The notes beneath the pieces are model-generated. The model saw only the letters and a program-made list of their open reading frames with translations. It ran no database searches and was not told the origin of the DNA. Source: an uncultured Methanoregulaceae archaeon (GTDB lineage: Archaea; Halobacteriota; Methanomicrobia; Methanomicrobiales; Methanospirillaceae). Taken from it: a stretch of 64,000 bases of DNA. The position numbers were made by a program, and so were the translations under genes. Where the stretch lies: the NCBI GenBank assembly GCA_963806845.1, contig CAWDZO010000021.1:136045-200044 (forward strand), read 5' to 3'. Numbering within the stretch: position 1 is the first letter of the stretch; the number at the start of each line of letters is the position of its first letter. Positions 1 to 64,000 of the stretch are shown here, in pieces.

Positions 1-611
1 CTTCAGGAAAAAAGACTCGTCTCGGTATCCCAGTCTGCACCCAAACGGTTTGCTGCCTTTTCCCCGGAAGACGCGATTTCCAAACTGATGGACCATATCG
101 AACGGGATGCAAAATATGCCCGCGATTCCTTATCGTCGATACACCGGGAACGAATCAGGCCCGGGAACGGAGAGTGAGGAACTGATATGGAATGTCTATG
201 GTATCGAAAATATCAAAAAAAAATTCACCGATATCATTTCCCGTGCAAAACATGAGATCAGAATTATTGCTCACCCCCAGATTATTATCACCGGAAATTC
301 AAGAGAAACTCGTCTCATATGGCAGATGACTATCAAAGTTGAAATTGTCACCCCCCAGTGGGACGGGAGAGATACCAGGAAAAATGAGAGTCTATGTCAT
401 AAAACATCCCGAAATCCCACAAGAACTTGATAAGGCAAAAGATATGATGGCCGGTGGCGTCTGTATTGTTGACAACCGGAGCGTAATGGTTATCATTGGC
501 ATGGGGAAGAGGATGCAGTTGCACTGTTTTCAGAATCTGAAGGATTCGTCCGCTTCTTTTTACGGTATTACAACCTGATCTTCGACTGGGCCAAAAAAAC
601 CGGATGAATAA
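1..611 (+). CDS. TrmB-family transcriptional regulator (5' truncated by window, frameshifted)
   Basis: Stitched reading LQEKRLVSVSQSAPKRFAAFSPEDAI...IWNVYGIENIKKKFTDIISRAKHEIRI resembles the TrmB HTH end plus effector domain; TAA at 609-611. Confidence 0.7.
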
Positions 612-622
612 AGATATTCTTT

Positions 623-1388
623 TTAATAATCCCTGATCTCATCCATCTGCGAGATTTCCATCAGTCCCTTCATTGCCTGTGTCTGAACCCAGCGACCACC
701 TTCCCGTATTGCCGCCATCGGATTTGTGCCGCCAACAGCTGCAATGGCAACATACTGCGGACTTACAGGAACACCGAGAAGCGACAGGTTCGGCATACCC
801 ACTTCAAGAATCCCGGTGAGAACTGCTGCTTGAGAGTTCATCGAGCACACTGCCGACCAGAGGTTCTGCTTCCATATGGAACTCCCGGATATTTGCAAGA
901 ATTGCCCCGCTTCCCGTCCGCATAACATTGGTTACTGAGGTGGTCTTCTGGGATATGAGCACCTGCAGCGGATCGATGGTCGTGTGTTCATACAGGATGA
1001 TATGGGTAAAGCGGATAGGTGTCCGGTTTTCAATCTCGACTACCCCGCCACCAATCGGGTTGATCGGAATTCCCCGCCGGATCAGAAGACCGTCAAACGT
1101 GATACTGCACATCGTGCAGATACCGGTTAATCCTTTGGGGATCACAAAATCTGCAATTTTTTCACCGGAAGAAAAGAATTTGACCACGCCACTGACACTG
1201 ACACCGGTTTTGTTTGCATCTTTAAGTATGGATATTGCAAAATCGAGATCTTCGTTTTTTATCAGCGAGAGGTTGTAAACAACCTTTCCTTCTCCCGCGA
1301 CCGGATCGAATGTTACCTGAATGGCAAAATCTTCGATATTATGGTTGACAAACTTCAGCGGGAGGGTCATTATACTAATCTCGGACAT
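623..1388 (-). CDS. nrpRII: NrpR regulatory-domain (DUF128) protein without HTH, NrpRII-like; one frameshift near 810
   Basis: Motifs GICTMCSITFDGLLIRRGIP, TTIDPLQVL, GSGAILANIRE and VGGTNPMAA typical of NRD/DUF128. Confidence 0.75.
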
Positions 1389-1430
1389 AACAATAGAAAA
1401 ATTGTTCTATAAGAGTAAGGCAATTTATGT

Positions 1431-2396
1431 ATGATGGAACACGATATGCGGGAAAAAGCCAAGAATGCGATGCGACTCATTCTTGAAGCGGCACGGTATG
1501 AGGTTGAAGAGGTTGATGAACCTCTTGATCTTTCTGCGGTACGTGACGGCACCTGCCTTCTGGTGCTCTGTTCGAACGACAGTGACCTGATCGGACAGTT
1601 CGACAAGACCAATTACAGTCTCATGATCGACGATCATGAGATGAACTGCAAGAAACTTCTCTTTTCTATCGATAAGGAGATTGCAACAGAGAACTGCATC
1701 CAGTGGGGAGTTGACGAATTTGTGCGGTATACCGGTGAGGCAGTTCTTGCCGATATTCTTGACCGCGAACTGGCACTGGATCTCACACCATCAAAAGGCA
1801 GAAAAGCACCGTTACTACTGCATCCGCCGGGCAGGAAGCCAAAGAAAGAAGAGCCTTCAGGTATCACGATCCCTCATTTCCCCATAAAAATCACCGAGCA
1901 GGCAGCAATCCGCACCGGGGGAGTTCAGGGTACTGCAAAACTCCGGTTCATCCCCTATTTCCTTTTCCACTATACGAGCAGCGGCGAGCAGGTCTACAAA
2001 GACCGCAGAATTCCCTTTGATGCAGATGGCTGGGGTGCAATCAATGCAATCAACGGGATAAAGATCGATCTTGATGAGAAGATGGTTGAGGAAACGGAGA
2101 TTCCCGGAGGGGCTGAAGTCTGTGATTCCCATATCCGCAAGGATGAAGCCTCCGAGCGGATTGTCAATGAACTGATCGAACGGCTCACCCAGAAAGTCCG
2201 GATCAAGCAGGAGAAAGGCGATGCGATCTTCTACGAAGAGAAGATCCTAAAACCCGACAGGAAAAATATCACCGTTGATTCCAAGCAGGTCTATATCCCG
2301 GTCTGGCAGATACGGGGCAAGAAGATTGTCGAAGTGAACGCATTCACCGGCGAACTGCTCTCAGAACCGATGGATGAAGGCTGCGAAGTCTTCTAA
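1431..2396 (+). CDS. Conserved hypothetical protein; possible degenerate PD-(D/E)xK-like N-terminus
   Basis: Intact 321-aa ORF with host-like codon usage; C-terminal YIPVWQIRG...VNAFTG. Confidence 0.6.
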   Translation: MMEHDMREKAKNAMRLILEAARYEVEEVDEPLDLSAVRDGTCLLVLCSNDSDLIGQFDKTNYSLMIDDHEMNCKKLLFSIDKEIATENCIQWGVDEFVRYTGEAVLADILDRELALDLTPSKGRKAPLLLHPPGRKPKKEEPSGITIPHFPIKITEQAAIRTGGVQGTAKLRFIPYFLFHYTSSGEQVYKDRRIPFDADGWGAINAINGIKIDLDEKMVEETEIPGGAEVCDSHIRKDEASERIVNELIERLTQKVRIKQEKGDAIFYEEKILKPDRKNITVDSKQVYIPVWQIRGKKIVEVNAFTGELLSEPMDEGCEVF

Positions 2397-2489
2397 AGTA
2401 ACGGGGTTGCACAGGATCGAGAATAATGGAAGATCCCGGCTCCTCTCGTTAAAAAACAGAATTTTTCTCTTTATAGTAAAGGAAATCCC

Positions 2490-3852
2490 ATGATCGTTGT
2501 TCTTGGGGGTGGCCCGGCGGGAAGGATCGCATCAATCCGGCTCGCATCCGCAGGAAAAGAGGTCCGGCTTATCGAGCGCGGGGGTATCGGGGGTCAATGC
2601 CTCCATTTTGGCTGCATGCCCGTCTGTGCCCTGAATGATGTGGCCCGCTCCATCCATTCAGCACGGAAATTCCAGCATCTCGGGATTATCGATTCTGCTC
2701 CCGACATCAATTTTTCCACGATGCTTTCAGAGATGCATGCGATCCAGGCAAAGATCGCATCTGTTCTGGATACCGAGACAAAATCTGCCGGTGTAGACAT
2801 TATCTATGGGAAAACCGGCAGGCTTGAGGGAAAGACGGTTTTTCTGGAGATGAGAAGATGGAGGCGGATGCGGTAATTGCCGCTACGGGATCACGACCCA
2901 ATATTCCGGATATCGAAGGGATCAATCTCCCGGAAGTATATACCCCCCATACCCTGTTTGGTATGAAAGAAATCCCAAAAAAACTGGCAATTATCGGGGG
3001 AGGTGTGATGGCTGCTGAATTTGCCTATATTTTCAGCACGTTCGGCAGCGAGGTGACCATCTGTGCCGGAGCACATTTTTGAAAAACATCGATAAACATC
3101 TCCGTGCCCTTGCAATAAAGGAACTTACATCGGATTAAGATTCAGGAAAATACCAGGTTCAATCGATATCCGGGGGATCGCGTGAAATCCACTCGGTTCG
3201 TGTGAGAGCAGACGACAAGGATGAATCGCTTGATGCAGATGCAGTTCTGATCGCCGCAGGACTCGTCCCGCGTTCTGAAATGCTCAACGGAATAAAGAAA
3301 GGATCGATTGGTGAAGTCATTGTTGATGACCACATGCAGACCAGTGTTCCGGATGTGTATGCCTGCGGGGATGTGATCGGTCCTCCCTACCTCACACCCG
3401 TTGCCCGGCACCAGGGTATTGTTGCTGCGGATAACATCCTTGGTATTCCCCGCACCATGGATATCCCGTATCATCCCGCAATCGATCAACCTCTCGCAGG
3501 AACTGGCATTTTGCATCCGGAAACGAAGGATGCGCATCACTTGCGATTCCCGGACCTGCAGGACCGGGCACATTCTGGTCAGTCCCTTCCGGTGATACCG
3601 GACTTGCAAAGGTTATGGTTGATCCGGATAACGGGGCACATCGAGGGAATATGTGCTGCAGGACCGGGCGGCGGACTTATTGCAGGATATATGGCATTTC
3701 TCATGAGCCGCCATTTTTCCGTCCATGACTTTGAGGAGTTTATCGAAGTCCATCCATCAACCGATGGCGTATACGGGCTTGCAAAATATGCATCAGGGAT
3801 GCTCAAAAAGCAGAAAAACGATCATAATGCAGGACTTTTTTACTGTATCTGA
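2490..3852 (+). CDS. Dihydrolipoamide dehydrogenase-like FAD-dependent pyridine nucleotide-disulfide oxidoreductase (frameshifted)
   Basis: GGGPAG, GGQCLHFGCMP redox disulfide, IIGGGVMAAE, YACGD and HPS motifs over three frames. Confidence 0.85.
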
Positions 3853-3985
3853 TTTTTTGTACCTGATTTGCCATTGAAGGAACAAATATAAGGTCATTTT
3901 TCCGGCGCAAATGCTGATGGTATTATTACCACCAGAATCGCATAATTACGATACATATCATCCTACTCACCGTGGTGCTTTTAAG

Positions 3986-6038
<2,053 letters not shown>

Positions 6039-6091
6039 GGGTCTGCCTTCAGGAGCACGGGTGGATTCCCCTGCCCCATGCCAAAAGAATA

Positions 6092-7315
6092 TTATCCAAA
6101 TATCTTTTTTGATTGTTCAAGTGCATCAACAGCCGGGAGTTTTTTGCCGGTCAGAAACTCAATACAGGCCCCGCCACCCGTAGAGATATGGGTGAAATCC
6201 TGTTCAATGCCAAGTTTTTCTATGACTGCAGCAGTGTGCCCGCCACCGACAACTGAGAACTCAACCTGTGAGGCAGCCCTGAGCAGTTCGTAGGTACCGG
6301 TCGCAAAATCAGCATCTTCAAAGACACCGGCAGGTCCGTTAAAGACAACAGTACCTGCCTTTTTAAGAGCCTGAACAAGGGATGCAAGAGCGTCCATACC
6401 AAGGTCGAGCACGGGTGTATCTTCAGGAATCCTGTCAATGGGATATTCGACACGATGATTATCCTGCCTCACGGCAACAGATTCCGGCATAACCACACGG
6501 TCCCGGTAAAGGGAAAGAATCTCCTTTGCTTTTTCAATTTCCGGCTGGTATTTGAGTTGGGCAATCAGCTGGGTAGAGGGTTTTCCGATATTGTAACCGG
6601 CAGCAATCAAAAAGACATTGGCAACAACACCGATCACGATAACCTGATCGGCAATGCCGTTCGCCAGCACGTGCCGGGCGACATCAATAGAATCATCCAC
6701 TTTAGTGCCGCCAAGAACCATGCAGACCGGGCGGGGTGCACCGGAAAATACTTTCGAGAGTGTTGCAACTTCCTTTTCCATAAGGAGTCCGCCCGCTGAT
6801 CGCATGGCAAGAGGGAGACCCACGATGGTTGGTTGTGAGCGGTGGGCGGTACCAAAGGCATCGTTTACAAAAACATCAGCCATTGAGGACAGTTTTTTTA
6901 CCAGATGTGTCTTTTTTGCTTCTTCTGGTTTCAGGGTCAGGTTCTCTTCTGCATTGAACCTGACATTTTCCAGCATCAGCACATCACCAACCTTCATGGC
7001 ATGCACGGATTCCCGTGCATGACGCCCGAATATGCCGTCAATGTACTTGACCGGCTTTCCCAGCAGCTGCTCGAGCTTCTCTGCGTGGGCTTCAAGCGTG
7101 GTGAAATCTTTTTTTCCGGGTCTGCTCTGGTGGGTGACAATCACAACGCGGCTGTCAGAAAGGGCGCGGATTGTCGGAAGGTGCTCCCGGAAGCGTTTGT
7201 CATCGAGAATAATGTTGGAGGTGGGATCAATGGGGGAGTTGAGATCGAGCCGGAGGAGGACGGTTTTTCCGTTACACCCCAACTCCCTGATGGTTCCAAT
7301 CTGCATCCAGACCAC
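6092..7315 (-). CDS. pgk: Phosphoglycerate kinase
   Basis: RLDLNSP, HQSRPG, LENVRF, VNDAFGTAHR, NGPAGVFE, HISTGGGA. Confidence 0.97.
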   Translation of the reverse strand: MVWMQIGTIRELGCNGKTVLLRLDLNSPIDPTSNIILDDKRFREHLPTIRALSDSRVVIVTHQSRPGKKDFTTLEAHAEKLEQLLGKPVKYIDGIFGRHARESVHAMKVGDVLMLENVRFNAEENLTLKPEEAKKTHLVKKLSSMADVFVNDAFGTAHRSQPTIVGLPLAMRSAGGLLMEKEVATLSKVFSGAPRPVCMVLGGTKVDDSIDVARHVLANGIADQVIVIGVVANVFLIAAGYNIGKPSTQLIAQLKYQPEIEKAKEILSLYRDRVVMPESVAVRQDNHRVEYPIDRIPEDTPVLDLGMDALASLVQALKKAGTVVFNGPAGVFEDADFATGTYELLRAASQVEFSVVGGGHTAAVIEKLGIEQDFTHISTGGGACIEFLTGKKLPAVDALEQSKKIFG

Positions 7316-7324
7316 CTTACCGAT

Positions 7325-7955
7325 TTATGATGTGCTCCGGGCTTTGATTCTTTTCATCCGGAAGAGCTCTTCACGCTCCATCTCATCGAGGCGCATCTTG
7401 ATGAAGTCCCGGGCTGCGGTGAGTTCGGGGATTACCTTGAACTCGAGGGCATTTACCCTCCTTTTTGTCTTTTCAATCTCGTCAAGCAGGCGTTTCATCG
7501 TGGTTTCGATCTCGGCGCTTTCGATGATTGATTCCACAAGTTCTTCGAATGCAGAAGCAGTTTCATCAATGACCGTTGACGTTCCAAGAACACCATAGCC
7601 CCGGTCCACGAGGCTCTTCTTTACCTTGGATGATTCAATCTGGGGTACGATAACCCCCATAATATTTTTGCTTTTCAGGGTAATTTCCGGGACCTCTTTT
7701 ACCGAGAATGCCGCTGATTTCACACCAATCGCACCTTCTACGGTGTTGGCAAGTGCCATCATCTCTACGGCAACCTGATATTTATCCAGAAGTTCACCCC
7801 TGCTATCCTTCGCAGTTGGCAAGCACCTTGAAAAATTCAAGGATCAGTCCATCGCGCTTCATTTTGAGGATTTTGTAGCCCCGCTCGGAGAGCTGGATCT
7901 TCCGTTTCAGGTTGATCAGTTCCGACCGGGTCGGCTTGATATCACGCAGCGCCAT
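7325..7955 (-). CDS. atpD: A1AO ATP synthase subunit D (frameshift near 7820)
   Basis: MALRDIKPTRSELI...LKMKRDGL; EIEKTKRRVNALE; last gene of the operon. Confidence 0.95.
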
Positions 7956-7961
7956 GGACAG

Positions 7962-9350
7962 TTACTCCTTCTTTGCACCGGCCTTGAACTTCGGGTGGTA
8001 CTTGTTGATCAGTTCGCGGTCAATACGAGTCAGCTGCTCAACCGGCAGCGTCGACAGGAGGTCCCAGCCAAGGTTCAGGGTATCTTCTATAGTGCGGTCC
8101 TCGTCATAGCCCTGGCGGACAAAGCGGTTCTCAAAGATATCCGCAAACTCGAGGAGCAGGCGGTCCCGCTCGGAGAGTGCGTCCTTACCAACGATAGCCA
8201 CGAGGCCACGGAGATCGTTCCCTTCCGCGTACCCGGCATACATCTGGTCGGAGACCTTCTTGTGGTCTTCCCGCGTATGTCCCTTTCCGATACCGAGGTT
8301 CATCAGCCGCGAGAGAGAGGGCAGCACATTGATAGGCGGGTAGATACCCTTACGGTGAAGATCCCGGTTGACCACAATCTGACCTTCGGTGATATACCCG
8401 GTCAGGTCAGGGATCGGATGGGTGATATCGTCACCGGGCATTGTCAGGATCGGGATCTGGGTGACCGAGCCCTTCAGGCCCTTGATCATCCCGGCACGCT
8501 CATAGAGACAGGCAAGGTCCGTGTACATGTATCCCGGATACCCACGGCGTCCTGGTACTTCTTCACGGGCCGCACCGATCTGCCGGAGCGCCTCGCAATA
8601 GTTGGTCATATCCGTCAGGATGACAAGCACGTGCATACCGAGCTCAAAAGCAAGGTATTCGGCGGTGGTGAGGGCAAGCCGCGGTGTGATGATACGTTCG
8701 ACGGCCGGGTCATCTGCAAGGTTGAGGAAGACTACCGCTCGCTCGAGTGCACCGGTACGCTCGAAGTCCTGCATGAAATAATTTGCTTCTTCCTTCGTTA
8801 TACCCATCGCAGCGAAGACCACGGCGAAACTCTCGGTCGAGCCAGGCACCTTCGCCTGCCGTGCGATCTGCAGCGCGACTTTGTTGTGAGGGAGACCGGC
8901 TCCAGAGAAGATCGGGAGCTTCTGGCCACGGACAAGGGTATTGGTACCATCGATGGTCGAGATACCGGTCTGGATGAAATCCGCCGGCATGCCCCTGGCG
9001 TACGGGTTAATTGCAGCACCGGTGATATCGAGTCGTTTCTCCGGGACAATTTCGGGGCCGCCATCGATAGGTTTACCGCCACCGGACAGGATACGGCCGA
9101 GCATTTCACGACCCACGGGCATCTTGATGGTCTCACCGGTGAAACGGACACCGCTGTCCCTGCCGATACCGGTCGTATTCTCGAAGATCTGGACCACTAC
9201 CAGTTCGTCGCTCGTGTCGAGAACCTGACCACGCTTGGTTGAGCCATCGGAAAGAATTATGTGCACGAGCTCCCCGTAGGCAATCGGCTCGGTCTTCTCG
9301 ACGAAAACGAGAGGACCGGCAATCTTGTTGATCGTCCTGTATTCCTTCAT
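7962..9350 (-). CDS. atpB: A1AO ATP synthase subunit B
   Basis: [46 protein letters not shown]. Confidence 0.98.
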
Positions 9351-11113
9351 GCTGCCGACCTCAGTGTGTTGAACTCAGCGTCCATCTCTTTCTCGATTTT
9401 CGCCAGTTCGGGCTTGTAGTCCTTGATGAACTTGATCTGGGGCAGCTCGTTCTTCGATTTGACCCCGTTGATCTGCGTCGGGCTGACACCGGCAATCTGG
9501 GCGGCGTAGGCAAGTTCGGCGAAGAGCTTGATCGCCTTCATCATGTCGTACTGCTTTGTCATGTCACAGAACGTGTCAACAGCGTCGTACGCGTTCTGCT
9601 GGAGGAAGATCTCACGGATCATACGGGCGACTTCGATAGTGACCTGTTCTGACTCCGGCAGGGCATCGGAACCGACGAGCTGCACGATTTCCTGGAGCTC
9701 GGCCTCTTTCTGCAGGACTTCCATAGCCCACGAGCGGATCTTGTTCCACTCGGGGGAGACTTCCTTGTCATAGTAGTCGTGGAGTGCCTCAAGATAGAGG
9801 GAGTAGGAGTTGAGCCAGTTGATCGCCGGGAAGTGCCGGCGCTGGGAGAGCTTCGCATCCAGTGCCCAGAACACCTTGACGATACGAAGAGTGTTCTGGG
9901 TGACCGGCTCGGAGAAATCACCGCCCGGCGGAGAGACCGCACCAATGACCGATACCGACCCTGATGCTCCGTTCAGGGTCTTGACAAGACCGGCACGCTC
10001 GTAGAACTCGGAGAGCCGTGCTGCAAGGTATGCCGGATATCCTTCTTCACCGGGCATCTCTTCGAGACGGGAGGAGATCTCACGCATCGCTTCTGCCCAG
10101 CGGGAGGTCGAATCTGCCATCAGCGAGACATCGTAGCCCATGTCACGGAAGTACTCCGCGATCGTGATACCGGTATACACCGATGCTTCACGGGCAGCAA
10201 CCGGCATGTTGGACGTGTTTGCAATAAGTACCGTCCTCTCCATGAGCGGTTTACCGGTCTTCGGGTCCTCGAGGTGCGGGAACTCCGTCAGGACTTCCGT
10301 CATCTCGTTGCCGCGTTCGCCGCAGCCGATATAGACCACGATCTCGGCATCCGACCACTTGGCCAGCTGCTGCTGGGTAACCGTCTTACCGCTCCCGAAC
10401 GGGCCGGGAATTGCAGCGGTGCCGCCCTTTGCGATCGGGAAGAGACCGTCAAGGATACGTTGACCGGTGATCAGCGGGATCGTCGGGTTCTTCTTTTCTT
10501 TCACGGGACGCGGAACACGGACCGGCCAGCGCTGGATCATCGGGTACTCGCGACCATCATCGAGGATGCAGATCGTCTCATCAACGGTAAAGTCCCCGCT
10601 CTTGATCGTTTTGACAATGCCTGCCTTCACATTGGGCGGGAGCATGACCTTATGGACGATGTTGGTTTCCTGAACTTCACCAAGGATTGCTCCCGGTTCG
10701 ACCGTATCCCCTGTTTTTACGACCGGTTTGAAGGTCCACTTCTTCTCATGCGAAAGCCCGGGTGCAGAAACACCACGTTCAATGAAGTTGCCCATCTTGT
10801 CCACAAGCACGGCAAGAGGTCGCTGGATCCCATCATAGATACTGGTCAGAAGACCCGGACCGAGCTCCACTGCGAGAGAGAGTCCGGTGTTTTCCACCGG
10901 TTCTCCGGGCCTGATACCGGATGTATCCTCATAGACCTGGATGATGATGTTGTCACCCTGGATCTTGATGACTTCTCCCATCAGCGCTTCTTTACCGACC
11001 TTCACCACATCGTACATGTGGGCGTCAAGATTGACTGCCGTAACGACAGGGCCGGCGATTCTTTTGAGAACCCCTTGTTTTGCGTCTTTTGATTTTTTGG
11101 TTTTTACTTCCAC
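9347..11113 (-). CDS. atpA: A1AO ATP synthase subunit A (no intein)
   Basis: GPFGSGKT P-loop, [20 protein letters not shown]; 588 aa. Confidence 0.98.
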
Positions 11114-11406
11114 AGATCAACACCCACCGATCTCTTGATTCTCTCTCTCATGGTCAATCCCCCTTCCTCAGCACCAATGGCGATCACGGTCGGCTTGACA
11201 GAATTTTCCAGGGTTGTGCGAAGCCTGCGGGGAATTTTTTCCATATCGCTGCTGTTGAGGACGAGAATGCCGACCTGCCCGTCCTGCAGCACGCTGGTGA
11301 TATATTCATTGCGTTTTTCATCATTTTCTGCAGCATACGTTTTACGAATGCCCGCAAGACGAAACCCGAGAATGAACTCACTGTTGCCAATGACTGCAAT
11401 CTCCAT
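11104..11406 (-). CDS. atpF: A1AO ATP synthase subunit F
   Basis: MEIAVIG...GFRLAGI...[11 protein letters not shown]. Confidence 0.95.
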
Positions 11407-12461
11407 TTACACCACCAGATATTCTGCTATCCTTTCCGACGGGAGTTTTGATTCTTTTCCTCTCGCAAGCGCCCGCAGGTTGAACACTTCGTACTTTTTC
11501 TTTTCCAGGTAGACAAGGATCGGATGAATCGAGAATGGATTGCGCTTCGACAACCGCTCCATCTGTTCCAGTTGTACGCGGGTCAGCCTGGTCTCAACAT
11601 CGCGTATCGCTTTTTCACTTTTCAGCTCATCAAGGAGGGCAATCAGGAGTGTGTTGCGGATCTTTGTTTTGAGCAGATCGATAAACTCGGTCTGGTCCCG
11701 GATGGTATTCAGGTTTGCAAAATCCGCTGATGAAAGAACGCCCCCGGCAATATACATCTCACGTGCATCTTCCTCAAAGGTATCCACACGCAGCCGGAAG
11801 AGGGTCTTGATATTCCGGATGTCAATATCAAACCTGATAAAATCGAGGAACTGGTTTCCTCCTTTGATTCCGCTTTCTGCCTCTGCAATAATCTCTGAGA
11901 AGAACTGTTTGTAGAGCTCATTTTCCATCTGGGAGAACGAGCCGCTCTCTTTGGCAGCCGGGTACTCACGGGAGAGCACCGGATATATCCGGTTCCCTTT
12001 GAGGGCTTCGACAATCCTTTCGGGACTGTCTTCTGCTAAAAGACGGTCAAGGATGACCCGATCAAGACTTCCCGCAGGGACAAGATCTCCTTGATCTTCC
12101 CCACCTTCTCTCCCTGCATCTTGCCCCGCAGGATGGTGAGAACATTCTGGATATCCCAGCGGCGGAGATATGACCGGGTGAACTGTTTTAAGTTTCCCGG
12201 GGTGATCTCCAGGATCTTCTGGTATTCTTTGGCAAGGTTCCAGCTCAGGGCAACTTCAATAAGGTCAATCCCTTTAAAGACTGTACTGAGCTCATCGATC
12301 TCCTGTTTGTATTCAGTTTCCTGGATAATACGGGTGATTTCCGGGAGGCTCATATTGAGCATCCGCATGTACTCCTCGCGGGGTATGAGCTTCGCTTTTC
12401 TCACCCGCATCCTGGTACAAACGTAAATGTATGGTGCAAAGACACTTTTCACTGCAACCAT
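11407..12461 (-). CDS. atpC: A1AO ATP synthase subunit C (frameshifted near 12000-12080)
   Basis: Y..TRMRVRKAKL, RWDIQNVLTILRGK, EVFNLRALARGK; operon position. Confidence 0.92.
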
Positions 12462-12473
12462 CGTCGTACCTCC

Positions 12474-13053
12474 TTAACCAAACAGGATGTCAGATGCATC
12501 TTTCAACCCGGATTCCCACACCTTTGCAAGGAATGTGCGGTAACTGTAATCAATCTGCAATTCGCCTCCTTCACCTTCGACAAGGACTCCCCCATCGATA
12601 TCGACAGGTGTCCCGACTTTGAACCTGGCAAATTCAGGATTCTCGGAGATAACAGCCTTGACTGCTGCCATATCCCGGGTATTGCAGTAAATTTTACCCT
12701 TTGAGATCTCCTTTTTTGCCTCGGTGAGGAGTTTTTTGATGGCTTCGCGATGGAAGCTTTCAGGGAGACCGGCAATCTCCGTTCAGGACTGTTTCGTAGA
12801 CCTTATCCAGCAGTGCCTTCTGCGTGTTTAAGAGCTCCCGTTTGACAAGCAGGTTGGCTGCAGACACTTCCTGATCGATGATATGGGCTGTCTGCTTTGC
12901 CGATTCTGCCTCTGCCGCGAGTTTGATCTCTCCGACACGCTTTCCGGCTGCTGCAAGGATCTTGTCTGTTTCCTGCTTTGACTCTGCACGTATCTTTTCT
13001 GCTTCTTTTTTGCCTTTTTCCCTGATTTCTTCAACAACGGCTTCCAGTCCCAT
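12474..13053 (-). CDS. atpE: A1AO ATP synthase subunit E (frameshifted)
   Basis: [14 protein letters not shown]...; IDGGVLVE...IDYSYRTFL...SDILFG. Confidence 0.92.
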
Positions 13054-13066
13054 TGTCTGCCCCGAT

Positions 13067-13335
13067 TTAGAACAACAGCAGGAGAGCGACGACAAGTCCG
13101 AAAATGACGATTGTTTCCGGAATGACCGTAAGGAGCAGGACAAGCCCGAACACGTCTTTGTTTTCCGCGGTTGCACCAACTGCTGCAGAACCTATCGCCA
13201 TTTCAGCGATACCTGAAGCAATACCGGTTAATCCAACGGCTAAGCCTGCGCCAATCGCCTTCATTCCAATCTGCGATGCCTTCATCAATTCAACATCTGT
13301 AATTACTCTGCTGCTGCTACAACTTCTGCTGCCAT
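13067..13335 (-). CDS. atpK: A1AO ATP synthase proteolipid subunit K/c, single hairpin (frameshift near 5' end)
   Basis: [17 protein letters not shown]...[16 protein letters not shown] with the ion-binding Glu. Confidence 0.93.
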
Positions 13336-13337
13336 TT

Positions 13338-15316
13338 TTAATCCTCCGTAAATCTTCTTGTTAAGTCCAAACGGACTGTACTTCTTGCCTCCACCTTTGT
13401 AGAATTTGGTGAAGAATTCAACATAATGCAACCTGATTGAATGCAGACCGCCCCCGAGAATACCAAGCGCTAGGTTCAGCGCATGTCCGATCAGAAAAAC
13501 GACAACACCCAAAATAATAAAGAGCACTCCGATAATCGTGATGTTCTCGAGCTGCGGTTCAATGAGCATCCCAATCGAGATGTAGTTCACCACCATGGCA
13601 ATTGCCACTGAAGAGAGTCCCACAGCAACAATACGTGTATACGAGAGTACGTGACTGATAATTGTTGGAAGTTCGACAATCTCAAGCGCGGAATCCCGTG
13701 CAATGAATAATACTCCAATAACCAGCATCACAGCACCAACGATTGATGCAACATTCAGATTCATGACAATCGTTGGTAATGAAGTAAGATCTGGCATAAG
13801 CGGCATGGCGGACCATCGACCAGATCACCATCAAGGATGCCCCACATGACTGCAGAGCCAGCCGAAGTTTGCCATAACCGCTTTTGTCCGGTGACTCCCA
13901 TGATCCTGGCGTGCATGGTTGATCATCCCCAGAACACGCCCAAGCGTGATATGCAGGAGACCAATCCAGATCGCAAGAATCATCAGTTCAGGAATTTGCG
14001 GACCATGTCCGTCAGCATGGGCACCGATTTTTAAGTGCCTGCTGAACATGATCGGACTCCACGGGAGGGCGAATCCCAGAAATTCACCGTAGAGCAGCCC
14101 AAAGAAAATACTTGAGATGCTTGCATTCCGGAGTACTTTAAGCAGCATGCGTGACCTTCTTCCCCTTTCAGGAACTTCCGAAGCACCAGACACATTGCAA
14201 GAAGAAGCAACCCGTATCCCACATCTCCCAGGATCAACCCGAAAAAGAGGGGAAACACGATAGAGAGCGTGAGCGTCGGATCGAGTTCCGTGTATTTCGG
14301 ACGGGAGTATACGTCCATGAGCATCTGCGAAGGTTTTGCAAACGACGGGTTGTCATACTCCACTGGCACTGAATCATGCTCAAGATCAGTGGGTAGCACG
14401 GTGACAAAGATTTTCCCTCCTGTCGCATCTACAAGCGCCTGACGTATAGTTTCAACACTCCCCGAAGGTACCCAGCCTTCTGCAACGAACGTCTCATTGG
14501 TCGTTGCAAATCGCAAAGGTGCCTCGGTTTGTCTCGACCTGGACTTTTAAAATTTCCTCACATGCAACCAGGAACCCGGCATGTTTCTCTTTGATCGCAT
14601 CCAGTTTCCGGTTGATCTCCTCATTCTCCTTTTTGAGGAGCGTGATTTGTTCGTTGTAAAAGGTAATACGCTCCTGAGGAATCCCGGACTCATCAGGGAT
14701 CGTGACTGCCTGGTATCCCGCTTCCTGCAATGCCCCTTCAACCACATTCCGTTGTTCGACCGGGACGATCACGACCATGAAATGTTTGCCTTTACCTTTC
14801 GCAAAGAACATTTCATGGGGTACAGAAATCGATACCTCTTTTGCGACATACCCGGCAAAAACGACAAAATTCGAATACCCGCGATAGAGATCGAGATCTC
14901 CGGGAATTCCAATAAAGGGAGTGATCTCGGCAATCTTTTGTTCGTACTCTTTTACTTTTGTATCGAGTTTCGAACGTTTTCCCGTGAGTTCTTCAACCTC
15001 CTGCTCGATTGCAGGGAGTTCGCGTTCAATCTGGACCCTGAAGTGCTGACTGATTGTGTCGCTCCTTTACCTCAAAATCATCGCTGCGGATTGAAAATGT
15101 ATTCTGAATCGCACGTATCTTTACAAGATCACCGGATGCTTCACTTGCTCCCGATAGAGGTGTGCCGATCTTAAAGCCCTCATAGCCTTTTGCTCCTGCT
15201 TCAACAAAGTCCTCAATATGAAACAGGTGATGACGATACAATTCCGAAATAACCGGAGCCATCTGATCCTTTGAAGCGACAATGAGCAGCCTGCTCATCT
15301 GCTCAGGCTTTAACAT
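13338..15316 (-). CDS. atpI: A1AO ATP synthase subunit I/a (multiple frameshifts)
   Basis: MLKPEQMSRL; EGWVP; P.Y.ELDPT; FFGLILGDVGYG; LSYTRI; LHSIRLHYVEFFTKFY. Confidence 0.95.
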
Positions 15317-15632
15317 GCAGCTGCTCCTTAAACCGCAAAACCAGCAGCTGCACTGCTTTTGGAAGGTTCTTTGAACCTTTTTCCCTGATTGCTGCTGCCC
15401 GCTGATTGCCACTTTTTATGATTTCAGCGTGCTTAAGTGCCGCCTGGTGCCGTGCTTCTTCCAGTTTCAGCTTCTTGTATTGTTCAGCATTGCTCTGCGC
15501 TTTTGTAACCAGATTATCAGACTCCAGCTCAACCTGAGAATGCCTGTGTTTCTTCTCTTCCTGGGCCGCACTGATTGTTTTTTGGTACTCCTCTTCAGTT
15601 TTTTTAATGTCTCGTAGGACCTCAGTCTTCAT
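15303..15632 (-). CDS. atpH: A1AO ATP synthase subunit H
   Basis: 109-aa charged helical protein at the first position of the atp operon, overlapping the atpI start. Confidence 0.85.
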   Translation of the reverse strand: MKTEVLRDIKKTEEEYQKTISAAQEEKKHRHSQVELESDNLVTKAQSNAEQYKKLKLEEARHQAALKHAEIIKSGNQRAAAIREKGSKNLPKAVQLLVLRFKEQLHVKA

Positions 15633-15746
15633 CCAACCCTCCTCTCACGGCAGTACAATAATTGGTGAAAAAAACAATATATGTATTGTTATTTACGCTC
15701 AAAAGATTGTCACCCAAAGATGAATATTTTTTAAAAAATGGACAAT

Positions 15747-16221
15747 TCAGGATAAATCGGTTTTTATTTCGTATTTTATATTCCGGGGCATTATGCCATC
15801 GGGCAGAGGGGATATATTGACTCCATGTTCACTTCTCTTCAGGGTAATACCTGCAAGCTCATCACTTGAACAGATCAGGTGCTGATCCGGATGTGTCCCC
15901 CTCCGAATTGAGCAGCTGGTAAAAATTTCTGGTCCTACGGACACCACATAGGAAATCCGTCGTGATCCGGGATGATCTTTGGGCAATACCAACAACGGCA
16001 CATGGAAAGTCCTTACAAGATCAATGAGCATCAGAGCAGGTTCAATGGCCCCGTCTTCCGGAGCGGAAACAACAACAAGGTCACCGGCTTCAACTCCCTG
16101 GCAATATTCATCCTGGGAGGTCTCGATGCAAAGCCCAAAGTCTGTTCTTTACTAATGCAATGAGTAAAAAAGATTGTTTCCCCCTGATGAGCAATAACTC
16201 ATCATCGAGGGCGAAGTTCAT
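15747..16221 (-). CDS. Conserved hypothetical protein (frameshifted)
   Basis: ATG at 16221 overlaps the upstream stop; reads MNFALDDELLLIRG...GDLVVVSAPEDG...LPKDHPGS...RGTHPDQHLIC. Confidence 0.6.
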
Positions 16222-16373
16222 GCCAGAGCCACATCATCTGACTGGCAGCTGGGACAGATGGGTTTTTTACCGATACCTTTGAACCGCTCACTGCATTCAT
16301 TGCAGCGGTAATCCTTCCCTTGCACCCGATCCGGGGGAAGATCAATATCTACGGGTCCACCAACAGTACACAT
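16218..16373 (-). CDS. 51-aa zinc-ribbon microprotein (below ORF-track cutoff)
   Basis: Manual translation MCTVGGPVDIDLPPDRVQGKDYRCNECSERFKGIGKKPICPSCQSDDVALA; two CxxC pairs; GGTGA upstream; ATGA overlap with next gene. Confidence 0.8.
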   Translation of the reverse strand: MCTVGGPVDIDLPPDRVQGKDYRCNECSERFKGIGKKPICPSCQSDDVALA

Positions 16374-16578
16374 ATTCAGGTCACCTCACTACGAAATCTG
16401 TGCGACATTATTTAATTCTATCTCATACGCGGTTTTCCTTTTTCATGCAATCTTCATTTTTTCCCCGCTCCAGAAGACAGGCAGGATGAGAATATCTCCA
16501 CGATCCCGGAATAGAGAAACTCTCAATGTAAAACGAAGGGAATCTCTCTGATCAAATAGCTAAAAAAATATACTATTT

Positions 16579-16842
16579 TTAGATCGTTATCCCAAGAATA
16601 TCAAGTAAAACAAGGATACAGACACCAGGAAGACCGCCCACTGCGCAGATAATTATTGTTGCAAGGCTGTAACCGAGATCGGGTTTGCCGATCCATTGCA
16701 TGACATGGAAATAATTGAGGAGAACCAGTGCAGTTAGTCCCAAAATGGCGTTTATGATGAGGACCGTGAGATTTTTTACAAGATAATAGACGATTGCGAT
16801 AATTGCCACGACAAGAAGTATTGTAACCAGCATGTCACTCAT
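16579..16842 (-). CDS. BofA-family small membrane protein
   Basis: 87 aa, three hydrophobic segments, INAILGL..L and GGLPGV.ILV motifs. Confidence 0.75.
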   Translation of the reverse strand: MSDMLVTILLVVAIIAIVYYLVKNLTVLIINAILGLTALVLLNYFHVMQWIGKPDLGYSLATIIICAVGGLPGVCILVLLDILGITI

Positions 16843-16859
16843 AATTTTTCCTCTTTTGT

Positions 16860-18149
16860 CTATTTGCCAATGATATGCTGCTTATTTATTTTTACCGATG
16901 GCAGAATCATCGATCCAATCGCCCGGGATTCTTTGCTTAATCCGGAGATATTATGATGCAGATCGAACACATTTCCTGAAAGCATTGCACTCCGGATGGG
17001 TGTATCAAACTCTCCTCCCTCCATCCAGAATGCATTGGAAAGTTCAACGGAAAATTCACCGCTCATCGGGTTTGCCGTATGAGCACCGACCACATTGTGC
17101 ACATAAACAACACGTTCATCAGCAACCTCATTTCGTTTCCCGTCAACAACAAAATTATGATGCCCTATTGACGGTAAACCTCCAAACCCACCCCGTTTTG
17201 CACTCGCGGTACTCGTTTTGCCGAACCGGTACGCGGTTTTGAGATCATAGGCAAAGGTTTCAAGAATTCCCTCTCTGATAAAATCGACCCGTCGTGTCGG
17301 TGTACCCTCGGCATCCCACCGCACACTCCCGTTTGCCTTTTCCAGAAGCGGGTCATCATACATGGTGATCTGCGGATCAGTAACGATTTTCCCAAGGGAT
17401 TGCGCAAGCCGGGATCGTCCTGCATGCACATTTCGTCCACTCAGCGCGGGTACAAATACATTCCCCAGAAGTTCCCCATAGGCAAGGGGTGAGAGGAGGA
17501 TATCATACTCACCTGTGGCGATATCTTTCCCATTATCCGATTCCGTGGCAAAGAATGTCGCCCGCTCTCCGACAAAGACCGGATCCACCTTGTCCAAGAA
17601 ACAGGAATGATCAAATTCGTAGCCGGTAGACTGCCCGTGAATCGCTTCAAAGAAAGCGAAACACCGGTGTGCTGGTCGGTATACCGGACATCCCTTGCTG
17701 TTTGCAAGTGTCACCGTGGAAGAAGAAAGTGATGCCGAACCGGAAGCCACTTCTGCCGGATGCTCTGCTGCTCCTTCAAGCATCTTTTCGATCAGATCGA
17801 TAACAACCGCAGGTTCAACCCTGATCGAGTGCATCAAACGAAAGCGGGGCCTTGGAAAGTGGTACCGGTGTCAGGCAGCCCTTCCCAATTCCTGCGGGGT
17901 CGCAAGTTTTCCACTGGCAATTGCAGCATTCAGGCATTCCCGCCATTGGCTGACGTTGTTTGTGCTCGAGGACCCGATTCTTCCTTTATGAATGGTGCGG
18001 ATGCCAAGACCGCAATCCTCTGATGTTGTGGCAAGGTTCACCTTCTTTTGTTTCAGGTCAGCAGAGACTGAGGTTCCCTTTACATAAAAGACTTCGACTT
18101 CATCGACCGATTTTTTCGCTTCGTGTATTAATTGATCAATCCACGCCAC
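16860..18149 (-). CDS. TldE/PmbA-family protein (frameshifted)
   Basis: GLGIRTI..GRIG, DAEGTPT, HTANPMSGEFS, MLSGNVFDL; follows tldD. Confidence 0.88.
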
Positions 18150-19471
18150 TGCCACCCACCACCGCATCGCACAGGAGTATATGAGGTGCCCCGTCACTCA
18201 CCGGAACACTCTGTCCTCCTTTCCCGCAATATCCCGGACTCATGGTTCGATTATTACCGCAGAGGGTGATTCCATGAAGGGTTAGTTAGGATTTCACCGG
18301 ATAGAGAGACATCCCTCACCATTGTTGTACATTCCCCGTTTTCAATCAGGTAGCCATACTCCGCATTGAACTGGAATATCCCCCGCCCGGGATCAACCTG
18401 ACCACCCCGGGATCCTTTGAGAAAGATTCCGTTTTGGCATTCTTCAAAGATCTCGTGCTCTGTCGCATCTCCGGCTTCAATGAAGGTATTGCTCATCCGG
18501 ACAAGCGGGGGTTCGCCCGGCATGGCCCGGGCATGACCGGCAACACCATTCCCCACAGAGGAAAGTGTTTCACGGTTATGGAGAAATGCGTTGATGACGC
18601 CATTTTTTATTATTTCGGTCCGGCACACTGCTACACCTTCAGCATCAACCGGATCAAAACCGAATTCGTGGATACCGGGATCATCGACAATGGTCAGGTT
18701 TTCATTCCCGATCTTCTGTCCGGTTTTTCCTTTCAGGACTGAGTTGCCTTCCTGAATCAGGTCACCTTCACTTGCATGACCAACTGCCTCGTGGGCAAAG
18801 ACACCCGCTAATTCCGGGTCAAGTACCGCTCGCATTTTCCCGGATTTTGCTACCCCTGCATCAAGAAGGGCTACTGCAATTTCAGCAGCCTTTTTTCCCT
18901 GGGACTGCTGGTGCCGGAGGTTGAATCCGTGAATCGAATGCTTACGCTCGTAACCCATCTGGACATTACCGTTCCGTGAAGCAACTGCCAGCACATTAAA
19001 CCCGGAACGGCACATCTCATAAGAATATTCATTTTCGGAACTGTCAGAAAACCGGACATGTTCAATTTTTTCTATGAAATTTGCCCTCCGGTTCACAACC
19101 AGAAGGGTGCCGGGCAGCCTGTTTCTATTCCTGAAAGCAGTGATGATTTCTCCTCGATGCTTACATCACGGGGATCTTCTTTCATGGGCGGCACAGCAAG
19201 CATCCCGTGGGGGGCATCACCAAGGATCACATTTTCCTGGGTAATTCGGGAAAGCCTGCATGCGGACTCAAGAATCGCATCAAATTTTTTTCCGTGTACA
19301 GGGAATATAATTATCGATCTGGAGAACTCCCCAGCCGGTTCTGCTGAGTACCCTGATCACTGCTTTATTGAAAAATGAGGTTCCTGCTGATTCCACAACA
19401 CCGTTATCGATATCGATATGGGTGACCTGCCCGGTTACATGCCGCAGATCATAATAGTGTATTCCGGGCAT
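18136..19471 (-). CDS. TldD-family metalloprotease (frameshifted)
   Basis: HEAVGHASEGD, PLVRMSNT, GGQV, C-terminal CGK...VPVSDGAPH. Confidence 0.9.
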
Positions 19472-19476
19472 CGCGT

Positions 19477-21450
19477 TCAGGCCATCGTCTGGTTAATTGC
19501 AGGGAGTTCCGGAATTATTGCTGTTGACCTCATCGCCATCTTTTTGAGTTTGGTGAGGAATCCATTCGCGTTTTCCGGGACCAGTGCATACTTGAGGACA
19601 TCGTCAATGGTGTCCATGGGCAGGATCGTGACAACGGATTTATACCGCTCTTCAATCAGAACATCCCCGATATTCATCCGGGGAATAAGGACTGTTTTGA
19701 TACCCGCTTTGGCAGCAGCTTCAATTTTATAGGTCACTCCACCAACAGGAAGGACATCTCCCCGTACAGACAGGGAGCCGGTCATGGCAATATCCTGCCG
19801 GATCGGAATTCCCTCAATTGCACTGATTACCGCAGTGGCAATACTGATCGAGGCAGAATCTCCTTCTGCACCATAGGTACCGATAAACTGGATGTGGACA
19901 TCCATGTTTTTGATATCTTTTCCCGTGAACTTTTTTATTAATGCACTGACATTTTTGATGGATTGCTGCGCGATCGATTCCTCATCTTTCAGCCAGGGCT
20001 CCTGGCGCTTTCCGGAAACACCTGTGGCAATGATCTGGCCACTCTCTCCTTGTGCCGGGGTTACCTCTGCCATTATGGGAAGGACTGATCCGGCGTCATT
20101 CCCTGTCACCGCAAGCCCGTTCACCCGTCCAATGCGGGTACCTTCAACAATTGTCATCTCATATTCCCTGAGATGCTCGGTAATTTCATCGGAAACCTGA
20201 TCCTCAATCGATCGTGCGGTGTTCTTTGCCGTTATTACATGGGCAGATGTCGTCAGGATCGCATTTTCCTGCCGTGCAATATCACCCGCAACACGGATCA
20301 GTCCACCCATGTCACGCAGTTTTAACGTCAGGTGCCCCTTCCGGTTCGACCGTCGTTTTGCTTCACGGAGGATTTCATCAATTGCACTTTGATCAAAGTG
20401 GGGGATCTTCGCGTCATTTTTCACTTCCTGGGCGATAAAGCGAATGTATTTACGGCGATTTTCCTCGTTGTCCTCCATACTCTCCGCCATATATACTTCA
20501 TACCCATACCCGCGAATACGAGAGCGAAGTGCCGGGTGCATCCCCTTGATAGCATCAAGATTTCCTGCAGCAACCATCACAAATTTGCAGGGGACTGGTT
20601 CAGTGCGGACCATCGCACCACTCGAACGTTCACTCTGTCCGGTGATAGGGAACTCTCCTTCCTGGAGCGCAGTGAGCAGGTTCTGCTGGGAATGCGGGTC
20701 CAGAGTGTTGATTTCATCAATGAAGAGCACACCGCCATGCGCCCTGTGGATGGCCCCAACTTCAACCCGGTCGTGCGCCGGGGTTTCAAGTCCTCCACTC
20801 TGGAAGGGATCGTGCCGTACGTCACCGAGAAGAGCACCGGCGTGAGATCCGGTACCATCGATAAAGGGTGCAATGCTTTTGGTATCATTGGTAACAAGAA
20901 GTTTTGGCACCATCGCTTCTTCGCGTGGAGTGGTGTACCGCAATGCCATGAAAACAAATGCAGCGGCAATGATCCCCATCAGCCACTGGTAGGTAAGGAA
21001 GGAATAACCGATGATACCAATGAGCAGGAGCATAAGCAGGGTGTTCCGGAACTGGATTTTTTTCTTTGCTTCTGCTTTATGAGCTGCAACTATCTGCTTG
21101 CCCCGCCCCCCGCTCACCGTCCTGATCACCGGATTGTTGGGATCATCGGAATTTGGGTACGCAAGAATATCCTGAAGCTCTTCTTTAGGCAATAACCCGG
21201 CCATTGCCTTGCCCAGCATTGACTTTCCCGTTCCCGGGCTTCCGATCATCATGACATGCCGTCGCTGGATTGCTGCCTTTTTAATGACCTCAACCGCGTG
21301 TTCCTGACCGATTACCTGATCAATCAGCTTCTCTGGTACTTCGATCTGGGATGAGGTTGCTATCTCACTTTCAGTATGCGCAACCTCAGGTGTTGTAACC
21401 GGGGATGGTACTGCCTCGTTCTGCGGTGAAGATTGTTCAGAAATTTCCAT
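19477..21450 (-). CDS. lonB: Membrane-bound ATP-dependent protease LonB
   Basis: GSPGTGKS with inserted TM segments, [18 protein letters not shown] Ser and GGVTYK Lys dyad. Confidence 0.96.
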
Positions 21451-21673
21451 TGCGGAATATACCTCTTTTATCACTAAGAGTTTTCATATCAATTGTTGCA
21501 TGATAGTTTAAGTACTTTCAGCTGATTACATCGGACAGCGTCCTTAAGAGACCGGTAGATGAACGTATAAAAAATGCATAAAAAACCAATGCGCATAAAC
21601 TACAAGACCTACTATTGTATAATAAATCCACACAAGAAAGAAACTCCGCCACCAAGGGGTTAGGATAGATAAA

Positions 21674-22537
21674 ATGAAAGTAATCTGTACTGAAAAATCC
21701 CAAATACTTGCTACCAGTCTTGCGAAGGCACTGAAGACCTCAGTTGTTGAAGTAAAATATTCCCGTTTTCCCGATGGGGAGCAGTACCTGATTACCGGCG
21801 AACTGGACGATGAGACTGTTATTGTCGGTAGCGTGGTGGATAATGATGCACTCGTCCAGTTAATCCTGTTGATCGATGCCTGTGACAGCTCGGATAACCA
21901 GCTTGTTATACCCTATATGGGATATGCCCGGCAGGACAAGCGGTTCTTGCAGGGAGAACCTGTCAGTGCACGAGCCATAGCACAGGTACTCAGCAGAGGG
22001 GTTTCGGAAATTATTACGGTCAATATCCATGAAAAAGAAGTACTGAAGTATTTTGGCGTGCCGTCAAGAAACATCTCGCTTGCCCGGGACATCGGTTCCT
22101 ATATTAAATCCTTACATCTCAGCAACCCCCTTATTCTCGCTCCTGATGAGGGGGCCCTCACCTTCGCCGAACATGTTGCATCTGCAGGTGGGTGGGATGT
22201 TGATCATCTTGAAAAGACCCGTCTCAGCGGCGTTGAGGTGAGGATGGCCCCTAAGCAGGTATGTGCCGCATCAAGATCGGTTGTTATAGTCGATGATATC
22301 ATATCAACCGGCGGGACAATTGCCACCGCTTCGGGTATGCTCTACCAGCAGGGTGCAAAAGACGTATTCGCTGCATGCGTACACGGGGTGCTTACCGGAG
22401 GAGCATACGTCCACCTTATGACCGCAGGAATCCGCGAGGTAATCTGCAGCGATACCATCGAACGTGGGTGCAGTAAAATATCGGCTGCCGGCCAGATTGC
22501 CCAAACTATAAAAAAAGGTGATTTTAAAGACCCATAA
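21674..22537 (+). CDS. prs: Ribose-phosphate pyrophosphokinase
   Basis: FPDGE, PYMGYARQD, APDEG, VDDIISTGGT. Confidence 0.95.
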   Translation: MKVICTEKSQILATSLAKALKTSVVEVKYSRFPDGEQYLITGELDDETVIVGSVVDNDALVQLILLIDACDSSDNQLVIPYMGYARQDKRFLQGEPVSARAIAQVLSRGVSEIITVNIHEKEVLKYFGVPSRNISLARDIGSYIKSLHLSNPLILAPDEGALTFAEHVASAGGWDVDHLEKTRLSGVEVRMAPKQVCAASRSVVIVDDIISTGGTIATASGMLYQQGAKDVFAACVHGVLTGGAYVHLMTAGIREVICSDTIERGCSKISAAGQIAQTIKKGDFKDP

Positions 22538-22578
22538 AAAAATGAATGATTTATTGTTCCGTCTTACAGGTTTCCCCC

Positions 22579-23034
22579 ATGAAAGCCATTCTTGATTCCA
22601 GTGTTTTTTTCTCGGACTGCCCAATCACCGGCGACCTGTACACAACTCCTTCTGTCTGTGATGAGCTGATTGACATTCGCTCAAAAGGGAAATTCGAGAC
22701 ATTTTCCGCTGAAGGTTTGCACCTTGTTTCTCCGAGTGCCCGGAGTAGAGAGAAAGTGACAATTGCAGCAAAAAAAACCAGAGATACGTGTGTAATCTCC
22801 GATACGGATTGCGACCTTCTTGCGCTTGCTCTCGATCTCGATGCAGTTCTCTATACCGATGACTTCGCTATCCAGAACGTTGCAGGTGTCCTTGGGGTGC
22901 AAACCATTCCTATCAACCAGCGAAAGGCAAAACGCATTCATTGGAAATACCGGTGCAGTGGCTGTGGCAGATATTTCGATCATGACGGCGAATGTCTTAT
23001 CTGTGGCTCGATAATTAAAAGAAAACTTAAATAG
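22579..23034 (+). CDS. nob1: Nob1-type PIN-domain endonuclease with zinc ribbon
   Basis: ILDSS, SDTD..LLALA, TDDFAIQNVA, C.GC...C.ICG. Confidence 0.88.
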   Translation: MKAILDSSVFFSDCPITGDLYTTPSVCDELIDIRSKGKFETFSAEGLHLVSPSARSREKVTIAAKKTRDTCVISDTDCDLLALALDLDAVLYTDDFAIQNVAGVLGVQTIPINQRKAKRIHWKYRCSGCGRYFDHDGECLICGSIIKRKLK

Positions 23035-23055
23035 ATACCGGAGAATCTTTTTCCC

Positions 23056-23664
23056 ATGTCTTCCCTTGACGATCTGATTGGCAGGGCAAAACTGCTCCTC
23101 GCGGAGGGACATAGTCCAGGTCAGATTGCAGATGAACTCTCCCTTTCCATGGAAACCGTGACGTGGCTGCTCACGCAGGGGAAAGGGACGGCCGCCCCAA
23201 AAGATGTCCACATAGACTGGACTGCGGTCAGCAGCCAGGCACCTTTGCTCGAAGAAACTGCGCTGATGCTTCTTCAGAGGTATTATGGAAACCAGTCTGA
23301 TGAGAGCGTTTCATCACCAGCTGCGGAGGTTATTGTGGGTATTGCCCTTTCAGGGATCCCGCTTGCAACAATTATTGCTGTTCAGGAGGCAGCAAAACTT
23401 GCCATCTATCACCCGGCAAAACAGAACCAGAGCGAGCGACCGATGGGATCAATCAGCGGGAATTTTGCCGCAATCGGTGGGGAGCGTTGTATTATCGTTG
23501 ACGATACCATAACCTCGGGTAACACCATGCGGGAAGTGGTGAAATATTTAAAGAAACACAATGCGATCCCGGTTGCCATCTGGGTCATATTCGATAAGCG
23601 CGGTATCAAGGATATTGAGGGTGTACCGGTCTATTCGCTCTTTAAAATATCCCGCATAGACTGA
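23056..23664 (+). CDS. HTH + PRTase-fold regulator (orotate phosphoribosyltransferase-like, GfcR/PyrE2 type)
   Basis: N-terminal [19 protein letters not shown]; [13 protein letters not shown] loop. Confidence 0.85.
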
Positions 23665-23744
23665 TCATTTCTTTTTTTATAGAGCCAAACACAGATTATA
23701 TATAGAAGTTCAATTCCACCTTTTACATCATCGGAGGATCCATT

Positions 23745-25349
23745 ATGCAATCTGGACAACAAATTATCATCTTAAAAGAAAATGTAGAGCGTAATACCGG
23801 GAAAGAAGCCCAGCGCTCGAATATCGCAGCAGCAAAAGCAATTGCCGGTGCTGTCAAGTCAACACTTGGTCCACGGGGAATGGACAAGATGCTTGTAGAT
23901 TCAACCGGGGACATTGTGATCACCAATGATGGTGCAACCATTCTTGGCGAAATTGCTGTGCAGCACCCCGGCGCAAAAATGGTGATTGAAGTCGCACGGA
24001 CTCAGGATGAAGAGGTCGGCGACGGAACAACCACTGCTGTTGTCATTGTTGGCGCGCTCATGGAGCAGGCCGAGGGAATGCTCGAACAGGGTATTCATCC
24101 AACCGTGATCGCACAGGGATACCGAATGGGCATGGAAAAAGCGCTCGAGATCGTGAACAGTCTCTCGCTCAAAGTTGACCCGGCGGACCGCAAAACGCTT
24201 TTTAAAATTGTGGATACTGCCATAACCGGCAAGTCTATCGAGTCCGTGAAAACCAAGCTTGACGGTATTATCGTTGATGCCGTAATGGCAGTTGCCGAAA
24301 AAACCAATGGGAAGATCAATGTCGATGAAGAAGACGTGATGATCAAGAAACAGAAAGGAAAGGCAATGGACGACGCCGAGCTGATCCGTGGTATTGTCAT
24401 TGACAAGAAGCGCATAAGCGAGGGAATGCCTAAAAAGGTTACAAAAGCCAAAGTCGCTTTGGTTGCAACCCCGCTCGAGATCACAAAAACCCAGGTTAAA
24501 GCGAAGATCAAGATCACGAGTGCTGAGCAGATTACAGCCTTCTCCGAGCAGGAACGCGATGCACTCAAAAAACTTGCCGATGCGATCATCGAAAGTGGTG
24601 CGAATGTTCTTTTATGCCAGAAGGGCATCGCAGATCCGGTCCAGTTCTATCTGGCCAAGAGCGGAATTTTAGCCATTGAGGATGTGCCGGAAAGTGATAT
24701 GAAATATGCCGCGCGATCACTGCACGCAACTATTGTGAACAAACCCGAAGCACTCACGGCAAAGGATCTCGGAGCCGCAGACCTTGTCGAAGAAGATACC
24801 GAGGCCAACATCACCCGAATATCCGGGTGCAAGAACCCCAAGTCAATCACCATCCTGCTCCGTGGCTCAAGCGATTATCTCCTTGACGAACTCGAACGTG
24901 CCGTGGTTGACGGAACCCGTGTGGTCATGGACGCCATGGAAGATGGCACCTATGTAGTTGGCGGGGGTGCAGTCGAGACAGAACTCTTGATGAAAATCCG
25001 GGATTACGCTTCAACAGTCGGTGGACGTGTCCAGCTTGCCATTGAAGCCTATGCAGCAGCGTTTGAATCCATTCCCCGCGCCCTTGCAGAGAACTCGGGA
25101 TACAATCCCATAGACAAACTGGTCGAACTCAAGAATGCGCATTCAAAAGGGAAGAAGAACGCAGGTCTGAACGTTTATAATGGCATGATTGTGGACATGC
25201 TCGCAGAAGGTGTAATTGAACCCCTGAGATCAAAACGCCAGTCCATCCAGAGTGCTTCAGAGACTGCAGTCATGCTCATCCGCGTTGATGACATGATGGT
25301 CACCCAGTCAAGATCGCCAGGTTCTGGCGGCGCTCCTGGAGCATTTTAA
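23745..25349 (+). CDS. Thermosome (group II chaperonin) subunit
   Basis: [33 protein letters not shown]. Confidence 0.97.
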
Positions 25350-25584
25350 TAAAATTCATTTGTGCTATAAAGAGGGATAAGATCAATCCCCCTTCAACCG
25401 GTTTTTTTATGTGTTCTCCTGACAGAATGCAGGTATTCCAAAAGAGCCTGACCTACTGATTGATTCTTCTGTCATCAGCATAAAAAATCCATCACGCGGA
25501 TATCAGATAGAATTGATGGTGGAGTAATATACAGGCATCAGATAACTATTAGAGCAATTGATGGAAAAAATATCAGAACCGGTT

Positions 25585-25669
25585 GCCGAGGTAGTCTAGC
25601 CCGGGAAGGCGGTAGCCTCGAAAGCTACTGGCGCTTCGCGCCTCGGGAGTTCAAATCTCCCCCTCGGCG
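25585..25669 (+). tRNA. tRNA-Ser(CGA)
   Basis: GCCGAGG/CCTCGGC acceptor stem, GTAGC-CT-CGA-AA-GCTAC anticodon arm, long variable arm, GTTCAAATC T-loop. Confidence 0.96.
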
Positions 25670-26016
25670 TATTGTTTATGTTGTTTTTCTAAGATTTTTT
25701 TCACTTTTTGTTTTCACCGATTATTGTTTTCACCTGAAAAAATCCATTTTTTATTGACCTTAAAAATGCACAATGAGACACGTTCGGAAATGCAATAAAT
25801 TGCCATTGCTTCGCGATTACAAAAAATGGCGAATGATAGCAGTTATTTCTCAAAAGAACCGAGATTTCGAGGTATTTTATTTTTAGAGTGAAAAATAAAT
25901 TATAAATAATACCTATCCACAGTATATCATAATAAGAACAGTTGGTTCGTATATAATATATGCAGCAACGACACCAGAATCGTTGGGGAAAAGCCACGTC
26001 AGAGGGGTGAACCGCC

Positions 26017-26220
26017 ATGTTCCGGATCAAGAAAAACAAACCGCAGATTTCGTCAGATACCAGATCATTTCGTGAGGTACGAAGGCTTAATCTGAACCGA
26101 ACCTACATTCCGCTAAAAATCGGGATAATAGTCGGATATATTATTTTAGGGATGTTATCCGCATCCACATCCATGTTCGGGATTCTGCTCGGAGCGATGC
26201 TCCGGATTGCCGGGTTATAA
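26017..26220 (+). CDS. Small putative membrane protein
   Basis: 67 aa, basic N-terminus plus hydrophobic C-terminus; GGGGTGA Shine-Dalgarno just upstream. Confidence 0.5.
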   Translation: MFRIKKNKPQISSDTRSFREVRRLNLNRTYIPLKIGIIVGYIILGMLSASTSMFGILLGAMLRIAGL

Positions 26221-26482
26221 TTTTTTTTACAGCCTCATTTCCTCTTGTTAAAAGGCTGCACATTTTTTATATATTTCAGGAAACACGGGAGTCCCTAGAT
26301 TCCGGCACTACAAATTAACAGGATTACGATTTTTTAGCATCACGGGAAAGAGAAGATACAATTCGTGCTTTTTATTCAGTATGGCTGGATGCCCAAAAAA
26401 ATCAGCGGTGGATGGAAATGCCCCATGAGCACAGAATGAACAATTTCCAAAAAAAGGAGGCTCGGGTAATTTCCTGACACTA

Positions 26483-26903
26483 TCATCTTTCCACGATTAC
26501 AGTTCCCTGCATAGTCGGGTGGATCGTGCAGGAATAATCATAGGTGCCGGCCTGGTCAAATTTCCTGCTCCAGGATTGCGAAGGTGCGAGCACGGTTGAA
26601 TCCGCCCCATCCGCAAACACTATCCTGTGCGGAACTGAATCCTGGTTCACCCAGCGCACGGTTGATCCCATCTTTACCGTTATACTTGCGGGATCAAATG
26701 CTAAATTTTTGATCCGGATAGTATTATCTGATACAGAAGTAGTTGTCTGCGGAACTGGAATGGTTGTTACCGTCAGCAGTTGGGTCGTTTGCGGGGGTGT
26801 AGGTGACGGTTGTCATCGGTTGGACGGGGGGTGCTGTCTGGGTGCATCCACACACACCAACCAGGATGATGGTAATGGCAAGAAGAATGAGAGCGTTTTT
26901 CAT
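26483..26903 (-). CDS. Cupredoxin (plastocyanin/amicyanin-like) lipoprotein (frameshift in Thr/Pro linker)
   Basis: Signal MKNALILL...VCGCT; WVNQDSVPH and YSCTIHPTM supply the H/C/H/M copper ligands. Confidence 0.85.
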
Positions 26904-26970
26904 AGAATAACTCCACCGTTTCCCGTATAATAATCTGATGTATCTTAAAAAAACGGGAGCTCCGGGTCTC

Positions 26971-29125
26971 TTAATGCTCCTGAGAGTATATGCCCGGGAT
27001 CTGAGTATCGATGATAAAAACCGGAATATTCCTCATAATGTCCATGAACTCCTCTACATGATAGTGGTCAGAAAGGGACAGATCAGAAAGGAGTGCGGCC
27101 GGCAGAGCACGGGCAAATTTCCAGCCTTCTGCCTGGGGCAATGGGAGGACTGCACCAATTTTATCCTTTCCCATTTTCTGGATTTCTTGTAATGCACACA
27201 TCACCCGTTGCCCCGTACCTTCTTTTCCTGCACGCATTACTCTGACAATAAAATCATTGTACCGCACCTGAGCCTTGCCACCCAGCCGATCCTGAAGCAG
27301 AAGCGTAAGCAACCGGTTAAACCTGCCTCCGGAAAAAGAGAATATGAGAATCTCAACCCCTTTTTTCCCGGTTTGTTCGACAACATACAACCCTTCCTCC
27401 CCGATACCTTTTGGAATCCGTGCGAGCACGGTTTGCATCACCTCATTCTCATGCTCACTAAGGGGGAGCACTGATCTCCCCCGTGCATGTATCTTCTGTA
27501 CCATCTGGCACACAAGAGGTGAGAAACCACCTTCACCGGCACTGGTCCAGAAAGTACGGGACGTGTCCGATCCGCTTGGAACCACGACTACAATATTATG
27601 TCCTTCATCGCACTTGACCATCGACCAGCCTGCGTCCGCCCAGCGAGATCTCGTCTCAGTTCTGGCTGTTGACGAACCGTGCATCCAGCTTCCCCACCAC
27701 TTCACCATCAGGAGTGACAGCCCGGTACTCCCCGCCACCGCTGATCACCGAATAGAGATCCTTCCAGTTCGAACGCCCGAACTCCCGTTCGGCCTCGGTT
27801 CCCAGCATCACCATCTCACCATCAGTAGTCAGGTACCCCGCTTGAATGAGATGGATAACAATCTGATCCAGAATCTTTGGCTCCAGGTCTCTGAAATACC
27901 GGCGGGGAAAGCACCGATGCTGCCAGTTGTTTACGGCTAGCCCTCGAATGGGTATACAAATACAGGAAAACCTGCTGGAGCAGGACATTATACGGTTTTT
28001 TGGGGGGAATAAGGTTTCAACTTCCTTCCTCATTGCACATTCTATGATCGCAACACTGCAGAGGAGTTCACAGGGATCTTAAGCACCCACGCCACATATG
28101 CCGCTTTGTCACGCCTGCCGCTCCGCCCCATTCGCTGGAGAAACGATGAGACCGAGTTCGGGGGGCCAACCTGTACCACCACATCGAGATCCCCGATATC
28201 GATACCGAGTTCCAGCGTGCTTGTGCAGATGATGCAGGCACCATCCTGTGAAGAGAATGCTTCTTCCGATGTTTTTCGTGTAGCTGGAGAGAGCGATGAG
28301 TGGTGGATGTGAAGATTCCGTATCCTGCCAGCACTCGCCTTCATCAGTTTCTCTGCAATACTCCGGCTGTTGACAAAGACCAGCGCCTTCTTTCCGTCCA
28401 CGATCCGACCAGCGCATCGATCCGTCTTTTTCTTCTGCTTCGACAATAAACCGGAACTGTTTCTCTTTTGGGGGTGATGGAACCTCAACCAGTTCGCTGT
28501 CGTGCCGGTCATCAGACATCCAGCGCAGCACTTCTCCGGGGATTTCCTGCTGGTTGCCGAAAGACCAACCCGCTGGACGGGTCGTTTTGTGATCCGGTCC
28601 ATCTGGTCGAGCAGCACCTTAAGATGAACACCCCGCTCCGATTCCACAAATGCATGGAGTTCATCGATGATGATCGTTCGGACCCGCCGGAGATCTGAGG
28701 ATAGTTTTTTCTCCTGCAGGAGCACCTCAAGCGATTCGGGCGTAATCATCAGGAAATGAGGGGGCTCGCCATCCTTCCAGCCGCGATCCCCTTTCGGCAC
28801 ATCCCCATGCCATTTCATCACGGAGAGCGATGTGGGAACACAAAATTCCCTGAAACGATCCTCCTGGTCATTGATCAAGCGCTTTTAGGGGCGAGATGTA
28901 GAGACAGGCCACTCCCATCCTGCCGTGTTTTAAGATATCGTCCATCACCGGAATAAGCGCTGCTTCCGACTTGCCCCCGGCCGTTGGTGCAATAACCAGC
29001 ACATCCTTTCCTGCGGCGACTGCGGTATACGCACGCTCCTGCACCTCGCGGAGCTCCGTCCAGTCCAGCCGCTGGGCGAGCACCTGCTGGAGGGATTCGT
29101 GCAGAGTGGAAAATACCGAGGACAT
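26971..29125 (-). CDS. Lhr-like DEAD/DEAH helicase (multiple frameshifts)
   Basis: APTAGGKSE, PLKAL, ITPESLE, DELH, SAT, STLELGIDIG, QRMGRSGR. Confidence 0.9.
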
Positions 29126-29391
29126 TGTTCGGTACAGCGTTTTGCCTTGCGCAATATGGTCTTTTCCGGCCGATACATTCACCAATGACCGGAATTGTGC
29201 ATCAAAGCCAGATAACAACACATAAATACCACGATTTCCAGATAATTATCCGGTAAACAATGATATCACCATGGGTTTGTCAAACTGTTTTCTCATCGAG
29301 CCCATGCTACGCATTCTCCTTTAGATAGGGAACCTGGCAGTTCCCGGTTCCCATTGTATTGTCGTGATGAAGAGTTTACCAGAGGTTTTGT

Positions 29392-29517
29392 ATGCTTTTT
29401 GGAATCCCTGACCCGCAGATATTGATCGGCTATGGACTGGCCATTGGTTTAGCCCTGGCTTGTATTGTATACGGATTACTGAACTGGAACAAAGAGGGCA
29501 GCGAAGATGGCAGTTAA
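29392..29517 (+). CDS. Small single-TM symporter accessory protein (41 aa, below ORF-track cutoff)
   Basis: MLFGIPDPQILIGYGLAIGLALACIVYGLLNWNKEGSEDGS; overlaps the symporter start. Confidence 0.8.
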   Translation: MLFGIPDPQILIGYGLAIGLALACIVYGLLNWNKEGSEDGS

Positions 29518-31080
29518 CCCGATCACGATGGCGGCACTGGTCCTGATCTACCTTGCAGCAACGCTCATCATCGGTTACATCGGGTACAAAAAGACAAAGA
29601 ACGCCGAGGATTATCTTGTTGCCGGCCGCGACAGTCACCCGGTGATCATTGCGCTCTCGTACGGTGCCACATTCATCTCCACATCTGCCATCATCGGGTT
29701 TGGCGGATCAGCGGCAAGCATGGGAATGGGACTCATCTGGCTTACGGTCTTGAACATCGGTCTTGGCATCCTCCTTGCATTCGTCCTGTTCGGCAAGAAG
29801 ACCCGGGAGATCGGCCAGCGGCTTTCTGCAGTCACGTTTCCGGACCTGATGTGCAAACTCTACAAGTCCCCGCTCCTGCAGTACATAGCCGGGTTCATCA
29901 TTGTCATTTCCATGCCGCTCTACACTGCCGCAATCCTTATCGGGGGGGCACGGTTCATTGAGCCAACGCTCGGTATTCCCTATACCACATCGCTGATCCT
30001 GTTTGCCCTGATAACAGCAGTCTACGTAGTATTCGGCGGACTCATTGCCGTGATGTACACGGATGCATTCCAGGGCACGATCATGCTGATCGGTATGACC
30101 GTCCTCCTCGCCCTCACCCTGGTAATGGTGGGCGGATTTACCGCAGGAACTACTGCGCTCACCAACATGGCACATCTTGTCCCAAAAGCTCTCGCTGACC
30201 AGGGTATGACCGGCTGGACATCCATGCCCGTGCTCGGATCCCCGATGTGGTTCACCCTTGTCACTACGCTTGTTATGGGTGTGGGTATCGGTGTGCTCGC
30301 CCAGCCCCAGCTGGTCGTGCGGTTCATGACGGCAAAGGACAACAAGGCCCTGAACCGGGCGGTTCTCGTTGGGGGGCCGTTCATCCTGATGATGACCGGT
30401 GTTGCGTTCACGGTCGGAGCACTATCCAATGTATACTTCTACCAGACATCAGGAAAGATTGCCTTGATGCAGCGGGCGGAAATGTCGATGCGATCATGCC
30501 GCTCTTCATCAACGGGGCAATGCCGGACATCTTTGTCGTGATCTTCATGCTCACCCTGCTCGCAGCTGCAATGTCTACGCTCAGTGCGCTCTACCATGCG
30601 ATGGGCACGGCACTCGTCTGCGATCTCTGGGGAAGGGGCAAAGAGTGTGCACTCTCGATGCGGGCACACCAGTACGGTATCGTGCTGATGATGGTCGTCT
30701 CCACGATCCTTGCCTTCATGTTGCCGATCAGCATCATTGCCCGGGCAACCGCGATGTTCATGGGCCTCTGCGCCTGCGCTTTCCTCCCGGCATTCGCTGT
30801 CGGGGTCTATGCAAAAGCACCATCAACGAAAGCAGCGCTCTACAGTATGGTGACCGGTGCAGTGATCTGGTTCCTCTGGACAGCGTTCTTCCATGCAGCA
30901 GAAGCAAAACCCCTGGGCCTCTGCCAGGCAATCTTCGGGAAGGTCACCCTGCTCGGATCCCCGTGGACTGCAGTCGATCCGATTGTCATTGCGCTCCCCA
31001 TCTCGCTCGTGGTCATGATCCTCATGCAGTGGCAGTCGGACAAGCAGCAGCCATCTAAAATGGCCATCGCTGCCGCATAA
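29507..31080 (+). CDS. Sodium:solute symporter (SSS) family transporter (frameshift near 30465)
   Basis: DYLVAGR, SYGATFISTSAIIG, YTDAFQG, QPQLVVRFM, LAAAMSTLS; many TM helices. Confidence 0.93.
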
Positions 31081-31162
31081 TTTATAAAACCAGCGTGAAA
31101 TGCCCCCGGGGGGAAATTTGTCCATCTGATCAGGAGAAACTTTTTTTGTTCAGCGAGACGAC

Positions 31163-31504
31163 ATGATAACCATGGAACTCGCGCAGAAAAAATGCACTAC
31201 CTACCGGGCGGGATCACCTCCATTAACCAGAAAGGAGACGATTGAGCTCCTTGGTGAAGTACCCGGGTGGTCGCTTGATAATGGTCACCTGACGCGGAGG
31301 TTTGAGCTCGATGACAGCGACAGGTGCGTTGAATTTTTTATTGAAGTTATGGATCTTTCATCACAGGAAGGCCATATTCCGGATATCTCCATGAAAGAGT
31401 CACGATTTGTTGAGGTTTTATATTATACGTACCTTGCCGGCGGGTTGACCTTAAACGATTTTATTATGGCTGCAAAACTAAACATACTCAGGCAAGAACA
31501 ATAA
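31163..31504 (+). CDS. Pterin-4-alpha-carbinolamine dehydratase-like protein
   Basis: LAQKKC...PPL...VPGW...L.R.F...EGHIPDI...GGLTLNDFIMAAK. Confidence 0.8.
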   Translation: MITMELAQKKCTTYRAGSPPLTRKETIELLGEVPGWSLDNGHLTRRFELDDSDRCVEFFIEVMDLSSQEGHIPDISMKESRFVEVLYYTYLAGGLTLNDFIMAAKLNILRQEQ

Positions 31505-31543
31505 TGTCGTTGTGAAGGTTCGATATTTCTATTTTAAAAATAT

Positions 31544-31945
31544 TTATTTCAGGTTAAATTTCCTGACAATTTTTTCCCGTATTGCTTCTTTTGGATAAGC
31601 CCCGATAATCCGGTCCACCAGCTGACCATGAGAAAAGAGCATAATGGACGGTATTGCGGTAATGTTGAACTGCATGGCGAGGATCCGGTTATCCTCGGTG
31701 TTACACTTACCGAACGTAACTTTCCCGGAAAATTCCTTTGACAGTTCTTCAATCACCAGTCCTACCCTGCGGCACGGAGCGCACCATTCTGCCCAGAAAT
31801 CCAGGACTACAAATGGATGTGTCTTGATGAACTCCTGAAAATGCGTCTCATCCACATGCGTAACATCCACCTTTGCTGTGTGTTTCATTTTTTCTTTCAG
31901 CTCCTGTATCCGCTTCTCTCGTATCCGGCTGATCTCATCATCCAT
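31544..31945 (-). CDS. Thioredoxin
   Basis: DFWAEWCAPCR active site, IPS cis-Pro loop. Confidence 0.93.
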   Translation of the reverse strand: MDDEISRIREKRIQELKEKMKHTAKVDVTHVDETHFQEFIKTHPFVVLDFWAEWCAPCRRVGLVIEELSKEFSGKVTFGKCNTEDNRILAMQFNITAIPSIMLFSHGQLVDRIIGAYPKEAIREKIVRKFNLK

Positions 31946-32058
31946 AATTCTCTGTAGGTAAAAGAGTAATTAAATCTCCCTGACAGGGAACCGGTATACG
32001 GAGAAACTGAGTAAAGTATATCAGCGAACGCCAACTATATTATTACCCTGATTATTGG

Positions 32059-32133
32059 AGCGAGGTAGGGTAGTCAGGATATCCCGACGGGCTCATAACC
32101 CGTAGATCGATGGTTCAAATCCATCCCTCGCTA
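32059..32133 (+). tRNA. Initiator tRNA-Met(CAT)
   Basis: AGCGAGG/CCTCGCT stem (A1-U72), GGG/CCC pairs in the anticodon stem around CAT, GTTCAAATC. Confidence 0.96.
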
Positions 32134-32338
32134 CTGGTTCTTTTGTGAATTTCTGCTTTGAGGTTCAGCCTTTGATAGTTGAACAGGTTGTCTGGATTCG
32201 GAGAGGGGTTATGGAATTATCAGAATCCGAGCTCGGACGGATTCATCCTGGCAATAAAATCTACCCATAACGTCATCCCTGTTTTTTCATCTTTGATAGT
32301 TATGATCCATCAACACACAGGGGCCAGATGTGTGAATT

Positions 32339-33019
32339 TTATCCTTTTCGTGCTACGGTGACGATGAATGTCCGATTCCGGTAAACCACATCCACATCAG
32401 AAAAACCGCTCTCCTGCAGCCAATGGAGCTGAACCGAGAGTTTCTCGTTCCGGTCAAGGGTATCACGACGCCTGAGAATCTCGGCATGCTCCACATCATT
32501 CATCGGACCGTTGTTAAGAAATTCATCCCAGTACTCAAGGAACCTTTTCCTGAAATATGGCGTATCACCATCAGCCTGATCGGCATTTACAAACAACCCA
32601 TCAGGTTTCAGTGCAGAAAAAATTCTCCCGAAAAGATATCGTTTGTCCTCCAAAGTGAGATGATGGATGGAGAGTGCCGAACAGACCAGATCGTACGGAC
32701 CGACCGGTATCCCTTGGCGGTAATCACTCACAATATAGGTAATATCCTTCCTGCCTGCGAACCGCTTCCTGGCAATGTCCAGCATGTTTTCAGAAATATC
32801 CAGCAGGGTCATCTGTGCACCGGGGAATTTCTGCAGTATAAGCGCACTCAATAAACCTGTGCCTGCCCCGATATCAAGGATTGACGGCTCTGGTGCTGAA
32901 GATTCTGCTGCCCAGACTGCTGTGGTATAAAACTGCTGCAGGTCCGGAATGACAAACTCCCTCAGGGAATCGTATTCTGTTGCAATAGCATCGAATGCCT
33001 TTTTTATCTGTTCCATCAT
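32339..33019 (-). CDS. Class I SAM-dependent methyltransferase
   Basis: ILDIGAGTG, YDLVCSALSIHH, LKPDG. Confidence 0.9.
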   Translation of the reverse strand: MMEQIKKAFDAIATEYDSLREFVIPDLQQFYTTAVWAAESSAPEPSILDIGAGTGLLSALILQKFPGAQMTLLDISENMLDIARKRFAGRKDITYIVSDYRQGIPVGPYDLVCSALSIHHLTLEDKRYLFGRIFSALKPDGLFVNADQADGDTPYFRKRFLEYWDEFLNNGPMNDVEHAEILRRRDTLDRNEKLSVQLHWLQESGFSDVDVVYRNRTFIVTVARKG

Positions 33020-33156
33020 GTATCCCCGCCCTTACCTGAATGCAAAATCCTAAATCATAACTGAGGTTTGGTAAAAGAGAAAGAAAGATAATTATTTCGC
33101 TGATAATCGGGACTTGTTCTCATTGTTATAAAAGGAACGAACCATCCCAATCCTGT

Positions 33157-34587
33157 TCACGTGATTTCTGCATCAAATGATACTAGCTTGGACTGGTACG
33201 TCTCATCAATAAATTCAACCTGTCGCATCTTTGCCTGCTCACCCTCGATATGCAAAGGATAACATCCCGTAAGACAACCGGTGCAAAGATTTTCCCGATC
33301 AAATCCAATTGCTTCAATCAGTGCGGAGAGCGAGACATGATGAAGGGTTGTAGCTGTAATGCTGTGCCTGACCTCCTCCTCGATCCTGTTGTTTGCGATC
33401 AGTTCTTCCCTGGTGGGCATATCAACACCCAGGTAACAAGGGGCTTTGATTGCCGGTGAACCGATACGCATATGGATCTCCCGTGCACCCGCTTCCCGCA
33501 TCATGGTGATAATTCTGCGCGAGGTGGTTCCCCGCACAATACTGTCATCGACAAGTACTACAGACTTACCCTTCAGGTGAGCGGGAATAGGGTTGAGTTT
33601 TATTCGCACCGCTTTTTCCCGCTCCTTCTGGGTCGGCATGATAAACGTGCGTCCCATGTACCGGTTCTTCATCAGCGACTCCACAAACGGGATCTTTGAA
33701 CGTTCGGCGTATCCGATAGCATACGCTGTCCCGGAATCGGGAAGGGAACAGACAGAATCCGCCACCACTGGATTCTCTTCATAGAGTTTTTGCCCGACTT
33801 TGCGCCGAACATCATAGACCAGCACACCATCGATGATTGCATCTGCACGTGCGAAGTAAATATATTCAAAGATGCAGTGCGCACGCTTACCTGCAATCGC
33901 TACCTGGTTGCACTTTATTCCTTCAGCGTCTATCCTGACTAATTCCCCGGGCCTGATATCCCTTATGAATTTTGCCTTGAGGGCATCAACGGCTACACTC
34001 TCGGACGCAACCATGTACCCGTGATCGGTCTTGCCGATACAGAATGGCTTGATACCCAGCGGGTCCCGGAAGGCATAGATAATACCGTCAATCATCATCA
34101 CGACGGAATAGGATCCCCTGAGTTTACGCATGCAGCGGTTAACCGCATCCTCTACACATCCGGTATTACTTATCTCGTCAATAAGGATCTTTGCAATGAT
34201 CTCCGTATCAGTGGTGGTGGTGAAGATCTGGCCGGCCTGTTCGTATTCAGCTCTGAGTTCAGCAGTGTTTACAAGGTTGCCATTATGGGCAATTGAGATG
34301 AAATGATCCTTAAACTGGAAATTGAGCGGCTGGATATTCTCAGGAAGATTGGACCCGGTTGTCGGGTAGCGGACATGTCCGATACCGGCATTGCCTTTCA
34401 GGTCATTTAAAACAGTGGGGGAAAAAACATCGGCGACGAGACCCGGACCCTTAAATTTCTGGAGGTTCGTGCCATCATAGGTGGAAATTCCGGCGCTTTC
34501 CTGCCCCCGGTGCTGGAGCGCGTACAGGGAATAGTAGAGCTGAATCGATACACCGCCAGCATCGACGATGCCAACGATACCACACAT
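33157..34587 (-). CDS. purF: Amidophosphoribosyltransferase
   Basis: MCGIVG, LQHRGQESAG, GHVRYPT, VDDSIVRGTT, Fe-S cysteines. Confidence 0.97.
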   Translation of the reverse strand: MCGIVGIVDAGGVSIQLYYSLYALQHRGQESAGISTYDGTNLQKFKGPGLVADVFSPTVLNDLKGNAGIGHVRYPTTGSNLPENIQPLNFQFKDHFISIAHNGNLVNTAELRAEYEQAGQIFTTTTDTEIIAKILIDEISNTGCVEDAVNRCMRKLRGSYSVVMMIDGIIYAFRDPLGIKPFCIGKTDHGYMVASESVAVDALKAKFIRDIRPGELVRIDAEGIKCNQVAIAGKRAHCIFEYIYFARADAIIDGVLVYDVRRKVGQKLYEENPVVADSVCSLPDSGTAYAIGYAERSKIPFVESLMKNRYMGRTFIMPTQKEREKAVRIKLNPIPAHLKGKSVVLVDDSIVRGTTSRRIITMMREAGAREIHMRIGSPAIKAPCYLGVDMPTREELIANNRIEEEVRHSITATTLHHVSLSALIEAIGFDRENLCTGCLTGCYPLHIEGEQAKMRQVEFIDETYQSKLVSFDAEIT

Positions 34588-34596
34588 GGTGCAACT

Positions 34597-34779
34597 CTAA
34601 TGCGTTGGAATTTTTGGTCTCTTTGTTGTCCACTTATAGCTGCGCATTTTGGTGCTTCTGCCGAACCCGCAGGCAGAGCATTGTTTTTTCTGGGCGTGAA
34701 ACGAGATTTTCCCACAGCGCCGGCAGGCGACATGGGTAAACTTGTTCATCTTTCCCATTGATGGAGTGCCTTTTGACAT
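34597..34779 (-). CDS. rpl37e: Ribosomal protein L37e
   Basis: KGTPSMGK...CRRCG...CSACGFG. Confidence 0.97.
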
Positions 34780-34790
34780 GTTACTTCACC

Positions 34791-35021
34791 TTATTGTTCC
34801 AGCGATGGGGATATATAGATAACATTATCCCCACGTACGATGAGCGTACCAACCTTCTGAACCTGTCCATTCTCCTCTTCCTCAGCCTTATCCAGCACGA
34901 GGTTCATATGAACATCATATCCCTGGAGAATGCCCCGTATTTCTCTCCCGCCTTTGAGAGATACAATAACGGGTTGTCTGTTCAGCACCTGATCCAAAAT
35001 ATCCAACGGCCTTTTGGTCAT
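34791..35021 (-). CDS. Archaeal Sm-like (Lsm) protein
   Basis: [21 protein letters not shown]; conserved Lsm-rpl37e linkage. Confidence 0.96.
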
Positions 35022-35211
35022 AATAATACCCTTTCACCATCGCTCTGGAGTAATATATGTGTGTGAGCTGCTTACTTAAACATACCGTAGATCTGCATCA
35101 GCCAATAATGATTCCGAGGCGAAATGCAAAGAAAGGTTCTCCAAACAAACGCCATAATTTTACAATGCAAATTTTTTTCAAGCGAGAGAGATGAATGTAG
35201 GAACTGAAACA

Positions 35212-35710
35212 ATGAAAAAAATTGTTGTAAAAAAACGCCATTCTATCCGGAAAAGCCAGGCAACAGGATCTCTTATCCCGCCTTTTTGACCAGATCGGAA
35301 ATTCAGCAAAATTTTTTCACGCGGATATGATTGAGGTACTTGAGACCAACGCCGATGTTTCGTTGTTCCTGGTGAACAAAAAACCGCTCCTGATGGATAC
35401 CGGTGACTGGGTATTTCCTACCCTAAAAGGTGCAATTCAGTTCCCCTTTCCAGAACGCAGGGTAGTTGTGGATGCCGGGGCAATCCCCTATGTAGTCAAT
35501 GGTGCAGATGTCATGCGACCAGGTATCGTTTCAGTATCTGATGACGTAAAGGCCAAGGCACCGGTTCAGATCGTTGATGAGCGGCACGGCAAACCGCTTG
35601 CGATCGGAATAGCGCTCCTTGATGCGCCCGATATGCGTGCCAGAATTGCAGGAAAGATGTGTAAAAATTTTCATCACGTCAGCGATGAGATATGGAACAT
35701 TGAAATCTAA
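35212..35710 (+). CDS. PUA-domain RNA-binding protein (frameshift near 35265)
   Basis: VVVDAGAIPYVVNGADVMRPGI; N-terminus KRHSIRKS in the upstream frame. Confidence 0.88.
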
Positions 35711-35833
35711 CACAAACCGGTCCAAATCGATTGTGCGGAAAATCGGTCATTTTCTCTATTTTATGGTAATAAAACCCTGATAGGTGCTTTCAAAATAGAT
35801 ACTATTAAATAAGTTTCATCATACAGTTTTTTT

Positions 35834-36202
35834 ATGGTTAAAATCATTGACACCCTTCTTGGAAAGAGTTCCGCAAACTCGGACGACGACTACATGGAGC
35901 TCGATCTTGCATCATATGAAGAGCATGGGGGAGCTGCCCCGGCACTGCTCGTAAAGATCGCTACGATTACTGATCTCAAGGATACCCCGCGGGTTAAGGA
36001 CGAAGTATACAGCGGTAACATAGTAATTGTTGACATTTCCCGTCTCAAAATGGACAAGATATCCTATGAACGGGTATTAAAAGACTTAAAAGAAGTAGCC
36101 AAGGATGTCAATGGTGACATCATCGGTCTTGGGGACCAGAGGTATGTCGTACTTACACCGATGTCGGTAAAAATTTCCCGGGACAAGATTGGCGGAGTTT
36201 AA
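35834..36202 (+). CDS. sepF: Cell division protein SepF (archaeal)
   Basis: EVYSGNIVIVDI...GDIIGLG...VLTP..VKISR. Confidence 0.88.
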   Translation: MVKIIDTLLGKSSANSDDDYMELDLASYEEHGGAAPALLVKIATITDLKDTPRVKDEVYSGNIVIVDISRLKMDKISYERVLKDLKEVAKDVNGDIIGLGDQRYVVLTPMSVKISRDKIGGV

Positions 36203-36204
36203 CG

Positions 36205-36732
36205 TTGCGAACGGTCGTTCCGGGTCCGTGCCCAACGTGTAATTCCGAGATAGAATACCTGTATACAACAGAAAATATCCCCTATTTTTCTGATATTCTC
36301 ATCATTTCTGCTATCTGCGATTCGTGCGGATACAAATATGTTGATACCCAGCTACTCAGGTCTAACGAACCAGTCCGGTACGAGGTGGCAGTTGACTCTG
36401 AAGAAGACCTTGGGATCCGCGTAGTGCGGAGTATGAGCGCAAGCCTTGAAATTCCCGAGCTGGGCGTGCGAATAGATCCTGGTCCTGCCTGCCAGGGCTT
36501 TGTGTCCAATATTGAGGGGGTCCTTGATCGTGTCGAACAAATCGTGAAGGGAGCCTTGCTCTGGGGCGAGGATGAGGAACGGGAAAATGCACGGATACTT
36601 CTGGAGAGAATTGAGGGAGTGAAATGTGGGGCAATACCCGTAACATTCATTCTTGAAGATCGGTGTGGCAACAGCGCGATCATTGCAGATAAAGCACAAA
36701 AGAGTGCGTATACACCAGAACCGGATCAATAA
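36205..36732 (+). CDS. ZPR1 zinc-finger domain protein
   Basis: CPTC, IPYF, CDSCGY, IPELG, SNIEG, ED..GNS. Confidence 0.92.
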   Translation: MRTVVPGPCPTCNSEIEYLYTTENIPYFSDILIISAICDSCGYKYVDTQLLRSNEPVRYEVAVDSEEDLGIRVVRSMSASLEIPELGVRIDPGPACQGFVSNIEGVLDRVEQIVKGALLWGEDEERENARILLERIEGVKCGAIPVTFILEDRCGNSAIIADKAQKSAYTPEPDQ

Positions 36733-37736
36733 ATAAAAAATGTTACGTAATTTCGATATCCCGCAGCACACGCACCGGGCTCCTCGGTAATTTCACCCAC
36801 GACTTTTGAACCTTTAACAACTTTTTGTATACCGGCAACATTGTCTGTTGGCACAATGTAGGCATATCCCATTCCCATGTTGAATGTACGGTACATCTCA
36901 ACCGTTGAAATATCCCCGGTTTTCTGGATCCATTGAAAGATTTCCGGGGGTGTAATGGGTGTATCTACCAGGAAACCGTACGGGCTGAGCCGCTTGAAAT
37001 TGAGCAGTCCTCCGCCAGTGATATGGCACATACCGTGAACCGTGCAGGTTGTGGCAACCTGCAGGCTTTCATGGTAGATTCGTGTGGGTATAAGGAGTTC
37101 CTCACCAAGTGTCCGGCCATTCTTCAGTCGTTCATCGTAATTTGCGTATTTCTCCACAACCGCCCGGGCAAGAGAAAGTCCGTTGCTGTGGATCCCGGTT
37201 GAGGGAACCCCGATGATTTTGTCACCCGGCCGTATTGAACTGCCAGTGATGATTTTATCCTTTTTCTGCATCCCCAGACAGGTGCCTGCAAGGTCAAGAC
37301 CATTGACAAGACCCCGCAGAGATGCAGTTTCACCACCGACAATATCGATATTTGCCTGGCGGGCGCCTTCGTTTAACCCGATTCCTATCTGCGCCATCTT
37401 CTCTACCGAGAGCTTGTCTGTTGCGATGTAATCCACAAACGCAACAGGTTCCATATTCATGACATAGAGGTCGTTGACGTTCATCGCAATGCAGTCTATT
37501 CCAACGGTGCTCCAGTCCTGCATTTGATCGGCAACCAGCATCTTTGTACCGACACCATCCGTTGTCAGTGCAAGTGCCATATCACCGAAATCAATGAGTC
37601 CGGCAAAATGACCTACATTGCCAACCATCGTACATCTGCCTTTCCGTTTGTAGGTCAGGTTTTTTATCAGGGCTTTGATTGCAGTTGCCTCAAGATCAAT
37701 GTCAACTCCTGCTTCACGGTACGAGGTGCTACTCAT
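36726..37736 (-). CDS. purM: Phosphoribosylformylglycinamidine cyclo-ligase
   Basis: YREAGVD, TDGVGTK, GGETA, HSNG, HITGGG, FNMGMG. Confidence 0.96.
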   Translation of the reverse strand: MSSTSYREAGVDIDLEATAIKALIKNLTYKRKGRCTMVGNVGHFAGLIDFGDMALALTTDGVGTKMLVADQMQDWSTVGIDCIAMNVNDLYVMNMEPVAFVDYIATDKLSVEKMAQIGIGLNEGARQANIDIVGGETASLRGLVNGLDLAGTCLGMQKKDKIITGSSIRPGDKIIGVPSTGIHSNGLSLARAVVEKYANYDERLKNGRTLGEELLIPTRIYHESLQVATTCTVHGMCHITGGGLLNFKRLSPYGFLVDTPITPPEIFQWIQKTGDISTVEMYRTFNMGMGYAYIVPTDNVAGIQKVVKGSKVVGEITEEPGACAAGYRNYVTFFIY

Positions 37737-39130
37737 CAGACTCCTCCGATAACCTGAACTCATCGTGAAGAACGCGTACCGCCCGGGGGCCGTCCTGCTG
37801 ATTCACCACAAATGAGATATTCGCTTCAGAGGACCCCTGCGAGATCATCATCACATTAACACCGGTTTTTCCCAGGGCTGTGAAGATTCTTCCCCCCGTG
37901 CCTGGTGCTCCAGCCATACCCGCACCGACAACTGCAACTGCACACACATCATGATTGTGGGTAACTTCACGCACGATCCCCTGCTTGACCAGATCAGCGA
38001 GCGCATGTACTGCAGCGTTGAGGTGCGCTTCATCAACAATAAGCGATATGTTTGCTTCAGAGGATCCCTGCGAGATCATCATCACGTTCACTTCATGATC
38101 CGCAAGGATGGTGAAAATTGCTTTTGCTACTCCCGGTCTCCCAATCATCTGGGCACCATTGATATTTATCGCAGCGACTTTATCGATGTAGGTCAGGGCT
38201 TTAACAACGCGGTCGTCCCGTTGCCCGTTCCGTATAATCACGGTGCCGGGATGAGAGGGATTGAAGGTATTTTTTACCCGGACAAGGATATTCTTCCGCA
38301 TTGCGGGTTCGATGGATCGCGGGTGCATCACTTTTGCACCAAAGTAGGAGAGCTCCATCACCTCGATATAGGACAGGGAGGGCATGACCCGTGCATCGTT
38401 GATTACCCTTGGATCGCAGGTCATTATACCATCCACGTCTGTCCAGATCCAAATCTCGTCCGCGTCTATGCCCGCACCGATGATCGATGCTGAGTAATCC
38501 GAGCCGCTCCTCCCAAGGGTCGTCACGATCCCGTTTCTGGTGCAGCCCATGAACCCCATAATCACAGGAATTTCTTTTTCCAGCAACGGACCAACCCTTT
38601 TTTTTATCCGTTCATCACTTTCCAGAAGTGCCGTTGATTCACCATGTTGAAGTGTCGTGAGGATGCCGGCATCGCAGCCATCCAGTACGGTTGACGGGAT
38701 ACCGCGCTGGCGGAGAAGCTGCACCAAGGATCGGGGCAAGCAACCGCTCCCCAAATGAGATGATATAGTCTTTTGAGCGGGGAGTGAGCTCCCGCAGATT
38801 ATAAACTGCAAAAAGAATGTTCTGGAGACTGATGAGCCGTTCCTCGATGACTGAGCCGGTTTCAGCAACATAATCGGGTGCAGCCCCTTCGAGGGTGGTC
38901 ATGTGCCTTTTTCCCAGTGCCTGGATGAGTGGTGCAATGGCAGTATCATCCTTCGCTGCCGGAAGTTTGCTGGTAATTTCGATGAGCTGGTCAGTCACAC
39001 CACGCTGTGCGGATACGACAACTGCCAGTTCGTCTCCGTCTTTGTGATGTTTTTCTAAAATATCCACGACGCGTCTGATACATTGTGCATCGGCGACTGA
39101 TGTCCCACCAAATTTCATTAATAATCTCAT
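37729..39130 (-). CDS. Aspartate kinase with two ACT domains (frameshift near 38720)
   Basis: MKFGGTSV, TTLGRSGSDYSA, WTDVDG, two MISQGSSE ACT repeats. Confidence 0.95.
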
Positions 39131-39191
39131 TTCGCTCTCACTTTGGCTGTGCCATTTATTTATGTAACTATACGATCCACAAAATAATAAG

Positions 39192-40822
39192 ATGCTTGCA
39201 GGGGAGGTTGTTGATTGCCATGTACTGGTGATCGGGAGCGGGGGCGCAGGTGTAAGAGCAGCCATAGAGGCATCACGGTATGGCGACACGGTGCTCATTT
39301 CAAAGACTATCGTCGGTAAAGGCGGCTGTACCACCATGGCGGAAGGAGGCTATAATGCAGTCCTCCGCGAACAGGATTCATGCGGGATTCATTTCGAGGA
39401 TACGCTCAAAGGAGGGGCGTACCTCAACGATCCCGAGTTGGTACATATTCTCGTCAGGGAAGCTCCGTTGCGGATGGGCGATCTCATAAAGTGGGGAGCG
39501 GTGTTTGATTTCACCGATACTGATGAAATCGCCCAGCGCCCCTTTGGCGGCCAGCGGTTCCCGCGAACCTGTTATGCCGGTGACCGGACCGGCCATGAGA
39601 TGATGACTACATTAGTCGAGAGGCTCGATTCATCGAACGTTACCTTACTGCAGGAATTCACTGTTATCGACCTGCTTAAAACTGGTGAAGCGGTCATCGG
39701 TGCAATGGCACTGGACGAAAAAGGCAATATCGTCTTGCTGAAGGCGGACAGCACAATCCTTGCAACCGGTGGCGGGACAAAAGTGTATGATATCTCCACA
39801 AATTCATCGAGCGGTACCGGGGACGGTTTTGCCATTGGATACCGTGCCGGTGCCGAACTGATCGATATGGAGATGGTCCAGTTTCACCCGACCGGGGCGG
39901 TGTTCCCCTACGATGCACGGGGGAGGCTCGTGACCGAAGCGGTGCGAGGTGAAGGAGGTGTCCTGCTCAATAACATCGGAGAGCGGTTCATGAAACAGTA
40001 CGATCCCGAACGGATGGAGCTCTCCACCCGGGATGTTGTTGCACGTGCGATCGCAACGGAAATACAGGCAGGGCGGGGAACAAAGAACGGCGGGGTATAT
40101 CTTGATGTTACCCATCTTCCCCGCGAGCAGATAGAGACCCGGCTCCCGGTCATGCTCGAACAATTCCTGAAATTCGGTGTTGACATACGGGAAAAACCTA
40201 TGGAAGTCGCTCCAACAGCTCACCACATCATGGGAGGTCTTCGGATAACACCGGAATGCCGGACAACACTTCCCGGGTTATTTGCCTGCGGTGAAGTCGC
40301 CGGGGGCGTGCACGGGGCAAACCGCCTGGGGGGAAATGCCCTTGCTGATACACAGGTCTTCGGGAAACGGGCGGGCGAATTTGCAGGTAAAACCGAAAAA
40401 CGAATAAAAAAAGTGAATGAAGAACAGGTAAGACAGCAGCAGGATCTTCTTGATGCATTCCTTGCGGGAAGCAGAGAATCCGGCACAGGTCCGGACACAT
40501 CTCCAGCAGGCAATGTGGCAGGGTGCGGGGATCTTCCGGAACGCAACAGATCTCAATAAAACACTGGAGACTATCAATAACCTGTCGCATGCGAATATCC
40601 GGGCTGAATCTCTCAGAAACCTTGCAGAATGCAGCATCATCCAGAACATGTGCCTGACCGCTTCGCTTATCTGCCGGAGTGCGCTGATCAGGAAGGAGTC
40701 ACGGGGGGCACATGTCCGGATGGATGTGAAACAGACACACGATGCCCGAACACTCACCTTTTGGCCATACGTACCTCTCGCAATTTCACGAAGGTATCGA
40801 ACAGAACGGGGCGGGTATATGA
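39192..40822 (+). CDS. tfrA: Thiol:fumarate reductase (CoM/CoB) flavoprotein subunit (frameshift near 40470)
   Basis: GSGGAG, GCTTMAEGG (no covalent-FAD His), QFHPTG, TEAVRGEG, HGANRLGGN, ESRGAH; followed by TfrB. Confidence 0.9.
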
Positions 40823-42288
40823 AGACACTTACCGTCCGGGTTCGCCGTTTTGACCCGGAGAAGGACAAGGAGTCGCACTTCGAGACCTATACGGTGAATG
40901 TCAATGAAGGTGCACGTGTACTTCATGTTCTCCATGCCATTCACGATGAGCTGGATCCGACACTCTCGTTCAGGCATATCCTGCGCATCGGGCCAATGCG
41001 GGAGCTGTGCAGTCCGTGTCAATGGCGAACCGGTGCTTGCCTGCATGGAAGAGGCTCAAAATAACATCACCATCGAACCCCTGAACCTTTCGGTGAAAAA
41101 GGATCTTGTTGTTGATCTCCTGCCAACGCTTGAAACGATTGCGTCCCTGAAACCGTCAGATACACTGAAAATGCCAACACAATCCGATATCGATGCGATA
41201 AAACCGCTTCGGGATTGTATCGAGTGCCTCTGCTGCGTGTCGGTCTGTCCTGCAATGGATGTGACAAAGTTCCTCGGACCCACGGCCATGCGGCAGGAAA
41301 TGCGGCTCGCGCTTGATCCTCGTGACAGCGGGGACCGGGTAGTCGATGCTGTGAAGGATGGACTGTTCACCTGCACCAGCTGCCAGGCCTGCTGGAAGGT
41401 ATGCCCAAAAGAGATTGAGATTCCGTCAAAAGCAATCGAAAAACTCCGGGCGCTGGCAAACAAGCGTGGATTTACCCTGCCACGGCACCAGGAAGTAGCA
41501 GCACTTGTGAAAGAGACAGGCCGTTCCGTTACCCGGATCGAACCGACCTTTATGGAACTCGTAAATGCGGAAGTGATCGAGCCGACAGGTCCTGTGAAAG
41601 CAACGGTCGGTTTCTTTGTCGGTTGTATGTACAACATGCGCCTGCCCAAAGCAGCACTGGATGCAATCGAAGTTCTGAAACGAAACGGTATCCGGGTCAT
41701 CATTCCCAAAGAACAGGTCTGCTGCGGTTCGCCGCTCATCCGTACTGGTCAGCTGGCCTTTCTCGATACACTCAAGAAACGCAATATCGATGCGTTCCGG
41801 TTCCGTAATCTCGATACGGTCATGACCATGTGCGCCGGTTGCGGTTCCACTCTGAAAAATGATTACAAAACACCCTTTGTCGTGATGGATATCAATGAAG
41901 TGCTCACAAAATACGGGATTGAACCTCCGGCACGCCTGCCTGTCAAGGCAACCTATCACGATCCCTGCCACCTCCTTCGCGGGCAGGGTATTCGCGAACA
42001 ACCCCGTCAGCTGATCCGGCAGGTGGTGGATCTTGTCGAGATGCCTTCTATCTGTTGCGGTTCCGGAGGAGGGGTGAAATCCGGAATCCGGAGGAGGCAG
42101 CAGCGCTGGGTAAACGAAGGGGCGAGGAGATAAAAAAGAGCGGGGCAGATATCGTGATATCATCCTGCCCGTTCTGTGAGTTCCATATCGCCGGGCATAC
42201 GGATAAACCCGTCAAGAATATCGCCACTGTGCTGCTCGAAGGGTATAAGGAAAAAGACCGGAAAAAGGGTATTCTGACAGTAACCTGA
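40819..42288 (+). CDS. tfrB: Thiol:fumarate reductase (CoM/CoB) Fe-S subunit (frameshifted)
   Basis: [2Fe-2S] CASGQCGSC, two [4Fe-4S] motifs and HdrD-like CCG domains (VCCGS, YHDPCHL, CCGSGGG). Confidence 0.9.
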
Positions 42289-42371
42289 GAGAATTGAAAG
42301 GACGACGAAGACATTTTTCAATGCTTTTTTTCCTTTTTTAAAATGAAAAACACGAAATGATGTAGATTTTT

Positions 42372-43531
42372 TCACCGGGATGCTGATTTCAGCAGATACT
42401 CAAGGGCTTCAAGCGCTGCCTTTGCCCCGTCTCCGGAAGCAATGATGATCTGTTTGCTTTTCACCGAAGTGACATCTCCTGCTGCAAAAACGCCGGCCAT
42501 GCTGGTGTGGCAGTTTATATCTACAATGATCTCCTTCTTCTCATTCAGCGCAACAAAGCCATCAACAATATCAGTATTGGGCAGCCAGCCGATCTCAATA
42601 AAAACCCCGTCGAGATCGATTTTCTGCTCTTCACCCGGCTCATTCTTGATCGTGATTGCCGAGAGGAACTTATCACCGTGCAGGGCAGAGACATGCGTGT
42701 TTAAATGAACCGTGATGTTCTTTTTTTCTTCGAGCATTCTCGACATAGACAGGATCTGCCCGTATCGTGCTTCGCACAATCAGGTCTGACCGATTGGGCG
42801 ATTTCGCTCATCTCGACAGCAGTCTGGAGCGCAGAATTGCCCCCGCCAACTACGGCAACCTGTTTTCCCTTATAGAGCGGTCCATCACAGGTAGAGCAGA
42901 TGGAGAGCCCGCGCCCGAGATACTGTTCTTCGTTTGCCACACCCAGTTTTTTCGGCCGGTTGCCCTGCGTGAGGATCACGGCTTTTGCCTTTAACGTATT
43001 TTCTGAAATTGTCCGAAGGGTAAAAAGGCCGTCTTCTTTTGAGATGCTGACAACCCTGTCGAGTTCAAGCCGGATATTGAGCGTCCTGACCTGCTCTTCA
43101 AATTTTTTCATCAGATCTTCACCGGTAATCATCCGGTAACCCATGTAGTTTTCGATCGCCCATGATTCCAGCGCCTGTCCACCAATATTTTCACTGATGA
43201 TGATCGTATTCAGCATTTTTCTGGCGCAGTAGACACCTGCGGTGAGTCCTGCCGGACCAGCACCGACAATCACCACATCGTAACTTCACCGGTTGCGGGT
43301 TCTCCAAAGAGTTCATTGAGGCTCTGCTGAATCAAAACCGACAATCACCTCATCATCAACCACAATTACCGGCACACCGCGCTGACCGGAGAGATCGATC
43401 ATCTTTTTTGCAGCCTCGGTATCTTCACCAACATCAATACTCTCGTACGGAACACCATGTTTTTCGAGAAATGCCTTTGCCATCCGGCAATAGGGGCAGT
43501 TTTGCGTGGAATAGACGGTGACTTTTGTCAT
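42372..43531 (-). CDS. Glutaredoxin/NrdH-thioredoxin reductase fusion (frameshifted)
   Basis: CPYC...GVPVI redoxin continues via LNELFGEPATGE into DVVIVGAGPAG, CSTCDG, GGGNSA and FAAGD; no separate start or intergenic gap. Confidence 0.8.
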
Positions 43532-43649
43532 CATTTCGAAAATGGTGCTGGCGTCATATAAATATATTGATACGCGAAAAGCAAGATTTTTACCAATATC
43601 ATAGCAATATTCTTTTTCGATGAGCCCCATAAACCTTTGATAGGATACC

Positions 43650-45006
43650 ATGAGCGACTATGTGGAGCAGAAGGGGACTGATAAAATACGGCACTTTTTT
43701 GTCTTGTTCCTTCTGCTGATGGCAGGGGCATGTGCCTACACGGACAGACTCTTACTCCGCACCAGATCCTTCGTTGTATTTCAATTTCAATGAGGGCAGC
43801 GGCAATTATGTTCTCGATGGTTCAGGAAATGGGAATGGCGGGAACCCTGCATAGCGTATCACGGATTGAAAATGGCGGGTGCGGGCGGGCCATCTTTTTT
43901 AACGGGATTAACAGTTACGTCGAAATTCCGTATCAGCTCCCGGAACCACCCGGAAAAGGAAATTACCGTTTCAACATGGTTTTATACCGACTCTTTTCGA
44001 ACCCACAGACATTAATCTCATCCTATGAGGATGGGGGATACCGGCTGGGCATTTGAGATGGGAACGATCTCTGGTGGACAATAAATCTCGAAGGCTACGG
44101 GGAGTCTGGATATCCCTGTTCAGCACGAGGGCATCTCCTTGAACCAGTGGCACCAGGTCACGGGAACGTATGACGGGCAGAACTCGAAGATCTATCTCGA
44201 TGGTGTGCTGAGAAACCAGCAGAATGCATCGGGTTCGATCCATTACCAGTATCACCAATTACGTGATACTCGGTGCAAATGCAGGAACCGGGGATAACCT
44301 GCCGGATCAGAATGCTCGCAGTATTTCCAAGGGGGGCTTGATGAAGTGAGGATTTACCCCGTGGCATTGACCTATGGTCAGGTGATGGATGACAGGTTCC
44401 GCTGCTCGCAGGAACCTGTCGCTCCTTCAAAGGATTTTGTGGTACAGACTGCAGCCTTCTGTCTTCCTGTATCCGTTGCATCGGGTTCAGTCATACTCGG
44501 TCGAAACGAATCGACTTCCGGATCCTTTCCTTTTCAAACCAGACTGAGAACGGTATCTGGAATGTTACGCTGCCAGCGGGTTCAAAACTTGTCGTGAGGG
44601 CCAGGGATCTCTATTCAAAAGCATACCCGGATGCATGGTATATTGAGATTGCGATGAACACGGGAGGATAACCCGGATCCATCGCATTCCCCAACACCAA
44701 CAACGCCCCGGCAGAAGGAGTGGTTCCCTCCGGGAATGCCACAGTTACGCATCCAATATTTTGACGGTAAAGAGAGGTTTCCCGCCAAGGTTGCCGTCCA
44801 GTTTGAGAGTATCGCACCCCCGCCCGCCCCCGCCATTTATTCCGCAGAACGTGTTTGCAAACCCGATCATCATCATCTACTCTGCATCATGGGCCACCCT
44901 GATTGCCCTGATCCTTGTCGTGGTGTGGCTGCACCGGCGCAAAAAAGAGCGGAGAAAAGAGAAAGATAATGAAAATGGGAAAGACGAGGAAAAAATTATA
45001 GAGTGA
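43650..45006 (+). CDS. LamG-like jellyroll domain membrane-anchored protein (heavily frameshifted)
   Basis: Signal peptide; F.FNEGSG, FNG.NSYVEIP, W..VTGTYDG, YF.GGLDEVRIY; C-terminal TM plus basic tail. Confidence 0.7.
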
Positions 45007-45500
45007 TTTCCCGGAACTGTTTCCCGAAAACACCGCAGATCGGACACTTGTCGGGGACTTTGCCGATCTCGATGTTCCCGCAGACCGGGCAGAGGAAAAT
45101 TTTTTCCCGCCCAAGATCATTTCCTGCCTTTACCGCATCGAGTGCTTTCTTGTACAGGGTTGCATGCACCTGCTCGGCTTTCATCGCATGGGTGAAACGC
45201 AAGCACTGCATCACTTCTTCCTTCTGCTTCTGCCAGTCTTGACAAATTCCGGGTACATGTGGGTGAACTCATGCGTCTCACCGGCAATGCTGGCTTCAAG
45301 GTTCTTTGCAGTCGGTTCGATTGCCGCCAGCACTTTTAAGAGTTTTTTTGCATGAATTGCTTCTGCTTCAGAGGCTGCTTTGTAGAGGGTTGCAATGTTT
45401 TTGAACCCTTCTCAGCAGCTTTTTCAGAAAACGCCAGATATTTCCGGTTTGCCTGGGATTCACCGGCAAATGCCTCTTTTGCATTCTCAATGGTTGCCAT
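44996..45500 (-). CDS. Rubrerythrin (frameshifted)
   Basis: AFAGESQANRKY, EAIHA, GETHE..MYP, EQVH, C-terminal CPVCG/CPICG. Confidence 0.93.
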
Positions 45501-45698
45501 GAGGATAGGGTATGCAGAGAATCTGACTTAAAGATTCTTCATGGGGCAGAAATATATCCTTTAATATTTGAATTGCCAGGGATAGGGATTTTTTCTTGTT
45601 AAAATTAAAATTTTCGTATTCAAACAAGAAATTATGATTTTTTTAATTAGAAAAGTTTATATATTTTTATTAATAATATTTTTGACTGGTATCTGAAT

Positions 45699-48600
45699 AT
45701 GAGAGTAAAACCTGGCATTTTACTAATCATGGGTTTGCTGTTCCTGGCAGGAACCGTTGCGGCGGTCGGGATTCCGGATACCCTGACTGTCACCACGGAC
45801 AAACCCTGGATCATAGCTAATAATCTTGATCAAGTCCACCATCACCGTAAAAGTAACGAATACAACCTCGGATCCTGGTCCTGTACAAGGAGTAATCGTA
45901 AACCTTGAAGTTGATCCGTTATATGGAAACATAAGTCCCACACAAGTCACCACAAATATTTCGGGAATGGCGTCAAGCACCTTCAAAGTGAGCACCAGGA
46001 GTGGGGCAGCACAAATAAATGCATCCATACCCGCGGGGGTTTCTGGTTCAACAATGCAGAATATAGATCATAACAGTGCCTATTTTGCAGATTTTACCCA
46101 TCCGATGAATGGGACCGTTGCATCCGAAGTTCCATTTAATGTATCACTTACCGATCAATACCGGAATCCTGTGGATAATCGAAGAGGGAACCATATAGTA
46201 AATCTCCACGTTCATGGTCCTTTCCCGGATGACTGCGGTTTTGCTGAAGCCGGCTATGCACATGATATTTCACCCATACTGGATGCAAACGGAAACACCA
46301 CAGTAAATGTCAAATTAACCTCCCGCGTAGGTGACAACAACATTGCAATGGACGCATATGAGAGTATCCCGAACCAACTTGCATGGATCTCTGCCGAGGC
46401 AATTGGCAAACCGTTTTCGATGACTCAGGTTTATTCACCTTCGGGATCTCCACCGACGCTTCCCGCGGACGGGGTGAGTTATTTCACGATAATTTATAAT
46501 TTGTTTGATGAATACGGGAATCCAACGAACAAACAATTTATCTGGGTAAATACCTCCATTCCCGGGGAGGAAAGACAGTTCCTGTCAAACAATCTGGGTC
46601 AGGTAACAGTACAGTATGGTCCCCGATCATCTATAGGTCAAATTGATATCATTGCAACAGCTGTGGGTAATACCTCAGTAAACTGTAGTCAAACGGTAAT
46701 ATTCAAGAACACGGGTGCGGAGATCATATCCCTTACCGCGAATCCTGATACTATGCCAAGCCAGGATGCAAATCCTTTCTTTTTATCTGATGTTATCGCA
46801 ACGGTTGCGGATATCTCGGGAAATGCAGTTCCCGGAGAGACGGTAAACTTCACTATAGAGGATATTACCTATAATTCCTATAATCTGACAGCAAACCCGC
46901 TCCTGTTGACTACCACCGCTGTAACCGATGAATATGGACAAGCTGTGGTTCAATTCAGACCCGGGAACTTTACAACGGTAGGCAATCCCGGTTACAATGC
47001 AACGGCAACAGGACAGTGTAAGGTGAATGCAACCTGGAGAAATTCGACAAAAATCGTTCCCCTGACCTGGAAGAATTATCCTTACCTGAGTGCGTCAACC
47101 AGGGTGACTCCTCTGACCGTTGAGATTAACAAGACGATTGATGTTACGATTGAGTTCAGAGGTGACGGGTGGGCTTTGCAGCCTACACCAATCGATGTTG
47201 TGATGTGCACAGACCGGTCAGGAAGTATGCTCTATAACGGAACTGATGGCATCATCGATGACCGGATGGTCCATGCAATGAGGGCGGGCAGGATTTTTAA
47301 TGCGAACATGGGTTCAAATGACCGGGTCGGGCTCGTATCGTTCGGAGATAATAGTGCCACCAGTGGATGGGCTGAACTGAGACAGGGTTTTTCGCACCAA
47401 TATAGTGGTGCCCAGTGGGTCAGCAAAGATAATACATGGACCGGAGATAACGCCTACATTACATCAAATTATCCGGGAAATCCGAAGAATTACGGAACAA
47501 CCCAGTATGCCAGTATTGACCAGAACTTAAGTTATACAAAATCAATGGTGAATACATCAATTTCAAACATGGTTCCAGCAGGAGGAACACCCATGCGGGA
47601 GGGGTTATACCGCTCAGTAAAGATGCTGGAAGATGATCCTCGATCAACTGCCATAAGCGCTGTCGTACTTATTAACTGACGGGGCATGGAACACCGGAGG
47701 AAATCCGCAAGGCGGTGCAGGCGCAACCTCGTTCGGTGTGGTTGGAACGGGGAGTGTCATTACCTGGGCAAAAAATAATAATATACGGATATATACCATC
47801 CGTCTCGGAACTGAGGCGTCGCAAACCGAACTGAAGGCATATGCGAATGAGACCGGGGGTAAGTATTTTAACGCACCCACTGCGGATCAGCTGGATGACA
47901 TATACAGAGCTATCGCCGGAGATCTGAAAGACACCGCCGGGGTAAACACCACCATGATGGCGGATTTCGAGAACGTTAATGTCACCGGAGTATCTATGCC
48001 CGGTAATCTGGTATACAACTATGTATACCATCCAACCGATTCGACAAAGATCAATTGGCAGGATGGAACAACGAATGTCACCAACCAATCCGCTGACTGG
48101 GCTGCCGATAATAAACTGGACTTCTCTATCGGAACCATAAAAGTAGGTCAAGTATGGAATGCTACCTTTCGGCTCAGAGTCAACCAGAGTGGAATGATTG
48201 ATGTTTTTGGTAACAATTCCACAGTATCCTTTAACGGGGGTCTGGAAAAACTGACGCTCCCTCAGACATTCATCACAGTAATACCCAACCTCACGGTCAC
48301 TGAAATTACCACGAAAACGATAACGCTCGATAATCTGACGTGTACCGAAGCCGGAGAGATCAAGGCTCTCTTTCCGGTAAAATGGAACACAAACTATACA
48401 GGAAATAAAACCCTCACGGAAAAGGTCTATTATCGCATTGATACAGGACCCTGGGTTCAATTCGACACAAAAACACATCCGTATGATCCCCTTACCATGG
48501 AATATGTGGATTATGCACAACTCGTTGTAACAAAACTCCCACCGGGAGATTTCAAGATTCAGGTACGTGCAACTGCCTCCGATGCACCCGATGCTGTGGC

Positions 48601-48748
48601 TGAAACCGGCGTGAGGGAGGTAGGTGGACGAGGGAAAACGTTTATTAAACTTGAAGCTCCCCCGTTCGAGAATTTTGAACAAATCCTTGACAATACTCAG
48701 TTCTTCAATCAAAATCCGTGGGGAATTGTGCATAGCTGGAGCGGTTAA
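45699..48748 (+). CDS. Secreted Ig-like (invasin/Big-type) repeat + vWA domain surface protein (two frameshifts)
   Basis: Signal peptide; repeated L.D.YGNP/T...G Ig motifs; MIDAS DRSGS, GGTPM, TDG, IYTI.LG, TGGKYF. Confidence 0.8.
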
Positions 48749-48971
48749 TAAATAAACCTCTCTATTAACCCCCCGTGGGATTTTGCCACAATAATTCATT
48801 GGGAATTATTTCAGGAAATCTTCCGAAATATACCCACGAATACTACTGAACCTGACGAACGAACAGACATCGTTGGATTACTCAGGAAAACCGTGATGCA
48901 ACTCCAGTCGAAGTAATCCGAACCGAAAAAAATCTTTATAATTTTATTTTTTTTGTTTCCAGGATGCTATT

Positions 48972-49637
48972 ATGAAAACGATGAAAGATATTTCTCCCAA
49001 CGACAGGCCACGAGAGAAGATCGCAAAAAAAGGCGCCTCTGCCCTGTCAGACACTGAACTGATCGAGGCTATCATTGGGCGGGGTACAAGAAACAAAGAT
49101 GTCCGCATGCTTGCCAAAGAAATCTGCGGGCTTATCGAGATACATAGGGAAAAAATCAGGTATGATGATCTGGCAGCTATACAGGGAATCGGACCTACCA
49201 AAGCTTCGCAGATCACGGCATGCTTTGAACTCTCGCGGAGATATTCCCCCAATGGAGGAACGAATACGCATGTGACAAAACCCGAAGATATCCTCCCCCA
49301 TGTTGCTTATTTAAAAGAAAAACGGCAGGAGCATTTCATCTGTATCACCCTCAATGGCGCCGGCGAAGTTCTCGGCAACAGAACGATAACCCTGGGTCTG
49401 CTCAACCACAGTCTTGTCCATCCGCGGGAGGTGTTTGCCGATGCAATCACGGACAGGGCTGCATCTATCATCTGCGTTCACAATCACCCTTCGGGTTCCC
49501 TTGATCCCAGCCCACAGGACATTGCGATCACAACTCAGCTGAAAGAAGCGGGAGTGCTTCTCGGCATCCAGCTAATCGACCATATCATTGTCACAAAAAA
49601 TGGACATCTCAGCCTGCGGGAGCGGGGTTTACTCTAA
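48972..49637 (+). CDS. radC: RadC family protein (HhH + JAB domain)
   Basis: RPREK...LSD.ELI, GIGPTKA, VHPREVF, HNHPSG..PS..D, DHII. Confidence 0.93.
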   Translation: MKTMKDISPNDRPREKIAKKGASALSDTELIEAIIGRGTRNKDVRMLAKEICGLIEIHREKIRYDDLAAIQGIGPTKASQITACFELSRRYSPNGGTNTHVTKPEDILPHVAYLKEKRQEHFICITLNGAGEVLGNRTITLGLLNHSLVHPREVFADAITDRAASIICVHNHPSGSLDPSPQDIAITTQLKEAGVLLGIQLIDHIIVTKNGHLSLRERGLL

Positions 49638-49900
49638 CGGTAAAAATAGCAAATTGAGTTGGAAAGCATCCTTATGGTCAAATCATTATCAGCAATCAAT
49701 CGCATCATCATTCGAAGTTTTTTCATACCACAGAAAATGGGATGAAGCATTTTTTTAATCTTAAAACATTCCATGGTGCACTCATTTATACGCTGCTCAT
49801 CGTTATAAGGAGAGAAATTACATTCAGATGTATTATTTTTGCCCTTGATCGGTTTCTTAAAAAAATTATCTAACATAATAGATGCATTATGAGCTTTCAG

Positions 49901-49922
49901 GCGAGCCAAATATTTATATAAC
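49901..49922 (+). promoter_or_regulatory. Putative archaeal BRE/TATA promoter of the tasA-like operon
   Basis: GCGAGCCAAA-TATTTATATA about 80 nt upstream of the ORF start. Confidence 0.5.
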
Positions 49923-49996
49923 GTAACCACAAAGTGGTAAATATCCTTTTTACAGGAAAAATGCATTCAATTCCATTTCATAAATCTGACTAAAAT

Positions 49997-50701
49997 ATGG
50001 TGATTAAATTGAGAAAAAAAGAGATGAGTACGAAAAAAGTTCTCTTAATCAGCATCATGCTGATAGCGCTGACCGCACTCCTGACAGGTGTCGGGACAAT
50101 GGCATATTTCAGTTCAACTCAAACGAGTGGTCCCAATCTGCTCAGTACAGGAAGCATTACGATTAACGTTAATGGTCAGGATCCCTGGACCGGCACCTTC
50201 AACGCAACGCTTGCAGATGTGAAACCCGGTTTAAAGCGTTGGGGAAACGTTACCGTGCAGAACACCGGGCAGAATCAGGCAGATCTCTGGTTGAATACTA
50301 TTAATGTTGTCACGGACAACGGATCAAATACCTCCGCAGAGATTTTAGAACCCTACGCCTTTGATATCGACGGGGTAATCCGTTATGATTTGTATAATAA
50401 CACCGGTTCGGGCCTTCAGCCAATAATCACGGACTCTAACGATTACACGATCAGCACGGGAACTCATAATTTAACCGGATCTCTTCAAACCACTGCGATG
50501 AAAGATCAATGGATTTACCTGGGTAACATTCCCTCCGGGGCAACATGGCAGATTAACCAGAGTTATATGATGGACCGTAACGTCACCAACTGGGCGCAGA
50601 CGGATAATATGACATTCAACGTCGTATTTTATGCCCAACAGAGCCAGGGTACCCCACTACCGGCAGCCCCATCACCAGAACTCCCGGGACACGGAAGATA
50701 A
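49997..50701 (+). CDS. TasA/camelysin-family pilin with SipW-type signal peptide
   Basis: GVGTMA|YFSS cleavage signature, TGSITINV, VKPG, VQNTG, and C-terminal NWAQTDNMTFNVVFYAQQ; directly followed by a SipW-type peptidase. Confidence 0.85.
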   Translation: MVIKLRKKEMSTKKVLLISIMLIALTALLTGVGTMAYFSSTQTSGPNLLSTGSITINVNGQDPWTGTFNATLADVKPGLKRWGNVTVQNTGQNQADLWLNTINVVTDNGSNTSAEILEPYAFDIDGVIRYDLYNNTGSGLQPIITDSNDYTISTGTHNLTGSLQTTAMKDQWIYLGNIPSGATWQINQSYMMDRNVTNWAQTDNMTFNVVFYAQQSQGTPLPAAPSPELPGHGR

Positions 50702-50761
50702 CCCGGATTGTGCAGGTAATTTTCCTGCATAGTAACATTTAAGGTGACGTGGTAACAGGAG

Positions 50762-51283
50762 ATGAATACGCAAAACCTGAACTCAGGAAAACCTCAAATA
50801 AAACGAGTGGGAAGAGTCGCAGCAATTCTCCTCCTTATTTTAATTATTTCCGGGTCATTATTCACCATCGTTTCGCCCTTTTTTGGCTGGAGGACTGAGG
50901 TAGTCATTTCAGGGAGTATGGAGCCTGCGATACAGACAGGCAGTGTCGTTATTGTCCGCCCCATAGTTCCGGATACTATCCAAAAAGGAGATATTATCAT
51001 GTTTTCTTCGCTCGATATGACGAGCCTGACCACACACCGGGTAGTTAATGTAGAATATGAGCCCACACTCCAGTTCATCACCAAAGGAGATGCTAACAAA
51101 AATTCTGACATAACCCCGATCGTACCCGGTCAAATTGTGGGTATTGTTGCCTTCACTATCCCGTATCTTGGGGTCATCACCCAGTTCATCAAAACACCAC
51201 TGGGATTCACCCTTTTCTTCCTGATTCCGGCAATGATTCTTATCGGACGCGAGGTGCTTGATCTCTGGAGAGAGATGGAATAA
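50762..51283 (+). CDS. sipW: Signal peptidase I, SipW/Sec11 (ER) type
   Basis: VISGSMEP (Ser), THRVV (His), TKGDAN..D, IPYLG, N- and C-terminal TM helices. Confidence 0.9.
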   Translation: MNTQNLNSGKPQIKRVGRVAAILLLILIISGSLFTIVSPFFGWRTEVVISGSMEPAIQTGSVVIVRPIVPDTIQKGDIIMFSSLDMTSLTTHRVVNVEYEPTLQFITKGDANKNSDITPIVPGQIVGIVAFTIPYLGVITQFIKTPLGFTLFFLIPAMILIGREVLDLWREME

Positions 51284-51304
51284 CAGAGAGTAGAGCCTTA
51301 AACC

Positions 51305-52678
51305 ATGAAAACCACAGCCATCGTAATTCTTGTCTTAACTCTCGTGGTAATTTCTCTCAGTACCTTTGGTACAACCCATGCATATTTCACCTCTAAACAG
51401 GTAACGGGTCCGCATCTTGTGTCGACGTGGCAATCCTCTTTCTGGACCCAGACAACCCAGGCTGACTTTTTGGCAGGTGTTCTGGTTAATGTTAATACAA
51501 GTACCAGTCCAGGGAGTGTCCTACTGGATAACCAGACAACAGGTCCGTCGATTTTTGCTACAACAGGAAGTTCAAGGAATTTTTTACAATATTTTGTATC
51601 CAACAATACGTGGGTAGCAAGGGCGATTGCTCCAGCAAATATTGGAGCCGGGGGAGGAGCTCGGTATATCGGGATGGGCAATATTTCTGTGATCCGAGGT
51701 GGTAATTCCAATGCTTTCTGGATCTATAACATCTCCACCAATACGTGGTCAGTAAAGGCAAACACACTAGGTAGTGTGAACACAGGAGGAACATTATCAG
51801 ATTATATCGGGTCTGGCAATATCTCGACACTCAGAGGTGCCAGTTCACGCACATTCTGGATATACAACATCTCCAGTAATACATGGTCAGTAAAGGCAAA
51901 TACCCCCATCGGCGGTAATGTTGGTACCGGGGGAGCTTTGGCATATATTGGATCTGGTAATATCTCGGCGCTCAGAGGTGCTAACTCACGCACATTCTGG
52001 TTTTACAACATCTCCACCAATACGTGGTCAGTAAAGGCAGATGTTCCCGGTAATGTAGGTGCCGGGGGAGCCATTGCATATGATAACGGAAACTATATTT
52101 ACGCATTTAACGGAACGAATACCCGTAATTTCTTGAGATACAGCATCTCCGGCAATTCATGGTCCGCATTGGCAAATATACCCGGAAATGTTGGTGCAGG
52201 AGGATCTCTGGTTTCGGATAAGGGGAATTATATTTACGCATTTAACGGTACAACGACTCCCTATTTCTGGAGATATGACATTACCAATAACAGCTGGAGT
52301 GAAACTGCAGTTGCCAACCCACCAGCGAATGTTGGTGCAGGGGGAAGTCTGACGTACGTTGCCGGTTCTTCCGGATACATCCCCCTTGGTACCATTGCCT
52401 CGCCTGTATTTGACACCGGGAATGCGGGAGCACGATGGGACTCACTCTTTTGGGATAGCACCCTTGTTACAGGAACGAATGTGACCTTTGAGGTACGGGC
52501 GTCCAACACCCTCTTTAATAAATCTGACGCAGCACCTGCCTGGCAACAATCCGGCTGGCCATCACCGGTTAATTCAGGGCTCCCCTCCGGCAGGTATCTC
52601 CAATGGCGTGCCACCCTTTCGACAAGCAATTCATCAAGAACACCAATTCTTAACGAAGTGACAGTATGGTACTCGTAA
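51305..52678 (+). CDS. Secreted SipW-type substrate with six Kelch-like propeller blades inserted in a beta-sandwich (putative tip adhesin)
   Basis: GTTHA|YFTS signal; six F..Y....N.W / G(A/T)GG repeats; flanking WTQTTQADF...SPVFDTG...RYLQWRATL...TPIL.EV. Confidence 0.8.
   Translation: MKTTAIVILVLTLVVISLSTFGTTHAYFTSKQVTGPHLVSTWQSSFWTQTTQADFLAGVLVNVNTSTSPGSVLLDNQTTGPSIFATTGSSRNFLQYFVSNNTWVARAIAPANIGAGGGARYIGMGNISVIRGGNSNAFWIYNISTNTWSVKANTLGSVNTGGTLSDYIGSGNISTLRGASSRTFWIYNISSNTWSVKANTPIGGNVGTGGALAYIGSGNISALRGANSRTFWFYNISTNTWSVKADVPGNVGAGGAIAYDNGNYIYAFNGTNTRNFLRYSISGNSWSALANIPGNVGAGGSLVSDKGNYIYAFNGTTTPYFWRYDITNNSWSETAVANPPANVGAGGSLTYVAGSSGYIPLGTIASPVFDTGNAGARWDSLFWDSTLVTGTNVTFEVRASNTLFNKSDAAPAWQQSGWPSPVNSGLPSGRYLQWRATLSTSNSSRTPILNEVTVWYS
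51670..52260 (+). repeat. Intragenic tandem repeats encoding propeller blades (period ~135-141 bp)
   Basis: TGGTCAGTAAAGGCA at 51746, 51884 and 52025; TATATTTACGCATTTAACGG at 52094 and 52229. Confidence 0.9.
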
Positions 52679-52739
52679 TCTCAGGTACGCAAGTATCCAT
52701 CCCGTTGCAGGAAGACCTCATAATACTAGGGGGTGTACA

Positions 52740-53830
52740 GTGAGGACTTCAGGGATGGCATACCAGAGATCATTATTCCCGCTGGCGGTATTCATTTTCA
52801 TTCTCCTCATTCTTCTGCCAGTACCGGTTTTTGCTCAGGGCCCCGTTGACCTCACCTTCGGAGAGACGGGTATGTTCCCATGGAGCATCACGGGAATTCT
52901 GCCAGGGGACCATGGTTCAACCTTTATCGATCTTCATAACAATGGGACCGAAAACGGAATTGTCTATATTTGGGTGGATAACATCAGCATGTCTGATAGA
53001 CACGGTAATCCTGGCGGTGGGATTGCCAATTATATGTACTTCAACATCTCACAGCATCATCTCATTAGCACGGTAATTCTTCCAGCTCGTATCAATTCTT
53101 TTCCCAAAGCTCCCCTGCTGCCAGATGATTTTATCATCATTGAATCATTCAATGCCGGGGATACAATCAGGCTCAACTGGACATGGGAATTTGAAGAAAC
53201 AGGGCAGCCACAGAATGATGCACAGAATAATACTCTGCGCTTCGACCTCTCATACACACTGGTGAATCTTACCACCCCACTAATACCGACTCCAGTTCCT
53301 ACGGTGATACCCCCAGGAACTTCAACAGGAAAAAATGTGATGCCCCAAGGTCCTTCCCTATTCGAGGCCGGGGGAATCCCCGGATTAAATCCTGCTCAAC
53401 GTCCCCAACTCAGAGCACCAATGGAGGAACCTCCGGAGATGGAGCCCCAGCAACCAAAGCTTCCTGATTACGGGCACATTATGATACTGGCATTCATCAT
53501 ACTTGCCATTGCGGTTGCCCTTCATTCACAACGAAAGATGCATCCAGAGTGGAAGGGTCCTGCAGATGTTCTTCTTGGGGTTGGAATCGTCGCGATAATA
53601 ATCGGCATACTCTACCAGTCATATCTTATTTCAATCCGCGATGGCCCGCACCTCACCGGAGCGCATTCGGTTGCGGGGCTCATTGCCACGATTTTATTAA
53701 TTCCGGCTCTGGTATTATGGAAACGCCAAATCGACCAGAAAGAGAGAGGAAAATAATTGTATGGATTATTGTTCATTGGGTTGTTACAACGATCGTGTGC
53801 CGAGTACCCGGTCTTTTGAGGGGTGGAACG
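52740..53830 (+). CDS. TasA-fold ectodomain + Pro-rich linker + multi-pass membrane anchor (possible frameshift near 53750)
   Basis: Ordinary signal (VFA|QG); ILPGD, LHNNG and NDAQNNTLRFDLSYTL match the pilin core; PTPVPT linker; three TM helices plus a likely fourth in the shifted frame. Confidence 0.65.
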
Positions 53831-53946
53831 ATTGATGGTTGTGCCTCGGGGATATTTTTGTTGATTGTGATGGGAACAAACGAAATCCACGGATTCATAG
53901 AAGTTATATATTACCGGGTAAAGAGTGTGAAATATGAGGATCACGA

Positions 53947-56278
53947 ATGAACTGGTTTGATTCTATACGGCAGGACCACCCATTTTTTTTCCGCTGTATT
54001 ACTTTTATGTTTTTCGTTCAGATCTTCTTTGGACTCCTGTTTTTAATAATCAGCCCGGTCACTGCAGCCACAGATACTCCTCCAGGATCAGATCCTCGCA
54101 TAGGATGGGTGAAATCATTCGAACAACATAGTGACGGAGGGACGTATTCCATCATTGCCGCAAGTGATGGGGGATCGGTGGCCAGCGGAAATATTAAATC
54201 TCCTTCCGGGAAGTTCCAGTCTCTATGTCATAAAAACCGATACAAATGGAAATAAAATATGGGACTGGAACGACGCAGGAAGTACCTATGAAGGATATTC
54301 CATTATTGAAACACCGGATAAAGGATATGTTGTTGTCGGAAGTTCCAATACTACCATCACGAACGGGATTTATTCTCATGAAACTTGATCCGGTCGGAAA
54401 AATGACATGGACACAGCTATTCAAAAAAGGTGAGTATTACTTCGGAAATCATATCAGTACAACACATGACGGAGGATTCATCGTTGCCGGGGCCGTGTTG
54501 AGGAATGACACTTCTTCATCGTCTCTCTGGGACGGGTACACTCTCAAAACCGATGCAGAAGGAAGAGAACAGTGGACCGGTTTTTTTAAGGGCGAAAAAA
54601 ATGATTTCGCCAAGTTCATCCGCCAGACCGAAGACGGGGGATATATAATTGCCGGGACCACCGAAAGCTATGGCATTACCGGTGTTCCGTTAACGTACCT
54701 GCACAAGATGAATGAATTTGGCAATAAAGAATGGCTTACCACCTATGGAAGCGGGCTGGGGAATGAAAAACTATCTGTCATTCAAACACCGGAAGGAGGG
54801 TATATCCTCATGGGAATCTCCCTGCCCGTTACCACTAATCAAGGATGTATGGATCTTTTTCTGGTCAGAACCGATGATCATGGCAAAGAACTTTGGAAAA
54901 AAAATTTTCCCGGGATGGGGAGAGCCACGGGTAACCTCCTTATCCCAGGCTGCTGAAGGTATAACCGTCATCGCAGGTTCCTGCCAGGGATCTGAACGCG
55001 ATAAAACCGGTGAGATAATCTTACGTGACATCGATCTGAACGGCAATGAGAAGCGGAACCGCACATTCAGTATCGGACAATCCATCGATATACAGGATAT
55101 TGCAGTTGTCCCGGGTGAAGGATATTTCATTAGCCGGTATATTTACCGATCAGGAAAGCCCCCAAAAAAACGGGTTTGGCCATTATCAAGATACTCGATA
55201 CCCCCTCCCGCACTGAGGTACCTGAGAAAAACTCATTCGACTTCACGGTAATAACAAAAGATGCTGAAACCGGGACTTTTATTGGAGGGGCCCATGTGTA
55301 TCTTGACGGGGGGTCAGTCGGAAGCACCTCGGAGCAGGATGGAAAGCAGATTCTCCGTGATGTTGAGAGAGGCTCACATACTATCAGGGTGGCAAAAACA
55401 GGATATGAAGAGATCACCCGACCAGTCGATATTACTGAAAAGAAGCAGGTCTCCTTCACTCTCAACCGATCAAACGTGATACCGGTGCAAATCCATGGAT
55501 CAACAGATGAAAAGATTGATATTGTTTTTGTCGCCTTCAAAAACTTCGTTTAACTGTAATTCCAAAACAAAAATCCAGACCGACAGTATATACCGGTAAT
55601 CAGCAACGATTCATCCAGATGTAAACAATAAAGTTGAATGTTTTTTTAACAGTTGGATACCCTGACCTCCGGTTCGGTGGGTTTGCCCAAGGATTTCCGG
55701 GAACGGTTCAATTTTTATTACTACTGGGATACCGGGAGTTACGCTGATGCTTTCGAAGGTTGTGCTGGAACACTTCCCAATGAATTCTGGAATGATGCAC
55801 CATTCACTGATGTGGCAATTATCATGTACCCGTCCTATGAGGGTCTGCTATTCCGGCTCCCCCGTGTGAACCAATTGGGTGTGCAAACGGCCTGGGGCCC
55901 GGATCAGGATCCTGGCTGAAAGCACCAGCTGATTCCCCCATGATTTTTCTGCATGAGAGCGGGCATGTGGTCTTTGGTCTGATTGATACCTATTGCGGGG
56001 ATACCTATTACGTGGAAAATTCTCCTTTTCCCAATGTCTGGAGTTCTGAATCCTCATGCAAAAAAAATGCCGAGCAGGAACGCTGGGATATCACAAGCTG
56101 CCGGCAAATTTTAAAACCTGCCAGCAGCCGGTCAAAAGATCCCTGTGTGAAAAATTTCTGGAGAGCGGATACTGATCCTGATATCATGGGCAGCGGGGCA
56201 TATTCCGGCAGGTTCGGTAATGCTTCAACTTCACATATCCGTCATATTTTTGATACGATCAACAGGTGGCAGAAATGA
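53947..56278 (+). CDS. Secreted beta-propeller + PEGA-like + HExxH zinc metallopeptidase (M64-like) protein (multiple frameshifts)
   Basis: Signal peptide; repeated T.DGG(Y/F)I.AG and KTD..G...W blades; GAHVYLDG...K.GY; KIDIVFV; HESGHVVFGLIDTY; DIMG. Confidence 0.7.
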
Positions 56279-56874
56279 AGCGTTTCGTTTTCGCAGGTCT
56301 GATTTTTCTGGTGCTCCTGCAGGGAATCTGGTTTGCTTCCGCAGATGACTCTCCCGATTATTCTAAGATCGTTGTTGTCCACCTCAACATAAATAAAAGC
56401 AGTATCACAGAAAAGTCAGTTGAGATGCGATACGGCCACCCCCCAAATATCGAAGGCCGGAAGTGGGGACTTTAAAGGGACGCTAAAATCGACTGATGGT
56501 TCCACGATCCGGGAATTTACTCTTTGGGATCCCCGCTATCAGCTGGGGGATGTCCTTGAAAAAGACAATGAATCTTCCGATTATCTTTCCGGGTACCTGA
56601 CATATTCTGATAATGCAGATCTTGTCCTCATACTTCCGTACTATGAAAACCAGATGACGTTTGAGTTGCATGACAAAAAGACCGGGACTCTGTTAAAAAA
56701 AGTGAATATGTCGCAGGCAATAACAAAATTTCAATCAAACTATCCCAAAGATCCCGGAAGTATTTCTGTATCTACCTATCCAATTCGATAAATCCGTTAT
56801 ATATGTGATAACCGGAGTTGTGATTTCGATACTTATCATCGGAATGATTCTCTCAATGAGTTCGAAAAAAATGA
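56275..56874 (+). CDS. Secreted/membrane-anchored partner protein of the metallopeptidase (frameshifted)
   Basis: ATGA overlap with the peptidase stop; signal peptide; beta-rich domain; C-terminal TM plus Lys tail. Confidence 0.6.
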
Positions 56875-56929
56875 TTTGCTGAAATCTTTTTTATTGCACT
56901 TCCTTTTTTCAAAAAGAAGTTTTGAATTT

Positions 56930-57530
56930 CCTCTGTCAGGAGCGAGAGAGACTTTCCCAATGCGAAACCTTTTTTATATGCTGCTTCGAGCAGGTCAGGT
57001 TGCGCCTGGATATCTTGGATCGTGTCCATATCGCTGATCAGCAGCTCATCGGAGTACTGGCAGTCGATGATGTCAAAAAAGGCCTTTACGGTCAGTTTTG
57101 CACCGACAAAAACCTCAGGGATCTTCATACCCGAGATGCAGATGAACAGTCCCTTGCGTTCCGCTCTCCGTTCCTTTGAGATGAACGACTTTTTCCGCAT
57201 GTACTTGGCCATGAAAAAGACCTGGAACCGGTCCATCATCGATTTGAGTTTCCCGGGAATTCCCATGGTCATGACCGGTGTGGCGATGATGAGGCTGTCC
57301 ATCTCTTTGAATTTCGGGTAGAGCTGCTGCATATCATCGTCCATGATGCAGGTGTCATGGTCTTTGCAGAACATCATCTCCATGCATGCCTGGAAATCAA
57401 GACTGGCAACTTCAATTTTTTCAACCGTGCAACCGGCATCCTCTGCTCCTTTGAGCGCACGGTCCAGCAGTTTTGCCGTGTTGCCATCTGACAGGGGACT
57501 CCCGAGCAGGCCGATCACCTTTTTTCCCAT
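56930..57530 (-). CDS. Iron-sulfur flavoprotein (Isf)/multimeric flavodoxin family; 3' end uncertain
   Basis: GSP..GNT, C.....C.....C..DDDM, ATPV, K..MDR. Confidence 0.85.
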
Positions 57531-57677
57531 AGAACAGTAGATGTGAAAAACGAGCATATAGTTTTGCATACGTACCTGCACCTGGTCATATTACTGGAGA
57601 AGATGATAGAAACTCGGGTGGCACTAACACAACCCATATATATCTTTGACGTGCATGAGAAGTTTTGGTGAATTAGT

Positions 57678-57908
57678 TTGACCGAACAGAAGACGTACAC
57701 CGCAGGACAGAAAGTCGGCCCGGGCAAATATGTGTGCATTGATTGCGGAAAGGAACTTACACTCGACAAGAGCGAACAGGATCTCAGGAAATGTCCCTCC
57801 TGCTCCTGCGAAGAATACCAGTGCTTCCCGATGACGCACATCCGCCCGGACATCAAGACACCGGAAGATGCAAAAAACCCGCCAAAACGCGGTAAAAGCA
57901 ACAGTAAC
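57678..57908 (+). CDS. Zinc-ribbon protein (TTG start; 3' end uncertain)
   Basis: Y.AG...GPG.YVCIDCG...L.KCPSC. Confidence 0.7.
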
Positions 57909-58028
57909 TTCTCATTTTTCTTTTCGGGCACAAGTACAGCAAGTGTGACTTCTGGGAGTTCCTGCAAAAAACATGCACGCGGGATTCCTGCTCCCAGGTT
58001 TATCTGGCAGTAAATGGAGGATCTCTAC

Positions 58029-58157
58029 ATGGTAAACGTCTCAAAAGAGGGGCAGGTCTTCCGGTGTGAGATCTGCGGTAATGTTGTTGTTGTAAAAGAG
58101 AGCGGCGGCGGCGAACTGGTCTGCTGCGGCGAACCTATGCAACTGGAGAGTGAGTAA
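58029..58157 (+). CDS. Desulforedoxin (stand-alone FeS4 domain, 42 aa, below ORF-track cutoff)
   Basis: MVNVSKEGQVFRCEICGNVVVVKESGGGELVCCGEPMQLESE; GGAGG upstream. Confidence 0.92.
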   Translation: MVNVSKEGQVFRCEICGNVVVVKESGGGELVCCGEPMQLESE

Positions 58158-58160
58158 ATT

Positions 58161-58566
58161 ATGGTTGTAAAAAAAGCAGTAGCAAAAAAGGCACCGCGAA
58201 AAAAACCGGTAGCAAAGAAAGGATCGGAAAAGAAACTCAAAACCCTTGAGAAGAAGATCGGAAAAGTGCCGAAATTTTTCAGGGAGCTGACCACAAAAGA
58301 GCCCGAGATGTTCAATCTCGTTATGAGATTCGAGCAGCACATCTGGGACGATGGCAAGACTCTCGAGAAAGACAAAAAAACTGATTGCAATTGCGATTGC
58401 AGCCGCCCTGCGTGACCAGCATGCAGTCCGTGCCCAGCTTGCCGGTGCAAAGAATCTCGGGGTCACCAAAGCAGAAGTCGAAGAGGCGCTCCGCGTCACC
58501 TTCCTGCTCTCGGGTATGCCCGCATATGTCTATGGCAAAGCCCAGCTCGATGAGGTCATGCCATAA
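58161..58566 (+). CDS. Carboxymuconolactone decarboxylase/AhpD-fold protein (frameshift near 58355)
   Basis: DG.LSRKTKKLIAIAIAA...AKNLGVTKAEVEEAL...SG.P. Confidence 0.8.
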
Positions 58567-58588
58567 CCAATGTCTGCGGTGAGACATC

Positions 58589-59233
58589 ATGGAAGACGAT
58601 ACCTGTATCACGTTCCCCGTTCTCGGGGAACCGGCGCCGGATTTCGAGGCGGAGACCACCCAGGGGCCAATCAAGCTCTCGATCCTGAAGGGGAAATGGG
58701 TGGTGCTCTTTTCGCACCCGGCGGACTTCACACCGGTGTGCACCACGGAGTTCATGGCTTTTGCACAGATTTATGATGAACTCAAGGCACTCAATGTCCA
58801 GCTGATCGGCCTGTCTGTTGACAGCATTTCGGCACATCTCGCATGGGTGCATGCCATTAAGGAGAAGATGGGAGTAACCATCCCCTTCCCGATCATTGCT
58901 GACCTGACCATGAAAGTGGCAAAGAAATATGGCATGATCCACCCGGGACAGTCTTCGACTGCTGCGGTCCGCTGTGTCTTTTTCATCGATGACAAAGGCA
59001 TCATGCGGGCGATGATCTATTACCCGCTCCAGAACGGAAGGTTCATGCCCGAGATCATCCGGCTGGTCAAGGCACTCCAGACCACGGACAAGTTCAAGGT
59101 CTCCACACCGGCAAACTGGCAGCCGGGCGATAAGGTGGTTGTTCCACCACCAAAAACTACTGCAGAGATGGAAAAGCGGATGACCGAAGGGTACGAGTGC
59201 AAGGACTGGTACCTCTGCTTCAAGAAAATTTGA
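58589..59233 (+). CDS. Peroxiredoxin (archaeal Prx6/AhpC type)
   Basis: SHPADFTPVCTTEF; TPANW.PGD; C-terminal CKDWYLC. Confidence 0.95.
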   Translation: MEDDTCITFPVLGEPAPDFEAETTQGPIKLSILKGKWVVLFSHPADFTPVCTTEFMAFAQIYDELKALNVQLIGLSVDSISAHLAWVHAIKEKMGVTIPFPIIADLTMKVAKKYGMIHPGQSSTAAVRCVFFIDDKGIMRAMIYYPLQNGRFMPEIIRLVKALQTTDKFKVSTPANWQPGDKVVVPPPKTTAEMEKRMTEGYECKDWYLCFKKI

Positions 59234-59308
59234 TACTTTAAACCCTTTTTCTCCTGATATTGATCAAAAACCAACCTTTTTTAGCATTGCCGCCACAAGA
59301 AAACTGCT

Positions 59309-59925
59309 ATGCCGATCAAAGTCCTCGCCTTTGCCGGAAGTCCCCGCAGGCATGGCAACTCCGAGACGCTGCTGGACTGGGTGCTGGGCGGGATGATCGC
59401 TGACCCGGACGTGGTCATAGAGAAAGTTGCCTTGACTGATGCCAATATCAATCCCTGCCAGGGGTGCAATGCCTGCGAGAAACTCAATAAATGCGTGCAG
59501 CGTGATGGCATGGACATCTACCATGACAAGATCATCGCCGCTGACATTATCCTGCTCTCCTCGCCCATCTACTGCATGGGTATCGCCTCACAGCCAAAGG
59601 CCTTGATCGACCGTGCACAGGTCTTCCGTTCACGGAAATATGTGCTCAAACTCCCCATTGTCCCCCCGGAACGCAAAGGGAAACGGCTCGGGGTATTTCT
59701 TGCATCTGCCGGGCAGAACTGGGACCATGTCTTTGATGCTGCGGTTCCTTCTGTCAAATGCTTTCTACCATGTCATTGACATAAAGGATGCTGACATCTC
59801 CTACCTGATGATCAACGGGGTGGATGAAAAAGGGGCGATCGAACATGCACCCAACCGCAAGGACAGATGCAGAGAAACTCGGAAAATCGCTGATTGCCGA
59901 GATTAAAAAGCGGCTTTCTGCGTGA
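59309..59925 (+). CDS. Iron-sulfur flavoprotein (Isf) family (frameshifted near 3' end)
   Basis: GSPRRHGNSE, CQGCNACEKLNKC, SPIY. Confidence 0.88.
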
Positions 59926-59931
59926 GGTTTT

Positions 59932-60543
59932 ATGACCATAACAGTTCTTGGCATATCCGGAAGCCCGCACCGGCACGGGAATACAGAAACCCTGCTTGAC
60001 AGTTTTCTTGAAGGAGCTCATGCATCCGGTGCTCGGTTGAGAAAGTTGTACTCAAGGACACTGGATTATTCCCCCTGCCGGGGATGCAATGCCTGCCATA
60101 AAACCGGGGAATGTATTGTGAAGGATGATGCAATTATCCTATTTGAAAAAATACTGGCATCAGATTGTATCGCAGTCGCCTCTCCGATCTATACGATGGG
60201 GATTACCGCAGAACTCAAAGGGCTTATTGACCGGGAGCAGTACCTCTGGGCCCGGAAATTTATCTTAAAAACTCTCTATTTTCCCGATGAACATATCAAA
60301 CGTCACAAAGGGATTTTCATCTCCACTGCAGGTCATAACTGGGACAATGTCTTTGACGGGGCATTTCCTGTGATTACCGCAATCTTCAACGGAACCGGGT
60401 TTGAGTATTACGACAATATCATTGCCAATAATATGGATGCTTATGGAGGGATAAACAAACACCCGACAGCGCTCAAGGATGCATTTGAGAAAGGGCAGAA
60501 GGTAATAGGTGTGCTGGAAAAATTGAAGACCAGAAATCCCTGA
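59932..60543 (+). CDS. Iron-sulfur flavoprotein (Isf) family
   Basis: GSPHRHGNTE, CRGCNACHKTGEC, SPIY. Confidence 0.9.
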   Translation: MTITVLGISGSPHRHGNTETLLDSFLEGAHASGARLRKLYSRTLDYSPCRGCNACHKTGECIVKDDAIILFEKILASDCIAVASPIYTMGITAELKGLIDREQYLWARKFILKTLYFPDEHIKRHKGIFISTAGHNWDNVFDGAFPVITAIFNGTGFEYYDNIIANNMDAYGGINKHPTALKDAFEKGQKVIGVLEKLKTRNP

Positions 60544-60548
60544 AGATG

Positions 60549-61188
60549 TTATTAAAAAAATTGATTCAAAGAACAAAAGAGGCCCAAAGCGCACCAAAAG
60601 CCGCGATTATCAGTACAAAAAAACACCCTTATTCCAGGCCCACACCTTTTTGCCATCCAGAACGCTTACGGGTAGCATATTGAAAGCGGCAATCATCGCA
60701 TTGACCTGAAGCCCAATCATACCGATCGGGATAATGTTACCATAAAGTGACTGCCCACCGCCAGTATAGATCAACAACCCGGCAAATGGGATGCAAAGCA
60801 GAAGATTAACGATGGGTCCTGCAGCAGAAATCTTCCCGTTCTGTTCCCGGCTAATGCCACGGCCGGTTGTATCATATATGACTGTTGCACCAGGAGCGGC
60901 AAAGACAACTCCCACAAGAGCGGCAAGTGCTACTGCAACGACCAGCATAATATTATCCTTGCGGAATTCTGCCCAGAAACCATATTTTATTGCGGTAAAT
61001 TTATGGGCCATCTCATGGAGTATAAACCCAATTCCAACAGTAAACAGGGATAGGGCGAGAAATATCAGGGCAATAACCGGGTCTGCCCGACCGAGCTCGC
61101 GGATAAAAATAATTGCAAAAGCAAGAGAGATTGCGATCCAGGCAATGAAAAGATCAAATTCTTCACGTCGGGATATGCGTTCGAGCAT
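60549..61188 (-). CDS. Site-2 (M50) membrane metalloprotease
   Basis: HEMAH, AAGP..N, FNMLP...LDG. Confidence 0.92.
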
Positions 61189-61287
61189 AAAAACCACCTG
61201 ATTAAATAGGGTGTTTATCTGTTATCTGCTTTGGTGTTGAGGATGCCAATGATTATGTTTATTAAAAATCTCGGACATGTACATCAT

Positions 61288-61573
61288 ATGTCCCTCGAGA
61301 AGATACGAGCAGATATTACTAAAGGTGACAAGGAGATTATCCGTCTCATCGCACAACGGCAGGACTATGCCAGAAAAATTGCTAAGATCAAGATTCATGA
61401 AGGGATTCCTGTCCATGATGAACACCGGACCGCTGAGGTGCTTGAATCTGTCTTTGAACAGGCAGTTGAATATAAAATTGATCCCGTGGCAGTTCAGAAA
61501 ATTTTTGAAATTCTCATCGCCATGAGTGAGGACCGGCAGCGGGGATTTTTCCGGAGAGGGAAATCTTCCCTGA
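61288..61573 (+). CDS. Chorismate mutase type II
   Basis: LEKIRADI...D.EIIRLIAQR...IAKIK...D..R...IF..LI..S...Q. Confidence 0.88.
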
Positions 61574-62606
61574 TTCTGCTTTTTTAAAAAATGGTTTCGC
61601 TCGAACGTGAGTGCGTCACAGGAAATCCGGCAGGGTCCGTCATTCTGGGTATCCGGGGGGTTGTGCTCCCGTAAGTGTTTGCGCCAATCCGAAATTGATC
61701 CCCCTTGTAAAATTCAAAGCCTGTTTTAAGGCTGTATGTCACCCCCCAAATATAGGTCATTTCCCCCTCAAAAAAAGGAGTTAACTCCAATCGGAAAAAC
61801 CCCTAATCCGGGCATTTTACGGGCTTTGATTTCTGTATCTCTCCAAAATGGGCTCCGTTTAGGTGTAAATGATCCCCTGTTCGATCGAAAACTCCTGGAT
61901 TATTTGCATGAACAGGGGGTCTGGAGTATGTCAGACAAAGCCAGGAACCGGGCAGTTTCCCTGTTCCGGGAGATACACTATTCTGAGCCCCATACGGGCT
62001 CCGATTGCCATTTTCCTGATCCTGTTTTCGGGTTTTTTGGAAGTGGTGTCCACCGCTATAGAGAATACTGTTTTAAATGGCTTATTTCTCCAAAATAACC
62101 CATTTAATCGCGATTTGAGCCTGCAATTTAGCGGTCTTTTTCGGGCATCTTTTTTTGGCACATAGTTACTTGGTTTTTTTGAGAGATATGCTGCAGGATG
62201 CCCTGCTATTGTCCGCTATTGCGATCACGTCGGAGAATTTGGGGTTTTGGGGGGTTTTTGCGTGGTTGGGAATATTTCCGGTTTGCGGGGGGAGTGCGTG
62301 TACATATTTTTCCAAAAAATAGTGTCCCCAGTCCACCGCACTCTGGATTGCCACATGGAGATCCCAGAAAGTATAGGTTTCAGGAACCCGAATCCTCCGC
62401 CAGATCCCCCATCAAAGCAATCTTAAACGGGTATACCTGGTTATCCATTTTTTTCATTACTCTGACACCATTTTGACTTATTTTATCGGTCTATTTATCC
62501 TAATACTGTTAAACGATTCCATTATTTCTGGTTACGAGCGATTCCGATACCGGGAATGCCTGGTTCTCAGGTAGAGAATAGTTGAACAGGATTTTTTATG
62601 AGTGAT

Positions 62607-64000
62607 TTACCCCATCCACCCGAGAAGGATAACTGCCCCGAGGGCTACCAGTATCACACCGATAACCATTCTGAGCGTCCGCTTGTACTCTGCCCTCATG
62701 CTGTCAGCCCGTTCCGGGGATATGCCATACGCAACGAGAAGGGTGATCAGGATAAGGGGAAGGACATAGACAAGGTTGTACAGTACAAGCCATGGCAACC
62801 CGGACATTACGGTCATCTCCCTGCCCATGAGACCGAGTATGCTGATATAGATGCCCCCGGTGCAGGAAAAGCCGAGGATTCCGGCAAGGATCCCCAGGAC
62901 AAATGCTGCGGGAAGCGATGCGATGCGGATATAGTTCCCGAGCAGTCCTTTCTGCGATTCCGGTATGGACAGGATAAAGGTCTCCTTGTTCCGGAGCACA
63001 TCGGCGATCGTTATGATCCCCAGAAGAAGAGCAACTGCCCCCCCGATAAGAGCGAAAGTCCGTGAGAATCCGGAAAGGGAGAACACCGAGAAAAGCCCGA
63101 TTCCTACGAGAAGATGAAACAGGAACATCGCGGTGATATAGGCACCACCGACAAGCAGGATGCGCCTCCTGCTCCCGGCAGCAGCCATCGGGATCAACAG
63201 GAAGACCAGCACGGACAAACCGCAGGGATTGGCACTGTCAACTATAGCTGCGAAGATGACCAGCGGCAGGCTGAGTTGCGGGGATTCCTGCGTGCAGGTG
63301 GGATCCTTTATCTGGTGTTACCGGTTGGGCAGTACCATTACAGGACGCGAGCCGCTCTTTCTCGGCAAGGATGGTTGATTCAAACCGGTTTGTAATCTCA
63401 ACATCGCCGATCATTGCAGTAGTTCCGATAAAGATTGTCGGGAACTCCGGGACTGCTGATACCGTACTGCCGGCTCATTTCGTGCAAAAGTCTCCTGGTT
63501 TGTCAGCATTGTTGTAGACCTCAAGCCGGATATTCAGTTCAGGATACTTCACCTTTAAATCAGCAATAAGGGGTTTTACCTTTTCACAATGGCTGCACCC
63601 GTCACCATAAAAAAAAAATGCGCTGATGGTCGCATTTGGGGATGTAACATTTGAAGGGAGAGGGGTGTCTTTTTTAATTCCGTTTCATCAGTTACTGCTT
63701 TTTTTTTAATTGCTCGAGAATGACACCTTCGAGTTCTGCAGGAATAGCACGATCGCCGATCAGGGGAGTATTATTCCCGACCACAATTACCTCAGGGACA
63801 CCGGCACTTTGGAATCCCGAGTTTCTGGTGCAGCGATACGGAGAGTGCCTGGTTGGTCTCGTTATGCCAGGTTTCAAGGATCTGGAAATCCACATCCGGA
63901 TATTTTTTTGAGAGATTCTGGATAAACGGCATCACGTTATGGCAATGCGGGCATTCTTCCCCGTAAAAGAAATAGACAGTAACATTACCCTGAACTGAAG
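62607..64000 (-). CDS. Thioredoxin-like domain(s) + CcdA/DsbD-type membrane domain (5' end outside window; frameshifted)
   Basis: FFYGEECPHC and FFYGDGCSHC redoxin domains; DSANPC and FSCTGG.Y TM cysteines. Confidence 0.8.

Follow-up and report, generated by a model that had tools for sequence, protein, structure and literature searches.

In Bacillus subtilis, TapA is a donor-only initiator that gives its N-terminus to TasA (PMC10151520). In haloarchaea, the tafi model, which covers TafA-G of Haloarcula hispanica and the TafE pilus of Natrinema, has TafC as the tip, TafE/TafA as the shaft, TafF as the membrane terminator and TafD as the peptidase, and Sec-dependent analogues have been reported in Thermococcus and Archaeoglobus (PMC11821415, PMC12337348). 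Many AbpX loci carry predicted tip or minor subunits, anchors occur in the bacterial ones, and an uncharacterised archaeal TasA-like cluster was placed beside bacterial TasA (bioRxiv 10.64898/2026.01.04.697558). Here, four consecutive genes (g1 to g4) were analysed in a stretch of 64,000 nucleotides from an uncultured Methanoregulaceae archaeon (the window). Sequence comparisons and structure models suggest that they probably encode a Sec-dependent TasA-type donor-strand fibre attached to the cell, with g1 as the shaft, g3 as the tip, g4 as the base and g2 as the peptidase.

Layout of the locus

The four genes are all on the plus strand and span positions 49997-53756, with intergenic gaps of 60, 21 and 61 bp for g1-g2, g2-g3 and g3-g4, respectively (Table 1). 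The ORF check thus confirmed the co-oriented, closely spaced genes described in an earlier, sequence-only reading. That reading gave the span as 49997-53830; its start and its four genes were correct, but the g4 ORF stops at 53756. N-x-S/T sequons were about fourfold enriched in g1 (nine sequons), g3 and the g4 ectodomain only, pointing to surface exposure of these parts.

In a scan for sigma-70 promoters and intrinsic terminators, the sites found were not above those in shuffled sequence; the scan looks for bacterial signals and is inapplicable to archaea. Contigs of metatranscriptomic libraries from three studies match parts of g1-g4 at 90-99% likeness, with DNA carry-over possible and stretches without a contig being uninformative. 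One contig bridges the g1-g2 junction. We did not count these matches as evidence for transcription or for an operon.

Table 1. Features of the locus in window positions or protein residues (a slash marks the cleavage site).
Feature	Position	Strand	Basis or remark
Candidate archaeal TATA box TTTATATA	49913..49920	+	By-eye reading; 360-bp AT-rich gap 5' of g1
g1, TasA-like major pilin, 234 aa	49997..50701	+	Pfam, NCBIfam, family profile
g1 signal peptide	residues 1-36	+	Cleavage GTMA/YF
g1 donor segment	residues 37-51, nt 50105-50149	+	Jelly-roll core comes after
g2, SipW/Sec11-type signal peptidase I, 173 aa	50762..51283	+	TIGR02228
g3, putative donor-only tip/initiator, 457 aa	51305..52678	+	Kelch matches, AF2, hhalign
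g3 signal	residues 1-26	+	Cleavage ...FGTTHA/YFTSKQVTGPHLVST
g3 donor segment	residues 27-47, nt 51383-51445	+	hhalign to g1
g3 six-bladed Kelch propeller	residues 78-356, nt 51536-52372	+	Pfam, fold
g3 conserved flanking beta-domain	~residues 45-77 plus 357-457	+	Conservation across loci
g4, acceptor-only membrane base (predicted), 338 aa	52740..53756	+	hhalign, AF2, fold match, complex prediction
g4 signal	residues 1-32	+	VFA/QG, ordinary AxA type
g4 TasA-like ectodomain	residues 33-178, nt 52836-53273	+	hhalign, AF2
g4 Pro-rich linker	residues 179-242	+	
g4 three TM helices	~residues 243-330	+	
Remnant of fourth g4 TM helix, out of frame, KIIVWIIVHWVVTTIVC...	~53750..53830	+	Three-frame translation vs 363-369 aa homologs

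The pilin and its signal peptidase

The g1 protein matched Peptidase_M73 (PF12389) with 26.3 bits, over the Pfam gathering cut-off of 22.5 and across profile positions 3-194 of 196. The SipW-cognate signal model TIGR04088 scored 25.3 (NCBIfam cut-off 19), and the cleavage motif is present in the sequence as ...GVGTMA/YFSSTQTSGPNLLST. Since both models scored over their cut-offs, the TasA-like pilin with a SipW-type GTMA/YF signal, as first read from the letters, was upheld. A family profile of g1 found TasA (5OF1/8AUR) at an E value of 1e-4 and AbpX weakly, with E values of 0.25-0.5. Hence, g1 is a member of the TasA family in which a donor segment at the mature N-terminus precedes a jelly-roll core. 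A twin-arginine motif is absent from the N-termini of g1 and g3, and by sequence both signals are of the Sec type.

The second gene matched sigpep_I_arch (TIGR02228) with 107.9 bits (cut-off 51.85) over profile positions 8-154 of 158. The protein has one hydrophobic segment near its N-terminus and two near its C-terminus and contains the motifs SGSM at 50-53 (S52), HR (H92) and GDAN at 109-112 (D110), which we take to be the catalytic residues from general knowledge of Sec11/SipW-type enzymes. Against the Bacillus SipW equivalog NF046067 it scored 107.9 bits, below the cut-off of 190, and g2 is therefore best described as SipW-like in its predicted working, not as a SipW ortholog by that model. 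Another sigpep_I_arch match was found elsewhere on the contig (C21:226908-227501; 41.9 bits, under the cut-off of 51.85, in a genome that is 56% complete). Together with the TIGR02228 score, this second gene agrees with the earlier claim of a dedicated SipW/Sec11 peptidase, and g2 appears from these comparisons to be an extra, locus-specific signal peptidase I of the ER/SipW type.

The Kelch protein starts like the pilin

In g3, Kelch_6 (74.3 bits), Kelch_1 and Kelch_4 were matched, with the repeats over the Pfam cut-offs. The AF2 model had a pLDDT of 83, with residues 22-35 below 50 and disordered in the monomer, and its propeller superposed on KLHL17 (6HRL) with a Z score of 36.2 and an rmsd of 1.5 Å over 262 aligned residues. 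Propeller matches filled the results of a fold search with the whole model.

The only part of g3 that matched the pilin profile was residues 27-47, which hhalign aligned to g1 residues 37-57 (E 2.6e-4); the first 21 mature residues of g3 copy the N-terminus of g1. Across 16 loci this N-terminus tracked the cognate pilin, with 35.5 for cognate and 19.8 for non-cognate pairs. The claim that g3 is a propeller protein with a GTTHA/YF signal held for the motif and the propeller, but TIGR04088 gave no score at E <= 0.1. The likeness of the g3 signal therefore rests on direct alignment and hhalign, in which its signal and cleavage site are colinear with those of g1. No TapA family match to g3 was found in Pfam or NCBIfam. 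The C-terminal domain of g3 was kept in 17 of 19 loci, and a protein atlas search with it returned clusters at chance-level scores only. These alignments and models suggest that g3 is donor-only, that is, it carries the donor segment of the pilin without the TasA core and displays a Kelch propeller.

The membrane protein resembles the TasA core

Although g4 scored only 14.4 bits against PF12389 (E 0.035), under the Pfam cut-off, hhalign matched its residues 31-178 to residues 49-217 of g1 in the pilin family with a probability of 96.3% and an E value of 1.8e-9. The alignment begins at pilin residue 49, past the donor segment. The AF2 model had a pLDDT of 91.2, and its best PDB fold matches were TasA 5OF2 and 5OF1 (prob 1.00; TM 0.55 and 0.50, respectively). 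When the g4 profile was searched against PDB sequences, only designed TM proteins came up (E ~0.6), which is meaningless, and the TM region gave weak Pfam matches (DUF998 and others), all under cut-off. By profile and fold, g4 is thus a remote TasA homolog, not a Pfam-level member of PF12389, and is made up of a TasA core lacking the donor segment, a linker and, at the C-terminus, TM helices. The membrane-anchored TasA-core protein of the earlier reading was accordingly borne out by the hhalign match and by the fold match to 5OF2.

Clustered at 50%, the g4 family has 206 representatives, most of which carry TM helices at the C-terminus. Their anchor part is variable, with 1, 3, 4 or 5 TM helices and PKD/CARDB stalks in some members, which fits a tether and speaks against a conserved membrane domain with an enzymatic function. 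In the g4 studied here, the fourth TM helix, retained in homologs of 363-369 aa, has been put out of frame by a frameshift within an A-rich run. An assembly error is unlikely, since the short form of 337-338 aa is common to independent metagenome clusters (P0001 and P0005). Two genes neighbouring the cassette are also frameshifted, and because of these together with the loss of helix 4, the functional state of the cassette in this metagenome-assembled genome (MAG, 56% complete) is not certain.

Predicted insertion of the g1 strand into g4

A complex prediction of g1 with g4 gave an ipSAE of 0.78, and the best control gave 0.00. Of the solved complexes, 58 of 80 attained this ipSAE mark, and of the mismatched pairs 2 of 110; these counts are only a rough calibration for g1 and g4 because author-made alignments were used. 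The runs agreed in at least 96% of contacts, with partner pLDDT of at least 86. In the predicted complex, g1 residues 37-55 sit between the first (2-8) and last (129-145) strands of the g4 ectodomain and run antiparallel to the last. The geometry is the same as in TasA, where D31-S41 pairs with A230-N220 (PMC10151520). Part of this score may stem from similarity to the solved TasA fibre 8AUR, so that the prediction speaks for a TasA-like interface and not for binding as such. The N-terminal strand of g1 is thus predicted to fill the groove of g4 by donor-strand complementation, as had been anticipated for this pair.

Conservation and distribution

A search for related loci was run from a 12-row alignment. 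The order pilin, SipW, g3-like protein and anchor was kept in Methanoregulaceae, the Methanofollis-like genus g11, Methanomassiliicoccales, Dehalococcoidales and further metagenome contigs, and so spans Chloroflexota as well as two phyla of archaea. The four genes thus stay together in other genomes, and the lack of co-conservation that would have counted against the sequence-only reading was not seen. Among loci with enough flank, the pilin and SipW were present in 19/19 and a protein with the g3 C-domain in 17/19, and each cassette had a single anchor gene, invariably in the final position. Such cassettes are rare, with strong anchor matches in 6 of the 401 sampled genomes of the phylum, and the pilin query had a match in 1 of the 11 other genomes of the genus. 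The middle module of the g3-like proteins is exchangeable, being Kelch here and LamG/DUF2341 elsewhere, and is likely the binding end. The suggestion that the fibre attaches cells to syntrophic partners is purely speculative.

Proposed assembly and alternatives

In the proposed fibre, all subunits would be exported via Sec, and g2 would cut g3 and g1 at A/YF to free their donor strands. The g3 strand would occupy the groove of the first g1 and initiate the fibre, leaving g3 at the distal tip, comparable to TapA for TasA and to the proposal for TafC. Each g1 would then pass its donor strand to the next g1. Until g4 steps in, the fibre would stay tethered to the membrane through the uncleaved signal peptide of its newest g1. 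Membrane-embedded g4 would finally catch the remaining free g1 strand in its groove, ending the chain. Because g4 cannot donate further, it would terminate and anchor the fibre, as proposed for TafF. The assignment of shaft, tip and base made in the earlier reading is supported by the TasA family of g1, the predicted complementation of g4 by g1 and the co-conservation of the genes; its novelty as a principle is not.

The distribution of donor and acceptor parts and the g1-g4 prediction would also fit a short surface-display complex without a long pilus, in which one or a few g1 adaptors link the Kelch protein g3 to g4 by donor-strand complementation, giving a propeller receptor on a stalk. The anchors of some relatives already carry a long PKD/CARDB stalk, so that a long shaft would not be indispensable. 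We consider such a complex unlikely, since g1 is both donor and acceptor in a family of polymerising TasA and comes first in the cassette, the customary position of a major subunit, and since the characterised relatives (TasA, tafi, ABP and AbpX) all make long fibres (PMC9674648, PMC11821415, PMC9245690).

Slightly less probable still is a fibre that is released, like that of Bacillus biofilms, with g1 fibres being shed into an extracellular matrix and g4 acting not as a permanent base but as a transient membrane-tethered holdase, assembly platform or length regulator that catches free donor strands. TasA and AbpX are matrix scaffolds, release has been proposed for 'non-finalised chains' of tafi (PMC11821415), TapA was termed a chaperone-like initiator (PMC10151520), and the predicted capture of the g1 strand is compatible with a holdase. 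However, donor-strand complementation is normally very stable, the single anchor gene always comes last, and the g4 family, mostly an acceptor domain with stalks or C-terminal TM helices across its representatives, suits a permanent tether. That g1 is a secreted camelysin-type (M73) metalloprotease beside unrelated surface proteins, as the Pfam name of PF12389, 'Camelysin metallo-endopeptidase', would have it, is highly improbable and was rejected, since the solved match of g1, TasA (5OF1, 8AUR), is a fibre subunit and a protease would not explain why a donor segment is shared, why an acceptor-only paralog is present or why the synteny of the four genes is so strict.

Within the preferred reading of a cell-attached TasA-type fibre, a far-reaching and doubtful extension is that the cassettes form a distinct, mobile class of self-terminating pili that methanogens (Methanomicrobiales, Methanomassiliicoccales) share with Dehalococcoidales living in the same anoxic settings. 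SipW would time the growth by cleaving the newest subunit, which is held in the membrane, and the acceptor-only membrane subunit would close the fibre. Specificity for a partner or a surface would lie in a swappable tip module (Kelch, LamG/DUF2341), e.g., in cell-cell attachment within syntrophic consortia.

To our knowledge, surface fibres of methanogens other than type IV are almost unknown. Here, a methanogen of peat and sediment has a four-gene kit that, known from its genes, is most likely for a thin surface fibre. Four genes without chaperone, usher, sortase or ATPase would make a compact, testable system in which to study how a donor-strand fibre could be initiated, elongated, terminated and anchored by an archaeon that has no cell wall. 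The acceptor-only anchor family and the donor-only tip family with its exchangeable cargo offer entry points for detecting fibres of this kind in metagenomes, and may be of use in cell-surface protein display.

Comparison with known systems

The Bacillus subtilis tapA-sipW-tasA operon (5OF1, 8AUR; PMC9674648, PMC10151520) is close in several respects. TasA is of the same Pfam family as g1 and its nearest solved structure, a gene for a small dedicated ER-type signal peptidase adjoins the pilin gene in both, TapA and g3 are each a second substrate whose N-terminal segment mimics the pilin donor strand, and TasA strands pair in the geometry predicted for g1-g4. Unlike TapA, g3 is a Kelch propeller with a conserved domain, and it had no TapA family match in Pfam or NCBIfam. 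The gene order differs, and Bacillus has no counterpart of g4, an acceptor-only TasA core on its own C-terminal TM helices.

AbpX of Pyrodictium abyssi (9SJ2/9RHP; bioRxiv 10.64898/2026.01.04.697558) also forms donor-strand fibrils, with a TIGR02228-type peptidase adjoining. That peptidase, with about ten TM helices, is partnered by a DUF5305 protein; peptidases of this type are absent from the cassette and were found in other Methanomicrobiales loci (L022, L023, L025). The anchors of AbpX loci are of the SLH or LPXTG cell-wall type, whereas g4 has an acceptor domain on TM helices. Plausibly, g1 belongs to the archaeal TasA-like cluster beside bacterial TasA. The archaeal bundling pilus (ABP) shares with the cassette a TasA-fold pilin (AbpA), N-terminal donor-strand insertion without chaperone or usher, and an adjoining gene for a possible initiator or adhesin. 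AbpA is detectable by the most sensitive comparisons only, AbpB is TapA-like, and the ABP operon has no dedicated peptidase nearby.

The statement that no TasA fibre with tip and base subunits had been described fails as a principle, since the tafi model, the AbpX tips and anchors and the TapA initiator are published. What is new is the specific four-gene cassette and its taxa, on which no paper was found in the literature; the design principle is not. The value therefore lies in an extension and a clean model, not in a new mechanism.

In architecture, which is all that was compared, tafi has the same proposed plan: a donor-only tip with a lectin-like module (TafC), a shaft, a terminator and a peptidase (TafD). 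Likewise by architecture, TafF resembles g4 in its pilin-like N-terminal domain of about 140 aa, its TM helices and a Sec signal that sets it apart from the other tafi subunits. The tafi pilins use Tat and are not PF12389 members by sequence, whereas the g1 and g3 signals are Sec-type. The tafi loci carry TafG (DUF5305), the adapter pilin TafE and the regulator TafB, and the cassette has none of the three; DUF5305 (PF17231) was absent from g1-g4 and their flanks and was not found in the 56% complete host genome. With the cassette, the tip-shaft-terminator logic proposed for tafi would also apply within the TasA family itself, with Methanoregula, Methanomassiliicoccales and Dehalococcoidales as additional taxa.

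Organization of the locus and its host genome

The sequence-only reading described a cassette of four genes in this region, and all four were confirmed as open reading frames (ORFs) of the families described below. The genes are co-oriented, and the intergenic gaps are 60, 21 and 61 bp for g1-g2, g2-g3 and g3-g4, respectively. Upstream of g1 are a RadC gene and then a 360-bp AT-rich gap. The window (C21:136045-200044) belongs to a metagenome-assembled genome (MAG) of 1.75 Mb that is 56% complete. Methanoregula and Methanoregulaceae are the labels of its nearest relatives, and the earlier placement in Methanomicrobiales was therefore right.

Features of the putative pilus locus and its surroundings (positions in the window)
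Feature	Position	Strand	Description
Big_1/VWA	45826-48748	+	large surface protein; ORFs 45826-47679 and 47738-48748, different frames
g1	49997-50701	+	ORF, 234 aa; TasA-like pilin
g2	50762-51283	+	ORF, 173 aa; signal peptidase I
g3	51305-52678	+	ORF, 457 aa; Kelch protein
g4	52740-53756	+	ORF, 338 aa; putative membrane anchor
g4 two-histidine motif	~53640-53675		g4 residues ~300-312, third TM region
TM helix remnant	53750-53830	+	fourth helix, out of g4 frame
Propeller-PEGA-metallopeptidase-like	53878-56275	+	secreted protein gene, directly 3' of the cassette

Two neighboring genes are interrupted in the window. The coding sequence of the propeller-PEGA-metallopeptidase-like protein is scattered over frames 1, 2, 3 and 2, which takes three or more frameshifts and marks the gene either as a pseudogene or as wrongly assembled. 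Its homolog in G106, another genome of the same genus, is intact (813 aa, locus L016 3772-6213, minus strand). The split of the Big_1/VWA protein falls inside the VWA domain, and both halves match a single frame in G106.

The pilin and its signal peptidase

The g1 protein exceeded the Pfam cut-off for Peptidase_M73/TasA across almost the entire profile and also the NCBIfam cut-off for the SipW-cognate signal. In a comparison of the g1 family profile with solved structures, the best relatives were TasA structures (5OF1 and 8AUR), and AbpX was matched weakly. The g2 protein belongs to signal peptidase I of the archaeal/ER type, scoring 107.9 bits against a cut-off of 51.85, and contains the motifs SGSM, H92 and GDAN; it scored below the cut-off of the Bacillus SipW equivalog model. 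Another sigpep_I_arch-like gene was found elsewhere in the MAG, and g2 is therefore an additional, locus-linked peptidase. N-glycosylation sequons were enriched about fourfold in g1, g3 and the g4 ectodomain, and none was present in g2 or the TM region of g4.

g3, a predicted donor-only Kelch protein

The g3 protein consists of a signal peptide, a donor segment (residues 27-47), a six-bladed Kelch propeller (residues 78-356) and a conserved β-domain, which in the predicted model is built from the residues flanking the propeller. The propeller superimposes on KLHL17 with a Z score of 36.2 and an rmsd of 1.5 Å over 262 residues. Residues 27-47 (YFTSKQVTGPHLVST...) are almost the same as the N-terminus of mature g1 (YFSSTQTSGPNLLST). 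The match of g3 to the pilin profile is limited to this 21-residue segment (E 2.6e-4), and no TasA-like core was found in g3 by profile comparison. Residues 22-35 are disordered in the monomer model. Across 16 loci, the N-terminal segment of the g3 protein follows the donor segment of its cognate pilin (35.5 vs 19.8 BLOSUM units), a purely descriptive result given the non-independence of related genomes. Within the family the middle module is exchangeable: it is Kelch in the lineage of the window and DUF2341 and/or Laminin_G_3 in a Methanofollis-like genus, Methanofollis and Dehalococcoidales. The g3 homolog of G106 (L016 7171-8690, minus strand) is apparently split into two ORFs, but the interruption consists of N letters (withheld or gap bases) and is no frameshift.

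g4, a predicted acceptor-only protein and proposed membrane anchor

The g4 protein carries an ordinary AxA signal (VFA|QG), a pilin-core-like ectodomain, a Pro-rich linker and three TM helices. Homology of its ectodomain to the core of the pilin was established by hhalign (96.3%, E 1.8e-9), with the alignment starting at pilin residue 49, past the donor segment. The model of the ectodomain is confident (pLDDT 91.2), and its best PDB matches are structures of TasA, both crystal structures (prob 1.00, TM 0.55/0.50) and the fibre. The anchor family comprises 206 representatives at 50% clustering in a set of 1.84 billion proteins, and in almost all members the TasA core directly follows the AxA signal. 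The C-termini mostly hold one TM helix and sometimes two to five, and some members have PKD or CARDB stalks.

The remnant of a fourth TM helix lies out of frame past an A-rich run near the end of g4 (AGAAAGAGAGAGGAAAATAA). The short form of g4 (337-338 aa) is common to independent metagenome clusters, most relatives are 363-369 aa long, and elsewhere in the family the number of TM helices is 1 or 5. The third TM region contains the two-histidine motif G-x-H-L-x-G-x-H-x-x-x-G-L-I-A, which is conserved among Methanoregula homologs and partly in the Methanofollis-like genus (YHALAG); the TM bundle bearing this motif matched no family at its cut-off.

Predicted insertion of the g1 strand into g4

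Mature g1 and the g4 ectodomain, picked as the most open pair, were submitted to complex prediction. Strand complementation, as proposed from the sequence, was predicted for g1 into g4 with an ipSAE of 0.78, compared with 0.00 for the best control. Among solved complexes, 58 of 80 attain this mark, against 2 of 110 mismatched pairs; these counts are only rough here because our own alignments were supplied. Contact agreement between runs was at least 96%, and partner pLDDT was at least 86. In the predicted interface, residues 37-55 of g1 lie between the first (2-8) and last (129-145) strands of g4, and the residue numbers of the g1 strand and the last g4 strand run oppositely. The strand geometry reported for TasA, in which D31-S41 pairs with A230-N220 (PMC10151520), is the same. 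Because a solved TasA fibre exists, the pass speaks for likeness of the modelled interface to that of TasA and is no proof of binding.

Conservation and possible transfer of the cassette

The cassette is rare: of 401 genomes sampled from the phylum, 6 have strong anchor matches. Using the pilin as query, a relative was found in 11 of the 150 other genomes of the order and in 1 of the 11 other genomes of the genus. At every anchor-family locus with sufficient flank, the genes follow one another as pilin, SipW, g3-like protein and anchor. Such loci occur in G106 and four genomes of the Methanofollis-like genus (one grouping with a Methanofollis MAG), in three metagenome contigs, where Kelch is also third, and in MAGs of Methanoregulaceae, Methanomassiliicoccales and Dehalococcoidales/Chloroflexi. 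Several of the Methanofollis-like genomes with the cassette are closed (G014, G020 and G032). The proposed co-conservation of the four genes was upheld: of the 19 loci with 3 kb or more of upstream sequence, all contained pilin and SipW, and 17 had, between these and the anchor, a protein sharing the C-terminal domain of g3.

All Chloroflexota cassettes fall into a single clade of the SipW tree, and this clade groups with the two Methanomicrobiales clades (99/95). The grouping points to inter-domain transfer, for which the unrooted tree gives no direction. Five Dehalococcoidales/Chloroflexi loci (L041, L042, L044, L046 and L048) hold the same four-gene cassette, in which the tips are LamG/DUF2341 proteins as long as 1058 aa.

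One RNA-library contig joins window position 49718 to 53330 with 3 other letters between, omitting the whole cassette (3611 nt). It may derive from a relative without the cassette or be chimeric; if the joint is real, it fits the cassette as an accessory, insertable module.

Proposed mechanism and comparison with known systems

The computed basis for a mechanism comprises the families and folds of g1, g2 and g4, the donor-only g3, the acceptor-only g4, the predicted g1-to-g4 insertion and the synteny. In the proposed mechanism, g2 would cleave g1 and g3, with A|YF as the expected site, and g1 would self-polymerise, with g3 as the putative initiator and tip and g4 as the putative terminator and anchor. 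An uncleaved signal peptide may tether the growing end, and the propeller may have a binding role. The earlier interpretation as shaft, tip and base is supported as far as computation goes; the claim of novelty attached to it is not.

That claim concerned TasA fibres with tip and base subunits in Methanomicrobiales; the principle itself has published precedents in TapA, the haloarchaeal Tat-fimbriae (tafi) and AbpX. The N-terminus of TapA is donated to TasA (PMC10151520). A TapA 44-62 peptide has been used in polymerisation tests. In the tafi model, the donor-only tip is TafC, which has a laminin-G-like domain; TafE is the adapter, TafA the shaft, TafD the peptidase and TafG a DUF5305 protein. 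TafF, the terminator, has a Sec signal, a pilin-like N-domain of ~140 aa and TM helices. Thermococcus and Archaeoglobus are reported to have Sec-type analogues (PMC11821415, PMC12337348). AbpX loci encode tips, minor subunits, a ten-TM peptidase and DUF5305, and the same preprint calls an archaeal TasA-like cluster uncharacterised (bioRxiv 10.64898/2026.01.04.697558). Methanomicrobiales is not included in the list by Wang et al. of archaeal orders with PF12389 homologs, and no paper on TasA together with Methanoregula was found in the literature searched.

A different type of fibre locus, with the AbpX/tafi arrangement, was observed in two other Methanomicrobiales families (L022, L023 and L025). 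It encodes two small TasA-like proteins, a DUF5305 protein and a protein of 326-351 aa in which a signal peptidase is joined to a multi-TM domain.

The principle is already known, and the cassette is a variant of it. In contrast to tafi and AbpX, the cassette has a single pilin, which belongs to PF12389, a small, SipW-like peptidase without DUF5305, and its own tip and anchor families.

Follow-up and report, generated by a model that had tools for sequence, protein, structure and literature searches.

Why should two secreted proteins of one operon, which have nothing in common in their folds, begin with almost the same 15 residues once their signal peptides are removed? The question is raised by a four-gene operon in an uncultured Methanoregulaceae archaeon, located within the window, a stretch of 64,000 nucleotides. 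The genes of this MAG follow one another in the order pilin, SipW-type signal peptidase, Kelch-propeller protein (hereafter the partner), and a membrane-bound protein with a TasA fold. The pilin and the partner carry the common segment, for which the role of a donor strand had been suggested.

The first gene (49997..50701, + strand) encodes a pilin of the TasA/camelysin family, a protein of 234 aa in which the signal peptide and the N-terminal donor strand precede a jelly-roll body that holds an acceptor groove. It scores 26.3 bits with Pfam PF12389 (Peptidase_M73; cut-off 22.5) over residues 13–218 and 25–27.7 bits with TIGR04088, the profile of SipW-dependent-type signal peptides (cut-off 19). 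The profile of the pilin family aligns with TasA (5OF1/8AUR) at E 3e-10, the alignment beginning at TasA F29, and by analogy with TasA, the pilin is predicted to form fibres linked by donor strands. The second gene (50762..51283, + strand) encodes a 173-aa SipW-type (archaeal/ER-type S26B) signal peptidase I with hydrophobic segments at both termini. Its score of 107.9 bits is well above the cut-off of the equivalog TIGR02228 (51.85), while the same 107.9 bits remain below the cut-off of 190 for the Bacillus SipW equivalog NF046067; the enzyme is SipW-like in kind and context and is not a Bacillus orthologue. When the organism's own genome (a MAG that is 56% complete) was searched with TIGR04088 and scanned for the motif, the pilin and the Kelch protein alone were matched.

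The partner (457 aa; 51305..52678, + strand) is a Kelch protein. Its middle part matches PF13964 (Kelch_6) with 74.3 bits, and the modelled propeller resembles the Kelch chains of Keap1/KLHL proteins with a TM score of about 0.8 (by target). According to the family alignment, the signal peptide is followed by a pilin-like N-terminal strand and then by a conserved split domain, whose N-terminal piece (about residues 44–85) and C-terminal piece (about 100 aa) enclose the inserted six-bladed propeller; the inserts differ between lineages. The protein bears 15 N-x-S/T sequons. The full-length model has a pLDDT of 65, with residues 17–78 below 50, and depicts the split domain as β-structure of an otherwise undefined fold. 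No Pfam or NCBIfam family was found for the conserved N- and C-terminal pieces, and the partner belongs to a protein family without prior description. Its N-terminus reaches 13.7–14.0 bits with TIGR04088, under the cut-off of 19 and over profile positions 2–25 only, and TIGR04087 (TapA) gave no match either to the N-terminus (E up to 10) or to the whole protein (E 0.01). The partner thus resembles TapA in its predicted role and is not a member of the TapA family.

In the translated reading frames, the two segments start at 50105 (Y37 of the pilin) and 51383 (Y27 of the Kelch protein), where the preliminary description had placed them. Each is preceded by a hydrophobic signal segment with a terminal Ala, and the cleavage sites in front of both are predicted by analogy with TasA. 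The predicted residues 1–15 of the mature pilin (50105..50149, + strand), comprising the putative donor strand and the beginning of the linker, align with TasA 28–42, of which residues 28–38 have been experimentally defined as the donor strand (PMC9674648). The first 15 residues of the mature partner, as predicted (51383..51427, + strand), look like a copy of this strand: 9/15 residues and 25/45 nucleotides are identical, and the codons differ at six of the nine identical residues, so that the reported identity and the divergence of codons both hold. Each 15-mer is the sole match of the other with at least nine identities among the 3,491,154 six-frame 15-mers of the 1.75-Mb assembly. Two of the three hydrophobic donor positions of TasA, F29 and F39, fall on positions 2 and 13 of the 15-mer, where both window proteins have F and L/V, respectively, and where both families mostly have F or another hydrophobic residue. 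The remainder of the two proteins is indeed dissimilar, as had been stated: BLASTP with the whole proteins aligned residues 15–51 of the pilin with residues 8–41 of the partner (E 1e-5) and returned no further significant segment, while the profile–profile comparison of the two families (hhalign) aligned the signal peptide and strand alone (E 2.4e-5).

Such a likeness might simply date back to a 5′ module once exchanged or duplicated between the genes, with secretion as its sole present role. The genes lie 1.3 kb apart on the same strand, and the identity extends into the signal peptide, as a relic would have it; the different codons, however, imply that the residues have been kept by selection, and archaea and Chloroflexota alike have kept the same strand-bearing architecture. 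A relic with no role beyond secretion is therefore very improbable, though an old exchange of this kind between the genes combined with purifying selection would yield the same pattern.

The preliminary description also held that the partner peptide should dock into an N-terminally truncated pilin. In the co-fold, pilin residues 52–234, deprived of their own strand, were combined with partner residues 27–62, alongside three controls. The pair scored 0.79 and the best of the three controls 0.01; in a benchmark, the mark used was reached by 58/80 solved complexes and 2/110 mismatched pairs, figures that apply here approximately, the present alignments being self-made. The runs share at least 85% of their contacts, and the partner has a pLDDT of at least 60. 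Partner residues 27–44, modelled as a β-strand against pilin residues 200–215, make up the whole interface, with residues 30–39 running antiparallel to pilin 205–213. Likeness to the solved TasA fibre 8AUR may account for this success. Docking is thus obtained in the model, and along with the alignment to the TasA donor strand and the 9/15 identity to the operon's own pilin, it supports the earlier proposal that both N-termini may enter the same groove in a TapA/TasA-like manner. If the strand marks one groove in both proteins, the shared 15-mer would be their common address.

A different explanation would make the segment a mere substrate mark recognised by the SipW-type peptidase on the primed side of the cleavage site, the Kelch protein being secreted alongside as a surface or matrix protein and taking no part in the fibre. 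Some of the likeness is indeed a motif common to SipW-type substrates: a post-cleavage motif is family-wide, falls within TIGR04088, and leaves even non-cognate partner/pilin pairs with an average of 5.6 identities in 15 positions. To assess the covariation of the two strands, they were aligned with the conserved D-F of the next domain as anchor and compared without gaps in 23 dereplicated operons; two Methanomassiliicoccales loci (L059 and L061) were left out because of a 2-residue difference in strand length. Cognate pairs share 6.87 identities per 15 positions versus 5.60 for non-cognate pairs (permutation p ~1e-4), and 3.91 versus 3.20 at positions 7–15 alone (p ~0.002). After removal of two Methanoregula lineages, the values are 6.76 versus 6.15 (p 0.008), the covariation is clearest at positions 1–6, as a peptidase mark would predict, and at positions 7–15 it is not significant (p 0.08), so a general strand–groove covariation across the family is not claimed. 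The expected co-variation of the N-termini across homologous operons is therefore seen in the set of 23 and in Methanoregula and is weak outside this genus; the lineage-specific signal depends on few independent events. Moreover, strand, pilin, and SipW are always found together, which makes SipW a possible co-evolving party, and since pilin and SipW always co-occur, the two are inseparable in this respect.

At the locus itself, the evidence points away from the peptidase. The window partner matches foreign pilins at 1–4/15 positions and its own pilin at 9/15, so that the family-wide motif accounts for no more than about two of the nine identities. The two window proteins have departed from the consensus jointly, as far as position +15, and in a second, diverged Methanoregulaceae operon (L033), both strands have shifted jointly to another common run. 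Lineage-specific identities reach positions 9–15, which should lie far from the active site of a type I signal peptidase, position +15 being well past where the enzyme is expected to read. Furthermore, the motif is missing from the ordinary signal peptide of the fourth gene's product, which is secreted too, and the segment is homologous to the donor-strand part of TasA and docks as a β-strand in the co-fold. Here, at least, the likeness is probably not a matter of SipW P′ specificity alone, the substrate-mark explanation as a whole is unlikely, and we attribute the joint change of the strands to the groove.

The fourth gene (52740..53756, + strand; 338 aa) encodes a candidate groove-only membrane anchor or terminator. 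Behind its signal peptide come an ectodomain of the TasA fold, a Pro-rich linker, three C-terminal transmembrane segments (241–265, 272–300, and 305–329), and a basic tail. In hhalign, pilin residues 51–216 align with residues 33–190 of this protein family with a probability of 98.8% (E 7e-17), and because the ectodomain begins where the pilin's strand ends, the protein is devoid of a donor strand. The ectodomain model (pLDDT 79) has the TasA structures 5OF1/5OF2/8AUR as its top PDB matches, at probability 1.00; no Pfam or NCBIfam family was found for this domain. With its jelly-roll ectodomain, missing donor strand, and C-terminal transmembrane helices, the protein fits the description of a TafF-type terminal subunit.

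A second groove next to the pilin's own offers the partner another possible target. Its strand might enter the groove of the anchored protein instead of, or besides, that of the pilin, in which case the propeller would sit right at the cell surface, with the pilin fibre as a separate product. The anchor shares the fold and has no strand of its own, and its gene adjoins that of the partner and is conserved with it; at one locus (L062), a strand-bearing partner stands next to the anchor on a contig that is cut off upstream. Yet every locus with enough flank has a pilin as well, and the partner strand tracks the pilin strand as expected from one groove, although the tracking does not specify which; we consider this arrangement improbable.

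Taken together, the operon probably encodes a donor-strand pilus built of three kinds of subunit: the pilin, a strand-only Kelch protein as initiator and tip adhesin, and a groove-only membrane anchor. The pilin, having both a donor strand and an acceptor groove, would polymerise head to tail. Once cleaved by the operon's SipW-type peptidase, the Kelch protein, which has the strand and lacks the TasA-fold body, would fill the groove of the first pilin with its ~15 N-terminal residues; it would thereby start the fibre and stay attached to the distal end, exposing the propeller as a binding module, in a role like that of TapA, of AbpB (as proposed), and of TafC. The fourth protein, with a groove, no strand, and three helices holding it in the membrane, would take up the strand left free on the last pilin, which would end growth and anchor the fibre as TafF does. 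The homologies, the domain composition, the conservation of the operon, and the tie between strand and genomic context are observed, and the docking is a model; fibre polarity, retention at the tip, and the anchor role are what we infer from this distribution of strands and grooves.

The tip adhesin might alternatively be a transient, TapA-like chaperone or nucleator that donates its strand, triggers the conformational switch of the first pilin, and is then displaced. NMR and ultracentrifugation data have been taken to argue for such a role of TapA (PMC10151520), and the modelled docking is compatible with either function. The large propeller, the 15 N-x-S/T sites, and the lineage-variable inserts look more like an exposed binding module, however, and a donor-strand polymer would offer nothing to displace a strand at the groove end, so we give displacement only a small chance.

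The same operon is found in Methanoregula, other Methanomicrobiales, Methanomassiliicoccales, and many Dehalococcoidia/Chloroflexota. At loci where both neighbours are visible, 45/45 partner ORFs with the strand motif adjoin pilin and SipW genes, and relatives of the partner without a pilin or SipW neighbour mostly pass from the signal peptide directly to the conserved domain, with no strand. Eight loci with weak TIGR04088 matches (L038–L044 and similar) contain none of the four families. A literature search found no papers describing the operon in Methanoregula, Dehalococcoidia, or Methanomassiliicoccales. A broader view, tentative and less probable than the three-part pilus at this locus, is that a modular TasA-type pilus of three parts has spread between archaea (Methanomicrobiales, Methanomassiliicoccales) and Chloroflexota. 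In such a pilus, a strand-only tip family would carry exchangeable modules (the Kelch propeller and other inserts) in its conserved split domain, a groove-only, membrane-anchored pilin paralogue would set the polarity and length of the fibre, and co-evolution of strand and groove would create an operon-specific address. If true, TasA-family fibres would for the first time have a complete parts list, one that explains their start, tip, and anchoring without TapA.

TasA-family fibres are the best-studied biofilm scaffold of Gram-positive bacteria, whereas for the TasA homologues of archaea and uncultured bacteria such as Dehalococcoidia, the only part assigned so far is the pilin. The locus suggests a complete list that can be tested, in which the pilin and its dedicated peptidase are joined by a strand-only tip, whose binding domain can be exchanged, and by a groove-only anchor in the membrane. 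The joint strand change is a natural case pointing to residues that may set strand–groove specificity, and for methanogens, a candidate adhesion or aggregation fibre could matter for syntrophic contacts.

The strand-donor principle itself is not new, having been published for TapA/TasA and put forward for Tafi and AbpB; the gain here lies in breadth and detail. In B. subtilis, the mature N-terminus of TapA resembles the TasA donor strand, and its complementation of the pilin has been modelled or shown (PMC9674648, PMC10151520). As in the TapA–SipW–TasA system, the window pilin belongs to PF12389, the operon has a dedicated SipW-type peptidase, and the partner is an accessory protein of a fold unrelated to the pilin with an N-terminus like the pilin strand. 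The strand identity between TapA and TasA is apparently lower than the 9/15 found here. Unlike TapA, with its Ig-like fold, the partner is a Kelch propeller in a split conserved domain and has no TIGR04087 match; the gene order differs as well, a strand-less membrane anchor of the TasA fold is present here and absent there, and the host is a methanogenic archaeon.

Chaperone–usher pili likewise have special end subunits, one end lacking a strand or a groove partner, the terminator PapH stopping growth, and the adhesin FimH sitting at the tip, and they require a periplasmic chaperone and an outer-membrane usher. The logic of polarity (FimH/FimA, PapH) is the same, but the proteins are unrelated, no chaperone or usher components are evident at the window locus, and the polarity is opposite, FimH having a groove and no strand.

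Among archaea, AbpA of Pyrobaculum calidifontis is a TasA-like pilin assembled by donor strands, and its authors suggested AbpB as the supplier of the first complementing strand and as an adhesin (PMC9245690). Both loci thus combine an archaeal TasA-like pilin with a neighbouring candidate strand donor. AbpA, however, is only remotely TasA-like, its locus has no dedicated peptidase, AbpB is a TapA-like β-sandwich instead of a propeller, and a strand-less anchor paralogue has not been described for Abp. In the Tat-fimbriae (Tafi) of Haloarcula hispanica/Natrinema, the tip protein TafC donates its N-terminal strand with the outer domain facing outward, the pilins TafE/TafA are joined by donor strands, and TafF, a terminal jelly-roll protein, fixes the chain in the membrane by three C-terminal helices; the parts assigned to TafC and TafF rest on models in their turn. 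A signal peptidase, TafD, is encoded at the same locus; it is larger, two-domain, and assisted by TafG (PMC11821415, PMC12337348). Tafi pilins, many of which are Tat-secreted, are described as a group apart from the TasA/ABP type, whereas the window pilin belongs to the TasA family. Nevertheless, the architecture of tip, pilin, anchor, and peptidase proposed for the window is the same as in Tafi when the two are compared by description, not sequence.

Four genes make up the pilus operon, all on one strand (+) and separated by gaps of 60, 21, and 61 bases: a pilin gene of the TasA/camelysin family (49997-50701), a signal peptidase gene (50762-51283), a gene for a Kelch-repeat protein, hereafter the partner (51305-52678), and a fourth gene encoding a pilin homologue (52740-53756). 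The MAG (1.75 Mb) is 56% complete, with the window on contig 21; in public data, its closest relatives carry the label Methanoregulaceae or Methanoregula. Upstream, a large surface protein gene with Big_1/invasin-like Ig domains and a vWA domain (45826-48748) is interrupted, with one ORF at 45826-47679 and the other, in another frame, at 47738-48748, while its orthologue in a same-genus genome is a single 1043-aa ORF (L011 2426-5557); either this is a pseudogene with a frameshift, or the assembly has an indel here. Immediately downstream of the operon, the next gene (53947-56280) is fragmented into at least five overlapping ORFs, its same-genus orthologue being one 773-aa secreted protein (L011 10541-12862). 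Together, the two breaks suggest indel errors in this MAG, despite which the four pilus genes are intact. Between the vWA gene and the operon lies a RadC-family gene with a JAB domain (48972-49637), an order kept in the same-genus loci L011 and L013.

The preliminary description held that pilin and partner, otherwise unrelated, have similar first 15 residues in their mature forms (9 of 15 identical), with diverged codons. This observation is confirmed. The predicted mature pilin starts at Y37 (50105) and the partner at Y27 (51383), each after a hydrophobic signal segment with a final Ala, and the two 15-mers (50105-50149 and 51383-51427) are identical at positions 1, 2, 4, 6, 9, 10, 12, 14, and 15. 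Only 25 of the 45 coding bases are the same, and six of the nine common residues use different codons. A scan of all 3.49 million 15-mers from the six-frame translation of the assembly gave neither peptide a match with at least nine identities except the other. The one segment that BLASTP aligns is pilin 15-51, paired with partner 8-41 (E 1e-5), and when the two families are compared profile against profile, the alignment is again confined to this N-terminal stretch (E 2.4e-5). Given these results, the similarity stands beyond chance.

The pilin matches Pfam Peptidase_M73 (TasA/camelysin family) above the cut-off, as well as NCBIfam TIGR04088 (SipW-dependent-type signal peptide). A profile of 27 pilin relatives finds the B. 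subtilis TasA structures (E 3e-10) with the alignment starting from TasA F29, and the pilin 15-mer therefore corresponds to TasA residues 28-42. By cryo-EM, TasA 28-38 is the donor strand, with which each subunit completes the β-sheet of its neighbour and makes hydrophobic contacts through F29, I32, and F39 (PMC9674648). TasA F29 and F39 fall on positions 2 and 13 of the 15-mer, where both window proteins carry F and L/V, respectively. The peptidase clearly belongs to the archaeal/ER type of signal peptidase I (108 bits against TIGR02228); the Bacillus SipW model gives it an equal score, but one under its equivalog cut-off.

When the pilin stripped of its own strand (52-234) was co-folded with partner 27-62, the peptide docked with a score of 0.79, the best of three controls reaching 0.01. 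Of 80 solved complexes, 58 attained the same mark, as did 2 of 110 mismatched pairs, counts that apply only roughly because alignments made for this analysis were used. At least 85% of the contacts agree between runs, and partner pLDDT is at least 60. On the partner side, the interface comprises exactly residues 27-44; residues 30-39 run antiparallel to pilin 205-213, the conserved C-terminal strand, with pilin 52-76 on the other side. The model supports binding of the partner N-terminus to a pilin modelled without its own strand. In a rival arrangement, the partner would dock on the anchor instead. Since a solved TasA fibre exists, the pass may reflect likeness to it and not be independent evidence. 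Taken with sequence and operon context, the modelling supports the earlier proposal that the common strand may insert into the same pilin groove.

One rival is that the 15-mer is a motif for peptidase recognition only, and in part a generic pattern does exist: most pilins and partners of the family carry F2, D4, E6, N11, an aromatic or aliphatic residue at 13, and A15 past the cleavage site. In 23 dereplicated operons, identities out of 15 were compared between cognate and non-cognate pairs by permutation, giving 6.87 versus 5.60 (p ~1e-4) for positions 1-15 and 3.91 versus 3.20 (p ~0.002) for positions 7-15. Without the two Methanoregula lineages, the contrast drops to 6.76 versus 6.15 (p 0.008) and, for positions 7-15, to 3.76 versus 3.45 (p 0.08), so that general covariation is weak and the strong signal is lineage-specific. 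In Methanoregula, pilin and partner have left the consensus at the same positions, which is why the window partner matches foreign pilins at only 1-4 of 15 positions but its own at nine. A second, diverged Methanoregulaceae operon (L033) has a different run common to both strands. These joint changes are few independent events, yet they extend to position 15, farther than a type I signal peptidase would be expected to recognize its substrate. Strong co-variation of the N-termini is lineage-specific and that across operons in general is weak, and the SipW-substrate motif accounts for part of the similarity. In L033 (7625-8372; genome G250), the pilin gene lies in two ORFs of 123 and 140 aa, possibly a frameshift or pseudogene, with the partner and anchor genes intact. 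A different SipW operon type occurs in another Methanomicrobiales genus (L021, L022, and L026; genomes G288, G125, and G181), with a pilin, a second TIGR04088-type protein of ~198 aa, and then a peptidase of 351 aa that is extended at its C-terminus; both substrates bear a lineage-specific W at +1, I at +13, and T at +15, a second case of co-varying N-termini inside one operon.

The four-gene arrangement is present in several Methanoregulaceae, in another Methanomicrobiales family (genomes G036, G059, G080, G138, and G092), in Methanomassiliicoccales, and in dozens of Dehalococcoidia/Chloroflexota MAGs. Sequence comparisons suggest that the operon has moved between bacteria and archaea. The window pilin and one from Dehalococcoidales (L076 5021-5680) are 43% identical and have the same unusual Pro-rich C-terminal tail, and Kelch-type partners of Dehalococcoidia (L048, L050-L053) are 42-47% identical to the window's. 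Among loci with a readable N-terminus and both neighbours visible, all 45 partners with the strand motif have a pilin and a SipW-type peptidase next to them. Nine partner-family ORFs have neither a motif call nor a pilin or SipW neighbour, and in most of them the signal peptide leads directly into the conserved domain and the strand is absent; one (L062), on a contig cut upstream, has a strand-like run. The other cases come from contigs that are cut or from sequences that the pattern missed. The strand therefore occurs as a module of the pilus context only. An improbable rival reading takes its similarity in the two proteins as a relic of an old 5'-module exchange. Members outside pilus operons (L057, L080, L095, L122, and L123), some above 1000 aa and some in Coprothermobacterota, keep the conserved N- and C-terminal pieces and lack the strand, the signal peptide running straight into the domain.

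Aligned with its relatives, the partner begins with a signal peptide and the strand; two conserved pieces follow, one of ~40 residues and a C-terminal one of ~100, with a variable middle between them. In the window protein, the middle is recognized as Kelch repeats by profile and modelled as a six-bladed propeller. It is a Kelch propeller in Methanoregula and in part of the Dehalococcoidia but of another kind in other methanogens, which suggests that a single conserved domain carries an insert that can be exchanged. A Dehalococcoidales locus (L074) has two tandem partner genes (6001-7548 and 7557-10007) with unlike middles and strands near that of the pilin (10/15 and 9/15), suggesting alternative tips of one fibre. 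By hhalign, the fourth protein is a homologue of the pilin (probability 98.8%, E 7e-17). Their match begins at pilin residue 51 and fourth-protein residue 33, the latter directly past an ordinary signal peptide, so the protein has a TasA fold without a donor strand. The best solved match of its ectodomain model (pLDDT 79) is TasA, and its C-terminal end carries three hydrophobic segments and a basic tail.

From domain logic alone, we infer the partner to be the tip and the fourth protein the anchor. The pilin, having both strand and groove, would polymerise; the partner, with a strand only, would fill the otherwise empty groove at one fibre end, start the fibre, and stay at the tip with its propeller exposed. 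The membrane-anchored fourth protein, with a groove only, would take the free strand at the opposite end, ending growth and tying the fibre to the cell. Alternatively, the partner may be merely a transient nucleator, a role argued for TapA (PMC10151520).

A literature search on Methanoregula, Dehalococcoidia, and Methanomassiliicoccales found no paper on this operon. The principle of strand donation is already published: TapA complements TasA through an N-terminus that is similar to the TasA donor strand (PMC9674648, PMC10151520), a TapA-like role has been proposed for AbpB of Pyrobaculum (PMC9245690), and the haloarchaeal Tafi model comprises a TafC tip, pilins, a jelly-roll protein, TafF, that serves as anchor through three TM helices, and TafD as the dedicated peptidase (PMC11821415, PMC12337348). 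Unlike TapA, to which it bears no sequence likeness, the partner family is built on a conserved domain that is split by exchangeable inserts, which is new. Also new are its occurrence together with a pilin of the TasA family and with a pilin paralogue that lacks the strand and is the putative anchor, its spread over methanogens and Chloroflexota, and the clear lineage-specific co-change of the two strands.
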